Source: Gammaproteobacteria bacterium (GTDB lineage: Bacteria; Pseudomonadota; Gammaproteobacteria; UBA4575). From it: DNA of 64,000 bases. Numbering within the stretch: position 1 is the stretch's first letter; each line of letters begins with the position of its first letter. The notes under the pieces were generated by a model that saw nothing but the letters and a program-made list of their open reading frames with translations, had not been told where the DNA came from and did no database searches. The stretch covers positions 192,001 to 256,000 of the forward strand of contig CBDCTA010000022.1 of assembly GCA_965221955.1 (NCBI GenBank). Direction: 5' to 3'. Below, piece after piece: positions 1-64,000 of the stretch. Both the position numbers and the translations under genes were made by a program.

Positions 1-8
1 TATAAAAA

Positions 9-2087
9 ATGGATGAGCGTAATTTCAGCCTTGCTGAATACTACATCAACCGTGAGCTGAGCTTATTAAAGTTTAATTCACGCGTGCTCGAACAAGCTCG
101 GGATAAATCCACACCTTTACTTGAAAGGCTGAAATTCTTATGTATCTCATGCACCAACTTAGATGAATTTTTTGAAATACGGGTTGGCGGAATTAAACAG
201 CATATTGAGCTGAATATTGCTCACATTACTGCAGACCAACTCGGTCCTAGAGAATTACTCAAACAGATTCATACTGACGCCTCTACTTTAGTTGCTGAGC
301 AATATCGTGTATTTAACGAAGAGATTCAGCCTGAACTTGAAGAACAAAATATACATTTCATTGCACGCGAGCAATGGAGCCATGAACAAGGTGCATGGTT
401 GCGACAATATTTTATCGATGAGGTAGAACCTGTATTAAGCCCGCTTGGTTTAGACCCTGCGCACCCCTTTCCTCGAATTATTAATAAGGCACTTAATTTT
501 ATTGTGCAACTTGAGGGTGAAGATGCGTTTGGGCGTCATGGACAACATGCCATCGTGCAAGCACCTAGATCATTACCACGTTTGATTCGTCTTCCGGATG
601 AAATAACAGAACAAGATGGTGAAAGCTATGTGTTTTTGTCTTCAGTGCTGCACGCTTATGTAAATGAATTATTTGAAGGCCTTACTGTACGCGGTTGTTA
701 TCAATTTAGACTCACTCGTAACAGTGATTTATTTTTAGATGATGAAGAAATTGATGACTTAATGCGCGCACTTGAAGGTGAGCTAGCCTCACGTCGATAT
801 GGTGATTCTGTACGACTAGAAGTTGCCGATAATTGCCCCGAAGAACTAGTGTCGTATTTACTTCAACAATTTAAATTGTCTGCAGTAGATTTATATCGTG
901 TAAATGGGCCCGTAAATTTAAATCGCTTAAGCCAAGCGTATGATCATGTTGATCGGCCCGATTTAAAATATCCGCCTTTTAGCGCCGGCCTACCTGAAAA
1001 CTTTAGTCACAACACAAATATTTTTAATTTGATTAAACAGGGTGATATTTTATTGCATCACCCCTATCAATCCTTTGCACCTGTAATTGATTTCGTACGT
1101 CAAGCAGCTGCAGATCCTAAAGTGCTTGCGATTAAACAAACACTTTATCGTACCGGGCCAAACTCACCGATTGTCGATCATTTAGTAGAAGCGGCAAAAG
1201 CAGGCAAAGAAGTGACAGTAGTAATTGAGTTGATGGCGCGCTTTGATGAGGCCGCGAATATTTCTCTTGCCAACCGATTACAAAAAGCCGGAGCACATGT
1301 AGTGTATGGCATTGTGGGCAAAAAAACCCATGGCAAAATGATTTTAATCGTACGCCGTGAAGAAAATCACCTATGCCGATATGCGCATTTCGGTACCGGC
1401 AACTATCATGAAAAAACTGCAAAACTATATACAGACTATGGGATGTTCACTTGCGACCCAGTGCTAACCTCAGATGCGCATGAAATATTTATGTCACTTA
1501 CAAGTTTCACTAAAGCACCAGTTTTAAAACAAACCTTGCAGGCGCCTTTCACTCTTTATAACACGTTCATTGAGCTTATCGAGCAAGAAATAGCATTTGC
1601 ACGCCAGAACAAGCCGGCACGTATTATTGCAAAAGTGAATGCATTAGTTGAGCCACAAATCATTAAAGCTCTATACCGTGCGTCTGCTGAGGGCGTAAAA
1701 ATACAACTTATCGTGCGTGGCACATGCTGTTTACGTCCAGGAATACTCGGTATCTCTGAAAATATTGAAGTACGCTCTATTGTTGGACGCTTTCTTGAAC
1801 ATACTCGTGTTTGCTATTTCCATAATGATGGGGATCCAAAAGTATTTTGTGCCAGTGCAGATTGGATGGATCGCAATTTTTTCAGGCGCGTAGAAGTAAG
1901 TTGGCCAATTAAAGACCCTTTAATTCGTAAACGCATCATCGAGGAACTAGAAATCTATTTAAGTGATAATCAACAAGCCTGGATCTTGCAAACAGACGGA
2001 AGTTATCAGCAGCCCATCACCTATGGACAAAACACGTGTAATGCACAGCAAACATTGCTAAATAAACATGCACGATCTAAATATTAG
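9..2087 (+). CDS. ppk1: Polyphosphate kinase 1
   Basis: 692 aa; YINRELSLLKFN, LDEFFEIRV, PAHPFP, LLHHPY, ARFDE, KTHGK, SIVGRFLEH, SADWMDRN motifs. Confidence 0.98.
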   Translation: MDERNFSLAEYYINRELSLLKFNSRVLEQARDKSTPLLERLKFLCISCTNLDEFFEIRVGGIKQHIELNIAHITADQLGPRELLKQIHTDASTLVAEQYRVFNEEIQPELEEQNIHFIAREQWSHEQGAWLRQYFIDEVEPVLSPLGLDPAHPFPRIINKALNFIVQLEGEDAFGRHGQHAIVQAPRSLPRLIRLPDEITEQDGESYVFLSSVLHAYVNELFEGLTVRGCYQFRLTRNSDLFLDDEEIDDLMRALEGELASRRYGDSVRLEVADNCPEELVSYLLQQFKLSAVDLYRVNGPVNLNRLSQAYDHVDRPDLKYPPFSAGLPENFSHNTNIFNLIKQGDILLHHPYQSFAPVIDFVRQAAADPKVLAIKQTLYRTGPNSPIVDHLVEAAKAGKEVTVVIELMARFDEAANISLANRLQKAGAHVVYGIVGKKTHGKMILIVRREENHLCRYAHFGTGNYHEKTAKLYTDYGMFTCDPVLTSDAHEIFMSLTSFTKAPVLKQTLQAPFTLYNTFIELIEQEIAFARQNKPARIIAKVNALVEPQIIKALYRASAEGVKIQLIVRGTCCLRPGILGISENIEVRSIVGRFLEHTRVCYFHNDGDPKVFCASADWMDRNFFRRVEVSWPIKDPLIRKRIIEELEIYLSDNQQAWILQTDGSYQQPITYGQNTCNAQQTLLNKHARSKY

Positions 2088-2096
2088 TAATACCTT

Positions 2097-3627
2097 TTAA
2101 AAGTTAACTTTTACGCTTAAGACTTTAAGGTAATTTTGTTCTTGTTCCAGCTCTGCACCAGTAAGAGGATGGTTATCTAACCAGTTTTGATCAAACTGGA
2201 TTGCTAAAACTTCATCGTTATCGCGTATTTTTATTTCTGGAAGTTTTTTGGGTACACGGTCGCGGTGAATCAAAACTGCTATGCGTAATATCACAACCAT
2301 AAACATCGCCTGTTGTTGCCAACGTGAAGGCAGCTGATTAATCAGCTCGATGTTAATCTTGCGCCTGTGACTTCCTACTAAGCAGGCAAGTAATCGCTGC
2401 TCATTCCAAGAAAAACCCATCAGGTCACTATTTTCTAACAAGATAAGCACCGTGGCGATGGTACTTAGAGTGAGAGATATCTAAACCAATTTCATGCAAG
2501 TCTGCCGCCCAAATTAGAAATTGATAGGCAAGTTCATTATCAACTTTCCAGACTTTAGAAATTTTATCTAATAAATGCAGTGCAGTCGTTTTAATTTGTC
2601 CTGCATGATTAAAGTCAACATGGTAACGACGCATCAGTGAATACACTGTGCGGTCACGAGTGTCTTGATGATGGATTCTTCCGGCTAAATCAAACAACAA
2701 GCCTTCGCGCAAACCACCATCAGACGCTAACATTTTTTTGATTCCTAACTCTTCAAAGATTGCTTTCAATGCAACTAAGCCACCAGCAAAAACAGGTTTG
2801 CGCTCTTTGGCTAACGAGGCAAAATTTATATTATCTATATGCTCAGCAACTTGGAGTTTAGTAATCAATGTTTTGATACCCTTATAGGTAATCCCATTAT
2901 CACTTAATTCAAATTCACGCATCAATTCAGCAATAGTGCGTATCGTTCCTGCAGTGCCCACAACATATTTCCAGCCCAGCTCTTTTACATTTGCTTCAAT
3001 AGGTTGCATTTGGAGTTTTGCAGTAACGAGTGCTTTTTTAAATTTCTTTTTATCCAATTTCCCATCCGAAAAATATTTTTCACTCAGCATGACACAACCC
3101 ATTTGCACGCTTTCCATTAACAATGGTTCACCTTTCTCTCCCACAATCACTTCGGTACTTCCGCCGCCAATATCTACCACCAACCATTTTTCATCAGGGC
3201 CCGTAATAGCATGGATGGTGCCTTGATAAATTAAGCGTGCTTCCTCAACACCAGAGATAATTTGTATTGGGTGACCTAAGGCCTCTTCCCCACGTTGAAT
3301 GAACTCAGTACCATTTTTTGCAACGCGTAATGTATTCGTGCCCACTACACGTACCGAATCCGCATGCATTTCTTGTAAGCGCTGACCAAACTTTTGCAAA
3401 CACTCAATTCCACGTGCTTGTGATTCTTTTGAGAGTTTGCCAGAAGAATTTAGCCCTGCACCTAGACGCACCATTTCGCGCATACGGTCGATGATTTTGA
3501 GCTGCCCATGCTGATCTTGAGCCACTACCATATGAAAACTATTTGAACCGAGATCTACCGCAGCAATAACTGAAGAAGCTTTTGACGACAACTCGCCAGG
3601 ATAAGAAATGGGAGATGGGACTTCCAT
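2097..3627 (-). CDS. ppx: Exopolyphosphatase Ppx/GppA, split by one frameshift near 2440
   Basis: ORF 2428-3627 has DLGSNSFH, DIGGGSTE, GGLREG and LHEIG. ORF 2097-2450 continues LENSDLMGFS, the conserved C-terminal domain. One extra base in GCTTATCTTGTTAGAA joins them. Confidence 0.93.
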
Positions 3628-3690
3628 ATACGCAGTTTAGCGTACTAAATACTGTTGTCCGATAAAAGCGATTATTAAAGGTTTGATGAC

Positions 3691-4578
3691 TTATTTAGGC
3701 GGTAATAATGCACGTCCGCTACCATAATCCACTACAACACCTTTAGGAGTAATTTCTTCAACCAAGGGGCCATTATTTACAATACGATCACCCTCTTTAT
3801 ATTTATCCATATTAATTAATACAAACCGACGTATTGGATCCGTATCAAACACATGCACATTAACTTCATACTGATTCAAACTATTACGTGCACTCTCGGG
3901 CAAATCGCGTAAATTTGGCACACTACTTGATCTAGTTTGTAGATTAGGCGTTACAGACTCACCTTGGTCAATGAGTAGTTTTGGTTTTTCAGTAATTGGA
4001 ACTGCGTCATCAGCACTTAATTCAGTAGATGAAAACGAAACTTTACCTTTTTTAACGCTAGTGGAAGGTGCTGTCACAATATTTTGAGTTGCAGATGCCA
4101 TTGGCTTGGTATTCGTTTGCTTAGACTCATAAATTAATGGTCGATCCACTTCTGGACTTTGCGCACTGCCCACTTCCATCGCTAAAGGACGCGATTCTAT
4201 GGATTCTAGTGGTTGTATAGGCTCTGCTATTTCCGAATGAATTACCTGTTGATTGATATCTTTATTACTGGAGATTGAATTAGCTTGTTGAAATTGTTTT
4301 TGTGGAGACACAACATTGCTTGGTGAAACAATTTCTTGTGTGGCTATTTGCTTTTCAGCAGCGGCTATTTCAACTTCAGGTTCTCCATCACCAGTGATTG
4401 AACGAACAATTAAAAATATAATTAGAACATTCACTAATAAGCCTAGTCCTATCCATAACCAGATTCTCTTGGGATTATTTTTCTTAGACTTAACCGGATT
4501 AACAAATTTTAAATCCGGCTGTTTCTCGAGTTGACGCTCATGTTCGGCACGCGTCAAGGCATCAAGAATCATCGACAT
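3691..4578 (-). CDS. gspB: General secretion pathway protein B (ExeB/GspB)-like
   Basis: MSMILDAL N-terminus, single TM helix, low-complexity linker, C-terminal VNVHVF...RFVLIN...EGD domain; directly downstream of exeA. Confidence 0.85.
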   Translation of the reverse strand: MSMILDALTRAEHERQLEKQPDLKFVNPVKSKKNNPKRIWLWIGLGLLVNVLIIFLIVRSITGDGEPEVEIAAAEKQIATQEIVSPSNVVSPQKQFQQANSISSNKDINQQVIHSEIAEPIQPLESIESRPLAMEVGSAQSPEVDRPLIYESKQTNTKPMASATQNIVTAPSTSVKKGKVSFSSTELSADDAVPITEKPKLLIDQGESVTPNLQTRSSSVPNLRDLPESARNSLNQYEVNVHVFDTDPIRRFVLINMDKYKEGDRIVNNGPLVEEITPKGVVVDYGSGRALLPPK

Positions 4579-4596
4579 GTTTTCGTACCTATTGAA

Positions 4597-6324
4597 TTAA
4601 CTTGATTGCCGTAATAGCAAAGGTGTTGAGCGATCATTTACTGCTGAATTGATTTCAATCATTGTTTCGCGACCAGCAACACCATCTACATTGAGTCCAC
4701 GAACGCGTTGAAACTCCATCACTCGCCATTTTAGAGTGGGATCAAAAGATAAATTTTTCTTCTCATCTGTGGATATTGGCTTACCTTCAATACGGTCCAG
4801 TTGGTCTCGCAACCAAGCAACGTCTCTACCTATTAAACCTTCTTTCAAAACATTCGAGCCCGCAGGTGGTGGTCTCCAAAGTAACAAATAATTACCGTAC
4901 CAATATGGATCTACTGTATCTGTTGATGTAGTGGTTACTTTACCGCCAATATTTAAACTCACTTGATTGCCTTGCAACGCTAACACAACAATTTGCTTTC
5001 TTTTACCTACAGGATTAATCACTTCTATCACTGCAGGCCGGTTGTGCTGTCGAATTTCTTCCCAGCCCGCTTTACCAAAGATACAGCGTAAATTGGCAGC
5101 AGTAGCGCGCTCGCAAGCTGTGTCTCCTTTTAAATCCGCGTATGAAAGATCCCAATAACTAAACAAGGTAGCAAATGCCTTGCTATTATCAGCACGTACA
5201 TTTTCATCACTAATTAAGCTCGAAAAGCTAGCTTTATTTTGCTTTATGACTTCAGGCTTGGTTACTACTTGTGTTTCAGGTAATGCTACCGTTTCAGGTT
5301 CTAGAATAAGCGGCCTACTTTCAACGATAGCCTGAGAAGCTAAAGATTCTCTAACCACTTCATTTTCAGATTGCTTAACAACAATCTCGGTGTTGGTATT
5401 TGCATAACTTTCAGGTGAAGTACGTGGTAAAAAACCCCAAATCGACAACAACAATGCTGCTGCCCCGGCTGCAATTGCACCTCCTGCCACCCATTGCATA
5501 GGTTGAAATCGCTCAGCAGGTTGCAACACTTCACCTGCCGCTTTGCGTACCAGTCTCTTATCAATACGATGCACATTTTCTCCGTAAGCACCCATCATTG
5601 AGCGTTCACAAATATTATTTATTAAACGAGGCACGCCATCTGAAAGTTGGTGCACCACATTAACTGCACCACTAGTAAATAACTCACCTCTGAAACCTAC
5701 AATTTGTAAACGGTGCCTTATATAAGCTGCGGTTTCTTCTTTTGATAAAGGTGTTAAATGAAAACGCGCTGTAATTCTTTGTGTAAGTTGGCGTAACTCG
5801 GGTCGTGCCAATATCGCTTGTAGCTCAGGTTGACCGATTAAAATAATTTGTAAAAGTTTTTGCGTAGCAACTTCTAAATTGGTTAATAAACGAATTTGTT
5901 CCAGTACTTCTGCACGTAAATTTTGTGCTTCATCAATCACTAAAACGGTTCGCTTTCCCTGCGCGTGTTGTTTCAATAAATATAAATTTAAACGATCGAC
6001 TAAATACTTAAGACTGGTCGTTGATCTACGGTATGGAATATTGAGTTCATCGCAGATGGAAGCGATTAATTCGCGTGAACTTTGACGCGGGTTTAAAATC
6101 AGCGCTACGTTCACATGATCTGGCATTTGTTCCAGCACGCTGCGACACAACATGGTTTTACCGGTACCGACTTCACCAGTTAACAGAATAAACCCACCTG
6201 CTTCATCCGCCCCATATAACAAATGTGCTAAACCATCTCGATGCCGTGGCGTTAAATATAAAAAACGCGTATCCGGAGTGATCTGGAAGGGCTTATCTGA
6301 GATGCCAAAGAATTCTAAATACAT
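4597..6324 (-). CDS. exeA: ExeA/GspA AAA ATPase with C-terminal peptidoglycan-binding domain
   Basis: MYLEFFG..PF.ITPD start, GEVGTGKT Walker A, VIDEAQNL Walker B, LIGQPEL, TM helix, FQRVRGLNVDGVAG PG-binding motif. Confidence 0.93.
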   Translation of the reverse strand: MYLEFFGISDKPFQITPDTRFLYLTPRHRDGLAHLLYGADEAGGFILLTGEVGTGKTMLCRSVLEQMPDHVNVALILNPRQSSRELIASICDELNIPYRRSTTSLKYLVDRLNLYLLKQHAQGKRTVLVIDEAQNLRAEVLEQIRLLTNLEVATQKLLQIILIGQPELQAILARPELRQLTQRITARFHLTPLSKEETAAYIRHRLQIVGFRGELFTSGAVNVVHQLSDGVPRLINNICERSMMGAYGENVHRIDKRLVRKAAGEVLQPAERFQPMQWVAGGAIAAGAAALLLSIWGFLPRTSPESYANTNTEIVVKQSENEVVRESLASQAIVESRPLILEPETVALPETQVVTKPEVIKQNKASFSSLISDENVRADNSKAFATLFSYWDLSYADLKGDTACERATAANLRCIFGKAGWEEIRQHNRPAVIEVINPVGKRKQIVVLALQGNQVSLNIGGKVTTTSTDTVDPYWYGNYLLLWRPPPAGSNVLKEGLIGRDVAWLRDQLDRIEGKPISTDEKKNLSFDPTLKWRVMEFQRVRGLNVDGVAGRETMIEINSAVNDRSTPLLLRQSS

Positions 6325-6505
6325 GTTCGATAGCTCATGCTGAATAACCGTTCATCTAGCATTTATAGAAAAACTCATTTTGCCAAAAATGCCAATCCTT
6401 AGCCGCATTAATATACGGGTTATAGAACAAATAAATACCATGTATAAACTGGTGTAATATTTAACTAGGTTTTATCGACATCACTTTAATGCTTCAATAT
6501 TGAAG

Positions 6506-6664
6506 ATGAGCGAATCTGCCAAATTACCTCCTAAACCCAAGCCTCCTGATCCCTATGAGTGCTGTGAACGCGGCTGTGACCCTTGTGTGTATGACTATTA
6601 TGCAAAGGCATTGAAACGCTGGGAGCAGCGCGTAGCCGAACTGCAGGAAAAGAAGGATGAATGA
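6506..6664 (+). CDS. 52-aa Cys-rich oxidoreductase-like domain protein (not in ORF track)
   Basis: Manual translation MSESAKLPPKPKPPDPYECCERGCDPCVYDYYAKALKRWEQRVAELQEKKDE; PxxPxPxxCCxxGCxPCVxDxY pattern of the 'oxidoreductase-like' domain family. Confidence 0.8.
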   Translation: MSESAKLPPKPKPPDPYECCERGCDPCVYDYYAKALKRWEQRVAELQEKKDE

Positions 6665-6955
6665 TGGTTAAATATTAGTCAGAATCTATGGAGAGCTTTC
6701 GTCATTGATAATTAATTTTTCTCGCAGGGAAAACAGCTTCTAATAGCAAATAATTCCTTAGTTATATACTATTACCCTCATAATAAAAAAGAATAACAAT
6801 TTTACTAAAACTAAATTCGTTAACTGCAGCTCTTCTAAATATTCCAAAAAACCAATATGCATCTAAAGCCAAGTTTGAATTTGGCTAGGAGCTTTGTCGG
6901 TAAGTGAAAAATGCAGTTTAACGCATTTGGTATGTCTACAGAGGAACTAACCGCT

Positions 6956-8512
6956 ATGAAGATTGGTGTACCAAACGAAATTCATGAAAATGAATGTCGT
7001 GTCGCAATGACACCTGATACTGCTGCACGTCTCCAAAAATTAGGATACGAATGTGCAATTGAAGCTGGTGCAGGTGCAAGTGCAAACTTTACGGATCAAG
7101 CTTACAAAGATGCAGGTGTCGAAGTTGTTTCAGATACCAAGCAACTTTGGGCCAATTCAGACATTATTTTAAAAGTACGTGCTCCTGAGCAAAACGATGC
7201 ACTCGGGGTACATGAAGCTGATTTATTAAAAGACGGCGCTACACTAGCAAGCTTTATATGGCCTGCACAAAACGAAAACTTGCTGGATCAACTTAAAGCA
7301 CGTAACGCAACCGTGTTAGCAATGGATTCCGTACCACGTATTTCTCGAGCACAAAAACTCGATGCACTTTCTTCTATGGCAAATATCGCGGGTTACCGTG
7401 CTGTCATCGAAGCTTCAAATCATTTTGGTAGATTCTTCACCGGTCAAGTCACTGCTGCCGGTAAAGTTCCACCTGCAAAAGTCATGGTGATTGGAGCAGG
7501 TGTTGCAGGACTTGCAGCCATCGGTACAGCAAACGGTCTTGGTGCAATTGTACGCGCATTTGATACTCGTCCAGAAGTAAAAGAACAAGTTGAAAGTATG
7601 GGTGCACAGTTTTTAGAACTTGATTTCGAAGAAGACGAAGAAGGCGGCACTGCAGGTGGTTATGCCAAAGTGATGAGTAAAGAATTTATCGATGCAGAAA
7701 TGGCTTTGTTCCGCGAACAAGCAAAAGAAGTCGATATCATTATCACCACGGCTTTAATACCTGGAAAACCTGCACCAAAACTTATCTTGGCCGACATGGT
7801 GGAATCCATGAAGGAAGGTAGTGTGATTGTTGATTTGGCTGCCGAACAAGGAGGAAACTGTGAACTCACTGTTCCAGGTGAAGTAGCAGTGAAGCACGGC
7901 GTGACATTAATTGGTTATATGGATTTACCAAGCCGCTTGCCTACTCAGTCCAGTCAACTGTATGGTTCAAACTTATGTCATTTATTAAATGACATGACAC
8001 CTGAAAAAGATGGCAATTTAGTCGTCGATATGGAAGACGATGTCGTTCGTGGCACTACTGTAGTTAACAAAGGTGAAATTACCTGGCCACCACCTCCAAT
8101 TGCTGTATCTGCTGCACCTGCAAAACCAGCAGCCGCTGCACCCATTGTGCAAGAAGAAAAGAAAAGCAGTGGAATGGGCTTTGCAATAACGCTGCTCGTT
8201 GCAGCGGGACTGTTATGGTGGATTGGTCAATCAGCACCTGCCGAGTTTATGCAGCATTTCACCGTGTTTGTACTGTCATGCTTCATCGGTTACTGGGTAG
8301 TTTGGAACGTAACTCCCGCGTTACATACACCTCTAATGAGTGTCACCAATGCAATCAGTAGTGTGATTATTGTGGGCGCTTTATTGCAAATAGGTAGCAG
8401 TGTGGGATTAATCGTTGGACTCGCTACATTTTCAGTCTTCATAGCATCGATCAACATTGGCGGCGGATTTACAGTCACGCAGCGCATGTTGCAGATGTTT
8501 CGTAAAGATTAA
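6956..8512 (+). CDS. pntA: NAD(P) transhydrogenase alpha subunit
   Basis: MKIGVPNE start after GAGGA SD (track ORF starts at 6911), RISRAQ, GAGVAGL, GGYAK, C-terminal TM helices with [13 protein letters not shown]. Confidence 0.97.
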
Positions 8513-8524
8513 GGGAGTAGAACA

Positions 8525-9922
8525 ATGATAATGAATCCACAAATGTTAGGTGCAGCGTACTTAGCTGCCGGTGCTCTCTTTATTCTTAGCTTAAATGGCT
8601 TAAGTAACCAGGAATCTGCACGTAGAGGAAACTTGTGCGGCATTCTTGGAATGATCATTGCCGTAGGTGCAACCATTTTAAGTGGTGAAGTTGGCAACTT
8701 TAAAATGCTTTTCCCAGCAATGATTCTTGGCGGAATTCTTGGCGCCGTCGTTGCTATGAAAGTTGAAATGACTTCCATGCCAGAACTGGTTGCAGGTTTT
8801 CATAGCTTAGTGGGTCTTGCTGCAGTGTTAGTAGGCTTCTCAAGTTATATGGATCCTAATTCACATTTTGAAGGCGCTGAAAAAATCATTCATGAAGTTG
8901 AAGTGTATTTAGGAGTCTTTATTGGTGTGATTACCTTTACCGGCTCCATCATCGCGTTTGGAAAACTTAAAGGCATTATCAGTGGTAAACCTTTAATGTT
9001 ACCTGGACGTCATCTACTTAACTTAATCATGTTAGGCGGTTGTCTTTTCCTTGGTTATCTATTTCTTCAAGCCACTTCTCATGATGCAGGACTCACACCA
9101 TTAATCATCATGACTGTAATTGCCGGAGTTATCGGCATACATTTAGTTATGGCCATTGGTGGTGCGGATATGCCAGTAGTGGTTTCAATGTTAAATAGTT
9201 ATTCTGGTTGGGCTGCGGCTGCAACTGGTTTCATGTTAGGCAACACTGCACTCATCGTTGTCGGCTCTCTAGTGGGTTCTAGTGGTGCAATTTTGAGTTA
9301 CATCATGTGTCGTGCCATGAATCGTAAGTTCTTAAATGTAATTCTAGGTGGATTTGGTACCGGCGGCGGTGCCACTGTTGCTGCTGATGAAGGCGGTGAA
9401 GTGACATCTACTTCTGCTGCAGAACTTGCCGAAGAACTTAAAAATGCAAGCGAAGTCATCATCGTTCCAGGATATGGAATGGCGGTTGCTCAAGCACAGG
9501 GAACTGTTAGCGAGATCACTAAGAAGTTACGTGATAAAGGCGTGAATGTTCGTTTCGGTATTCACCCAGTAGCAGGTCGCTTACCTGGTCATATGAATGT
9601 ACTTCTTGCAGAAGCTAAAGTGCCTTACGACATTGTGTTAGAAATGGATGAACTTAACGATGACTTTCCTGACACTGATGTATCACTCATCATCGGTGCA
9701 AATGATATCGTGAACCCATCTGCACAAACGGATCCAAACAGTCCTATTGCAGGTATGCCGGTACTAGAAGTTTGGAAAGCCAAAACCTGTGTGGTACTCA
9801 AACGCAGTATGGCCTCAGGTTATGCAGGTGTAGACAATCCATTATTCTTAAAAGACAACACTGATATGTTATTTGGTGATGCGAAAGACAGTATGGATGA
9901 AGTGCTTAAGCATCTGGACTGA
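8525..9922 (+). CDS. pntB: NAD(P) transhydrogenase beta subunit
   Basis: [53 protein letters not shown]. Confidence 0.98.
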
Positions 9923-9951
9923 TTATTCAGTTTTAGTCGAACTATTAAATC

Positions 9952-9982
9952 AAAAAAGCCGGCTCGTGAGCCGGCTTTTTTT
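9952..9982. terminator. Bidirectional intrinsic terminator between pntB and ispB
   Basis: AAAAAAGCCGGCTC-GT-GAGCCGGCTTTTTTT: perfect GC-rich stem flanked by A and T tracts, between convergent genes. Confidence 0.9.
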
Positions 9983-10059
9983 ATCTCTTCATTTTTTTTA
10001 TTTTATTTCATCAGATACTTATTCAGAAAAATATAATTGAAAATTTGCGAATAATCTTT

Positions 10060-11028
10060 TTATGCGCTACGAGCAATAGCAAAGTTTGTCAACTCAGCTA
10101 ACGCATCTCTATATCGGTTACTTGGTAATTTTTCAATTTGTTGTTTCGCGTTTTGCGCTTGCTGATTCGCTGAAGCTTCAGTGTATGCAACTGCATCCGT
10201 TGCTTCGATGACTTGCATGATTTCTTGCAAGTGCTGCTTGCCACCATTAATGATGGCATTTCGAACCATCTCAGCTGTTGAGCCATTACTATTTTTTAAC
10301 GCATGTATTAACGGTAATGTTGGTTTACCTTCTGCTAAATCATCACCGATGTTTTTACCCATTTCTTCTGATGATGCTTGGTAATCAAGCAAATCATCTT
10401 TGAGTTGAAAAGCGGTACCAATGTGCATGCCATAGTTTGCGCAAGCTTGTTCGATTTCTTTACTTTGTCTTGCCAAAATCGCACCTAGTTGGCAAGCCGC
10501 TTCAAATAGTTTGGCTGTTTTAGATTGGATGACCATCATATAACGCTCTTCTGTTGTCTCAGGGTCATTGCAGTTTAATAACTGCATCACCTCACCTTCC
10601 GCAATCGTATTCGATGCACGTGCAAGAATTTCCATCACACGCATTTCTCCTACATCAACCATCATTTCAAATGAACGAGAAAATACAAAGTCTCCCACTA
10701 AAACGGTTGTCTCGTTTCCCCAAATAGAATTTGCAGTTTCATTGCCACGACGCATACTGGATTCATCTACAACATCATCATGTAAAAGTGTTGCGGTATG
10801 AATAAACTCAATGATCGCTGCGACTAAATAATGTTTATCACCTTCGTAACCACAAGCCTTAGCACACAAAATCGCTAACATGGGACGCAAACGTTTACCC
10901 CCACTATTTATAATGTAATTTGCCATCTCATTAATCAACGCAACATCCGAATGTAAATACTGGCGAATAGCTGCATTGACCCCTTGCATATCCTCTTCAA
11001 CGAGGGCTTGAACACTTTTAAAATCCAT
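10060..11028 (-). CDS. ispB: Octaprenyl-diphosphate synthase
   Basis: GGKRLRP, HTATLLHDDVVD, FQLKDDLLD, GKNIGDDLAEGKPTLP; divergent from rplU as is typical. Confidence 0.96.
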   Translation of the reverse strand: MDFKSVQALVEEDMQGVNAAIRQYLHSDVALINEMANYIINSGGKRLRPMLAILCAKACGYEGDKHYLVAAIIEFIHTATLLHDDVVDESSMRRGNETANSIWGNETTVLVGDFVFSRSFEMMVDVGEMRVMEILARASNTIAEGEVMQLLNCNDPETTEERYMMVIQSKTAKLFEAACQLGAILARQSKEIEQACANYGMHIGTAFQLKDDLLDYQASSEEMGKNIGDDLAEGKPTLPLIHALKNSNGSTAEMVRNAIINGGKQHLQEIMQVIEATDAVAYTEASANQQAQNAKQQIEKLPSNRYRDALAELTNFAIARSA

Positions 11029-11128
11029 ATTGGCTAGGTTAGGCTTAGTTTTATGTACTCGGAATAGTTATTTAGACTGTTTTTTTAGGTATATCATTAC
11101 TATACATGTGAATTCGAGGCATATTTGA

Positions 11129-11157
11129 TTGACCCATCAGAGGTGTATCGCTAGAAT
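11129..11157 (+). promoter_or_regulatory. sigma70 promoter of rplU-rpmA
   Basis: TTGACC-17 nt-TAGAAT followed by GC-rich discriminator TGCGCC. Confidence 0.7.
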
Positions 11158-11196
11158 TGCGCCTCTTTTTTAGACCCCATTACGGAGAAAACCAAG

Positions 11197-11508
11197 GTGT
11201 ACGCAATTATCGCCACTGGCGGCAAACAATACCGTGTCCAGGAAGGAGACCATATCAGGGTTGAAAAACTTGCGGGTGATCCTGGCGAGAAAGTTGAATT
11301 TAATCAAGTACTTTTACTATCAGATGGCGAAGATGTAACCATTGGAGCACCTTACGTTGAAGGTAGCAAAGTAATGGGTGAAGTTGAAGAACAAGCGCGT
11401 GCTAAGAAAATTGAAATCATCAAATTCAAACGTCGCAAGCATCACATGAAGCGTATGGGGCATCGTCAATTTTTTACTCAAGTAAAGATAACCGGAATTT
11501 CTAAGTAG
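11197..11508 (+). CDS. rplU: 50S ribosomal protein L21
   Basis: MYAIIATGGKQYRV...GHRQFFT. Confidence 0.99.
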   Translation: MYAIIATGGKQYRVQEGDHIRVEKLAGDPGEKVEFNQVLLLSDGEDVTIGAPYVEGSKVMGEVEEQARAKKIEIIKFKRRKHHMKRMGHRQFFTQVKITGISK

Positions 11509-11537
11509 AATCGATATTTGTAATTAAAGGATAGGTT

Positions 11538-11798
11538 ATGGCACATAAAAAAGCAGGTGGTAGTACTCGTAACGGTCGCGATTCAGAGTCTAAACGACTT
11601 GGTGTAAAACGTTATGGTGGTGAAGAAGTCCTTGCAGGAAATATTATTGTTCGCCAACGAGGCACACAGTTTCACCCCGGTGTAAATGTAGGCTGCGGTA
11701 AAGACCATACCTTATATGCTAAAGCAGATGGTAAAGTAGTTTTTGAAACTAAAGGCCCGAAAAACCGAAAATATGTTCGCATTGAAGCGGTGCAATAA
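11538..11798 (+). CDS. rpmA: 50S ribosomal protein L27
   Basis: [24 protein letters not shown]. Confidence 0.99.
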
Positions 11799-11821
11799 AT
11801 ACTTATTACATTATTTAAGTT

Positions 11822-11850
11822 AAAGCCCCGCATCGTCGGGGCTTTTTTTT
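11822..11850 (+). terminator. Intrinsic terminator after rpmA
   Basis: AAAGCCCCG-CATCGT-CGGGGCTTTTTTTT. Confidence 0.9.
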
Positions 11851-11896
11851 GCTCCGATTTACTAACTGTTCTTATATATAAAGTATGAGTGATTTT

Positions 11897-11972
11897 GACA
11901 AGGCAAATACAATCCATAAAAGCGGAGTTTGCTTTTTTGAAAATGAGCATTTTATGGATTGTATTTAACGAA
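11897..11972. repeat. Palindromic intergenic element (REP/MITE-like) with 17-bp perfect inverted repeat
   Basis: AAATACAATCCATAAAA (11905-11921) and TTTTATGGATTGTATTT (11950-11966) enclose GCGGAGTTTGC...AAATGAGCA. Confidence 0.6.
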
Positions 11973-11984
11973 ATATAAAATTAA

Positions 11985-14157
<2,173 letters not shown>

Positions 14158-14171
14158 AAACTTAAAGGAAT

Positions 14172-14432
14172 TTACATTGCTTTAATACGGGCATTCAATC
14201 GACTCTTATGACGTGCAGCTTTATTCGCATGAATAAGTTTTTTGCTGACTGAGGAATCGATCACAGGAACCGCTGCTTTATAAGCTTGCGTTGCGGCATC
14301 CTTATCACCCGCATCAATCAACTTCACTACAGCCTTAATTTTAGTTCTCAAGTGAGAACGCTGTCCTGCATTGTGTAAGCGGTTTTTAATCGCCTGGCGG
14401 GCACGTTTTTTTGCTGATTGAATATTGGCCAA
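14172..14432 (-). CDS. rpsT: 30S ribosomal protein S20
   Basis: (TTG start) [12 protein letters not shown]...[12 protein letters not shown]. Confidence 0.98.
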
Positions 14433-14488
14433 AGTAAATCCTAATTCTTATATATATTTGAGATATAGTTGTTCCGTTCGGGTCGCGT

Positions 14489-14517
14489 ACTATGGTAGTA
14501 AGATAAAAAAATGTCAA
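14489..14517 (-). promoter_or_regulatory. sigma70 promoter of rpsT
   Basis: Minus strand TTGACA-17 nt-CATAGT. Confidence 0.65.
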
Positions 14518-14538
14518 CCCCAGTAAATCTAGCCTAGG

Positions 14539-14590
14539 GCCTTATTTACCCCCTAATTTAGCCTTATTTACCCCCTATAATTACCCCCAA
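14539..14590 (+). repeat. Direct repeat (17-bp unit, 22-bp period) overlapping the murJ -10 box
   Basis: GCCTTATTTACCCCCTA at 14539 and 14561, partial third copy TTACCCCCA at 14581; TATAAT at 14576-14581. Confidence 0.8.
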
Positions 14591-16152
14591 TGGCAGAACA
14601 TCGCGCTCTTTTCAAGTCTACCGCCGTCATCAGTGCGATGACCTTTATCTCCCGGATTTTTGGCTATATCCGCGATGCTGTAATTTTCATCTTCTTGGGT
14701 GCTACGGGGAGTACGGATGCCTTTTTTGTAGCATTTCGTATCCCAAATTTTTTACGTAGATTATTTGCTGAAGGGGCATTTTCACAGGCCTTCGTGCCAG
14801 TATTGTCTGAATATAAAGAAAAGCACTCTCAGCAAGAGCTCAAAAGTCTAGTTAACCACGTTTCAGGTGTTCTAAGTCTAATCTTATTGCTCATTACAAT
14901 ATTGGGTGTTTTAACCGCACCACTACTTATATATATATTTGCCCCTGGATTTGCAGATGAGCCTCAACGCTTTGACTTGGCAGGCCAAATGCTACGCATT
15001 ACTTTTCCATATATATTATTTATATCTTTAACTGCATTATCTGCAGGGATTTTAAATACATTTAATCAATTTGCAGTCCCGGCATTTACCCCAACTTTCC
15101 TAAACCTTTCCTTAATTGCAGTTACTTTATGGTTAGCGCCAAGATTTGATCAACCAGTTATCGCGCTGGCGTGGGGAGTATTCATCGCTGGTGTAGCTCA
15201 GTTATTGTTTCAAATTCCATTTTTATATCGTTTGGGCTTACTGCCTAAATTTTCATTACACGGTGCATCAGATGGAGTTAAAAAAATTGGGCGACTCATG
15301 CTACCCGCCATATTTGGCTCATCCGTTGTTCAAATCAATATCATTATTAATACGATGATTGCATCATTCTTAATCGCAGGAAGTATTAGTTGGTTATATA
15401 TATCCGATCGTTTTGTGGAACTCCCTTTAGCCATTTTTGGCGTAGCTACCGCAACTGTAATTTTGCCGCGCCTTTCCAGACAGTATGTGAATCAATCTGC
15501 AGAAGATTTTAATCAAACACTCGAATGGGCACTGAAACTTTCGATCTTTATTGCTTTACCAAGTGCAGTGGGATTAATTTTATTGGCGAAACCAATTTTA
15601 ACCTCTCTTATTCAGTACCGTGAGTTCACTTCACACGATACCAACATGGCTTCTCTTAGTTTAATGACTTATGCATTAGGTTTACCCGCATTCATATTAA
15701 TAAAGGTACTAGCACCTGGGTTTTATTCTCGTCAGGACACGAAAACCCCTGTTAAAATTGGAATCATTGCGATGTTCTGTAACATTGTTCTAAACCTAGC
15801 TTTTTTATGGGTTTGGATAAAATATAATTTACCCGGACCTCATGCGGCCCTCGCGCTGGCCACTTCAATTTCAGCTTATATCAATGCACTCTTATTATTC
15901 AGAATACTGAAAAATTCTGTGGCCGTCTCATTTCAAACTCATTGGTTTAGATATCTAGCTAAAATTACCGGAGCCTCACTAGTGATGCTATTAATACTCT
16001 TGCAGGTATTACCTGAGGCTTCCCAATGGTTTGCTTGGAGTGGTATTTGGCGCATCACTGCCCTTTTGGGCTTTATGCTACTAGGGTCATTGCTGTATAT
16101 TGGCGCGCTGACCTTATTTGGCATTCGTAAAAAAGATTTTATACTTCAATAA
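14590..16152 (+). CDS. murJ: Lipid II flippase MurJ (MviN)
   Basis: SRIFGYIRD, DAFFVAFRIPNFLRRLFAEGAFSQAFVP, many TM helices. Confidence 0.97.
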   Translation: MAEHRALFKSTAVISAMTFISRIFGYIRDAVIFIFLGATGSTDAFFVAFRIPNFLRRLFAEGAFSQAFVPVLSEYKEKHSQQELKSLVNHVSGVLSLILLLITILGVLTAPLLIYIFAPGFADEPQRFDLAGQMLRITFPYILFISLTALSAGILNTFNQFAVPAFTPTFLNLSLIAVTLWLAPRFDQPVIALAWGVFIAGVAQLLFQIPFLYRLGLLPKFSLHGASDGVKKIGRLMLPAIFGSSVVQINIIINTMIASFLIAGSISWLYISDRFVELPLAIFGVATATVILPRLSRQYVNQSAEDFNQTLEWALKLSIFIALPSAVGLILLAKPILTSLIQYREFTSHDTNMASLSLMTYALGLPAFILIKVLAPGFYSRQDTKTPVKIGIIAMFCNIVLNLAFLWVWIKYNLPGPHAALALATSISAYINALLLFRILKNSVAVSFQTHWFRYLAKITGASLVMLLILLQVLPEASQWFAWSGIWRITALLGFMLLGSLLYIGALTLFGIRKKDFILQ

Positions 16153-16165
16153 CAAGCCTATAAAC

Positions 16166-17098
16166 ATGCAGCTTATACGTCATCTATCGAACTATAAAAA
16201 AGACGCTCGAGGCTGCATCGCTACGATCGGCAATTTTGATGGCGTACACCTAGGTCATCAAAAAGTAATTAATAAACTCATTCATGAAAGCAAAACCCTG
16301 GGGTTGCCTTCTATGGTAATTGCTTTTGAACCATCTGCTAAAGAGTTTTTTCTCAAAGAAAATGCACCGCCGCGTTTAACTAATTTTCGTGAAAAATTTT
16401 CACTAATTAGAGAGCTAGGTATTGATAAATTTGTCTGCCTTAAATTTAATCGTGAGCTTGCCAGCATGTCGGCTGAAGATTTTATAAAGAAAATATTAGT
16501 TGACTCATTGGGTATAAAATATTTAACCGTTGGCGATAACTTTCGTTTTGGCAAAGACCGCAAAGGTAACTTTGCATTATTACAAGAATACGCAAATAGT
16601 CTTAGCTACGAAGTGAATGATACTGAAAGTATTATGAGTGGCGATAAGCGTATAAGTAGTACCATGGTTAGAGAATTCTTACATTCTGGCGATTTAGAGT
16701 CTGCTGCATCACTGTTAGGTCGCGATTACTCAATGTCTGGGTGCGTAGTCCATGGTGACAAGAAAGGCCGTACTATTGGCTTCCCAACTGCTAACGTTCC
16801 TATTAAACGTAAAAAATCTGCAGTCAATGGTGTATTTGCTGTAGATGTATTAGTAGAAAACGATGAGCTCGTTCAAGGAGTAGCAAATATTGGGCACCGC
16901 CCTACCGTCAGTGGTACACGTACACAGTTAGAGGTGCACTTATTTCAGTTTTCTAAGGAAATTTATGGAAAACACATCACTGTGATGTTTCAAAAAAAAC
17001 TTCGGGACGAAAAGAAATTTAATTCATTTGAAGACTTAAAACAACAAATCCAGCTTGACTCACAATCTGCGCAAAGATTTTTTGGTATTGCTGCATAA
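16166..17098 (+). CDS. ribF: Bifunctional riboflavin kinase/FAD synthetase
   Basis: [31 protein letters not shown]; likely start MQLIR at 16166 (track ORF from 16118). Confidence 0.97.
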
Positions 17099-17106
17099 AT
17101 ATTTCC

Positions 17107-19938
17107 ATGGCTGATTATAAAGACACATTAAATCTACCCAAAACTTCATTTGCGATGAAAGCTAATCTCGCTCAACGTGAACCAGAAATGTTGAAAAAAT
17201 GGGGAAACGAAAATATTTACCAGCAAATTCGTGAAGCTCGCAATGGTGCACCAAGATTTATTTTGCATGATGGCCCTCCTTACGCGAACGGTGAGATTCA
17301 TATCGGCCATGCGGTAAACAAAATTCTTAAAGACATCATCATAAAAAGTAAAACACTTTCAGGATTTGATGTTCCTTATATCCCTGGATGGGACTGTCAT
17401 GGCTTACCTATTGAACATCAAGTAGAAAAGAAAATTGGTAAAGCGGGTACTAAAAAAACACATAAAGAGTTTCGTGATGCGTGCCGTGTATATGCTGAAA
17501 AACAAATAGACAAACAACGAACTGATTTTAAACGCTTAGGTATATTTGGCGATTGGGATAATCCTTACCGAACAATGGACTTTAGCTTTGAAGCCGACAT
17601 TGTCAGGGCAATTGGAAAAATTTATTCCAAAGGCCATATCGTAAGAGGTTATAAACCAGTTTATTGGAGTGTAGTCGGTGCTTCTGCCTTAGCTGAAGCT
17701 GAAGTGGAGTATAAAGATAAAACTTCTTTTGCGATCGATGTACAATTTAATTTTGATGATGAAGATGCTGTAGCAAAAAAAGTCAGTGGCATTGAAGGAG
17801 AAGGCGTAATTGCTGTTGCAATCTGGACTACTACGCCATGGACCTTGCCTTCAAATCAAGCCGTTTCATTACATCCTGAGTTAGATTATGTATTTGTAGA
17901 ATGCGAGCACGAAAATACTAAACTACGGTTGTTATTCGCCGAAGCTTTGTATGAATCATGCTTGCAAAGATACGCAATAGAGAACTATAAAATAGTTGGT
18001 AAATGTAAAGGTAAAGATCTAGAAAAACTACAGCTTCAACATCCTTTTTATAACAAAAAGGTACCCATAATTCTTGGCGAACATGTTACGACAGAGACCG
18101 GCACAGGTGCTGTACATACTGCCCCTGACCATGGCATTGATGATTTCAATGTTGGAAAAAAATATAACATCGGCACTTTAAATTTAGTAGACGATAATGG
18201 AATATTCAAAGAAGAAACAGAAATCTTTGCTGGAGAGCATGTTTACAAAGTAGATGAAAAAGTCATTGAGGCTTTAACCTACCAGAACAAGCTACTTCAT
18301 CAAGAAAAGTTCCAACACAGCTTTCCCCATTGCTGGCGCACGAAAACACCTCTTATATACAGAGCCACACCGCAGTGGTTTATCAGCATGAGTGCTAAAA
18401 ATTTATTGCATGAGGTTAACGATCAAGTTTCAAAAGTAAAGTGGATACCCGAATGGGGACAAGCACGCATAGAAGGTATGTTAGCAAGTAGTCCTGATTG
18501 GTGTATTTCTCGACAACGCACCTGGGGTGTACCAATCACATTTTTTATTGATAAAAACACCGAGCAACTACATCCAAAAACTGCAGTGTTGATCGAACAA
18601 ATAGCCCAAAAAATTGAACAAAAAGGCATGGATGCTTGGTATGAACTCGATGTAAAAGAAATTCTTGGTGACGAAGCAGATCAATATAAAAAAGTCACGG
18701 ACACATTAGATGTATGGTTTGATTCTGGGGTAACCCATTTTGCAGTCGCACAAAAGCGATTGGATGTGGATCTTGAAAGTGGCAAGATGGTCGACCTTTA
18801 TTTAGAGGGATCCGACCAGCATCGCGGGTGGTTTCAATCGTCACTAAAAACCGCTGTGGCTATGTATGGTCATGCTCCTTATCAAGAAGTACTCACGCAT
18901 GGTTTTACTGTGGATGCTGATGGCAAAAAAATGTCGAAGTCTTTAGGGAATGTTGTTGCCCCACAAAAGATATGTAATTCACTAGGTGCAGATGTATTAC
19001 GTCTTTGGGTCGCAGCAACTGACTATAGTGGCGAACTTAATGTATCAGACGAAATTCTTAAGCGCACATCAGATGCTTATCGACGTATAAGAAACACTCT
19101 GCGCTACCTATTATCTAATCTCGATGGCTTTAATCCTGATAGCGATGAAATTCCAGCCAATGAAATGGTAGCATTAGATTATTGGATTGTATGGAAAACA
19201 AATTCATTGCAAAACTTAATTAAACAGCATTACGAAAACTATCAATTTCATAACATATACCATCTTATTCATAATTTTTGTGTTTTAGAACTGGGTAGCG
19301 ATTACTTAGATATCATTAAAGATCGCCAATACACTTCTAAATCTAATAGTCATGCGCGCAAATCTGCTCAGACTGCTATGTTTCATATTGCAGAAGCATT
19401 AGTCCGTTGGATCACACCTATTTTAAGTTTCACTGCTAACGAAGCTTGGGAACACATACCCGGCGATCGCAATAAAACGATATTTACACAATTGTGGTAT
19501 GACTTAAATGAGTTTGAGACATCTGGTGATATTACTGATACAGATTGGGAAGGTATTCTTGAAACAAAAGAAAAAATTAGTAAGGAATTAGAAGGATTAA
19601 GAAACCAAAAAGAAATTGGTTCTTCACTTGATGCTGAGGTGATAGTTTGGAATGCGCCTAATTATTTAGAAAAAATCAAAAACGATGAATTGCGATTTAT
19701 ATTTATCACCTCTTATGCTGATTTAGCGACCCAAGACATTTCTAACACTGCAAAAAAGATGAAAAACGGTGATGGCATTGAATATTTTGTAGAAGTAAAA
19801 AAATCACAGCATCAAAAATGTGTGAGATGTTGGCATCATCGTGAAGAGGTGGGCACAGTTTCTCAACACCCAGAATTATGTAGCCGTTGTGTTAGCAATC
19901 TGCCTGATGGGCTGGGAGAATCTCGCAATTATGCTTAA
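17107..19938 (+). CDS. ileS: Isoleucine--tRNA ligase
   Basis: [33 protein letters not shown]-terminal CVRC/CSRC zinc motif. Confidence 0.99.
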
Positions 19939-20434
19939 ATGGTTATGGCTCACAGCACTCGTGGTTTTACTAGATCAGATTAGCAAACAAGCCGCGATAA
20001 ATTTACTCGCTTTACATGATCCTCAAACTTTTTTACCTTTTTTTAACTTCACCTTAACCTACAATAAAGGTGCTGCGTTTAGTTTTTTAAGTACAGCGGG
20101 AGGTTGGCAGCGTTGGTTTTTCACTTTATTAGCAATTGGGATAAGTATTTTCATTTTTCTTTGGCTAAAAAAATTATCTGCTAAAGAAAAACTACTCGCT
20201 GTCAGCTTGTCATTAATTTTGGGAGGTGCAATAGGTAATGTAATTGATCGCAGCCTTTATGGATATGTGATCGATTTTATAGACTGGTTTTATCCTGCTA
20301 CTGAATGTTTACCTTTTTTCTTTTCGATTAATCAAACAAGCTGTCATTGGCCGACTTTCAACTTAGCTGATTCGGCTATTTTTCTTGGCGCAGTATTAAT
20401 GATCACTCAAGCCATATTTAGCAAGGAAAGCTAA
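19931..20434 (+). CDS. lspA: Lipoprotein signal peptidase II
   Basis: [36 protein letters not shown]; ATG overlaps ileS end. Confidence 0.96.
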
Positions 20435-20439
20435 GCTTT

Positions 20440-21378
20440 ATGGAAGTATTGCTCGCCAATCCTCGTGGCTTTTGTGCTGGTGTCGACCGTGCAATTGAGA
20501 TTGTAGAGCGTGCGTTACAAATGTTTGGCGCACCCATCTATGTGAGACATGAAGTTGTACACAACAAATTTGTAGTAGATAACTTAAAAGAAAAAGGTGC
20601 TATTTTTGTAGACGAATTACGCGAAGTGCCAGACGGTTCTACCGTTATTTTTAGTGCACATGGTGTATCAAAAGCTGTACAGAATGAAGCTAAAAATAGA
20701 GATGTAAAAGTGTTTGATGCAACTTGCCCTTTAGTGACTAAAGTGCATTTAGAAGTCGCTCGTTATAGCAAATATGGTTTGGATACCATATTAATCGGTC
20801 ACAAAGGACATCCAGAAGTTGCAGGCACCATGGGGCAATATGATGATTCAAATGGTGGAAAAATCCATTTAGTTGAAAATGTTCAAGATGTTGAGTATTT
20901 AAAAGTCTCTGACACCAATAAAACTGCATTTGTTACGCAAACTACTTTATCTGTCGATGACACTAGTGATGTAATTGATGCACTACGAGATCGCTTCCCG
21001 AATATTATTGGTCCAAAAAAAGATGATATATGTTATGCCACACAAAACCGGCAAGATGCGGTTAAAAAATTAGTAGCAAACTGCGATCTTTTATTAGTGA
21101 TAGGTTCAAATTCCAGCTCAAACTCTAATCGCTTACGAGAAATCGCAGATAAAAATGGCATCGAAGCTCATCTTATCGATGGCCCTGAATATATTCAAAA
21201 TGACTGGCTAGAAAATAAAAATAAAGTGGGTGTCACAGCAGGTGCATCCGCCCCCGAAGTTTTAGTACAACGCGTAATTCAGTTTTTAAAGGAAAAAAAC
21301 AAAGCAATAATTACTGAAGACATTGGGAAAACTGAAAACGTTGTTTTCCCACTACCAAAAATTTTTAGAAAACATTGA
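20440..21378 (+). CDS. ispH: 4-hydroxy-3-methylbut-2-enyl diphosphate reductase
   Basis: [38 protein letters not shown]. Confidence 0.98.
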
Positions 21379-21385
21379 TTAATAT

Positions 21386-21814
21386 CTACCAGCACTCTGC
21401 TTCACCTAAACCATTACCATTTTCAGCGCCTTTTTGTTGTGCTTGATTAATGGTTAAATTCCCACAACGATCATTTGCTTGGGCTGTTCCAACAGCTGGT
21501 GTTGCACGAAGTGTAAAAGTTTGAAATGGTGCGGCTACAGTAGCAATAGATATTTGGTAAAAATTTTCTGGACTCGTAGTGGCAATTCCTGAGTTGGCTA
21601 TCGTTCCACTATAACGACCAAACTGAGTGTAGTGCCTTTCCATTTTTGCTGCAGCATCCATTAATGCAGCTTTAGCATCTGCTCGTCGAGTTTTTTGCAT
21701 TTGCTCTTGGTAGGAGGGATAAGCGATAGAGGTAATTATTGCAACAATTACAACGACAATCATTAATTCAATTAACGTAATTCCGCGTATTTTTTGTAAT
21801 GTAGGTTGCTTCAT
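21386..21814 (-). CDS. pilE: Type IV minor pilin PilE-like (copy A2)
   Basis: G|ITLIELMIVV prepilin cleavage motif, AYPSY, RRADA, C-terminal Cys pair ending CW. Confidence 0.88.
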   Translation of the reverse strand: MKQPTLQKIRGITLIELMIVVVIVAIITSIAYPSYQEQMQKTRRADAKAALMDAAAKMERHYTQFGRYSGTIANSGIATTSPENFYQISIATVAAPFQTFTLRATPAVGTAQANDRCGNLTINQAQQKGAENGNGLGEAECW

Positions 21815-21920
21815 ATGTGTATTGCTTACTATTAAATTATTGTTTAATAGGTTATAGCATTATAAGATTTCAAAAAGCGATTAAATACACAAATTTAGTG
21901 ATTAACGGAAATAATTTAGC

Positions 21921-22322
21921 TCACCATTTAGCAGCAGGCACTTTTACTCCTTGTGAATTATAGGTTAAGTTCCCATCACTATTTTGAGCAGTTCCTGCTG
22001 TTGCTGTTAGAACTACACACTGAGAAATTCCTCCGCCGCATGCAGCCGCGGAAACTGTGTAAAATCCTTCATCAGAATTTGTATCAGTAAGACCTAGTCC
22101 TGCTGGTTCTGCTCCTGTCAAGTTTGTCGTGTATGACCCATAGTTTGTAAAAAATCTTTCTTGAGCATTCATCACCTCCATCAACATGGCTTGTCCATCA
22201 GATCTTCTGGTTTTGATCATCTGATCACGGTATGAAGGGTACGCAATACTCGCTAAAACTCCTACGATCGCTACAACAATCATTAATTCGATTAACGTAA
22301 TACCTTTTTGTTTATTGTGCAT
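21921..22322 (-). CDS. pilE: Type IV minor pilin PilE-like (copy A1)
   Basis: G|ITLIELMIVV, AYPSY, RRSDG, QERFF. Confidence 0.88.
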   Translation of the reverse strand: MHNKQKGITLIELMIVVAIVGVLASIAYPSYRDQMIKTRRSDGQAMLMEVMNAQERFFTNYGSYTTNLTGAEPAGLGLTDTNSDEGFYTVSAAACGGGISQCVVLTATAGTAQNSDGNLTYNSQGVKVPAAKW

Positions 22323-22346
22323 GAACTTTTCCTAATTAATGCAAAA

Positions 22347-22703
22347 TTAATTTAACTTGACACTGCCTTTAGGCACGATCCATATTTCAGTAATTGTTTC
22401 ATCATTATTTGAAGTCATGAATGTGATATTAGACCCTTTGCTTAAATTGTTTATCGAACCAAACTCATTCTTTTTCGAATGGACTTTTACATTTTGACCT
22501 AAATAATATTTAGTTGCGTTAATCATTATCGTATTCTTTGATCGATCTAATTCTTGTACAACGCCTTGGTTTCGCGCGACTTGATATTTTCCTAAAGTTA
22601 CTGCCTTAATCGCAAGATCATGCTCATTGGTCTCACTCCATGCAATACTCCCTAAGATAAAACTTAGAAAAAAAACAATCAAAATTTTAGCTGTGACTTT
22701 CAT
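22347..22703 (-). CDS. Small secreted protein, PilY2-like by position
   Basis: Signal peptide, beta-rich body ending EIWIVP; lies between pilY1 and pilE. Confidence 0.55.
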   Translation of the reverse strand: MKVTAKILIVFFLSFILGSIAWSETNEHDLAIKAVTLGKYQVARNQGVVQELDRSKNTIMINATKYYLGQNVKVHSKKNEFGSINNLSKGSNITFMTSNNDETITEIWIVPKGSVKLN

Positions 22704-22721
22704 AATGTTCCTTTCATGAAT

Positions 22722-25700
22722 CTATTGTACAATTAACTCACGCCACGAGTTTCTGCCGGTAGTTGCAGTAGCCTCTGTATTAGTTCCGATACTTCGTACA
22801 GTTTTATCACTTTGTTGCGTTACACGATATTTACCAATAAATGCAGCATCGGTTGGTGTCGTGTCATCAAATCGTATCCCCGCAACAATGTATGCATCTC
22901 CAGCTGTGTCGTTAATATTGTCGTCTAAATCAAATGTACCGTCTGCATTGATATCAAATATAAAATCAGATCCAGAGCCGCCCGTTAATGGATTAAATGC
23001 TAATTCAAATCCACCAGCTCCTGTGTTACACGGGTTAGAGCTTTTAGGAATGATCGTATTTACGAATAGGAAGTCCCCACGTAACTGAAGATTACGCACG
23101 GCACGCTCTCCAGGATATTCAACTCCTGAGGATAATCCAGCAGCTGGCATGTCAAGATCAATATACCAACCCATCACTTTGTTATTTGTACTGCCAGTGT
23201 CTTTCCAATTAATTGCATTATTGGTCAAGGATCGAACCGTGAAGCCGTGCTCTTTGCTGGTGTGATTTGTAAAAATTTGTTCAACTAGTTGATTATCAGA
23301 ATCAACCATTAGCACTTCATTGCCCGTGCCGTTATCCCAGATACCGTAAATAGATTGAATATCGGTGCTAGTTGAATCATCTGAAGTCATCCAACTTCCT
23401 GTCGCAACAATTACGATGTATCCACCTTCATCTTTGTTTTTAACTACAATCGGTCGATTAATAATAGGTTGAACGGCTGTTCTTGGATAACTTGTGCCAT
23501 AACGCGCTTTAAAAAGAACATCGCGATTCGACGAATCATCCCATTGACTTGGGTTGGTGCTGCTTACATCAACTCGATATAAGTTGCCTTGTAAATCGCC
23601 CGCATACAGTTGATCCACAGTTCCATCTCCATCTATGTCGATGCCTCGAACCCCGCCAATTCCATTTGGTGTGGTGCCATCACTGCTCTCTGCTTTTCCA
23701 TAACCTGTGCTAATTTTTATATAGTCTGATCCTGACGTCCAAACGCCATCTTGACCAGCTTCTAAAAAGGCCATATAAATAGCAGCATCACCATCTGTAC
23801 TGGTACTGTTAAAGCCATTACCAAAAATAGCTACCCAATCTTTTTCACCATCACTATTTATATCGGCATTACTCATCGCCAATAATGGCGCACTAAAACT
23901 ATAACCTAAGTCACTATTACCAATAATACCGTCATCTGCTTCTGTGAACTCCCACATTACATTTTGTGCAGCATTTGTCTCTGTTGTAAATGCAGAAGGG
24001 TCTGTGATATTTAAAGCATAGTAGCCCTTACCACCCGCACCCAATCCACCAACTAAAACAGTATTCCATGAGGCATCAGTGCTACCTGATTTTTTCATAA
24101 ATACATCATTGATACTTGGAGTGAGATCAACATAAAAACGGTGATCGTAATCAGGATCAGTTAATTCAGATAATTCATCAAATAGAATATTTGGGACATA
24201 CGCAAACAGCTCTTCACCATCTGTAGCCTTAAATGCATGTAACATTCCATCATTTGCGCCTACGTACACTACCGAGGTTCGATTAGCATTATCACTTTTA
24301 AAAGTTGTATATAGATCATCCACATTAGAAGGAAACTCTCCAGGAAAGGCGCCTGAAATGCGCCCAGTAAATGAGGGTTGTCCTACATAGACGGGGGTTG
24401 AATGAACAATATCACCCAATTTTCCAGCAAATAACGGTCGAATGCGGAACTCACCATCATCAAAAGTTGGCCCTTCATCAACAGAGTGACCTCTAAGATA
24501 ATTTAAACGCTCGTCACCCACGTCTGAAACATTTGCAGGAACAGGCTGATCTAGTGCATACATTTGTGTACTGGTATTATTGCGAGGTCCTGTAATCTTG
24601 CTCGAACCAGCCCATTTAAATGCAACACCTTGACTTGAAGCACCATTATCATCATAGGTGATAATGACACGGCTATCGCTACTAGCACCTGTTTTATTAT
24701 CTAACTCTTCTGCAGCATTCCATTCAAAAATAGGATCGCCGTTTGTATCCACATTTAATGTTCCATTAAAATTAATTCGTTGCGCTACCAAAGAACCTGT
24801 GTTGTCTTGTGTATTAAAAAATGCACGGAATACAACAGAATCAGCTTCAATGGTTTGACTATTGAAAGCTACAGAAGATGCAGCACCTTCACCCGTACCT
24901 ATTTCATCAAAGATCTCTTCCAATGTATTCGCAAGGACTTCAGGATTATTCGCACTGGTAAAACTTCCACGACCGTTGTAGGCAGCATGTCGTAGATCAT
25001 CGATCTTTTCAGGATCTCCATCATCTGGGTCTGGCCAATATGACTTGTTCACAACGGTAGGATCCGAAGGCATAGTACTTAGCGTGCCCTCCACACCAAA
25101 ACCAACCGAGTAGGTAGCCATATGCTGGTGCATGGTGTCTTCTAACGTCAGTGTCGTAGCAGTGTCAGGATAGCGTGACACATCTTTGTTTGTTGTAGGC
25201 ACATCATTTGCTAAAGAGCTATGTAAATCATTCTCATAATATTCCATAGCAATGTCTGCTAATGTATCTGAATAATCATCAGCAAATGCACCATTATCAA
25301 AATTTGTATCATCATCGCCGTCTTCATCACTAACACCAGGATCGGAACCATTGTAAAAACCATCCGTCATTAAAATTGCAAAATTTTGTTGACAAGTACC
25401 GTTTGGCGCTGCCTCGATAGGACAACCTGAACTACCTGGTGTGGAATCACTTGTTGACCCAAAAATATCACCGTCTTCGCACTCAAAGTAACGCCCAACT
25501 TGTTCAAAGTTCTCTCTTAGAGGTGTTCCACCGCTAGGGCGTGTTGAAAAAATATTATCTAGTAATGACTTCTTGTTTCCACTACCTGGCGATAAATTCA
25601 TTGAGCTTACTTGTGTTGCAACACTATTATTATCATGCAGCGTGGCGTAACCAATGCGCGCTAACGTTGTCTCATCGATTACATTACTTAAAGCTGCTTT

Positions 25701-26657
25701 CGCAACAAGATCACGCTTACGATAATACTGAAACCAGTTAGCAAAGTTTTGCATTTCTTCAGCATAACTGCAGGTTACGGTTCCGTTTCCATTATCAATA
25801 CTACAGTCGCTGCGGCCGGTTTCGTTTGTGCTATTATAAATAGATCGCGTAAAGGTAGCTGGACAACTTGCACCTGTAGTACACCCTCCCGTTCTAATTT
25901 CAATTAACTGGTGAGAGTCATTGTCATCCACATCACCATCAGTATCGGTATCGGTCCAGGTGTAGTAACGAGCCGGGTAGTAGTCGGTGTTATTAAACAC
26001 AAAAACAATGCCCATAGCTTCATCAGACCATCCTGGCAATCCTGCCGCGGTGCACTCTGTAGAAACACAAGATGCAGAATACGTATGTGTTGTTGTTAAG
26101 TCTAAGCCGCCTTGAGCAGCGTCATATGGGTTATAAAGTGCGTTCGTCGCTGATGCATCTGCGTAAGTAGTGCCAGAATTATCAACACCCGCCCAGGGTT
26201 TATATGTAGTCTCAGGGTTATAGTAAACTTTATTGTAATCCACATTCCTAGCACGCCACACACCCAAATAAGGGGCAGCAACACCTTGTGCATTTAAAAA
26301 ATCCTCAGATGGCATAACAAAGAAACTGGCATTTGAAGCAGGAGGTGTAGCCCCTGTTGTTACACCATTATCAGGATGTGCATAATAATAAACAAAATTA
26401 CCTCCAGTTGTACCTCCATTAGGTAAATGCATCCTTCCTTCTCTTTCAGGCGTCATTAAACCCCAGTCCATACTACCTGAATCATCATTAAGTACTATTA
26501 TATTGGGCTCTACACCTGTTGAAACTTCCAATACCGTGTTCGAAAGATCGAGTGGCCCGGTATATCCTACGTTACTAACCATTACCAAGGTTGATACAAC
26601 TGTGAAATACAATATTCGTATATAAAGCTGCTTAAACTTGTTTGTTTGAATACTCAT
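22722..26657 (-). CDS. pilY1: Type IV pilus tip adhesin PilY1/PilC (copy A)
   Basis: 1311 aa; DDSGSM vWA/MIDAS-like motif, LGDIVHS, YVGANDGMLHAF, Ca-binding DIDGDGTVD..YAGD, ends GRNSWREL. Confidence 0.93.
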   Translation of the reverse strand: MSIQTNKFKQLYIRILYFTVVSTLVMVSNVGYTGPLDLSNTVLEVSTGVEPNIIVLNDDSGSMDWGLMTPEREGRMHLPNGGTTGGNFVYYYAHPDNGVTTGATPPASNASFFVMPSEDFLNAQGVAAPYLGVWRARNVDYNKVYYNPETTYKPWAGVDNSGTTYADASATNALYNPYDAAQGGLDLTTTHTYSASCVSTECTAAGLPGWSDEAMGIVFVFNNTDYYPARYYTWTDTDTDGDVDDNDSHQLIEIRTGGCTTGASCPATFTRSIYNSTNETGRSDCSIDNGNGTVTCSYAEEMQNFANWFQYYRKRDLVAKAALSNVIDETTLARIGYATLHDNNSVATQVSSMNLSPGSGNKKSLLDNIFSTRPSGGTPLRENFEQVGRYFECEDGDIFGSTSDSTPGSSGCPIEAAPNGTCQQNFAILMTDGFYNGSDPGVSDEDGDDDTNFDNGAFADDYSDTLADIAMEYYENDLHSSLANDVPTTNKDVSRYPDTATTLTLEDTMHQHMATYSVGFGVEGTLSTMPSDPTVVNKSYWPDPDDGDPEKIDDLRHAAYNGRGSFTSANNPEVLANTLEEIFDEIGTGEGAASSVAFNSQTIEADSVVFRAFFNTQDNTGSLVAQRINFNGTLNVDTNGDPIFEWNAAEELDNKTGASSDSRVIITYDDNGASSQGVAFKWAGSSKITGPRNNTSTQMYALDQPVPANVSDVGDERLNYLRGHSVDEGPTFDDGEFRIRPLFAGKLGDIVHSTPVYVGQPSFTGRISGAFPGEFPSNVDDLYTTFKSDNANRTSVVYVGANDGMLHAFKATDGEELFAYVPNILFDELSELTDPDYDHRFYVDLTPSINDVFMKKSGSTDASWNTVLVGGLGAGGKGYYALNITDPSAFTTETNAAQNVMWEFTEADDGIIGNSDLGYSFSAPLLAMSNADINSDGEKDWVAIFGNGFNSTSTDGDAAIYMAFLEAGQDGVWTSGSDYIKISTGYGKAESSDGTTPNGIGGVRGIDIDGDGTVDQLYAGDLQGNLYRVDVSSTNPSQWDDSSNRDVLFKARYGTSYPRTAVQPIINRPIVVKNKDEGGYIVIVATGSWMTSDDSTSTDIQSIYGIWDNGTGNEVLMVDSDNQLVEQIFTNHTSKEHGFTVRSLTNNAINWKDTGSTNNKVMGWYIDLDMPAAGLSSGVEYPGERAVRNLQLRGDFLFVNTIIPKSSNPCNTGAGGFELAFNPLTGGSGSDFIFDINADGTFDLDDNINDTAGDAYIVAGIRFDDTTPTDAAFIGKYRVTQQSDKTVRSIGTNTEATATTGRNSWRELIVQ

Positions 26658-26693
26658 TGATCCTACTCCGAATTCCTTTTCTTCATATAATCT

Positions 26694-27251
26694 CTACAAA
26701 CGCTTTCCATATGTAGATTGTAAAATTACGACGGCATTGTCATTACTTCCTGTGCCTCTCGCTGTGACACGAAACATTTCTGTTTGTCCAGCACCTGTAC
26801 CTGCGCCATAATTATCTAAATTTAAATTGTCAACTTCTTCAACATTTGAAGCATAGTATTCAATAATATATCTTGGTGATTGATTAACTTTGTAAGTGTT
26901 ATCAAAAGTACTATGTGATATTACTTCGTTATCATTTCCTGAATCCGTTCCATTCCAATCAACCACATTCCAAATTTTTTCTATCGAATCATCATATAGA
27001 CCATCTGTACCATCCGTATCAAAATTACCTACTGTGATAACATTGTTTTCAATAAAACGCTCGCCAACTAATAACGCTGCTTCTGCTGCTTCAAATGCAA
27101 CATGCTTATCTTTTGAGTTACCTGACATTTTTTCTTCAAATGTCGACATTCGCATGCCCGTTAAACCAATTAAGGTGAGAACGATCAACATCAGCATGCC
27201 TATTACAAGCACAACACCTTTTTGTCTCTTTTGTAAATTGATTATCTGCAT
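26694..27251 (-). CDS. pilX: Minor pilin PilX (copy A)
   Basis: QKGVVLVIGMLML, AFEAAEAAL, FRVTARG...LQSTY. Confidence 0.9.
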   Translation of the reverse strand: MQIINLQKRQKGVVLVIGMLMLIVLTLIGLTGMRMSTFEEKMSGNSKDKHVAFEAAEAALLVGERFIENNVITVGNFDTDGTDGLYDDSIEKIWNVVDWNGTDSGNDNEVISHSTFDNTYKVNQSPRYIIEYYASNVEEVDNLNLDNYGAGTGAGQTEMFRVTARGTGSNDNAVVILQSTYGKRL

Positions 27252-27266
27252 AAGATTTATTCCGAA

Positions 27267-28412
27267 TTAATTTAGGCCACGATTTCGTACTTTAATCGTT
27301 GAGTTAAAAACATTTCTTAATCGTCGATCGCCGTCATGAGTAATAGTTGTACTCGTATCTGCAATAGCAGTACCAGCCACATTGTAGGAATTGGTATCAT
27401 TTATTTTGTTTATTTGATCCGGCGAATGTGACAAAAACCCTACCCTTACAGAAACTACATCATTCCATGTAGTAACATTATTTGCAGTAAAATAGCGCTC
27501 GGGTTGCGTGTCACTATCCGTGTCTTCACCGTATAAAATTTGCATATTTTCAATACCGTCTAGTAGCTCCTCAGATGCAAATGCAATACTTGTTCCTGCG
27601 GTATCAACCTCTGAGATCGTACGTCTATACAATGATCGACTATTTCCTGATGCACTCACACCAATGTAATATCCAACAGCTTTGAAATTTAACCAACTGT
27701 GAACCAGGTCCATATGTATGTGGTTCTAACCGCAGTCGAATCATCTGAGCAATCACCAATTCCCCCCTAACGCAACGTTGAGCAATTTCCTGGTGATACT
27801 GCATGTACCAGTATTGTGTACAACAGTTACGTTAGAGGAATTTACGTTTGAAACTTGGAATATTGCAGCAGCAGTTCCATCACAAATCAACGCTATATCA
27901 CCATCATCTAAAGTGTGTAGGTCATTTAATTTAAACTGTGCAGATACTGGATTATGTTGAGTGACTTTATAAATCTCGTCGTCCCCACGTAAAATAACAA
28001 TGGCATCTGTGCCTGCTACACGATCACCAGGACTTGTACCTACAGCTGGAAAGCCTGATGGGAAACACACTTATGCCGCCTTCATATCCTATTAAAGCGA
28101 ACGATCCGAAAAAAGTCATAAATAAGATCTCAGTACCTTGATTTAATTGAATTAGCGATGTTCGCCCGTAAGGCGACACGGCATAAATCCAGCCATTCGA
28201 ATATCTTGCCGTAGATATTCCATTGCAAAGCGTGCACTTTCTTGAAGTCGAGATAGATTTTCAGATAAGTTGTAGGTTTCTTTCGTAGTTAAATAAACTT
28301 TTGTAATTCCAGTAGTCAAAAGCAAACCAAGTACTAATGCCACCATTAGCTCGATTATAGTTAAACCTTTATTTTTCTTTTTTGTTGAAAATGTTTTATT
28401 TTTTAAGCTCAT
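27267..28412 (-). CDS. pilW: Minor pilin PilW (copy A), broken into three ORFs by frameshifts
   Basis: 28152-28412 G|LTIIELMVAL...QESARFA...DIRMAG; 27753-28070 GTDAIVI; 27267-27713 EELLDGIENMQILYGED...VRVG...KVRN; collinear with the intact paralogue at 34834-35922. Confidence 0.85.
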
Positions 28413-28900
28413 AATTCTGTGCTCACCTGAAAAGTTCTTTGCACCCCATCTCGATCATTCCAGCGCACACTTACGGTATGGATAGTTCCATTGCGTGTAA
28501 CAGCACCGTCACCTCCAGGTAGTAGCCCAGAAATTGATAAAGTAGTAGAACAAGTATTAATTGCATCCCAATTACCTAAAGAACATTTCCATTCATTAAT
28601 GTCGTATGCAGCTAACTCTGCAGTGGTGCATGCACCAGACTGACACTCCGTGGTTCCTGAAGGAGCTGTTCCTAGAGCTGTTACGTATGAACCGCCTTGA
28701 GCTGCACCAAGATTGGCGCGCATTTTATCGACCATGTCATAAGCTAAGAAAGAAGCTTGTGTACGTAAGTATGCACTATGGTTATTTTTCATACTTAAGG
28801 TTTGCAAAGCTGCTAAACCCACTAAACCAATAGATAACACAACAACTGCAATAAGCACTTCGATTAAAGTTGTACCAATTTGCGTTTTTAAATTATGCAT
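28409..28900 (-). CDS. pilV: Minor pilin PilV (copy A)
   Basis: G|TTLIEVLIAVVVLSIGLVGLAALQ, AYDMVDKMRAN. Confidence 0.92.
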   Translation of the reverse strand: MHNLKTQIGTTLIEVLIAVVVLSIGLVGLAALQTLSMKNNHSAYLRTQASFLAYDMVDKMRANLGAAQGGSYVTALGTAPSGTTECQSGACTTAELAAYDINEWKCSLGNWDAINTCSTTLSISGLLPGGDGAVTRNGTIHTVSVRWNDRDGVQRTFQVSTEL

Positions 28901-28919
28901 AAGGAGCTACTTACTAACT

Positions 28920-29510
28920 TTAAGCTGGTGTACATGAAGTAATATTATTTCCTGCATCGTCTTCAGGAACTTTGTCATTATTTGTATCTTTTGCGACACG
29001 CGCTCGACCAGAGGTAATTACAAACACAGCACGTGATTTTGTAGTGTCAGCACTTTTACACAGGACAAAATGATCCTGTGCCGCATCAGGGTCCGCATTT
29101 GCAATACCACCAGTAGGTAAATATGAAATAAAATTAGCGAATCGATTGTTGCCTCGTAGAGTAATGTTAGCGTCTAAGGCTTCGTGAATTTTTAATAGTT
29201 GTTCCCCCGCATCATAGTTGCCATCAGCAGGTGCATCATCAACAAATACTAACCAACCGTCTTCATAACCGCTCGCACCACAATTAACCCCATCATCACT
29301 CATGCATACAGTAACTCTTTTACCGGTTTTCACAGATTCACTTCGAGCATATTGAAGTGTTGAGATAAGCTCATTAATTTTTGTTGATAACTGGTTTTGC
29401 TCTATAGTATTTGAAAAACTCGGCAAACCCATAGTCAACATAACTGATATTAAGGCAACAGCAATCATAAGTTCAAAAATTGTGAAACCACGATGTAGTT
29501 TTGTTTTCAT
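28920..29510 (-). CDS. fimU: Minor pilin FimU/FimT (GspH-like) (copy A)
   Basis: MKTKLHRG|FTIFELMIAV, LQYARSESVK, VTVC, GWLVFVD; ATG at 29510 after AGGA. Confidence 0.85.
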   Translation of the reverse strand: MKTKLHRGFTIFELMIAVALISVMLTMGLPSFSNTIEQNQLSTKINELISTLQYARSESVKTGKRVTVCMSDDGVNCGASGYEDGWLVFVDDAPADGNYDAGEQLLKIHEALDANITLRGNNRFANFISYLPTGGIANADPDAAQDHFVLCKSADTTKSRAVFVITSGRARVAKDTNNDKVPEDDAGNNITSCTPA

Positions 29511-29629
29511 AATCCTAAAATCTAATCTTTGAAAGAGAGGGAGCACCTCTCTCGTCCAACAATGCAAATTACTTTACATTGATATGCAAGGATTTTTCAC
29601 GAGTGCGTTGTAACTCGCTTGGATTCTCT

Positions 29630-29711
29630 GATGAGCGGAAGTGCTTGATTTTAAAATGTGAAATAGGTTTATTGCCTGCAAAATAGCGCAACAATTTTTA
29701 CCGATGAGTGG
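29630..29711 (-). promoter_or_regulatory. Two candidate AlgR/LytTR-type boxes upstream of fimU operon A
   Basis: Minus strand CCGCTCATC (29630-29638) and CCACTCATC (29703-29711), similar to the P. aeruginosa AlgR box CCGTTCGTC. Confidence 0.4.
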
Positions 29712-29919
29712 TAAATATGATAAATTTTGTTTACAATCTTCTTAAAAATATTTCAGTGTAATTTTATGCTGATTACAATCCCTGCAAAAATTTGATTGCG
29801 CATACAAACTATTTATTTTCATTAGAATTTAAATCAAACGCATAAAAAAAACAGATAAATAGAGCGGAGGCTCAAATACCGATCGAGCTGTAAATATACT
29901 AGTAAATAGAGATTCCTTG

Positions 29920-30417
29920 AATGTGCTATTCCAGCTACCACTTTGAAGCTGGTGTTTTCACATTACGTGAATTATAGGTGAGATTGCCATCACTTGTTTG
30001 ACCTGCCTGTGCGGTTGCAGTCAAGTAATACACAATCTAGATATGGGTGTAGGCGCATCACACACTGCTGCTGTTATTAAATAAAATCCTTTTTCAGAAG
30101 GCACCGTTCCATCTCCATTAGGAGTCAGGATAGTTTAAGCCTACCGTCTCCGCCAGCTACTAGATTGTCTATAGTATAAGCTACTATTTCTAGCAGTAGA
30201 ACTTCTGTTGCTCGTTCATGCATAATCTCTAACAACATTCTTTGTCCGTCCGAACGACGGTTTTCAAGCTATTTGAGACTCATAGTTTGGGTACGCAAGT
30301 ACGACAAGAATAGATAATGCTGCAATCAGTACCATCATTAATTCGATGAGGGTGATACCTGAGTTTTGTTTCAGACAATTTGACTTAAAACTATTGAAAA
30401 ACTTAAGTTGTATTCAT
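29920..30417 (-). pseudogene. pilE: PilE-like minor pilin (copy B), heavily frameshifted in this sequence (not in ORF track)
   Basis: Manual reading across frames: SG|ITLIELMMVL...AYPNYESQI, then RRSDGQRMLLEIMH, EQQKFY; 3' end approximate. Confidence 0.7.
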
Positions 30418-30425
30418 GGAATAAG

Positions 30426-33400
30426 TTACTGTCGTAATTCTTTCCATGAATGTCTACCTAGCAATGCGCCATAACCCACCACCACCATTTAAGTCTGGAT
30501 TAACAAGTATTCTATCCACATACTCCGTATGCTGAGAGTTGCGTGATACGCGATAGTCGCCAATAAAAGTGCTAGAATCACTTGGAATCCCACTCTTGAA
30601 ATTGTGTTCCAGCAATAGTACTCGATAAGCCTGTACAGTACTGATTAATATATTATCGTTCAGCATCAAATAACACCATCTATATTAATATCGAAAATTA
30701 TGACTTCGATGTCTACGCCACCATCTCAATGCGATTTACACTTAAACCAAATCCACCCGCAGAGTGGTTCACAACTTGTGCCATCTTGTGGAATCACAGT
30801 ATTAAAAAATAATTGATTATTACGTAGTTGTAAAGTTACGTATTGGTCGCTCACCTGGAAATTGTATGCCACTAGTTCCACTTGGTGGCGGCACATCGAA
30901 AGTCAATGTACCAACCGCGCACATCAGGATCCGAATCCGATGGATTATCGTATATAGTTAACATGGATTTGATCGAAACCGTGCGCACAACTCAATATCA
31001 TTACCATTCACAGCTAGTCTACATGGAAGTTAGTAAAGTTTTGCTCAATCAAGTTCTGTAGTCAAATTAGAATGCTACATTTAGTGCTATTGTTTGAAGT
31101 ATTGCCCGCTGGGTTATCCCAAAGACCATAAATAGACTGAATTGCATGTGCTTGTTGCATCTTCTTTTGTGAAAGTAGCTTCCAGTCCCGACTATTACTA
31201 TATAATCCACCATGCTGGGTTGGCTACATTACTGTGGGACGTGTTGTGATCGGTTGCGAAATCTCGTTTCCTAATGAATCTTCATAGGTTGCGGTAAATA
31301 ATATTCTTTCTATAGTCCAACCCGATGGGTTAGAGCTAGATAGATTGATAATATAAACATTACCTTTGCGGTCCCCAGCGTAGGCACGATCTGCCGTACC
31401 ATCACCATTTGTATCTATTGCCGTAATTCCTCCAATACCATTTGGTGAACCATCGGCTAATGGGCCTTCACCGGTATCAAGTTTGATGTAATCACTACCT
31501 AAACTCCAACCGTTATAGCCATTATCCAAAAACAAAATATAGATCACTGCATTTCCTGTTGCACTGCTATTGCTATCAGCTACAGTATTGTTAAAGCCAT
31601 TACCAAATATGGCGACCCAATCTTTATTTCCTGACGAGGGCGCATTGCTCATGGCGATTACAGGGCGACTGTATGAAAAGCCTAAATCCGCATCATTACT
31701 ATCGGTAAATTCCCACATCACATCTTGTTCATCAAAGATATTCGGTTCAGTAATATCCAGGGCAAAATAACCTTGTCCGCCAGCACCTAAACCATTCACC
31801 AGTACCGTGCGCCACTCTTGTGATCCACCCCTCACAGGATCAATAAACACATCATTAACACTTGGTGTTAAATCAACGAAAAACTCATGTGTGTAATTTG
31901 GGTTGGTGTAATTACCTACTTTATCGAGTAACACATCTGGAATATACGCAAAACGCTCATCTCCTGGGTCAGCAGAAGCGGTGTCATTTACATAGAATGA
32001 ATGCAGCATGCCATCATTTGCGCCCACATAAACAAGCTGTTCGCGATTTTGAGTCGCTACCCGAAATTCTGCATAAGTATTCCCTACTCCACTTGGAAAC
32101 GCACCACCAATTCGATTTACAAAAGGCGGCCCGCCCACAAATACTGGTGATGAATGAACAATATCACCTAACTTGCCACCTGTTGTAATTCCATTAACTG
32201 TTGAAAGTGGTGCACGCTCACGCATTTCTCCATTATCAAAGTCTGTACCTTCATCTGAAGTATCGCCGCGTAGATAATCTACTCGAGTCTCAACAAGTGT
32301 ACTTAATATCGTTGCTGGTGGTGGTGGTGCTTGTGGATTTTCCAACGCATTCACTTGTGCTGGAGTTAAGCTAGTAAATACAAATTCGGTACCTTGGTCT
32401 GTTGCAGGATCAAAACTAAATATATTTCTCGAACTGAGAGATTGTGCATTCACTTGAGTCGCTGCGCTCCATTCAAAAATGGGGTTACCATTACTGTCTT
32501 CATTAAAGCTGCCATCAAAGTTAACGCGCTGTGCAACGAGTTCGCCCGTATTATTAGCTAAGTTGGAAAAGGTTCTAAACACCAATGTATTTTCACGAAT
32601 ATTTTGTGAATTAAATGCCAAAGCCGTAGTTGAACCAAAATTTGTCCCCGCGCGCGAAAAAGAAGACTCCACTTCATTAATTATCATTGGGAAATCTCTT
32701 TCATCAAGCGCTGGAATAAAGTTTCCTCTGCCGTTATATGCAGCATGGCGTAAATCATCAATCGTCCCTGGAAAAGTTGCAGGATTTATCCAACTAAAAC
32801 TACTTGTAGCATCTCCAGGAAATGACGTGTTAATTATCAAATTTAAATTATTAAATATGCCTACAACATTTGTATTTAAATGTTGATGCAAAGTATCTCC
32901 GGCTAAGAGTGCTGCCGGCGTATTTGGATCACGAATGAAATCGATACTTGTAGCAGGAACATTATCAGCTAGAGAAGTTTGTAAATCATTTTCATGATAA
33001 AAAATTGCAACATCAGCTAATGTATTAGAGAAGCTATCTGCAAAAGCTCCCCCGTCAAAGTCACTTACTAAGTCGTCTTGGTCTTCATTACCCACGGAGG
33101 GATCAGACCCATTGTAAAAACCATCGGAAAATATAAATGCAGTGTTTGTCTGACATGTCCCACCAGGTGCGGGTAACGCTGGGCATTCTGAATCACCCGG
33201 AGAACTATCATCATCAGAATTAAAAATATCATCTTCTTCACATTCGAAATAGATGCCAACTGTTTCAAACGCTGAACGTAAAGGTGTATTACCCGTTGAA
33301 TTGACACTAAAAACTTCGTTTAAAAGCGAACGTTTATTTCCACTAGCTGTCGAAAGATTTTGCAATGCAACAGGCAATCCTACACCTGTATTTTGGTTAG

Positions 33401-34265
33401 TTGTTGAAAAACCCACTCTTGATGCAGTGCTACTGGCTATTGCATGTGAGGATAACGCTTTTGCTACGTATTCACGCTTTCGATAATATGCAAACCAATT
33501 AGCAAAATTTTGTTGAGTGGTTACATCTTGATCTTTAATTAATCTTTGTGTTTCTTCTCCAGATTCAAATATGTTGTTAGCATTTACATCATTCCATTCA
33601 TAATAAGCAAATCCACTTCCACTTATTCGATTTCCACTTATGTCCATCCCAGATTGTTGGTTTGTAAGATTGATGCGCTCGGTATTTGTTGGATCGAATG
33701 GATTATCAGGTGCATTTGTGATGTCTACATCTGGGAAAACATTGCCATTTACATCAACTCCCGCCCACGGAACATAGGTTTTATTTGGATCGAAATACAA
33801 TGGATTGAATCTTGAGTTACGCACCCTAAATTCATCGTCACGCGCCACAAAACAATTTCGAATAAATGGATCATTTAATGCATTAATTGGATCCATTGGA
33901 TTAAGATTATTACTATTAAATGCAACAATATATAAATATCCCGACACATACTCACCACTTCCACTTGCAATCGTTGTGTCAATATACGGCTGACAAGAAG
34001 CAGGACCACCCGCTTCTGGAACACGATGCGTAATTGTAGCGATTGCACAACTTCCTCCAACATTTGAAGAACAAAAAGCACCGCTATTATCTGAGTTTTG
34101 TGTCAAGATTTCCCAATCCATGCTGCCTGAATCATCCGTCAAGATAAAAACATTCGGTGGAACAGAAGGTGTAAGCTCTAATGGAACATTAGAAATATTT
34201 AGCGATGCAGCATTTACAACACAACTTAATGCAAAAGAAATAAAAATGAAAAAATAAATACGCAT
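30426..34265 (-). CDS. pilY1: PilY1/PilC adhesin (copy B); last ~800 bp frameshifted
   Basis: 1013-aa ORF with DDSGSMDW, NFANWFAYYRKR, LGDIVHS, YVGANDGMLHSF, DTNGDGTADRAYAGD. Broken tail ends LGRHSWKELRQ-TAA at 30426, matching GRNSWREL of copy A. Confidence 0.9.
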
Positions 34266-34298
34266 GTAGCTAGCTTTGAAACCTTTAACCTAAAATAA

Positions 34299-34823
34299 TT
34301 AAAAATCTGCACCAAATATAGATTGCAACACAGCCTCTGTATTATTACTGCTACCGGTACCACGTGCAGTTACACGAAATAGTTCGACTGTCTGTTGCGC
34401 TTGACCTTCGCCATAACCCTGTACAAGCAAGTCTGGTGCAACTTGTGTTGATGCGATACGTTGAATGATAAAACGTGGTCGCGCAGCTACATTTCCAGGT
34501 AAGTTATAGTTTGTGTACTCACGCGAATCGGAGCCATCCCAATTTAACGTAGACCACAACTCATCATTTGCATTGTTATACAAACCATCGGCTCCATTCG
34601 TATCAAAATCAGCAAGGTTTACTGCGCCAGATGCTAATAAATTTTCTCCTGAACGCAATGCTGCTTCCGCAGTTTGCAAAGCCACTAAACTGTCTTTGGT
34701 GTTACTCGCCATGCGCATTTCAAGCGTTGCACCTTGCATGCTCGTAATGGCAATCAGAGACATAATCAACAACATGATTAATCCAACAAATAACACTGCG
34801 CCTTTTTGTTTAATCATGTACAT
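34299..34823 (-). CDS. pilX: Minor pilin PilX (copy B)
   Basis: QKGAVLFVGLIML, ALQTAEAAL, FRVTARG...LQS. Confidence 0.9.
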   Translation of the reverse strand: MYMIKQKGAVLFVGLIMLLIMSLIAITSMQGATLEMRMASNTKDSLVALQTAEAALRSGENLLASGAVNLADFDTNGADGLYNNANDELWSTLNWDGSDSREYTNYNLPGNVAARPRFIIQRIASTQVAPDLLVQGYGEGQAQQTVELFRVTARGTGSSNNTEAVLQSIFGADF

Positions 34824-34833
34824 ATAACACCCC

Positions 34834-35922
34834 TTATTGAATGCGGTTACGGATATTGATTGTAGTATTTACCGCATAACGTAATTTGTTATCTGCAGGA
34901 TGCGAAACTGCTGACGTATCTGAAATAAGTGTGCCAGCAACATTGTAAGTGTTGGTATCCACTTGAGTTGTAACTTCTTCCCCCGTCGCCATCAATAAAC
35001 CTAACCTCACTGTAATCACATTTGGCCACTGAGCAGCAGCAGTAATACTGTTAGCAGTATCAAAACGATCTGGAATTTGATCGTTATTCACATCTAAACC
35101 ATAAAGAATTTGCAAAGTTTCGACACCCTCAAGCAATTCTTCTGCATCCATTTGAGCAGTATTTGTTCCAGATGAAGGACCAAAAGCAACTAAATTACTA
35201 CGCCAAAGAGAATTTACGTTTGGGTTTTGTGAACTTTGCCTTACGTAATAAATTACTGGTTTATAGGATGCAATAATGGCATCTTGCCCATAGGTGCCAA
35301 TAGTAGTTGTTGCATTTCCTGGAACAATATTTGTGTTGTCCCCATAGCTAACCGTTCTTGAACCTGCATTAACATCAGAAATTTGAAATATTGAAGCTTG
35401 TCTTGGATCACAGGCTATGGCAATTCTGCCTCTTTCAAAGTCTTGATCTATAAAATTACTGTTTAATGTAAAGAATTCTCCAGCCGGATCATGGCCGAGC
35501 GTAGGACCGCCAAAATCTAAGGTAGAAGTAAAATTAGATGCTTTGAGAATAGCGATTGCATCGCTTCCTGCAACAACATTACTTGCAACTTCTGTTGGAA
35601 ATGTACTTGCACCTCCTTCATAACCACGAATACCAAAATTAAAATAATCTAAAAACCAAGAAGAGCCGCTTCCGCTTATTGCATTAGTAACCGTTGGAGG
35701 AAACCGACAAGGAAGATACCCAGCCATGCGAACATCTTGTGATATAAACTCTAAGCTAAAACGAAGACTTTCTTGCAAACGAGAGAGATTATCTGTCATT
35801 CGATAGGTTTCTTTGCTACTGATGTACATGCCCGTTACGCCGCCTACCAAAAACAAACCGAGCAACAGCGCGACCATGAGTTCAACCACAGAAAAACCAT
35901 TTTGTTTATTTAGAAATTTCAT
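34834..35922 (-). CDS. pilW: Minor pilin PilW (copy B)
   Basis: G|FSVVELMVAL, LQESLRFS...DVRMAGY, EELLEGVETLQILYG, NIRN. Confidence 0.92.
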   Translation of the reverse strand: MKFLNKQNGFSVVELMVALLLGLFLVGGVTGMYISSKETYRMTDNLSRLQESLRFSLEFISQDVRMAGYLPCRFPPTVTNAISGSGSSWFLDYFNFGIRGYEGGASTFPTEVASNVVAGSDAIAILKASNFTSTLDFGGPTLGHDPAGEFFTLNSNFIDQDFERGRIAIACDPRQASIFQISDVNAGSRTVSYGDNTNIVPGNATTTIGTYGQDAIIASYKPVIYYVRQSSQNPNVNSLWRSNLVAFGPSSGTNTAQMDAEELLEGVETLQILYGLDVNNDQIPDRFDTANSITAAAQWPNVITVRLGLLMATGEEVTTQVDTNTYNVAGTLISDTSAVSHPADNKLRYAVNTTINIRNRIQ

Positions 35923-36413
35923 AACTCTGCCATAATCATAATTGATTCAACTGGATTAGTTCCTTCCTGCCACTGAACCGTAACCGTTACATCATTACCA
36001 TTTCTTGCAACTTCGCCATCACCATTAGGCAAAACTGAAGTCATATTAAGTGGTGCGTTCGTGCATGGCGCATTAGCAGAGAAACTTCCTAAAGAGCATT
36101 TCCATTGCGTTAATTCGAATGTTGCCAACTGATCAGGCGAACATGTTGCAGTAGTACTTTGACAGTTAGTGAATCCACCAGGTATGTTTGTAAAAGTGGT
36201 GTCGTATGTCCCATTATTTAAACCTGCAGGATTAGCACGCATCTTATCAATCAAATCATAAGCAAAATAACTCGCTTGTGATTGTAAATATGCATTGTGA
36301 CTACTCTTCATGCTAAATAATTGCATACCAGCCATCCCCAGCAGCCCAATTGATAACACCGCAAGGGCTACTAGCACTTCCATTAATGTGAAACCTTGAA
36401 ATTTATACTTCAT
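35919..36413 (-). CDS. pilV: Minor pilin PilV (copy B)
   Basis: G|FTLMEVLVALAVLSIGLLGMAGMQ, AYDLIDKMRAN. Confidence 0.92.
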   Translation of the reverse strand: MKYKFQGFTLMEVLVALAVLSIGLLGMAGMQLFSMKSSHNAYLQSQASYFAYDLIDKMRANPAGLNNGTYDTTFTNIPGGFTNCQSTTATCSPDQLATFELTQWKCSLGSFSANAPCTNAPLNMTSVLPNGDGEVARNGNDVTVTVQWQEGTNPVESIMIMAEL

Positions 36414-36414
36414 T

Positions 36415-36978
36415 TTATAAACAGGCTGTTATTGGGTTGTTATCATTATCCAACGGTATGCCAGTACTGTCATGTGGCGCGAGGCGTACTCTACCGCTAA
36501 AGGTTATAAATACAGCTTTAGATTTATTTAAATTTCCGGCTTTACATAAAACAAATCTACCTTGTTTATTTGTACGACCGTTAGATCTAAAAGAAAAGTT
36601 TTCCCCAACACCAGAAAAATTTGTTCCCAATGATAATGTTGTATCCAAAGACTCATTAACTATTAATATTTCATCTTGTGGATCATCACGAATACCATCT
36701 TCATCATCATCTACAAATATAATCCATCCATCACCATAATTTAGGCCACTACAGCTATTTAAGTCATTACTATGACATACAGAGACACGCCTATTTCTCT
36801 TTACGGCTTCGCTTCTAGCAAAATTAAGTGACGCAACTACATTATTTATTGACGCCGAAAGCTGATTGCGTTCCATCACATTGCTGAAACTCGGTACGCC
36901 AAGTGTTAATACAACCGCAGCAACTGCTATTGCAATCATCAATTCTATTAAGGTAAAAGCAGATTCGTGTTTTTGCAT
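36415..36978 (-). CDS. fimU: Minor pilin FimU/FimT (GspH-like) (copy B)
   Basis: A|FTLIELMIAI, LNFARSEAVKR, GWIIFVD, GRFVLC. Confidence 0.85.
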   Translation of the reverse strand: MQKHESAFTLIELMIAIAVAAVVLTLGVPSFSNVMERNQLSASINNVVASLNFARSEAVKRNRRVSVCHSNDLNSCSGLNYGDGWIIFVDDDEDGIRDDPQDEILIVNESLDTTLSLGTNFSGVGENFSFRSNGRTNKQGRFVLCKAGNLNKSKAVFITFSGRVRLAPHDSTGIPLDNDNNPITACL

Positions 36979-37334
36979 CGCCCAATACTTTTAGCATGCG
37001 AACACACGACGTGAAGACAACAAGCCAACTCATCTAGCAGGCTTATTCCATGTTTTACATTCTCAGTGGCGCCCGTGAATTCAAGTTAACTGCGCACATT
37101 CCTTCCTGACTTACCCGCCGCGATATTTCGCGATCTCATATAGTTTTCACAACCAATTCTAAACACATCCAGTGTTTATAAATTAGTATGTATATATTGT
37201 ATTAGGTTCTATGAGTAAATTCTTGTTCTATGGGAAAGAATTTTACAAGCTGCTATGTTGTTGCTGTAGCGAGAGTTTTTTGCCCTTATAGAACATAAGG
37301 TCTAAGTAGTAATGAGGATTTTTCAGTAGTTGAA

Positions 37335-37367
37335 ATAAAAAACCCACGGCGGTGATACCGTGGGTTT
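37335..37367 (-). terminator. Intrinsic terminator downstream of yajL
   Basis: AAACCCACGG-8 nt-CCGTGGGTTTTTT on minus strand. Confidence 0.85.
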
Positions 37368-37396
37368 AAGAAGCCTGCTTCCCTGTAGGCTAATGC
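37335..37396 (-). ncRNA. Candidate ~60-nt sRNA (one AGGGA-loop hairpin plus terminator)
   Basis: Minus strand GCATTAGCCTACAGGGAAGCAGGCTTCTTAAACCCACGGTATCACCGCCGTGGGTTTTTT, downstream of a CRP-like site and a -10 box. Confidence 0.4.
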
Positions 37397-37402
37397 AGAC
37401 CT

Positions 37403-37448
37403 ATATTACTCACGCCTCATCGATCAATTAGTGACCCGGTTCACGCTA
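37403..37448 (-). promoter_or_regulatory. Class II CRP/Vfr-type promoter
   Basis: Minus strand CGTGA-ACCGGG-TCACT centred at 37437.5 and TAATAT at 37408-37403; site centre falls at -41.5. Confidence 0.5.
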
Positions 37449-37517
37449 TACAATAAGGCAAACACCACACATCGACTGCCCTATACCGGCCATCACGAAT
37501 ACAAGAAATTGAGAAAA

Positions 37518-38087
37518 TTATGCCGCGCGTTGCAATGCAGCTTCTACTTCCTGGCGTTTTGTATCTCCAAGCAAACACGCAATGATTTCTAATGCAAAAT
37601 CCATTGCTGTACCAGGACCACGCGATGTGAGCACTTGACCATCTTGCTGCACTGCCGCACCTGTTATTTCAAAATTATTATTTTCCAAAGCTTCCAATAC
37701 GCCTGGATAAGCCGTTGCTTTTTTATTATCTAATAACCCTGCACTGGCCAAAACTTTTGGTGCAGCACAAATTGCAGCAACAAAATTTTTATCTGTAACT
37801 GTTTGTTGCAAAATTTTATGTATTCGCTGATCAGCATTTAAATGATCCGCCCCAGGCAATCCCCCAGGTAAAACCACCATGTCGAACTTTTTATCCATGA
37901 CCTGATCAAGTGTAGTGTCTGCTATCAATTTCGTGCCACGAGATGCGGTAATGGGTTTGTCATCAAGACTTGCAGTAGTAACTTGCACTTCAGCGCGTCG
38001 CAATAAATCTATAATCGTAACTGCTTCTAGTTCTTCGCAACCTTGAGCAAGGGGGATTAATACCTGAGGAATGTGTGTATTTGCCAT
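37518..38087 (-). CDS. yajL: DJ-1/YajL (ThiJ/PfpI) family protein
   Basis: GCEELEAV, VLPGGLPGA, AAICAAP, TSRGPGTA. Confidence 0.92.
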   Translation of the reverse strand: MANTHIPQVLIPLAQGCEELEAVTIIDLLRRAEVQVTTASLDDKPITASRGTKLIADTTLDQVMDKKFDMVVLPGGLPGADHLNADQRIHKILQQTVTDKNFVAAICAAPKVLASAGLLDNKKATAYPGVLEALENNNFEITGAAVQQDGQVLTSRGPGTAMDFALEIIACLLGDTKRQEVEAALQRAA

Positions 38088-38875
38088 GATGATTTAGATA
38101 CCTTTGCCAATTGTTGTGTGTTAGCAATGTCTATAAGCTTGCTAACCGTCACTAATTGTACCTCTTGATCGTTTGAACTAGAAAGCTCCTGTTCAAGTAC
38201 GGCTAAGGTAGTTCGATGAGGGTGACCAATTGCTAAAGCATAGCCCTGTTGTTTGGAAATTTTAATCAACTGCTTTACTTGTTGCCTGACAAATTCTTTA
38301 TCATTCGCAGTTGAATCTAAAAAAATGTCACGCTGCATGCTTGGAATGTAATAACTTTGCGCAGTGTTCGCTGCGACTGTACGAGCCGTGGTTTTACTAT
38401 CAATGAAAAAAAGATTTTCATCTCGATTAGCAATAGTCTGCATTAACCATTCCATATAATCAGTATTACTAGTTAACAAACTTCCCATATGGTTATTAAT
38501 CCCCTTTGTATAAGGAACAGCGTCAATACTAATATCCACTGTGCGCATAAATTCATGCCTAGACATACCTGACGTTAGTGCACCATGCCCAAGTGGATGT
38601 GACTTGGAAGCTTGCATCGGCAAATGCAGCATCACTTCTTTACCCTGTTTATGTGCTAAACGTGCTAATTCAATGGAATAGGGTCGCGCCGGTAAAATTG
38701 AACATGTGATCGGCAAGGTAGAATTGATTACGCGTTTGCCCGATTCTAGATTATTGCCAATATCATCAATAATGATGGCAATCGCAGCAGGTTCCGCAAA
38801 TACAATATTAAAAGGGGCTGCAGAAAGCAGCCCCACTAGAAAAATTTTTAATATTTTTTTATAAGAATTCAGCAC
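38057..38875 (-). CDS. Divergent polysaccharide deacetylase (YibQ family)
   Basis: AIIIDDIG, EVMLHLPMQ, GINNHMGS, FFIDSKT, RDIFLD, AIGHP. Confidence 0.92.
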   Translation of the reverse strand: MLNSYKKILKIFLVGLLSAAPFNIVFAEPAAIAIIIDDIGNNLESGKRVINSTLPITCSILPARPYSIELARLAHKQGKEVMLHLPMQASKSHPLGHGALTSGMSRHEFMRTVDISIDAVPYTKGINNHMGSLLTSNTDYMEWLMQTIANRDENLFFIDSKTTARTVAANTAQSYYIPSMQRDIFLDSTANDKEFVRQQVKQLIKISKQQGYALAIGHPHRTTLAVLEQELSSSNDQEVQLVTVSKLIDIANTQQLAKVSKSSWQIHTFLRY

Positions 38876-38881
38876 GTATTA

Positions 38882-40207
38882 CTAAATGCTTGCTTGTTGT
38901 GTACCTACTTTATCTTTCAAAACTTTTAGTGCTTCATCCAAAGCATAATCTTTTGCATCATCTCTTTTTTGTTTAGGAATGACTACAACTGACTTAGGCT
39001 CTCTCTTCGGCGTGCCTGCTTCGCTATCATTCTCTAAATGCCCGTCTAAATCGGCTTCAGAAATAATGCTTAACGCTGAGCTTTCTTCTTCAGATGCACC
39101 CTCTTCTTTTAAAAGAATATCAGGAACAATCCCTTGGCTTTGAATCGAACGACCCGCAGGTGTGTAGTAACGCGCAGTGGTTAGTTTTAATGCTGTATTG
39201 TCATTGAGAGGCAAAATAGTTTGCACTGAGCCTTTGCCAAAAGATGTAGTGCCTAAAATAGTCGCGCGCTCATGATCTTGCATTGCGCCCGCCACAATTT
39301 CAGATGCTGAAGCTGAACCTTGATTGATTAAAATAACTAATGGTGCACCTTTTAATGAATCACCCGTGCTGGCATTATATTTTAATTCCGAATCATCCAC
39401 GCGCCCTTCAGTATAAACAATTAACTTATTATCTTTCAGGAATACATCTGAAACACCCACTGCACCCGTTAACACGCCTCCTGGGTTATTACGCAAGTCT
39501 AATACCAGTCCTTTAAGCTCACCTTCATTTTTCTTTTCTAAACTCTCTAAAGCGTCTAACAAACTACGTGTTGTTTTAGATTGAAAATTTGAGATCCGCA
39601 CATAACCATAGCCTGGTTCTAATACACGATTTCGTACACTACGCACACGTATCACATCACGTGTAAGTTTAATCACTAACGGTGCATCTTCGCCTTCGCG
39701 CACAATGGTTAAGTTAATGTCAGAACCTTTTTTACCGCGCATTAATTTGACTGCTTCTTCTAAAGTTAAACCTTTTACAGACTTATCATCTAATTTAATA
39801 ATTAAGTCACCGGCTTTTACGCCAGCACGATCTGCAGGAGTGTCATCAATCGGTGCGATAACTTTTACGAATCCATTCTCCATGCCGACTTCAATTCCCA
39901 AACCACCAAACTCGCCAGAGGTTCCAATTTGAAGTTCACGAAATTGTTCTTCATCTAAATATGATGAATGCGGATCTAAACCAGAAAGCATGCCGCGAAT
40001 AGCGTTTTTTAATAAATCGCTGTCATCAACATCCGTTACGTAATCTTGCTTAATACGTGCGTAAACGTCAGTAAAAGTACGCAAATCTTCAAGCGGCAAA
40101 GCTGAAGCCATATTTTTATCCGCCCACACATTGTGGGCCAAAGATAGGCTTAACCCAATTACCACTCCCCATATAATGCCGATGTTTAGGGGGTGCTTAA
40201 ATTTCAT
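38882..40207 (-). CDS. ctpA: S41 C-terminal processing protease (PDZ)
   Basis: LDPHS, FGGLGIEV, LDLRNNPGG, SASASEIV, GKGSVQ, TTARYYTP; ATG 40207 after GAGGAG (track GTG 40237). Confidence 0.93.
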   Translation of the reverse strand: MKFKHPLNIGIIWGVVIGLSLSLAHNVWADKNMASALPLEDLRTFTDVYARIKQDYVTDVDDSDLLKNAIRGMLSGLDPHSSYLDEEQFRELQIGTSGEFGGLGIEVGMENGFVKVIAPIDDTPADRAGVKAGDLIIKLDDKSVKGLTLEEAVKLMRGKKGSDINLTIVREGEDAPLVIKLTRDVIRVRSVRNRVLEPGYGYVRISNFQSKTTRSLLDALESLEKKNEGELKGLVLDLRNNPGGVLTGAVGVSDVFLKDNKLIVYTEGRVDDSELKYNASTGDSLKGAPLVILINQGSASASEIVAGAMQDHERATILGTTSFGKGSVQTILPLNDNTALKLTTARYYTPAGRSIQSQGIVPDILLKEEGASEEESSALSIISEADLDGHLENDSEAGTPKREPKSVVVIPKQKRDDAKDYALDEALKVLKDKVGTQQASI

Positions 40208-40431
40208 TACCACTCTCCTCGAATTCTCTTCTGTCACGTAAATATGACTCCATTATGAAAGGAAAAAATAGATTCGCAACATATTAGATCGCAGCAGGTG
40301 TGCAAACGTTCACGAATCAGCATACATATTAGTATTTCACCCGCATATTTACGCATATATACTTATAATATGTGTGTTTTCAAGCTCGCACTGACCCAGT
40401 GAGCCGATCATTGGTTAACAGTCGATCCATC

Positions 40432-41640
40432 CTAATTGGAAGAAAGTCTGCGTGAAGACGCTGGTTTGGAACACCATTTTGCTGGATTGACAGGATCTCC
40501 TTGCTTGCGAATCTCAAAGTAAAGACCCGACTGACTATACCCACCACTACTACCTACTGTTGCTACTCGCTCGCCAGCATTCACCCACTCACCTACTTGC
40601 CTAAACAAGCTTTGGTTATGCCCGTAAAGACTCATATAGCCATCACCATGATCTACGATGATCAACAAGCCCAAACCTCGCATCCATTCAGCGAACGCCA
40701 CCCTGCCATGGTAGATACTACGTACATTGTTTCCTTCATTACTGGGGATAAACACTCCCTGCCAATTTAACTTGCTATGCGCAGCATTTCGCTTTTGGCC
40801 AAATTTATTACTTGGCTTACCCACTACTGGCCAATACAACTCGCCTTTTGATTTACTAAAACCTTTGCCTTGATCGATCACAGGAATATCCATTAAGGCA
40901 GCGCGTAGTTTTTCGATTACGCTCTTAAGTTGTTTTTCATTACTCTCTAAATCTGAAATTTTTTGTTTTTCACTCGTAACACTAGTATTTAACGCGCTAA
41001 TAGTGGTTTTACGTTCACGCTGAGCCCGCTCCAGCGAAGTCTTTTCACCCAATAAATTCTGCTTTGTCTGTAAGATAAGCTGCTCTTGATGTTTGATTTC
41101 TTCATGAACTTGTGTGACGGATTGTAAAACTTGTGTTGCTTTATCTATTTCACTCAGCCGCGCACGATGTAAGTAATCGTAATAAACTAAATCCCGCCCT
41201 AGTTTTTCAGGTTGCTCTTGATTGAGTAGCAGCTTTAATTTTTGCTGACCACCATATTGATATTCTGAACGTATTTGTGCGTACAGAATTCGCTGATGTT
41301 TAGACAACTGTTTCTGTAATTGCTTTTCTTCATTTTGCAGTACAGCTATTTTGTCCTGACTGTTTTTAAGTTTAGTCTCTGTGGAATGTAACTGTTTATT
41401 AAGTTGCCCAATATTCTGTTCTGATTTACGCAATTGCTTTTCTAAGCTACCTAGTTCACCGCGCTGCCGTTCTAGTTTCTGCTGTGACTTACGAATTTGT
41501 TCCTGCACTTTTGCAAGCTTCTTTTCGACCTCCTGTTGACTGGACTCAGAAAAAACAGGGGAAACCACAAAGACTGCTAGCAATACAAGCATGATCGCAA
41601 GGAGCATTCTCTTAAATGGTAGGGTGGTGAATTGCGACAT
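40432..41640 (-). CDS. envC: Murein hydrolase activator EnvC (coiled coil + degenerate M23)
   Basis: Signal peptide, long coiled coil, LKLLLNQE, WPVVG, IIVDHGDGYMSLYGHNQ, LYFEIR. Confidence 0.93.
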   Translation of the reverse strand: MSQFTTLPFKRMLLAIMLVLLAVFVVSPVFSESSQQEVEKKLAKVQEQIRKSQQKLERQRGELGSLEKQLRKSEQNIGQLNKQLHSTETKLKNSQDKIAVLQNEEKQLQKQLSKHQRILYAQIRSEYQYGGQQKLKLLLNQEQPEKLGRDLVYYDYLHRARLSEIDKATQVLQSVTQVHEEIKHQEQLILQTKQNLLGEKTSLERAQRERKTTISALNTSVTSEKQKISDLESNEKQLKSVIEKLRAALMDIPVIDQGKGFSKSKGELYWPVVGKPSNKFGQKRNAAHSKLNWQGVFIPSNEGNNVRSIYHGRVAFAEWMRGLGLLIIVDHGDGYMSLYGHNQSLFRQVGEWVNAGERVATVGSSGGYSQSGLYFEIRKQGDPVNPAKWCSKPASSRRLSSN

Positions 41641-41796
41641 AATGATCTAAATTATAGCTAATAAACTTGCTGAAAATAAGAGTAACTTATTGATTTATAT
41701 GCTTTATTAACGTATTAGACATTTATAATATTAGCCTATACTATATGAGTATAAGTGTGCACGGAAGCGTAAACCTACAACAACTAGGAATCTATT

Positions 41797-42111
41797 ATGA
41801 GTATTACTGCTGATGAACTCATCTCTAAAGAAGAGGATATCGAGCAAGCCTCTCGATCCCTCAAAGCCATGTCGCATCCACTACGACTAAAAATCCTTTG
41901 CGTGTTAGGTGATCGAGAAGTCAGTGTGCAAGATATCGTAGACAATGTTGGTACGTCTCAAAGTAACATCTCTCAGCATTTAGCAATTTTACGTGATAAA
42001 GGCATTTTAGCCTCACGTAAAGATGCTAACCGCGTCTATTATCGTGTTGGCGACGAACGAACGCTTAGCTTGATCAATATGATGCAACAAGTATTTTGCT
42101 CTGCCCATTAG
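41797..42111 (+). CDS. ArsR/SmtB family regulator, BigR/SqrR-like two-Cys type
   Basis: LKAMSHPLRLKILC, SQSNISQHLAILR, C-terminal VFC. Confidence 0.9.
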   Translation: MSITADELISKEEDIEQASRSLKAMSHPLRLKILCVLGDREVSVQDIVDNVGTSQSNISQHLAILRDKGILASRKDANRVYYRVGDERTLSLINMMQQVFCSAH

Positions 42112-42126
42112 CACTTAATTAAATTT

Positions 42127-42552
42127 ATGCACGAATATCTAGAGTTTGCCAGCCGGCATATGCTGCTATTTATTGCACTTGCGGCAATCATTGCTTTAAT
42201 TATCATGTCAGAATTAAAGCGCGCCACCAAAGGTTACAAAGAAGTGTTGCCTGCCGAAGCAGTGCGGTTGATCAATAAAGAAAACGCTCTCGTTCTTGAT
42301 ATACGTGAAGCCAATGAACTCACACAGGGTAGCATTATTGATGCAAAGCATGTGGCCTTGAGTATACTGCCAGAAAAGATTTCTACTCTTAGCACAGATA
42401 AAGATAAACCTATTGTAGTTTTTTGTAAGATAGGTAACCGGTCTGCACAAGCATGCAAATTACTGTTGAAAAATAGTTATACCAATGTGTTTGGTTTGAA
42501 AGGCGGTATAACTGCTTGGATAAATGATCAATTACCCGTTATTAAAAAGTAA
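42127..42552 (+). CDS. Membrane-anchored rhodanese-like protein (YibN family)
   Basis: N-terminal TM helix, LDIRE, active loop FCKIGNRS, LKGGITAW. Confidence 0.9.
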   Translation: MHEYLEFASRHMLLFIALAAIIALIIMSELKRATKGYKEVLPAEAVRLINKENALVLDIREANELTQGSIIDAKHVALSILPEKISTLSTDKDKPIVVFCKIGNRSAQACKLLLKNSYTNVFGLKGGITAWINDQLPVIKK

Positions 42553-42566
42553 TTCTAGATAAGAAT

Positions 42567-42833
42567 ATGAGTACACCTGAAATTACAATTTACACCGGCC
42601 ATCGCTGCGCATACTGTAATGCAGCAAAACGTATGCTGGACAGCAAAAACGTAAGCTATACCGAAATTAATATTCATGAAGATGCTTCTAAAGCTGAAGA
42701 AATGGTTGAGCGTACAAAACGCCAAACGGTACCGCAGATATTCATCGGTGATTACCATGTTGGTGGTTTTGATGATATGGCTGAACTCAACAGCGAAGGG
42801 AAGCTAGATAAATTACTCAGTGGGGAAGAATAG
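42567..42833 (+). CDS. grxC: Glutaredoxin 3
   Basis: CAYC, TVPQIFIG, VGGFDD. Confidence 0.95.
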   Translation: MSTPEITIYTGHRCAYCNAAKRMLDSKNVSYTEINIHEDASKAEEMVERTKRQTVPQIFIGDYHVGGFDDMAELNSEGKLDKLLSGEE

Positions 42834-42908
42834 GCGAGAATCCATAATATATTTCAGTCATAATTATAGGCACTAGCAAATAGGTCGATTAATTACTCAT
42901 AAAAATCT

Positions 42909-43373
42909 ATGGCTGACAAACCCGCACAAAAATTTGAAATTCAAAAGATCTATGTAAAAGATCTTTCATTTGAAACACCGAATTCCCCTAAGATTTTCAC
43001 CGAGAAATGGAATCCTAAAACAGATGTCCATATTCAAACCGAGAACACCAAGCTCGATGATAAAATCTTTGAAGTAGTTATAGTCGTTACAGTTACCGCA
43101 ACTCAAGACGATACCACTGCATTTTTAGTAGAGGTAAAACAAGCAGGAATATTTTTCATCGAACATTTTGCCGAAGAGCAACACAAGCAATTATTAGGCA
43201 GTTATTGCCCAAATATACTTTTCCCTTTTGCACGTGAAACAATCTCTGAATTAGTGACTAAAGGTGGTTTTCCTCAGTTGCTACTTAACCCGGTAAATTT
43301 CGATGCGCTTTACCAGCAACACTTAAATGCTGTTAAAGAACAAGAAGAAAACCCAGAACAAGTAAAACACTAA
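42909..43373 (+). CDS. secB: Protein export chaperone SecB
   Basis: QKIYVKDLSFETPNSP, CPNILFPFARE, GGFPQLLLNPVNFDALY. Confidence 0.98.
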   Translation: MADKPAQKFEIQKIYVKDLSFETPNSPKIFTEKWNPKTDVHIQTENTKLDDKIFEVVIVVTVTATQDDTTAFLVEVKQAGIFFIEHFAEEQHKQLLGSYCPNILFPFARETISELVTKGGFPQLLLNPVNFDALYQQHLNAVKEQEENPEQVKH

Positions 43374-43391
43374 CAAATTAAACATTAATTT

Positions 43392-44384
43392 ATGGCAAAT
43401 GTTGCAGTATTAGGTGCTGGCTCCTGGGGTACCGCACTTGCAATTCAACTTGCAAGTAACGGTCACCAAGTATGTGCTTGGGATCATGATGCAGAATTAA
43501 TTTCTGCACTACAAAATGATCATGAAAATAAGCGCTACCTCCCAGGTAACAAATTTCCTGAAAAGCTCTCTGCTGAACACGATCTCGCCACTGCAATACA
43601 AAATGTCGAATTTATTTTATCCGCAGTACCTAGTTATGCAATGCGCACGGTATGTGAACAACTTGCTTCCCTAAAGCATTCGAAAAAATTTATTTGGGCG
43701 ACGAAAGGTTTTGAAAAACAAAGCAAAATGATGATGCATCAGGTTGTAGAAGATGTTTTAGGTACTGATGTCGAATCTGCTGTAATTTCTGGCCCATCTT
43801 TCGCCAAGGAAGTTGCGAGTAGTTTGCCCACAGCCGTGACACTTGCGTCTAGTAATATTGAATACGCTAAAGAATTAGCCGCTTATTTTCATAGCGATCA
43901 CTTTAGAGTATATGTGAGTGATGATGTCGTAGGTGTAGAGCTGGGAGGTACAGTTAAAAACGTTTTGGCAATCGCTGCGGGAATTGTAGATGGCTTAGGT
44001 TTTGGGGCGAATGCAAGAGCCGCATTAATAACAAGGGGACTTGCCGAGATGATGCGTTTAGGAACTGCATTGAATGCGAACCCAAAAACATTAATGGGTT
44101 TAGCCGGCATGGGCGACCTAGTATTAACTTGCACAGATAATCAATCACGCAACCGCAGGTTAGGGCTCGCTTTAGCCAAAGGCCAAACAGCTCAACAATA
44201 CATGGATGAAGTAGGGCAGGCAGTAGAAGGCTATCATGCAGCACAAGTCGTGCATGATATTGCCCAAGACCATAATGTTGATATGCCCATCTGTGAAAAT
44301 GTCTGGAAGGTATTAAACGGTCATTCAGAACTTAAGGCTGCAATTTCTGATTTGCTTGGCAGAGATATGAAAGAAGAGTTTTAA
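43392..44384 (+). CDS. gpsA: NAD(P)H-dependent glycerol-3-phosphate dehydrogenase
   Basis: GAGSWGTALA, SGPSFAKE, KNVLAIAAG, GDLVLTCTDNQSRNR. Confidence 0.97.
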   Translation: MANVAVLGAGSWGTALAIQLASNGHQVCAWDHDAELISALQNDHENKRYLPGNKFPEKLSAEHDLATAIQNVEFILSAVPSYAMRTVCEQLASLKHSKKFIWATKGFEKQSKMMMHQVVEDVLGTDVESAVISGPSFAKEVASSLPTAVTLASSNIEYAKELAAYFHSDHFRVYVSDDVVGVELGGTVKNVLAIAAGIVDGLGFGANARAALITRGLAEMMRLGTALNANPKTLMGLAGMGDLVLTCTDNQSRNRRLGLALAKGQTAQQYMDEVGQAVEGYHAAQVVHDIAQDHNVDMPICENVWKVLNGHSELKAAISDLLGRDMKEEF

Positions 44385-44389
44385 TAATT

Positions 44390-44845
44390 CTATTTAAAAT
44401 CATTTTGCCTCCAAGCCTCATATAGAATTATCCCGACCGAATTCGCTAAATTTAAACTGCGGGAAGACTCATGCATTGGAATTCGCAGCACTTGTTCAGC
44501 ATCATATTGCTCGAGAATTGAATTTGGAAGACCTCTTGTTTCAGGACCAAAAATAAAAGTGTCTCCTTCTCGAAAATTTGGTACATCATAGTTTGTACAG
44601 CCTTTAGTCGAGCATGCAAAAATCCGCTTTGGTTTCAATGTTTCTAGCATTGCATGATAACTCTGGTGTTCTATAACACTGGCAAATTCATGATAATCTA
44701 AGCCCGCTCTGCGTAGCTTTTTTTCATCTAAATGAAAACCCAATGGATGAATTAAATGCAAAGCACAGCCCATATTGGCGCATAGACGTATAATATTGCC
44801 GGTATTAGGTGGAATCTCGGGTTCGTACAAAACGACATTAAACAT
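44390..44845 (-). CDS. trmL: tRNA (cytidine/uridine(34)-2'-O)-methyltransferase
   Basis: [39 protein letters not shown]. Confidence 0.96.
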
Positions 44846-44849
44846 ATAA

Positions 44850-45806
44850 ATGACTCATTCAGAAAAACTAAAACTCGAATTTTGCGGCCTGCAACTAAAT
44901 TCACCGATCGTTTTGCTTTCAGGGTGTGTGGGTTTTGGTGAAGAATATACACGTATTGAGGGATTCTCCAATACAGATGTTGGTGCAATATGTTTGAAAG
45001 GCACAACCGCTGAACCACGATTTGGAAATGCACCACATCGAATTACTGAAACACCAGATGGCATGCTTAATGCAATTGGTTTACAAAATCCTGGTGTGGA
45101 CGCTGTCGTAAATGATATTTTGCCTAAATTGGATTTTACGGAAACGCGTTTTATCGCTAATGTCTCCGGCTCCACAATTGAAGAGTATGTTGAAGTTACT
45201 CGGAAATTTGATGATTCACCGATAGATGCAATCGAAATTAATATCTCCTGTCCAAATGTAAAAGAGGGAGGTGTGGCATTTGGGAATGACCCTGAGATGT
45301 CCGCGCGTGTTGTCGAAGCCTGTCGCGCAGTAACTCAAAAACCACTGATTACAAAACTTTCACCTAACCAAACTGATATCAGACACAACGCTAAATTGTG
45401 CATTGAGGCAGGAAGTAATGCATTTGCTGTGATTAATACGGTTATGGGTATGGCCATAGATATACACAAAAGACAGCCTGTTATTCATAACAACCAAGGC
45501 GGTTTATCCGGCCCAGCAATTAAACCGATTGCATTATTAAAAGTGCATGAGGTGTATCAAGTCTGCAAACCACACAACATCCCTATTATTGGGCAAGGCG
45601 GTGTAGTGGATGCAAAGGATGCGATTGAATTTTTATTAGCCGGTGCAACCACTGTTGGTCTGGGTACAGGACTTTTCTATGACCCTTTGTGTTGTACAAA
45701 AATTAACGACGGAATCGTTGAATACTTAGAACAGAACAGTCTCAAGCATGTGAATGAAATAATCGGTGCATTACAAACTTATACGGACGCCACAAGTTGT
45801 GTTTAA
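44850..45806 (+). CDS. pyrD: Dihydroorotate dehydrogenase, family 1 (soluble, catalytic Cys)
   Basis: [37 protein letters not shown]. Confidence 0.9.
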
Positions 45807-45819
45807 AGATCATTTTAAA

Positions 45820-45849
45820 AATGTCCGCATTCAGCCAATAGCGGACATT
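45820..45849. repeat. Inverted repeat between pyrD and the PPOX-like gene
   Basis: AATGTCCGC-ATTCAGCCAATA-GCGGACATT. Confidence 0.7.
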
Positions 45850-45855
45850 AAAACT

Positions 45856-46401
45856 TTAGTTATCCAGGCCGGGAAGACCATCCACACTTTTTGTATTTTT
45901 ATCTGAACGATATTCAGCAAGCTCTTCTAGACTTCTAGTATCTGCCCAACGCTTCAAATCATCTCTATGGGATTTGAAATTCATAAGTGGCACTCCCATT
46001 CCACATGAGTCGCTTATACGTTCAACATTGATTTTAATAATTGATCTAGAACCATTGTGAGATGAGAAATTGCCAATCAAGCTATTATATTCTTTGTCAG
46101 ATGGCAGAATGATTTGTCCTTTTCCATGTAAGCGTATGATTTTCGGTGCACCTTCAAAAGCACAAAACATTATCAATATACGTTTATTCTCTTTGATATG
46201 GGAAATCGTCTCTATTCCGCTTCCTATGTAATCTAAATACGCGACAGTATGTTGGTCAATTATATGAAATGTATCCCCTCCTTTAGGTGAACAATTTACA
46301 TGCCCGTTTTCTGACAATGGAGCAGTTGCAACAAAGAAGATATTTTGTTTCTTAATCCATTTAGAAATATCTGAATCGATTTTTTCATACACTTTCCCCA
46401 T
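45856..46401 (-). CDS. Pyridoxamine 5'-phosphate oxidase-like FMN-binding protein
   Basis: FFVATAPL..GHVNCSPKG, YLD..GSG.ETI.H, MFCAFEG.P.I.RL, SCG.GVP. Confidence 0.85.
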   Translation of the reverse strand: MGKVYEKIDSDISKWIKKQNIFFVATAPLSENGHVNCSPKGGDTFHIIDQHTVAYLDYIGSGIETISHIKENKRILIMFCAFEGAPKIIRLHGKGQIILPSDKEYNSLIGNFSSHNGSRSIIKINVERISDSCGMGVPLMNFKSHRDDLKRWADTRSLEELAEYRSDKNTKSVDGLPGLDN

Positions 46402-46462
46402 ATTGTTACTTCACCTTAATGATTTATTACTGCCGTTTAAATGTTGTTATTTTGCAAATACT

Positions 46463-46495
46463 AGATTGCCTCGTCACTGCACTCCTCGCAATGAC
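46463..46495. repeat. Half of a widespread palindromic repeat (GATTGC...CTCCTCGCAATGAC type)
   Basis: AGATTGCCTCGTCACTGCACTCCTCGCAATGAC, recalled as similar to REP/RPE-like elements; no second copy seen in the window. Confidence 0.5.
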
Positions 46496-46576
46496 TAAGC
46501 TGACCACAAAATTTTTAATTCTGAGACAATAATTAAATTCCGAGATTAGTTTCAATTCACCTAACTTTAATCTGAG

Positions 46577-46617
46577 GCAACATCCCTGTTGCAACTCTTA
46601 TTCGCATATCCCTATGC
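46577..46617 (-). promoter_or_regulatory. Two GGGA-loop hairpins (candidate CsrA/RsmA sites) in the ntrC 3' UTR
   Basis: Minus strand GCATA-GGGA-TATGC (46617-46604) and GCAACA-GGGA-TGTTGC (46592-46577). Confidence 0.55.
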
Positions 46618-46622
46618 TCACA

Positions 46623-48035
46623 TTATGACTGAAATAGCCCTAACTCCTGAATCTTCCTCGTTAGTGTATTCCTACCCCAACCCAAAAGCTTTGCAGCTTC
46701 TTGGCGTTTACCACCGGTTTTACGCATCGCAGCTTTAATCATCACCGTTTCAAATTCCGGTAATGCTCGCTCTAAAATCGCATCACTGCCTTTTGATAAT
46801 TCACGATTCGCCCATTCGTTTAATAAAGCTTGCCAACTCGCAACATCCGTTACAGACATTTCATCTTTTAACATCTCAGCAGGTAAGTCTTGCATACGGA
46901 TTTCATTACTAGAGGCCATAACCGTTAACCAACGGCAAACATTTTCTAGTTGGCGAATATTTCCTGGCCAAGTGAGTGCACTAAGATATTCAACAACTTC
47001 GTCAGAAATCTTTTTAGTCTCAGTTTCTAATTCTTTGGCCGACACTTTCATAAAGTGCTGCATAAGAGCAGGAATGTCTTCTTTACGGTCCCGTAAAGGT
47101 GGTAACTGAATACGAATGACATTTAAACGGTGAAATAAATCTTCACGAAACTCGCCATTGCGTACGCGCACTTCTAAGTTTTGGTGCGTGGCTGCAATGA
47201 TGCGTACATCTGCCTTAATAGGCTCATGCCCACCGACACGATAAAAGTGTCCATCCGATAACACACGTAATAAACGTGTTTGCAAATCTGCAGGCATGTC
47301 ACCAATTTCATCTAAGAATAAAGTGCCACCATTCGCTTGTTCAAACCTTCCTTTGCGTTGAGCTTGCGCACCCGTGAAAGCACCTTTCTCATGACCAAAT
47401 AATTCTGACTCCAAAAGTTCGCGAGGAATTGCAGCCATATTAAGCGCAATAAATGGCCCATGCACACGCGGGCTATTGTCATGCAGTGCATGTGAAACTA
47501 ACTCCTTTCCTGTTCCAGAAGCGCCGTTAATTAAAACAGTGACATTGGAATGCGATAATCTTCCGATGGCACGAAACACTTCCTGCATGGCAGGTGACTC
47601 ACCAATAATACCAGGCAGCTCTTCAGAGGATTCTTCTGTTGCATCACTACTTTCTTCATCCACCGCCAAACATGCGCGCTTTGTAAGTTCTACAGCCTCT
47701 TTAACATCAAACGGTTTAGGCAAATATTCAAATGCTCCTTTTTGATATGCCCCTACTGCACTTTGTAAATCAGAATGTGCTGTCATGATGATGATCGGCA
47801 GTGCAGGGTGATCGGCTTTGATGCGATCTAAAAATTCAAAGCCATTCATTCCTGGCATACGTACATCAGTGAGGATGGCTGTCGGTACATTAGTTTCTAA
47901 TTCATGTATAGCCGTGTTAGCGGATTCAAATGTCATTACAGGAATTTCTGCTTTTTGAAATGCTCGTTCTAACACCCAACGCATGGCTTGATCATCATCA
48001 ATTACCCAAACTTTATTTTCTCTCATAGTATTCAC
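46623..48035 (-). CDS. ntrC: Nitrogen regulator NtrC (GlnG), sigma54 enhancer-binding protein
   Basis: Receiver DDD/DVRMP, GASGTGKE, ESELFGHEKGAFTGA, HTH AAKLLGWGRNTLTRK. Confidence 0.97.
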   Translation of the reverse strand: MNTMRENKVWVIDDDQAMRWVLERAFQKAEIPVMTFESANTAIHELETNVPTAILTDVRMPGMNGFEFLDRIKADHPALPIIIMTAHSDLQSAVGAYQKGAFEYLPKPFDVKEAVELTKRACLAVDEESSDATEESSEELPGIIGESPAMQEVFRAIGRLSHSNVTVLINGASGTGKELVSHALHDNSPRVHGPFIALNMAAIPRELLESELFGHEKGAFTGAQAQRKGRFEQANGGTLFLDEIGDMPADLQTRLLRVLSDGHFYRVGGHEPIKADVRIIAATHQNLEVRVRNGEFREDLFHRLNVIRIQLPPLRDRKEDIPALMQHFMKVSAKELETETKKISDEVVEYLSALTWPGNIRQLENVCRWLTVMASSNEIRMQDLPAEMLKDEMSVTDVASWQALLNEWANRELSKGSDAILERALPEFETVMIKAAMRKTGGKRQEAAKLLGWGRNTLTRKIQELGLFQS

Positions 48036-48036
48036 T

Positions 48037-49200
48037 TTATTGTTTTAGGCTAAAATTATTTTTGCCATTTAATGGCAGTAAAATTCTAAATTCTGTATGT
48101 CCTAGACTTGAGTCAAATTCTATCAAGCCATCATGTAAATTAATTAGATTTTGTGAAATAGGTAGACCTAAACCTGTCCCGTCTTCACTTCCTGAAACCA
48201 TAGGGAAAAATATTTGCGACTTTAACTCTTCATTTATTCCGCCACCGTTATCAATCACACTCACCTCTACTACTAAACGATGCATCACATCGCCAATCGT
48301 GTATTGCCGCAAAACTCGTGTTTTTAAAATAACCTGTCCTATTGAATCATCTTTTTTATTTTCAACCGCGCATACTGCGTTACGAACAATGTTTAAAATC
48401 GCTTGCACTAGTAAGTCATGATCAGCATGTACTTCTGGAATACTAGGATCGTAGTCGGTTTTAAATTTTACTCCAAAAGGTGTTTCCGCAAGCGCTAAGT
48501 GACGTATATGCTCTAACACATCATGAATGTTAAGTGGTTTTTTCGTCGGCGTGACGTTTGGACCGAACATGCGATCGACTAATTTACGCAATCGATCTGC
48601 TTCACTGATTATGACGTCGGTATATTCACGTAAAGATTTTTCATTTAACTCTCCTGCCAATAACTGTGCCGCCCCGCGCAAACCACCAAGAGGATTTTTA
48701 ATTTCATGCGCTAAACCACGCAGCATATTTTGTGTTGCTTGAGTTTCAGACAACAGATGCTCTTCGCGACTGATACGCACCATACGGTCGACTTGAATGA
48801 TTTCTAACAAACAGATGGCTTGTTTATCTTTAGCGAGCATCGGAGTGATTGAGCAGTCAATCGTGATGTCGCCTCTACCAATATGCTTCATGACGACTTC
48901 GCGCTGTGTCATAGGGTGACCTGTTTGCATAGAAGTTTGTATATGCTTAAGTAACTGATCATCAGTATCTTGAATAAAGTCTGTAATCGGTCGATGCAAA
49001 GCATGTCGAATACCCGTGCCCACAATTTCTTCACCCGCAGGGTTCAAATATTTAATGTGTAAATTTTTATCAACTAAAAACACTGCCATCGCAAGGTTAT
49101 CTAAAATCCTTTGCGGCTGCGTTTTATGTTCGGAAACCTGTATGTTCGCTGGCATAAGAGCAGGGAGTTCTCCAAATATATTCGTTGCGGTTTTAGTCAT
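48037..49200 (-). CDS. ntrB: Sensor kinase NtrB (GlnL)
   Basis: PAS domain, GLAHEIKNPLGGLRGAAQLL, DYDPSIP, IFFPMVSG, GTGLGL. Confidence 0.96.
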   Translation of the reverse strand: MTKTATNIFGELPALMPANIQVSEHKTQPQRILDNLAMAVFLVDKNLHIKYLNPAGEEIVGTGIRHALHRPITDFIQDTDDQLLKHIQTSMQTGHPMTQREVVMKHIGRGDITIDCSITPMLAKDKQAICLLEIIQVDRMVRISREEHLLSETQATQNMLRGLAHEIKNPLGGLRGAAQLLAGELNEKSLREYTDVIISEADRLRKLVDRMFGPNVTPTKKPLNIHDVLEHIRHLALAETPFGVKFKTDYDPSIPEVHADHDLLVQAILNIVRNAVCAVENKKDDSIGQVILKTRVLRQYTIGDVMHRLVVEVSVIDNGGGINEELKSQIFFPMVSGSEDGTGLGLPISQNLINLHDGLIEFDSSLGHTEFRILLPLNGKNNFSLKQ

Positions 49201-49222
49201 AGCAGGTCCTCAACTACTTACC

Positions 49223-49238
49223 TGCAATAATCGATCCA
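49223..49238 (-). promoter_or_regulatory. sigma54 -24/-12 promoter of ntrBC
   Basis: Minus strand TGGATCGATTATTGCA (GG-N10-GC). Confidence 0.6.
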
Positions 49239-49265
49239 ACAAATTTCAATACCGTAGTTGAATAA

Positions 49266-49278
49266 AATCAACGACTTA
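49266..49278 (+). promoter_or_regulatory. IHF site
   Basis: AATCAACGACTTA matches WATCAANNNNTTR; lies between the NtrC site and the sigma54 promoter. Confidence 0.6.
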
Positions 49279-49295
49279 GCATAAAAGCAGGCTGA

Positions 49296-49358
49296 AATAT
49301 GCACTATTATAGTGCATATTGAGAATTAATATTGTGCGATTCGCACTATTTTAGGGCT
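49296..49358. promoter_or_regulatory. NtrC binding sites upstream of ntrB
   Basis: Palindrome AATATGCACTA-TTA-TAGTGCATATT (TGCAC-N7-GTGCA core at 49300-49316) and weaker CGCACTATTTTAGGGCT (49342-49358). Confidence 0.8.
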
Positions 49359-49398
49359 GAAAGTGGATGTTGCCCCAAATATAGACGATTACCGAGCG

Positions 49399-50058
49399 CT
49401 AATTTGCAGGTGGTGGGGGCGGAGGTGGCGTTGCTGGTCTATTAAATTTTGTATTACTAGGGAATTTTTGGTTGGTTGCAGTAGTGTCTGAGTCGCCTCC
49501 ATCATTATCAGAAGAATCGCCTTGTACGTTTTGCAATGCTGAAAACCGTTGCAAGGTGAATGTAACTGGAGTAGCACTAATCTTAGTGCTGCCATTTGCA
49601 TCAACCACTTTAACTCCAATTGTATGTGTACCACGGTCAACATTTTTCAATGCCGTGATGGTACTGGACCCGCTATATACTTCCGTACCATCTATTGTTA
49701 CTACATATTTGTGGCCAACACGTGTTTGCAATGCAGGGGAAGCTTGGAAATTTATAGTGATGTTTCCTTGATTGTTTCGAACTGTAGAATCATTAGTAGG
49801 TGAAGTAATCGTTAGCGCAGTGTACTTATTCTTGTCTTCTAACTCTGTATTAGTAGAAGTAGTACGAGGTGTGCTTGCTAGGGGTTTAGTAGGTATAAGT
49901 GTGGGAAGTTCATCCGTTTTAACTGTTTCAGCATTCGTACACCCACTAGGTGAATCAGTATAAATGGTTTTACCATCAGCATCTTTGCAGGTATAGATCT
50001 CCGCCTGCACATTCGCACAGAATACAATCAACATAAAGATGATAACGCTACGTTGCAT
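49399..50058 (-). CDS. DUF4124-type secreted protein with Ig-like domain and Pro-rich tail
   Basis: Signal peptide ..VQA|EIYTCKDADGKTIYTDSP, ITSPTND..VRNNQG, NVDRGTH, poly-Pro end; ATG 50058 after GAGGGAG. Confidence 0.8.
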   Translation of the reverse strand: MQRSVIIFMLIVFCANVQAEIYTCKDADGKTIYTDSPSGCTNAETVKTDELPTLIPTKPLASTPRTTSTNTELEDKNKYTALTITSPTNDSTVRNNQGNITINFQASPALQTRVGHKYVVTIDGTEVYSGSSTITALKNVDRGTHTIGVKVVDANGSTKISATPVTFTLQRFSALQNVQGDSSDNDGGDSDTTATNQKFPSNTKFNRPATPPPPPPPAN

Positions 50059-50137
50059 ACACACTGCTCCCTCGTTATTACAACGAATATTACTCTTGAT
50101 ATTGAATAAGACCCAGGAAAAGTGTCTCAAGTTGCAT

Positions 50138-50177
50138 AAAAAACGCCCCGAAAGCCGAAGTGGCCCGGAGCGTTTTT
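50138..50177 (-). terminator. Intrinsic terminator after glnA
   Basis: Minus strand AAAAACGCTCCG...CGGGGCGTTTTTT. Confidence 0.75.
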
Positions 50178-50202
50178 AAAGTAAATTGAACTAAACAGTG
50201 AC

Positions 50203-51612
50203 TTAACAGCTATAGTACAGCTCAAATTCAATTGGGTGAGTTGCCTGGCGTAAAGCAGTAACTTCATCCATCTTCAGTTCGATATAGCCATCGATACAAT
50301 CATCAGAGAATACCCCTCCAGCTTTTAGGAAGTCTCGGTCATTGTCCAAAGCCTCTAATGCTTGGTCGAGCGATGAACAAACCGTAGGAATGTTCTTTTC
50401 TTCTTCAGCCGGCAGGTCATATAAATCTTTATCGTTTGCAGGACCTGGATCAATTTGATTTTGAATACCATCAAGTCCAGCCATCATCATCGCTGCAAAA
50501 GTAAGATATGGGTTACCAGTTGGATCACCGAAACGCACTTCGATACGTCGTGCTTTAGGGTTTGATTCATAAGGAATACGTATCGACGCAGAACGATTGC
50601 GTGCAGAGTAGGCCAACATTACTGGTGCTTCAAAGCCTGGTACTAACCGTTTGTAGCTATTTGTACTTGCGTTTGAGAAGGCATTAATGGCACGTGCATG
50701 TTTGATGATGCCTCCAATGTAATACATCGCGGTTTGCGATAAGTTTCCGTAGAGATCACCTTGAAACAGATTGTTGCCTTCTTTAAACAGTGACATGTGC
50801 ACATGCATACCACTACCGTTATCACCTACAATGGGTTTGGGCATGAATGTTGCTGTCTTACCATAGTTGTGTGCAACATTGTGTACAACGTATTTTAAAA
50901 TCTGGTTCCAATCTGCACGTTCAACAAGTGTGTTGAATCTAGTTCCAATTTCACATTGTCCTGCGGTTCCTACTTCGTGGTGATGCACTTCAACCGCAAC
51001 CCCCATTTCTTCTAATACTTGACACATTGCAGAACGTAAGTCTTGTAAAGAATCGACTGGAGGAACAGGAAAGTAACCGCCTTTAACACCTGGACGGTGG
51101 CCAATGTTGCCATCTTCAAAATGTTTTTGTGAGTTCCACGCTGACTCATCGGAATCTACTTGAAATGATGCGCCAGACATTTCATTGCTCCACTTCACAT
51201 CATCAAACACAAAGAATTCTGGTTCAGGCCCAAAGTACGCCGTATCCGCAACACCTGTTGAGTTCAAATAGGCCTCTGCGCGTTTAGCGACTGAACGTGG
51301 GTCACGCCCATAACCTTCCATAGTTGAAGGCTCTAAAATGTCACAGCGTAGGATTAATGTAGAATCGCTAAAGAAAGGGTCCACCACTGCAGTCCCCTCA
51401 TCGGGCATTAAAATCATGTCTGACTCATTAATACCTTTCCATCCAGCGATAGATGAGCCATCAAACATTTTACCTTTTTCAAAAATGTCTTCTTCTACAG
51501 TTGAGGCAGGTACAGAAACATGTTGCTCTTTGCCTCTGGTATCAGTAAATCGGAAATCAACGAATTGCACATCGTTGTCATTGATCATTTTCATCACATC
51601 ACTCGCGGACAT
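50203..51612 (-). CDS. glnA: Glutamine synthetase type I
   Basis: [46 protein letters not shown], adenylylation motif DLYDLP. Confidence 0.99.
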
Positions 51613-51719
51613 TGGATTCTCCTTAGCTACGACTCTTACGTTTTATAATGTAATTTTTACAGTGTAATTCTTATGGTTGTAACTAATTGCTAGTTACATT
51701 CATATACTAGGTGTACTTA

Positions 51720-51735
51720 AGCACATAGCGTGCCA
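51720..51735 (-). promoter_or_regulatory. sigma54 promoter of glnA
   Basis: Minus strand TGGCACGCTATGTGCT (GG-N10-GC with near-consensus TGGCACG). Confidence 0.85.
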
Positions 51736-51821
51736 TTGCACTCTATTGAGGCCTGTACTCAAGCAACTGCGGCATTATACGCAGCTTTTGGTGAAGATGT
51801 AGGCGCACCAAAGTTTTTTTC

Positions 51822-51859
51822 TGCACCATTACAGTGCTTCAAAGCACCAAGTTGGTGCT
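51822..51859. promoter_or_regulatory. Tandem NtrC enhancer sites
   Basis: TGCACCATTACAGTGCT (51822-51838) and AGCACCAAGTTGGTGCT (51843-51859), plus half site GCACCA at ~51805. Confidence 0.85.
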
Positions 51860-52143
51860 TTAACAATTTAGTCTACAAACCACAATTGGATTGTTTGTCC
51901 AAACCTTTTTATTAAAGCAGAAGTACAGATATACAAATATTCCATTAAAAAGTAGTGGTTAAATACATAAATTAGAAGCTTTTAGAAAAATATGCTTTTG
52001 CCGAGATTTGTCACCAAAAGCCCTTTTGCGTAGACAAATTTAGTCCAAGTGCTAACTACGTCACATTCTTAAAATAGCATCATTTTCTTGTAACTAACTC
52101 TCCATCAGTAGGTTACTGAATTTACTCAATCCATCACTCAATC

Positions 52144-52159
52144 TGGCATAGGCCTTGCT
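52144..52159 (+). promoter_or_regulatory. sigma54 promoter divergent from glnA
   Basis: TGGCATAGGCCTTGCT (GG-N10-GC); predicted start ~52170. Confidence 0.8.
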
Positions 52160-52225
52160 CTATAGATATTAGAAACTTTTGAATGTGCTCGGGATGAGCA
52201 TAGTAACCACGACACGGAGGTCAAT

Positions 52226-52345
52226 ATGGGCGTATCAACAGATGTATTCACAACTGTGTATATCGTTTGGATCGCCGCAAGTTTGGCAGCATTAGCTTGG
52301 GCTTATCGAAACGCACTTAAAGAAAAATTTTGTGGGCACAAGTAA
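52226..52345 (+). CDS. 39-aa single-pass membrane peptide (not in ORF track)
   Basis: GGAGG SD 5 nt before ATG; MGVSTDVFTTVYIVWIAASLAALAWAYRNALKEKFCGHK has a hydrophobic segment followed by a basic tail; double TAA stop. Confidence 0.65.
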   Translation: MGVSTDVFTTVYIVWIAASLAALAWAYRNALKEKFCGHK

Positions 52346-52657
52346 TAAAGTTAAACCCGGTGAAAGTTTAGAAAGGATTCATTTATAAAGCACGGATGCT
52401 TTTTTACACACACGGAAATGTGTGCAATGAAATGTAGAGTGGTGCGATGCGTTGGCTAGCACAGTAGGGAACACTTAAGACAAGGATTGTCGCCTCTACA
52501 CTTTTCAATTTAATGAAGTTGTAACCTCAGGACGAGATACAACTTGCAAGGACGCAAAACTAGATAGCTCAAGATTGTTAATCAGGGGAGTTTTATCTAA
52601 ACCGACTTAGGGAAGAGGGCTGCGTGACAAGGATGTCTTTTTCGCAGCACCGATAGT

Positions 52658-52685
52658 AAAGGCAAGCAGCTCGCTTGCCTTTTTT
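52658..52685 (+). terminator. Intrinsic terminator of the GGA-rich RNA
   Basis: AAAGGCAAGC-AGCTC-GCTTGCCTTTTTT. Confidence 0.9.
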
Positions 52686-52787
52686 ATTTCTCACCAAAAT
52701 TTAAGAATTCTCCATAAATACTGCCATTTACTGGTAGCCGTTGCGACGCATCGCTATACTCACGCTGCAATCGTAGCCAGCAAAATC

Positions 52788-53711
52788 ATGTCAGAGACTC
52801 CAACTAAAAATAAGCTCATCAGCTTTCAACAGCTCATTCAAAGGCTCGAACAGTTTTGGGCCGCGCAGGGTTGTGTCATTGAGCAACCCTATGACCTGGA
52901 AATGGGGGCCGCGACCTTTCACCCCAGTACGTTCCTACGCGCCATCGGCCCTGAAAGGTGGCGTTCTGCTTATCCGCAACCTTGTCGGCGTCCCACTGAT
53001 GGGCGTTATGGTGATAACCCCAATCGTTTACAGCGATACTTTCAATTTCAAGTCGTACTGAAACCTTCTCCGGATAATATTCAAGACTTATATATAGAGT
53101 CGTTAACTTCTCTAGATATCGATCCTTTAGTGCACGACATCCGTTTTGTTGAAGACAATTGGGAATCTCCAACGCTTGGCGCCTGGGGCTTAGGTTGGGA
53201 GGTATGGCTCGACGGCATGGAGATTTCGCAGTTTACTTATTTTCAGCAAATCGGTGGTTTAGATTGCAAACCTGTTACGGGTGAAATTACTTATGGTTTA
53301 GAACGTATTGCAATGTATCTACAAAATGTCGATAGTGTTTATGATTTAGTTTGGTCACAATATGGTGAAGACAAAATACTTTATCGCGATGTTTATCATC
53401 AAAATGAAGTAGAACAATCTGCCTATAATTTTGAACATGCCAACACAGAAGCATTGTTTAAATACTTCGATGCTAGCGAGAAAGAATGTCAACAATTAGT
53501 AGAACATGAAGTGCCTGTTGCAGCCTATGACCATGTGCTTAAATGTTCACATGCATTTAATTTATTAGATGCACGCCAAGTAATTTCTGTAACCGAGCGC
53601 CAGCAATACATTTTACGTATTCGTAAGCTCGCCCAAAGTGTTGCTAATAGCTATTTTGAAAGCCGCGAAAAGCTTGGCTTCCCTCTAGAAGATAAAAGCT
53701 CTTCCTCATGA
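52788..53711 (+). CDS. glyQ: Glycine--tRNA ligase alpha subunit
   Basis: [43 protein letters not shown]. Confidence 0.98.
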
Positions 53712-55780
53712 GCAATAAAAAAGATTTACTAATTGAAATTGGCACTGAAGATTTGCCTGCACGCTTGCTGTTGAATTTATCTAAACAGTTCGGACAATTA
53801 GTTTGTGAACAATTACAGTTTGCGCAGTTATCTTTCAAAGATCATGCACTTTTTTGCACTCCTCGACGCTTGGCACTTCTAGTAAACGATCTTGATATTA
53901 AACAAGAAGACCAAGTAAAGGAACGCAAAGGCCCAAAAGCCTCAGCAGCATTTGACACAGAAGGCAAACCCACACAAGCAGCAATAGGATTTGCACGTTC
54001 TTGCGGGATTGAGATTGATCAACTCAGACTCGATGATGATCCAGATAACCCTAGATTACACTTTAGTGAAAATTGTATTGGCAAAAACACCAGCGAATTA
54101 TTACCAGAAATCATCGAACAAGCAGTAAAAAAACTCACCGTACCAAAGCGCATGCGTTGGAATCTAAGCAATGCAGAATTTATTCGCCCAATCCGCTGGT
54201 TATTAGTCATACTTGGCACTGAAACTGTTGCTGCGAAAATTTTTGAGGTTGAATCCAGTAATGTTACTCATGGGCATCGCTTTCACCACACCAATGAGAT
54301 CGTGATAGCACAAGCTTCAGATTATCAAGAACAGTTGGCTAAAGCTTGTGTGCTGGCAGATTTTACTGAACGACAAAATAAAATCATTAAACAAGTAAAT
54401 CAGCTCGCTAAACAAACAAATAGTGTGCCTTCATATTCACAAGAATTACTAGATGAAATAACAGGTTTAGTAGAGTGGCCATGCGCTTTATTAGGAGAAT
54501 TCGACCCCAAATTTCTGCAAGTGCACAAAGAGCTATTGATCAGCACCATGCAAGAAAATCAAAAATACATACCACTACTGGACTCCGATGGCGAGTTACT
54601 TTCGAAATTTATTATTATCAGCAACATCGACAGTAAAAACCCGGATGTAGTTACACATGGAAATGAAAAAGTCATTGTTCCACGTTTTGAGGACGCAATG
54701 TTTTTCTGGCAGCGTGACAAAAGTGCCAAGTTAGAAAGTAATTTAGAAAAGTTAGCGAGCGTTGTGTATGAAAAACAATTAGGCACACTGAAAGATAAAA
54801 CCGAGCGTGAAATAAAAATTGCTGAATATTTATCTAGATATACTGATGCAAATAAAAAACATTGCCAACGCGCAGCTCAATTAAGTAAATGTGATCTAGT
54901 TACAGAAACAGTTGGCGAATTCCCGAAACTACAAGGCATTGTTGGACGTAATTTAGCTTCTGTAGATGGCGAAGAAGAACAAATCTGTACAGCAATCGAA
55001 GAACAATACTTACCCAAGCAAGCCGGGAGTGAATTACCCAAAACCCGAGTTGGAATCACACTTGCACTTGCAAATCGTATCGATACTTTGGTAGGAATTT
55101 TTGCTATCGGCAAAAAACCTACTGGATTAAAGGATCCTTATGGATTACGTCGCGCAGCTTTAGCTGTGTTACGCATTATTATTGAAACACCATTAAATAT
55201 TAATTTACACGAGTGTTTAGAGACTGCAGCCGGTTATTTCCCCAAAGCTTTACAAGCTACTAAAGCGGTGGAGGATGTAAGCGAGTATATAAATGAACGC
55301 TATCGTGCATATTTTTCAGATCGTGATATACCTGTAGATGTTATTGATTCTGTGCTGGCTAATCACCCTACTCATCCAAATGATGTCGCTGCCAAAGTGA
55401 ATGCGTTAGTGAACTTTCGTAAACTTCCTAATGCTGAAGCCTTAGCCGCTGCAAATAAACGCATACGTAATATCTTGAAAAAGATTAACCGTAGCGATAT
55501 TGGTCAAGTAGACAGTACCTTGTTTAGAGAAGATGCCGAAAGTTCTTTGCATACCGCCTTAGAGAGCATGTCTAAGGACGTGGAAAGCCTATTTGCACAG
55601 AATGAGTATGAACAAGCTTTAAATAAATTGTCTGATTTGCGCCAACCTGTTGATCATTTCTTCGATGATGTGATGGTAATGGATGAAGATGAAACGCTTA
55701 AAACTAATCGCATCGCATTGCTTGCTAAAATTGATTCACTTTTCATGCAAGTTGCGGATTTTTCTAGATTGCAATCATGA
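53708..55780 (+). CDS. glyS: Glycine--tRNA ligase beta subunit
   Basis: [45 protein letters not shown]. Confidence 0.97.
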
Positions 55781-55802
55781 TCAATATAGGAGTTAAAGCT
55801 AA

Positions 55803-56339
55803 ATGAGCGAAATGAAAGCTGTGGTGGTCGATCGTGATGGCGTTATTAATGAAGATTCAGATGAGTTTATTAAAACTCCAGAAGAATGGATTCCAATCGA
55901 AGGGAGCCTACAAGCCATTGCTAAATTGAACCAGGCTAAAGTAAAAGTATTTATTGCTTCGAATCAATCTGGAATTGCACGCGAATTATTCGACTACGAT
56001 ATGCTCAATCAAATCCATCAAAAGATGTTATCGGAGCTTACACAATATGGTGGTCATTTAGATGGTATTTTTATTTGTCCTGATCTTGAAGGTGAATGCC
56101 GAAAACCTAAAACGGGTATGTTGGTTGAAATAGAAAAACGTGCACATCTATCACTTGATAAAGCACCTTTTATTGGTGATTCATTACGTGATGTACAAGC
56201 TGCTATCACACATGGCATGCAACCGATTTTAGTGCGTACGGGTAATGGCTCTGTGACCTCACAAAGCGAGCAGCTGCCACGCAATATTCCAATCTATGAT
56301 GATCTCGCGCAAGCCGTAGACACGCTGCTTGCTGAATAA
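55803..56339 (+). CDS. gmhB: D-glycero-D-manno-heptose 1,7-bisphosphate phosphatase
   Basis: HAD motif DRDGVIN, SNQSGIAR, CRKPKTGM, IGDSLRD; glyS-gmhB-plsC synteny. Confidence 0.9.
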   Translation: MSEMKAVVVDRDGVINEDSDEFIKTPEEWIPIEGSLQAIAKLNQAKVKVFIASNQSGIARELFDYDMLNQIHQKMLSELTQYGGHLDGIFICPDLEGECRKPKTGMLVEIEKRAHLSLDKAPFIGDSLRDVQAAITHGMQPILVRTGNGSVTSQSEQLPRNIPIYDDLAQAVDTLLAE

Positions 56340-56360
56340 GCTCTCAATCCATTCAATCTA

Positions 56361-57080
56361 ATGCTACAAACTTTTAGATCGTTGCTGTATTTGTTAGGTA
56401 TGGCAATACTTACTTTTATCTTTGGCGTTTTGTGTTTACTTACTATTTTTGTCCCTTACAGATTACGCTATCGATTTATTACCTATTGGAGCATGTGTAA
56501 TCTCTGGTGGCTCAAAATTACTTGTGGGTTGAAATATAAGGTAAGCGGAAAAGAAAACATTCCTGATTATCCATGTATCGTGATGTCAAACCACCAATCT
56601 ACCTGGGAAACTTTAGCACTTGGAACGAATTTCCCGCCTTTAATTTGGGTGGTTAAAAGAGAGCTGCTTTTCATTCCAATTTTTGGCTGGGGTTTGGCAT
56701 TAACGCATCCTATCGCTTTAGATAGAAAAGCAGGTCGCAAAGCCGTCGATCAGTTAATTGAACAAGGAATTAAAAAAATAAACAAAGGTCATTGGATATT
56801 AATTTTTCCAGAAGGCACACGCACTCCTCCCGGTACAAAACGGAAATTTAAAATGGGTGGTTTTTTGCTAGCAGAAAAAACGGAAACACCTATTCTCCCT
56901 GTTGCTCACAATTCCGGTAATTTCTGGGCTCGCAAACAGCTAACTAAAAAGTCTGGCACCATTCAAATGGTGATTGGACCGGCAATAACAAGCAAAGGAA
57001 AAACTGCAGAACAAATAAAGCAAGAAGTGTCTAAGTGGATTAACACGCAACGGGATACAATTGAAACCAAATTAAATTAA
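56361..57080 (+). CDS. plsC: 1-acyl-sn-glycerol-3-phosphate acyltransferase
   Basis: NHQSTWET, KRELL..P.FGW, FPEGTR, LPVAHNSG. Confidence 0.9.
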   Translation: MLQTFRSLLYLLGMAILTFIFGVLCLLTIFVPYRLRYRFITYWSMCNLWWLKITCGLKYKVSGKENIPDYPCIVMSNHQSTWETLALGTNFPPLIWVVKRELLFIPIFGWGLALTHPIALDRKAGRKAVDQLIEQGIKKINKGHWILIFPEGTRTPPGTKRKFKMGGFLLAEKTETPILPVAHNSGNFWARKQLTKKSGTIQMVIGPAITSKGKTAEQIKQEVSKWINTQRDTIETKLN

Positions 57081-57098
57081 CTACGATATCAATTGTGG

Positions 57099-57476
57099 TT
57101 ACGAAAAATATTTTCTAGTAGATGGAAGGGTTAAAAAAATTATTGCAACAATAGAAACTGCTATATAAATAAGGCAAAAATATTCTACCAAGCCAAATAG
57201 ATTTACTTGTGAAACTTCAATCTGTTGATAAACAAACAACCACCAAAAACATCCAGTAGCGGAAATAATTAAAACGATACATGCACCAATACGCGCTACA
57301 GCATGTTGCTTAATTAGCCCTATAGCAATTAATATTATTGCAACTCCAATGAAGATTGAAGTGAATCCACTTAGCGAATAAATTGCGATGTAGCCATAAA
57401 CGATTGTGCCAATTCCAGTTAATGCACATATCAATGCAACCAAATAAATGCCTAGAATAGCAAAACGTTCACTCAT
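57099..57476 (-). CDS. Hypothetical 4-TM membrane protein
   Basis: 125 aa, four hydrophobic segments; ATG overlaps the tas stop. Confidence 0.75.
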   Translation of the reverse strand: MSERFAILGIYLVALICALTGIGTIVYGYIAIYSLSGFTSIFIGVAIILIAIGLIKQHAVARIGACIVLIISATGCFWWLFVYQQIEVSQVNLFGLVEYFCLIYIAVSIVAIIFLTLPSTRKYFS

Positions 57477-58513
57477 GGGCAGGGGTTGGGCTGTTGTTGA
57501 TGAATTTGTTCAATTTTTTCTAGAATCTCATCTGAAAGTTTAATATTTATGCTATCGATATTTTCTTGCAGTTGCTGAATCGTCGTAGCACCAATAATAT
57601 TTGCAGTTAGAAAAGATCGTGTATTTACAAAAGCTAAAGCCATTTGGCTTGGTAAATAATCATAGTCATGCGCTAATTTTACATACGCCTCTGTTGCACT
57701 TTTACCCTCTACATTACTATAGCGAGTAAAGCGCTCGTACAATGTTATACGCGCATTTTTGGGTTTTGCATTGATATATTTACCACTTAATACACCAAAA
57801 CCTAAGGGAGAATAAGCCAACAAGCCCATATTCTCTCGATGCGAGACTTCAGCTAAGCCCACCTCATAGGTGCGATTCAGTAAACTGTAAGGGTTTTGGA
57901 TACTCACCATCGCAGGCCAGTTGTTCTTGTTTGCAAGCATTTGATACTGCATTGCGCCCCAAGGGGTTTCATTACTAATTCCTAAATGACGTACCTTTCC
58001 TTGATCGATGGCTTTGACCAAACATGCATAAGCATCTTCCATTAGCGTAACCGTAGCAACACTCTCCTCATCTTCATGCTGATAACCGAGTGGCCCAAAA
58101 TAATTGGTGTTTCTAGCCGGCCAGTGAATTTGATAGAGATCGATGTAGTCTGTCTGCAATCGCTTAAGACTATCTTCTAATGCTGCATTAATTTGTTCGG
58201 GAATAAGTTCAACGCCGCCGCGCAAATAAGGCATCATGCCCGGACCTGCCACTTTTGTGGCGAGAATTATCTCGGAACGCTTACCTGTTTTTTTTAGCCA
58301 AGTGCCAATATATTTTTCGGTTTTGCCTTGTGTATCTTGTTTCGGCGGTACCGGATACATTTCTGCAGTATCAAAAAAATTTACCCCTTTTGAAAACGCA
58401 TACTCCATTTGTTGATGCGCTTCGGCTTCAGTGTTTTGTTCCCCATACGTCATAGTGCCTAAGCAAATTTTGCTGACGCGGATACCCGTTTTACCTAACT
58501 CACCAAACTGCAT
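57473..58513 (-). CDS. tas: NADP(H)-dependent aldo-keto reductase, Tas-like
   Basis: CLGTMTYGEQN, DTAEMYPVPP, DLYQIHWP, GISNETPWG, SIQNPYSLLNR. Confidence 0.92.
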   Translation of the reverse strand: MQFGELGKTGIRVSKICLGTMTYGEQNTEAEAHQQMEYAFSKGVNFFDTAEMYPVPPKQDTQGKTEKYIGTWLKKTGKRSEIILATKVAGPGMMPYLRGGVELIPEQINAALEDSLKRLQTDYIDLYQIHWPARNTNYFGPLGYQHEDEESVATVTLMEDAYACLVKAIDQGKVRHLGISNETPWGAMQYQMLANKNNWPAMVSIQNPYSLLNRTYEVGLAEVSHRENMGLLAYSPLGFGVLSGKYINAKPKNARITLYERFTRYSNVEGKSATEAYVKLAHDYDYLPSQMALAFVNTRSFLTANIIGATTIQQLQENIDSINIKLSDEILEKIEQIHQQQPNPCP

Positions 58514-58528
58514 TGATTAAAAGTCTTG

Positions 58529-59650
58529 TTATACAAATAGAATGAGTACACCAGTGTAGCCATACAAACGATTATGAAATATCTCACCGTTTGCAAAAAA
58601 CCCAACCAATGGAAATTCACCTAATTCATCTTGTATCATTTTTAATTCTTCAGAATTTTCACCAAATTGATAACGTCCCCGACCAAGACATGTGTAATAC
58701 AACCCACCACGCGGTTTCCCTTGCATTCGTGATTTCATTGTCGTTAACATTCTCAACATATCCTCACGTGCACTATTCCCATCGCGCCGACAAAACATAA
58801 ATTTACTTCCTTCATATAAATAATCTCCTACGGCGATTATTTTTTCCTCTTCATCAAAACCAACAATGTTCCTTACTAAATAGTCTCCTGTATCGGAAAA
58901 TTCAATTGGCAAGCCAGCAAAAATATATCCAGCAATTTTATTTAAATCTTTTGCCAACACTTCTCCAATGTCGTCACGTAACACATCAAGAGCAGGGCGA
59001 TTATCTAGTTCAAGTAGCAAATTACGTTCTGCTTTGGTTATAACATGTTGTTGATCCAGTGGAGTACATCCTTGCGTATGGCCGATTACTGTTTCAACTT
59101 CCGGCGAGAAAAATATTCCTGAAACACTGCCTTGAATAATGTCATTTGCTACTTGGTAGTTTTCACTGTTTGAAGAAGTTAAACCACCAACTAAATAAGC
59201 TGAAGGTATTGTTTCAGAAATTTTCTCAATGATATTCGGTGTGGCAGGATTGCTTGGGTCGCCATGAATAATGCCAACATGCGGCAGATCTTGCTTACAG
59301 TAGCTCGAAACATCTTCTAAAAGTTTCTCATCATCAACATCATTTGTGCCAATGATTGAAAATTGTTTTACATCGATATCCGTTAACATTACAACCAATG
59401 TAGGCTGGTCATAATGTTCTGCGCCTGTGCTACAAACCCCTATACCAAGTGTACCCAACCAACTTTGCACCCCTGTATCTTGTTTAAGCCGTCCAACGAT
59501 ATTCTCAAGATCTTCACTCAAGGTATCATTAGCATAGATAAATCCTAGTTGATATTTACCACGCACATCTCCTAATTGTTGCAAACAATTATTTACTAAA
59601 GTGCGTGAATTAGACCCCGATGCAATGCCAAGCTGAAAGGATTCGCTCAT
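58529..59650 (-). CDS. FIST domain (small-ligand sensing) protein
   Basis: LVGGLTSS, TQGCTP, ELDNRPAL, YLVRNIVG, YYTCLGRG, PLVGFFANGEI, YGYTGVL. Confidence 0.9.
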   Translation of the reverse strand: MSESFQLGIASGSNSRTLVNNCLQQLGDVRGKYQLGFIYANDTLSEDLENIVGRLKQDTGVQSWLGTLGIGVCSTGAEHYDQPTLVVMLTDIDVKQFSIIGTNDVDDEKLLEDVSSYCKQDLPHVGIIHGDPSNPATPNIIEKISETIPSAYLVGGLTSSNSENYQVANDIIQGSVSGIFFSPEVETVIGHTQGCTPLDQQHVITKAERNLLLELDNRPALDVLRDDIGEVLAKDLNKIAGYIFAGLPIEFSDTGDYLVRNIVGFDEEEKIIAVGDYLYEGSKFMFCRRDGNSAREDMLRMLTTMKSRMQGKPRGGLYYTCLGRGRYQFGENSEELKMIQDELGEFPLVGFFANGEIFHNRLYGYTGVLILFV

Positions 59651-59667
59651 ACTATCTTGTATTAAAA

Positions 59668-60561
59668 TCAGCCTACTTGTGACTTCACCACAGTATGCTT
59701 TTCTACAAGCATTTTTATCACTGGTGTTAGCAATGTTTCCATCGCATACACCATTTTTTCCGCTGGCATGACGAGTTGATTTGGTTTGATATTAAATGAA
59801 TTATCGATTCGTTCGCGAAGCTCATCGACACTTAAGGTAAATTTTTCAGGCCGTCGTATGTGCACAATCACCAAACTTTCATTAAAAGTTGGAATCTCTT
59901 GAACTGCAAATGGGTTAGCGGTATCAACAATCGGCACACGCTGAAAATTGACGTCGGTACGTGAAAATTGGGGGGAAATATACATAGCATAGTCAGGCAT
60001 ACGCCGAACAATCGTATTCACAACTTCAGCATGTGAATAACCACGTTCAGAACTATCACGATGTATTTTTTGTATCCATTCTAAATTCGTTGTCGGAACT
60101 ACACCAATCAACAAATCAACGTGTTGTGCAATATCAATATCATCAGTTACTAAGCCTCCGTGTAGCCCTTCATAAAATAATAAATCACTACCAGCAGGAA
60201 TAGTTTCCCATTCGGTAAACTCACCTCTATTCAGCCCCGGGTAAGGTGCTGCTTCTTCTTCACTATGTAAATAGATGCGTTTCTCACCTGTCCCAGCTTG
60301 CGCATACTCAGCAAATAATTCCTCAAGTCGGTCTAGATGATTGCCATCTGGAGAAAAGTGCGTCATGCGTCGTCCAAATAAATCCGGCACTTTAACGCGT
60401 TCGTACATTTCAGCACGGGTGAATTTATGAAAGCTGTCACCTTCAATCACAGCTGGAGTCACACCGATGTTGGTAAAAATGTATTCAAACGCTTCACGAA
60501 CCGTTGAAGTGCCTGCGCCCGATGAGCCTGTTACCGCAATGATGGGATGTGCAATTGACAT
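59668..60561 (-). CDS. prkB: Phosphoribulokinase (proteobacterial PrkB/CbbP type)
   Basis: HPIIAVTGSSGAGT, EGDSFH, YEGLHG, NLEWIQKIHRD, RRMPDY, NFQRVP. Confidence 0.92.
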   Translation of the reverse strand: MSIAHPIIAVTGSSGAGTSTVREAFEYIFTNIGVTPAVIEGDSFHKFTRAEMYERVKVPDLFGRRMTHFSPDGNHLDRLEELFAEYAQAGTGEKRIYLHSEEEAAPYPGLNRGEFTEWETIPAGSDLLFYEGLHGGLVTDDIDIAQHVDLLIGVVPTTNLEWIQKIHRDSSERGYSHAEVVNTIVRRMPDYAMYISPQFSRTDVNFQRVPIVDTANPFAVQEIPTFNESLVIVHIRRPEKFTLSVDELRERIDNSFNIKPNQLVMPAEKMVYAMETLLTPVIKMLVEKHTVVKSQVG

Positions 60562-60885
60562 TATTTCTGAAGTTCGGCCGGTTTTTCTGGATTCATGTTT
60601 TTACTCATACTACAGAAAGGGTTGGTCCCCATCGAACGCTCACTTTACCGTTTTCCAGGAGTAAAACGTAGTGTGTGCTACATCAATGCAAAAATATCTA
60701 TAACTCTATATATTAGGGTGGATTAGATGTATGGCTTAATAGGGCCTGTTAAGATAGTTTGATAACTGCATGTAATACTTGTGTGGTCCCTTCAGACTTC
60801 CATATCTGACATTTGTGCAAAACCCATATTTCAAGCATATCCGTCACAAGTCTGAGTAGGTTTATAACGTGATGAGGAGTATCAG

Positions 60886-62697
60886 TTGATCACAGCACGA
60901 CAATATACACGTGAATTTATCAGTCGATTTATTCCTTATCTCAATTGGCTGGGCGAATTAAAAAATCCTGAAATAGTATTAAAAGACTGTCTAGCAGGTT
61001 TGACAGTTGCATTAGTTTTAATTCCTCAATCCATGGCCTATGCACAACTCGCGAACTTACCTGCTTACTATGGTTTATATGCATCGTTTTTACCGGTAAT
61101 CATCGCTTCACTGTTTGGTTCTTCTCGCCAACTTCAAACCGGGCCCGTTGCAGTAGTTTCACTCATGACTGCTGCAGCATTAGAACCATTAGCGACTGCA
61201 AACCCCGAAGGTTATTTAGTCTATGCCGGAGTGCTAGCAATCTTGGTAGGTATTTTTCAGATGTCGTTAGGTCTATTACGTCTTGGCGTACTAGTAGAAT
61301 TTTTATCCCACTCAGTGGTCATTGGATTCACGAATGCCGCCGCCATCATTATTGGCACTTCACAATTATCAAAACTTTTTGGCGTTACTGCTGAATCCGG
61401 AAATCATTTTTATGAAACCATTTGGAATGTGATTGTTGAAGCCAGTCAACATACTCATTTTCCAACTTTAGCAATGGGTATTACTGCACTAGCGATCATT
61501 TTTGGTTTAAAAAAATACGCGCCAAAAGTTCCAGGAGTGCTTACCGCAGTAGTTATTACCAGCGTAATTTCTTTGCTAATTGGTTTTGAATCTATGGGCG
61601 GCAAAGTGGTAGGTAATGTTCCAGAGGGCTTACCTAGCATTGGTTGGCCTGAGTTTGATATGTCTATTGCGTTAGATTTAATTTCTAAGGCCATCGTTAT
61701 TGGTGTGGTCGGTTACATGGAAGCCATCTCGATTGCCAAAGCAATTGCTGTACAAACACGTCAGCGTATCGATGCAAACCAAGGCTTAGTCGGTCAAGGT
61801 TTAGGAAACATTGCCTCAGGACTATCAGGAGCGTACCCCGTTGCAGGTTCTTTTTCTCGTTCTGCTGTCAACATGGCGGCAGGTGCTAAAACTGGATTTG
61901 CAGCCATCTTTACCGGTGTGCTCGTCGCGATATCCCTAGTCTTATTGTATTTCAGCCAATACCTTTATCATCTTCCTCAAGCGACTTTAGCAGCAGTGAT
62001 CATTTCTGCAGTAATTAATCTTATTCGCATTAAACAAATTAAATATGCATTCCGAGTGCACAGTCATGATGGCTTTATTGCCATACTCACTTTCGTACTA
62101 ACGCTAATCTTAGCGCCACATTTAGAACAAAGTATTTTCGTTGGAGTTGTGTTGTCATTAGGTTTGTTTATGTACCGAACCATGCATCCACACATCACTA
62201 TTTTATCTCGCAGCCCAAGTGGCGATTTACGTGATGCCGAAGCAAATATTTTACAAACTTGTCCAAACATCACCATTATGCGTTTTGAAGGGCCATTGTT
62301 TTTCGCCAGCGCCATGTATTTTGAAGAAAAAGTATTAGAACGTGTTGCCGCCAAACCAGATTTAAAATTTATTATTGTTGATGCTGAAGCGATTACCGAA
62401 ATTGATGCCACCGGTGAAGACATGTTGCATCAATTGTCATTGCGCTTAGCTGCATTACATATTGAGTTCGTCTTTGCACGAACCAAACGCCAAGTGATGG
62501 ATGTTTTTGTGCGCACCGGATTTGCAGGACCAGACTGGTTAGATCATTTTTATCGCCACGATGAAAGCGCCATAGAGTTTGCTTGGCAAAATATTAGTAA
62601 TTGCAAGCAAGAAGTTTGTCCATTGGCTAAAGAGCATGAATGCCCTGCGCAACGATTAAAACCTATTAAGCTAGATAATCAAGAAACCTCTAGTTAG
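60886..62697 (+). CDS. SulP/SLC26 anion transporter with STAS domain
   Basis: AGLTVALVLIPQSMAYA, FGSSRQLQTGPVA, GSFSRSAVN, STAS RFEGPLFFA...IDATG. Confidence 0.93.
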   Translation: MITARQYTREFISRFIPYLNWLGELKNPEIVLKDCLAGLTVALVLIPQSMAYAQLANLPAYYGLYASFLPVIIASLFGSSRQLQTGPVAVVSLMTAAALEPLATANPEGYLVYAGVLAILVGIFQMSLGLLRLGVLVEFLSHSVVIGFTNAAAIIIGTSQLSKLFGVTAESGNHFYETIWNVIVEASQHTHFPTLAMGITALAIIFGLKKYAPKVPGVLTAVVITSVISLLIGFESMGGKVVGNVPEGLPSIGWPEFDMSIALDLISKAIVIGVVGYMEAISIAKAIAVQTRQRIDANQGLVGQGLGNIASGLSGAYPVAGSFSRSAVNMAAGAKTGFAAIFTGVLVAISLVLLYFSQYLYHLPQATLAAVIISAVINLIRIKQIKYAFRVHSHDGFIAILTFVLTLILAPHLEQSIFVGVVLSLGLFMYRTMHPHITILSRSPSGDLRDAEANILQTCPNITIMRFEGPLFFASAMYFEEKVLERVAAKPDLKFIIVDAEAITEIDATGEDMLHQLSLRLAALHIEFVFARTKRQVMDVFVRTGFAGPDWLDHFYRHDESAIEFAWQNISNCKQEVCPLAKEHECPAQRLKPIKLDNQETSS

Positions 62698-63367
62698 CTT
62701 TCTTTAAATAAACTTGCGCAAATACTGAGTGCCCAAGTCTTTCACCGCGTCGTTCAAACTTGGTTTGTGGCCTTTGTTGAATAAAGTTGGACGCTTGGGC
62801 TTTTTCAAATAAATTACTTTGCTGAATAGCTTCTTGAATATACTCTGCATAAGGTTGCCAATCGGTAGCAATATTAAGTTCACCTTTTGCCGTTAACTTT
62901 TCAGCAAGTAGTTGCAAAAATTCTACCTGAATTAAACGGCGTTTATGATGGCGTTTCTTTGGCCAAGGGTCTGGAAACCAAATTAGCACCGCGGTGAAAC
63001 TATTCGCTGCAATATTATTGCGTAGTAGTTCAACTACATCCGTATTGACCACACGAATATTTTCCAACTTAGCTTGAAACGCATTTCTTAGTAAGTTGCC
63101 TATTCCTGGTCGATACACTTCCACACCGAGAAAATTGATATCTGGATATTGTTGTGCGAGCGTGAGTAACGACTCACCATTACCAAAACCTATATCTAAA
63201 ACTGTAGGCTGTTTTTTTACAAACAGTTTGTTCAGATCAAGTATTTGTTGATGGGCATCAACCCCGTAGTGAGGCCAATGTTCTTGTAATGCGACGCGCT
63301 GGGCTTTAGTAAAACGACCTTCGCGTCGAACAAAACTACGAATAAAAGAGGAGGGTTGGTGCTGCAA
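62690..63367 (-). CDS. trmB: tRNA (guanine-N7)-methyltransferase
   Basis: RSFVRREGR, DIGFGNG, FPDPWPKKRHHKRR, ATDW, TKFERRG. Confidence 0.96.
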   Translation of the reverse strand: MQHQPSSFIRSFVRREGRFTKAQRVALQEHWPHYGVDAHQQILDLNKLFVKKQPTVLDIGFGNGESLLTLAQQYPDINFLGVEVYRPGIGNLLRNAFQAKLENIRVVNTDVVELLRNNIAANSFTAVLIWFPDPWPKKRHHKRRLIQVEFLQLLAEKLTAKGELNIATDWQPYAEYIQEAIQQSNLFEKAQASNFIQQRPQTKFERRGERLGHSVFAQVYLKKAN

Positions 63368-63376
63368 TGTGCGTAA

Positions 63377-64000
63377 TTAAAAAAATGAACCGTCAACAGG
63401 TGAAGACGCGGATGCATAGCGGCGCCGTGGCATACGCCCTGCAAGAAATGCTTCACGTCCTGCGGCCACCGCTTTATTCATGGCTGAAGCCATCAACACC
63501 GGATTTTTTGCTTCAGCAATTGCAGTATTCATCAACACACCATCACAACCTAATTCCATCGCTACGGCAGCATCTGATGCGGTACCCACTCCTGCGTCGA
63601 CTAAAATTGGCACTGATGCATTTTCAACGATGGTAAAAATATTATGCGGATTACGCACACCCAAACCTGAACCTATCGGTGCAGCAAGTGGCATTACCGC
63701 AACACAACCCATTTCTTCTAACTGTTTTGCCACAATAGGGTCATCGTTGGTGTATACCATCACCTGAAAATCCTCATCAATGAGTGTTTTCGCTGCATCC
63801 AGCGTTTGTACAATATCTGGATACAGTGTTTTTTGATCACCCAAAACCTCTAGCTTTACTAACGCATGACCGTCCAATAGCTCACGTGCGAGCCTACAAG
63901 TGCGCACCGCATCTTTCGCGGTATAGCAGCCTGCGGTATTTGGCAAAATCGTAAATTCATTCGGTGGAATGACATCTAATAAATTTGGTTGATCTTTTTC
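63377..64000 (-). CDS. thiG: Thiazole synthase (5' end outside window)
   Basis: Frame open to window edge ([22 protein letters not shown]), [33 protein letters not shown]. Confidence 0.96.

Follow-up and report, generated by a model that had tools for sequence, protein, structure and literature searches.

A predicted sigma-54-driven, CsrA-sequestering RNA that doubles as the mRNA of a small membrane protein in the glnA-glyQ spacer of an uncultured gammaproteobacterial family

Described decoy RNAs and the Csr system of the family

The closest described systems are CsrB and CsrC of Enterobacteria and RsmY, RsmZ and RsmX of Pseudomonas and Legionella. The predicted RNA encoded between glnA and glyQ in the window (the 64,000-nt stretch of DNA that was analysed) resembles them in its short hairpins, many of which present GGA motifs in their loops, in the format of a 100-400-nt, terminator-ended RNA, and in a host genome that has a canonical CsrA. 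It differs from them in matching none of their Rfam models, in also carrying a protein-coding ORF and in its control: theirs is a sigma-70 promoter with a GacA/UvrY box, whereas here a sigma-54 promoter is accompanied by an enhancer-like block, and neither a box around the promoter nor a GacA ortholog in the family was found. To our knowledge, GacA/UvrY-type regulators activate the Csr/Rsm sponge genes described in Gammaproteobacteria, apart from some later additions (RsmV, RsmW), which are driven by other means.

Single features of the locus have counterparts in other RNAs that occupy RNA-binding proteins. CrcZ and CrcY of Pseudomonas act via A-rich motifs, not GGA hairpins. They are protein-sequestering sRNAs that antagonise Hfq/Crc; their promoters need RpoN and the enhancer-binding protein CbrB, and they may also arise as the 3' UTR of the upstream mRNA (PMC5113210). 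The RNA described here is likewise RpoN-dependent and protein-sequestering by prediction, but in that account CrcZ and CrcY target Hfq/Crc rather than CsrA and adjoin cbrB rather than glnA. In Enterobacteria, the sRNA GlmY acts as the decoy of an RNA-binding protein, and its sigma-54 promoter is activated through upstream sites (PMC7073468, PMC6075780). A decoy RNA with such a promoter is also what is predicted here; GlmY, as described there, differs in that it decoys RapZ by GlmZ mimicry and not via GGA hairpins. The RsmA-binding RNA RsmW of Pseudomonas aeruginosa corresponds to a protein-coding gene's 3' UTR and is no classical GacA target (PMC4950607, PMC13622538), and it is iron-responsive (PMC13622538). 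Its position is comparable to that of the GGA-rich 3' part described below, but RsmW is short and responds to iron, and the available text of those two papers reports neither a sigma-54 promoter nor a small membrane-protein ORF for it. The flaA mRNA of Campylobacter jejuni has a dual function, being repressed by CsrA and also titrating it (PMC4894983). An mRNA doubling as a CsrA titrator is proposed here too; flaA, however, is described as a long flagellin mRNA that works with FliW, which was not found in the present genome, and its sites lie in the leader and not in a dedicated 3' array. A full-text search of the literature, judged by titles and the openings of abstracts, returned no description of a sigma-54-driven CsrA sponge.

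Both csrA and rpoN are present in the genome. Over 55 residues, the encoded CsrA shares about 90% identity with CsrA/RsmA chains of solved structure, and 30 of 31 family genomes encode CsrA. The cut-off of the UvrY/SirA/GacA model was exceeded in none of these 31 (best score 178.8 of 280 bits), the limit being a curated equivalog cut-off below which a divergent ortholog might fall. The box bound by GacA/UvrY/LetA has the consensus TGTAAG-N6-CTTACA, and no copy with three or fewer mismatches lies within 51662-52787. The initial annotation had proposed control by something other than UvrY/GacA; the sigma-54 promoter described below, together with the failure of these searches to find a GacA ortholog or box, agrees with that proposal.

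Rfam provided no name for the RNA. The CsrB and Rsm models had been suggested as a means of recognising it, and none matched at the gathering threshold in the window. At E values up to 10, nothing Csr-like was recovered from 51600-52800, where the only matches were two chance-level ones upstream of glnA, on the opposite strand. The families of Rfam 15, namely CsrB (RF00018), PrrB_RsmZ (RF00166), RsmY (RF00195) and all others, gave no match over the cut-off in the whole genome and no matches in five related loci. Weak RsmY matches elsewhere in the genome were discarded, as they correspond to a dispersed repeat family or to the 3' end of a gene.

A sigma-54 promoter and the predicted transcript that follows it

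Sigma-54 promoters have GG at -24 and GC at -12 at fixed spacing (consensus TGGCAC-N5-TTGCW). The near-consensus promoter reported for this spacer was recovered on the + strand at 52144-52159 as TGGCAT-N5-TTGCT (TGGCATAGGCCTTGCT; -24 TGGCAT, -12 TTGCT), one mismatch from the strict consensus. Exact matches to TGGCAY-N5-TTGCW number 12 in the 2.69-Mb genome, this promoter among them, against 6 for a reversed control pattern. The exact -24/-12 pattern occurs at 20 of 20 related loci in which a small ORF follows and at 12 of 13 ORF-less loci, and a consensus scan of the + strand of 51500-52900 found no sigma-70-like site.

Upstream of the promoter, on the + strand, a block at 51999-52046 (TGCCGAGATTTGTCACCA...GTAGACAAATTTAGTCC; about -145 to -98 from the promoter) is kept in 19 of 19 ORF-type loci, and its core TTGTCA(C/A)CA...GCC is retained in the 12 ORF-less loci too. 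Between block and promoter lies an IHF-like site (52104-52116, + strand, ATCAGTAGGTTAC), whose pattern TCA(G/A)T..GTTA is retained in 32 of 32 aligned loci and which in several of them reads AATCAATAAGTTA, matching the IHF consensus WATCAANNNNTTR. The -24/-12 element, IHF-like site and upstream block are kept in 32 of 33 related loci, from seven genera. These comparisons support the element as a genuine promoter of the sigma-54, and hence probably enhancer-dependent, type, and the upstream block is a candidate enhancer (UAS) for a sigma-54 activator. Proteins with a sigma-54 activator domain number 7-9 in the genome, and the six compared with NCBIfam received no equivalog name. As a route to the regulon or the activator, further copies of the block were sought, and the combined pattern had no second good match in the genome. 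The coupling to nitrogen through NtrC that had been put forward is not supported: it was drawn from the neighbouring genes, and the upstream block is unlike the NtrC-type sites, GCACC-N5-GGTGC, that precede glnA within this spacer.

The transcript would start near 52170, as placed by the promoter, and form its own unit of about 52170-52688 (+ strand) within the glnA-glyQ spacer. Its 56-nt 5' leader (52170-52225) has two GGA hairpins, TGCTC-GGGAT-GAGCA at 52186-52200 and GAC-ACGGAG-GTC at 52211-52222. The second covers the ribosome-binding site GGAGG, which is its loop, and the GGA of the first lies 24 nt upstream. Also in the leader, CA(C/T)GGAGGTCA is invariant among 14 sequences of the genus. 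The leader is followed by a small ORF (52226-52345), a GGA-rich 3' part of about 300 nt with 10 GGA motifs (52346-52650) and an intrinsic terminator (52658-52688), all on the + strand. The strong terminator reported earlier is real, with a 10-pair stem and 5-nt loop at 52658-52682 and a T run behind it. It is kept in the window and 13 genus relatives; the T run is absent in G001, of the same genus, and in the four other ORF-type genera, and the ORF-less loci are also without a T-run terminator.

The position of this unit could be taken for a long regulated leader of glyQS, by which sigma-54 and CsrA would control the expression of glycyl-tRNA synthetase. At all 33 loci glyQ does lie downstream in the same orientation, and a T-run terminator between it and the RNA is seen only in most members of the window's genus. 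That reading is nevertheless very improbable, given the strong terminator that stands between RNA and glyQ in the window and its 13 genus relatives, the conserved -10-like TATACT/TACAAT found between the two in both RNA types (not called by the consensus scan), and the genera g3, g4 and g10, in which glnA-glyQ is retained without the RNA.

The small ORF and the GGA-rich hairpins

The initial annotation described a Csr sponge of about 515 nt. The first third, however, is leader and coding sequence, so that the RNA of the window is better described as an mRNA of which the GGA-rich 3' part resembles a sponge. The ORF, overlooked within what had been taken as non-coding RNA, encodes 39 aa (MGVSTDVF...FCGHK; stop at 52343-52345) with one hydrophobic helix, and GGAGG stands 5 nt before its ATG (6-10 nt upstream of the ATG). 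An intact version of 39-43 aa is present at 19 of 19 loci; G044 likewise has promoter, ribosome-binding site and ORF, bringing the carriers with an intact ORF to 20 of 56 family genomes. Among 18 sequences, variable columns fall 20/13/33 by codon position, and synonymous and non-synonymous differences stand at 1498/1361 in the ORF frame versus 425/2488 and 198/2752 in the other frames. By this substitution pattern the ORF is evolving as a protein, under purifying selection, and its product is a conserved, predicted small membrane protein. No family for it exists in Pfam or NCBIfam; a protein collection returned only 9 clusters, unnamed or hypothetical, and the Atlas no match reaching 0.9. At the level of sequence, then, a conserved, translatable small ORF lies on a putative regulatory RNA, as in dual-function RNAs.

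In relatives, the promoter and GGA hairpins with covarying stems were found in the glnA-glyQ spacer of seven genera, as had been anticipated. Generally, the loci can be grouped into two forms. Five genera have promoter, ORF and GGA-rich 3' part. In the same spacer of two sister genera, the sigma-54 promoter is again preceded by the upstream block and the IHF-like site, but the GGA-hairpin RNA behind it lacks an ORF; this ORF-less version indicates that the RNA part matters on its own.

The locus might instead be chiefly a small-membrane-protein gene in which the GGA motifs of leader and 3' UTR serve CsrA control of translation and stability in cis, with no global sponge. The purifying selection on the ORF and its intactness in all 20 carriers would fit this, as would a leader with the ribosome-binding site in one GGA hairpin and another 24 nt upstream, an arrangement typical of leaders that CsrA represses; elsewhere in the genome, another sigma-54 promoter also drives a small hydrophobic ORF. 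It is considered unlikely. Promoter and covarying GGA-hairpin RNA occur without a conserved ORF at 12 loci of the two sister genera, the ten extra sites in the 3' UTR are far more than cis control requires, and cis and sponge roles are in any case mutually compatible.

About 12 GGA motifs had been counted between promoter and terminator, at positions that are the starts of hairpins or motifs holding 12 of the 13 actually present on the + strand of 52160-52690. These begin at 52192, 52216, 52269, 52375, 52394, 52414, 52468, 52484, 52530, 52550, 52587, 52611 and 52631; the thirteenth, at 52269, is inside the ORF. TCC does not occur on the + strand of the same interval, and six pairs of neighbouring GGA sites are 16-24 nt apart. 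The hairpins named before are all present in the sequence. On the + strand of the 3' part they are AAAGC-ACGGAT-GCTTT (52387-52402), CACAC-ACGGAAAT-GTGTG (52407-52424), GACA-AGGAT-TGTC (52479-52491), CTC-AGGAC-GAG inside GTTGTA/TACAAC (52518-52543), TGC-AAGGAC-GCA (52545-52556) and GAC-AAGGAT-GTC inside GCTGCG/CGCAGC (52619-52648). Hairpins also lie at 52371-52380 and 52563-52597, and a long-range stem joins TGTAGAG (52433-52439) with CTCTACA (52494-52500).

Whether GGA is enriched here beyond chance depends on the measure. By raw count the locus is not unique, as at least 13 GGA occur in 692 of the 107,170 519-nt windows, and 8 separate regions of the genome also combine at least 13 GGA with no TCC. 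A loose hairpin rule (4 pairs, G-U allowed), which 206 of 214,806 windows satisfy as well as the locus does, was dropped as uninformative, since 32% of all GGA in the genome pass it. For the motif [AC]ANGGA the 3' part shares first place among 214,806 windows, and when hairpins are defined strictly (a GGA-holding loop of 4-8 nt closed by 4 Watson-Crick pairs) the locus comes second with 5, the sole higher region, with 6, being dispersed repeats. These repeats, about 60 nt long with GGA-loop hairpins, form a family found at 17 places in G000, so GGA hairpins as such are not specific to the locus. That the whole array is a functionless chance or selfish pile-up of decayed repeat copies was already unlikely and receives next to no weight: the existence of the family would allow it, but the RNA of the window is single-copy per genome, has no sequence match to the repeats, and is syntenic and conserved with its promoter over seven genera, its stems covarying.

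Folding places the GGA motifs mostly in loops, as had been claimed. RNAalifold on a 19-sequence MAFFT alignment kept only 25 pairs and lost the variable hairpins, and the sequences were therefore folded one by one. In the ORF-type RNAs of 19 of 19 genomes, whose 3' parts hold 8-13 GGA in 236-319 nt, the mean unpaired probability is 0.61-0.84 for GGA versus 0.38-0.45 for all bases; for 515 GGA sites in 200 random windows of the genome it is 0.317. In minimum-energy folds 88 of 205 GGA lie wholly within hairpin loops. Many GGA exposed in loops or single strands, the hallmark of a Csr/Rsm sponge, are therefore predicted here. Taken as a whole, the transcript folds with only a modest advantage over shuffles (z = -2.33). 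In the ORF-less loci exposure is weaker than in the ORF-type, GGA standing at 0.38-0.70 against a background of 0.35-0.44, and in one of them, G057, it is no different from background.

In the ORF-less clade, 12 of 37 predicted pairs over 12 sequences show compensatory change, a level reached in 0 of 500 shuffles; slid controls gave 2-3. In the ORF-type RNA, the helices that align well are 96.7% paired and nearly invariant, and they give little covariation: 2 pairs, a number matched by 23 of 500 shuffles. The hairpin at 52518-52543 keeps its GGA in the loop in 18 of 19 genomes, on a stem that occurs in at least 9 sequence variants. R1, a covariance model of the 3' part, gave a single strong match, just downstream of the ORF, in every one of the 20 of 56 family genomes that have the ORF; one of these, G044, was no part of its training set. 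With GGA in covarying hairpin loops and predicted to be unpaired, the Csr/Rsm-sponge architecture first proposed is borne out.

The GGA loops could in principle serve a partner other than CsrA, either another RNA-binding protein or CU-rich/UCC stretches of mRNAs that would pair with them. The lack of a match to any known Csr/Rsm model is compatible with this, as is the length of some of the most conserved stretches, for instance CTTAGGGAAGAGGGCTGCG, which does not vary among the 14 genus sequences and exceeds what a CsrA site requires. We know, however, of no GGA-loop-binding protein family other than CsrA. The CsrA selection consensus is RUACARGGAUGU, and the best sites, ACAAGGAUGU, AGCA(A/C)GGAUGC and GACAAGGAUUGUC, fit it; the sites are paired at a spacing of 16-24 nt, and the CsrA of this genome is nearly identical to the studied ones. 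A non-CsrA partner is accordingly rated as distinctly improbable.

A proposed role in the Csr system

The preferred reading, with a probability of roughly 0.6, is that of an RNA driven by sigma-54 and an enhancer-binding protein and predicted to sequester CsrA, which here is also the mRNA of a small protein. It looks like a known type of regulatory sponge in a new wiring. CsrA would bind the GGA sites, as their motif and structure suggest. When the activator fires the promoter, the RNA would accumulate, CsrA dimers would bind pairs of GGA sites, and CsrA would be pulled off its mRNA targets, as by CsrB and RsmZ elsewhere. Until titrated, CsrA on the leader would also restrain the translation of the small ORF. 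In a family that has CsrA and no recognisable GacA/UvrY, the sigma-54 unit would replace GacA-dependent sponge genes.

A broader version is held tentatively, at somewhat less than even odds. In this Thiotrichales-like uncultured family the GacS/GacA arm may be missing and replaced by a sigma-54 sponge between glnA and glyQ, which in five genera would be fused with a gene for a 39-43-aa membrane protein; one self-gated transcript would then titrate CsrA and afterwards yield an effector, placing global post-transcriptional control under a signal that might be nitrogen status.

If the RNA does bind CsrA, an enhancer-binding protein can take over the input side of the Csr system, just as such proteins control CrcZ (Hfq) and GlmY (RapZ). 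The RNA would then be a candidate CsrA antagonist for a lineage with CsrA but neither GacA nor FliW, and a rare sponge RNA that encodes a conserved small membrane protein. It would define a new family, absent from Rfam, whose two forms, with and without the ORF, may serve as a natural experiment in the gain or loss of a coding sequence by a regulatory RNA.

One further region, G000 C29:282837-283415, was considered as a paralogous sponge on account of its sigma-54 promoter, small ORF and GGA hairpins. It was rejected and excluded from support because the GGA hairpins there are copies of the dispersed repeat, conservation being limited to promoter and ORF. As at the glnA-glyQ locus, this second sigma-54 promoter precedes a small hydrophobic ORF.

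Promoter and genomic setting

The genome holding the window (2.69 Mb, 38.6% G+C, 29 contigs; the window is 192001-256000 of contig C22) carries glnA (50203-51612) on the minus strand with a DUF4124 gene, ntrB and ntrC, and glyQ (52788-53711) and glyS on the plus strand. The initial annotation had placed in the glnA-glyQ spacer a CsrB/Rsm-like sponge RNA driven by sigma-54, and the sequence features it listed are confirmed: the promoter TGGCATAGGCCTTGCT (52144-52159, plus strand), an intrinsic terminator (52658-52682, plus strand), the GGA motifs and all the hairpins it named are present. A genome-wide count gives 12 exact matches to TGGCAY-N5-TTGCW vs 6 for the reversed control, and the match at this locus is kept in 20 of 20 genomes bearing the small ORF described below. 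A conserved IHF-like element, TCA(G/A)T..GTTA (52104-52116), precedes the promoter by about 40 nt and in several relatives matches the IHF consensus perfectly; farther upstream, at 51999-52046 (-98 to -145), is a conserved block. This arrangement, with a candidate activator block and a bending site ahead of the -24/-12 element, is the textbook one for an enhancer-dependent promoter. Both genes presupposed by the proposed role, rpoN and csrA, are found in the genome, rpoN alongside 7-9 activator-domain proteins.

The gene glnA has its own sigma-54 promoter, TGGCACGCTATGTGCT (51720-51735, minus strand), upstream of which, at 51784-51862, lie GCACC-N5-GGTGC dyads of NtrC type, two of them clear and one partial. 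The coupling to nitrogen proposed earlier is not retained: what speaks for it is the neighbourhood, and the block at 51999-52046 bears no likeness to the NtrC-type sites before glnA. No second copy of the block was found in the genome, and none of the six other activators receives a name from NCBIfam.

The RNA lies on the same strand as glyQS and could be read as their leader; in this genome that is unlikely because the terminator stands between it and glyQ. A conserved -10-like TATACT in the same interval (within 52735-52775), read as TACAAT in the genera without the ORF, is probably glyQ's own promoter, where the consensus scan made no call.

A small ORF on the transcript

A 39-codon ORF on the plus strand (ATG at 52226, end at 52345), starting 5 nt after GGAGG, had been overlooked, so that the proposed sponge would be the GGA-rich 3' part of the transcript and not a wholly non-coding RNA. 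In 19 loci, the window's own and 18 related ones, the ORF is intact at 39-43 aa, and relative G044 likewise has promoter, ribosome-binding site and ORF. Across 18 sequences (G001, of the same genus, excluded, its first codons differing in register), variable columns by codon position number 20, 13 and 33 of 39, and pairwise codon differences are 1498 synonymous to 1361 non-synonymous; in the two alternative frames, where stops occur, the counts are 425/2488 and 198/2752. Because it is intact in relatives and displays these codon-position and synonymous patterns, the ORF is, judged by its sequence evolution, a real gene. Its product, with a single hydrophobic helix, belongs to no Pfam or NCBIfam family, matches only nine clusters, unnamed or hypothetical, among 5.8 billion proteins, and has no informative Atlas neighbour.

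A second exact sigma-54 promoter, TGGCATAGCACTTGCT, lies elsewhere in the genome (locus L038, 1338-1353), with a hydrophobic ORF of 36 aa (L038:1546-1656) about 190 nt downstream. Both are conserved across the genus, and the ORF encodes the genome's second small membrane protein under sigma-54.

Display of GGA motifs

The plus strand of 52160-52690 contains 13 GGA and no TCC, and how far chance could account for this varies with the measure chosen. Raw density is high, not unique: at least 13 GGA occur in 692 of 107,170 genome windows of 519 nt, eight separate regions also combine at least 13 with no TCC, and a loose hairpin rule gives no discrimination. Ranked by the CsrA-like word [AC]ANGGA, the 3' part shares the top place among 214,806 genome windows. 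Under a strict rule (four Watson-Crick pairs closing a 4-8-nt loop with GGA in it) it ranks second in the genome, the sole region above it being a cluster of dispersed repeats; setting this repeat family aside, no further non-coding cluster of GGA hairpins in the genome stands out. Six neighbouring pairs in the 3' part start 16-24 nt apart (52375/52394, 52394/52414, 52468/52484, 52530/52550, 52587/52611 and 52611/52631), as do two leader sites (52192/52216, 24 nt), a spacing in keeping with a single CsrA dimer spanning two sites.

The repeats themselves are ~60-nt elements of short GGA-loop hairpins, found at 17 places in the window's genome (G000), 22 in G001 and 26 in another relative, G004; examples are L038:1654-1796 and 1847-1916 (contig C29 of G000, 283153-283295 and 283346-283415) and contig C2, 171090-171260. 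They score as weak RsmY matches and may be either CsrA binders or REP-like look-alikes.

Relatives were collected via a conserved protein; every one is a metagenome-assembled genome, labelled uncultured Thiotrichales or Gammaproteobacteria. Thirteen further members of the genus conserve the whole 560-nt stretch at 72-81%, single copy in each, whereas G001 yields short matching pieces only; in four additional genera, where the sequence has diverged, promoter, ORF, 8-13 downstream GGA and glyQ are retained. When the 19 3' parts were folded singly, GGA had a mean unpaired probability of 0.61-0.84 vs 0.38-0.45 for all bases; in 200 random genome windows the exposure of GGA falls below the average (0.317 vs 0.45). 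Helices well aligned by MAFFT are 96.7% paired and nearly invariant, and therefore neither prove nor disprove structure. A hairpin of the expected kind, with covarying stems, was recovered: 18 of 19 genomes have, at 52518-52543, a hairpin with (A/C/T)GGA in its loop and stems that vary (CTC/GAG, TTGTAACT/AGTTACAG, GTGGCA/TGCCAC, GGTA/TACC, TACGCTGAGGT/ACCTTAGCGTG and others). This variable hairpin settles the question of structure on comparative grounds.

Of the family's 56 genomes, 20 have the ORF, namely all 15 of the genus, one each of genera g2, g6 and g8, and two of g9; it was not found in g3 (13 genomes), g7 (16), g5 (3), g4 (1), g10 (2) or g11 (1). A covariance model built on the last 160 nt matches exactly those 20 genomes (118.7-175.2 bits), once each and directly after the ORF, G044 scoring strongly although unused in building. 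Two weak matches (about 25 bits) fall in g7, in the same glnA-glyQ spacer, and a nucleotide search with one of them as query locates the element in 12 of the 16 g7 genomes as well as in the single g11 genome. At 12 of these 13 loci the exact sigma-54 pattern is preceded by the same IHF-like element and upstream-block core; the lone exception, G050 (g7, locus L116), keeps part of the RNA with no sigma-54-like pattern between glnA and glyQ. Downstream of the promoter come 6-12 GGA and no conserved ORF. The 130-nt conserved core of 12 ORF-less RNAs is predicted to fold into hairpins with GGA loops; 12 of its 37 predicted pairs show compensatory change, a count reached by 0 of 500 shuffles (slid controls, 2-3). 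GGA exposure is weaker here (0.38-0.70 vs 0.35-0.44; absent in one locus), partly because the folded stretch extended to glyQ. Promoter and RNA are absent from the spacers of g3 (2 genomes), g4 and g10 (1 each).

Because ORF-less relatives retain both promoter and RNA while some genera carry the ORF, the common core is the promoter-plus-RNA unit, and the ORF a clade-specific gain or loss. A transcript bearing a real gene might merely be an mRNA regulated by CsrA; this main rival is weakened by the ORF-less relatives and, for this genome, keeps a low probability.

In the g5 genome G018 (locus L122, reverse-complemented, glyQ match beginning at 1501), the glnA-glyQ spacer contains a short 5-GGA stretch ~130-220 nt before glyQ. 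Its end, CTGTCTCGACAAGGATGTCGATTGACAG, resembles the RNA's last hairpin; it lacks the exact sigma-54 pattern and may represent a shortened version driven from a different promoter.

CsrA and known decoys

The 63-aa csrA product matches solved CsrA/RsmA chains (E about 1e-28, ~90% identity over 55 residues), and CsrA occurs in 30 of 31 sampled family genomes. None of the 31 passes the UvrY/SirA/GacA NCBIfam equivalog (280-bit cut-off; best 178.8 bits), which E. coli, as positive control, does. The best GacA-type candidate in the window's genome is NarL-like, no GacA-type box was found upstream of the sigma-54 promoter, and no FliW was found in this genome. With CsrA present and GacA and FliW not found, the cell would need another CsrA antagonist.

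Promoter architecture, ORF and a conserved, covarying GGA display are established at the level of sequence and predicted fold. The most economical account, given a probability of roughly 60%, is that sigma-54 controls an RNA which sequesters CsrA and here would also be the mRNA of a small membrane protein. An activator would relay some signal to the promoter, CsrA would bind the GGA sites and be titrated, and CsrA might also gate ORF translation via a hairpin over the ribosome-binding site. The earlier interpretation thus keeps its sigma-54 promoter, GGA-hairpin display and csrA, and loses the nitrogen link and the purely non-coding nature.

The proposed mode of action is that of CsrB/RsmZ, but the RNA matches none of the Rfam Csr/Rsm models and does not share their GacA dependence. 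Its wiring resembles that of CrcZ/CrcY, Hfq/Crc-sequestering RNAs that depend on RpoN and CbrB (PMC5113210), and of GlmY, a sigma-54-driven RapZ decoy (PMC7073468, PMC6075780). Its mRNA-plus-sponge form recalls RsmW, an RsmA binder derived from a 3' UTR (PMC4950607, PMC13622538), and flaA mRNA, which titrates CsrA (PMC4894983). Judged by titles and abstract openings, no published description of a sigma-54-driven CsrA sponge was found; in one report the genes on which RpoN acts do not include an rsm promoter (PMC8249394).

The 225 nt before csrA itself (locus L001, 1275-1500; contig C2, 164176-164401) carry ~10 GGA per 300 nt and no TCC, as expected if CsrA autoregulates its own mRNA.
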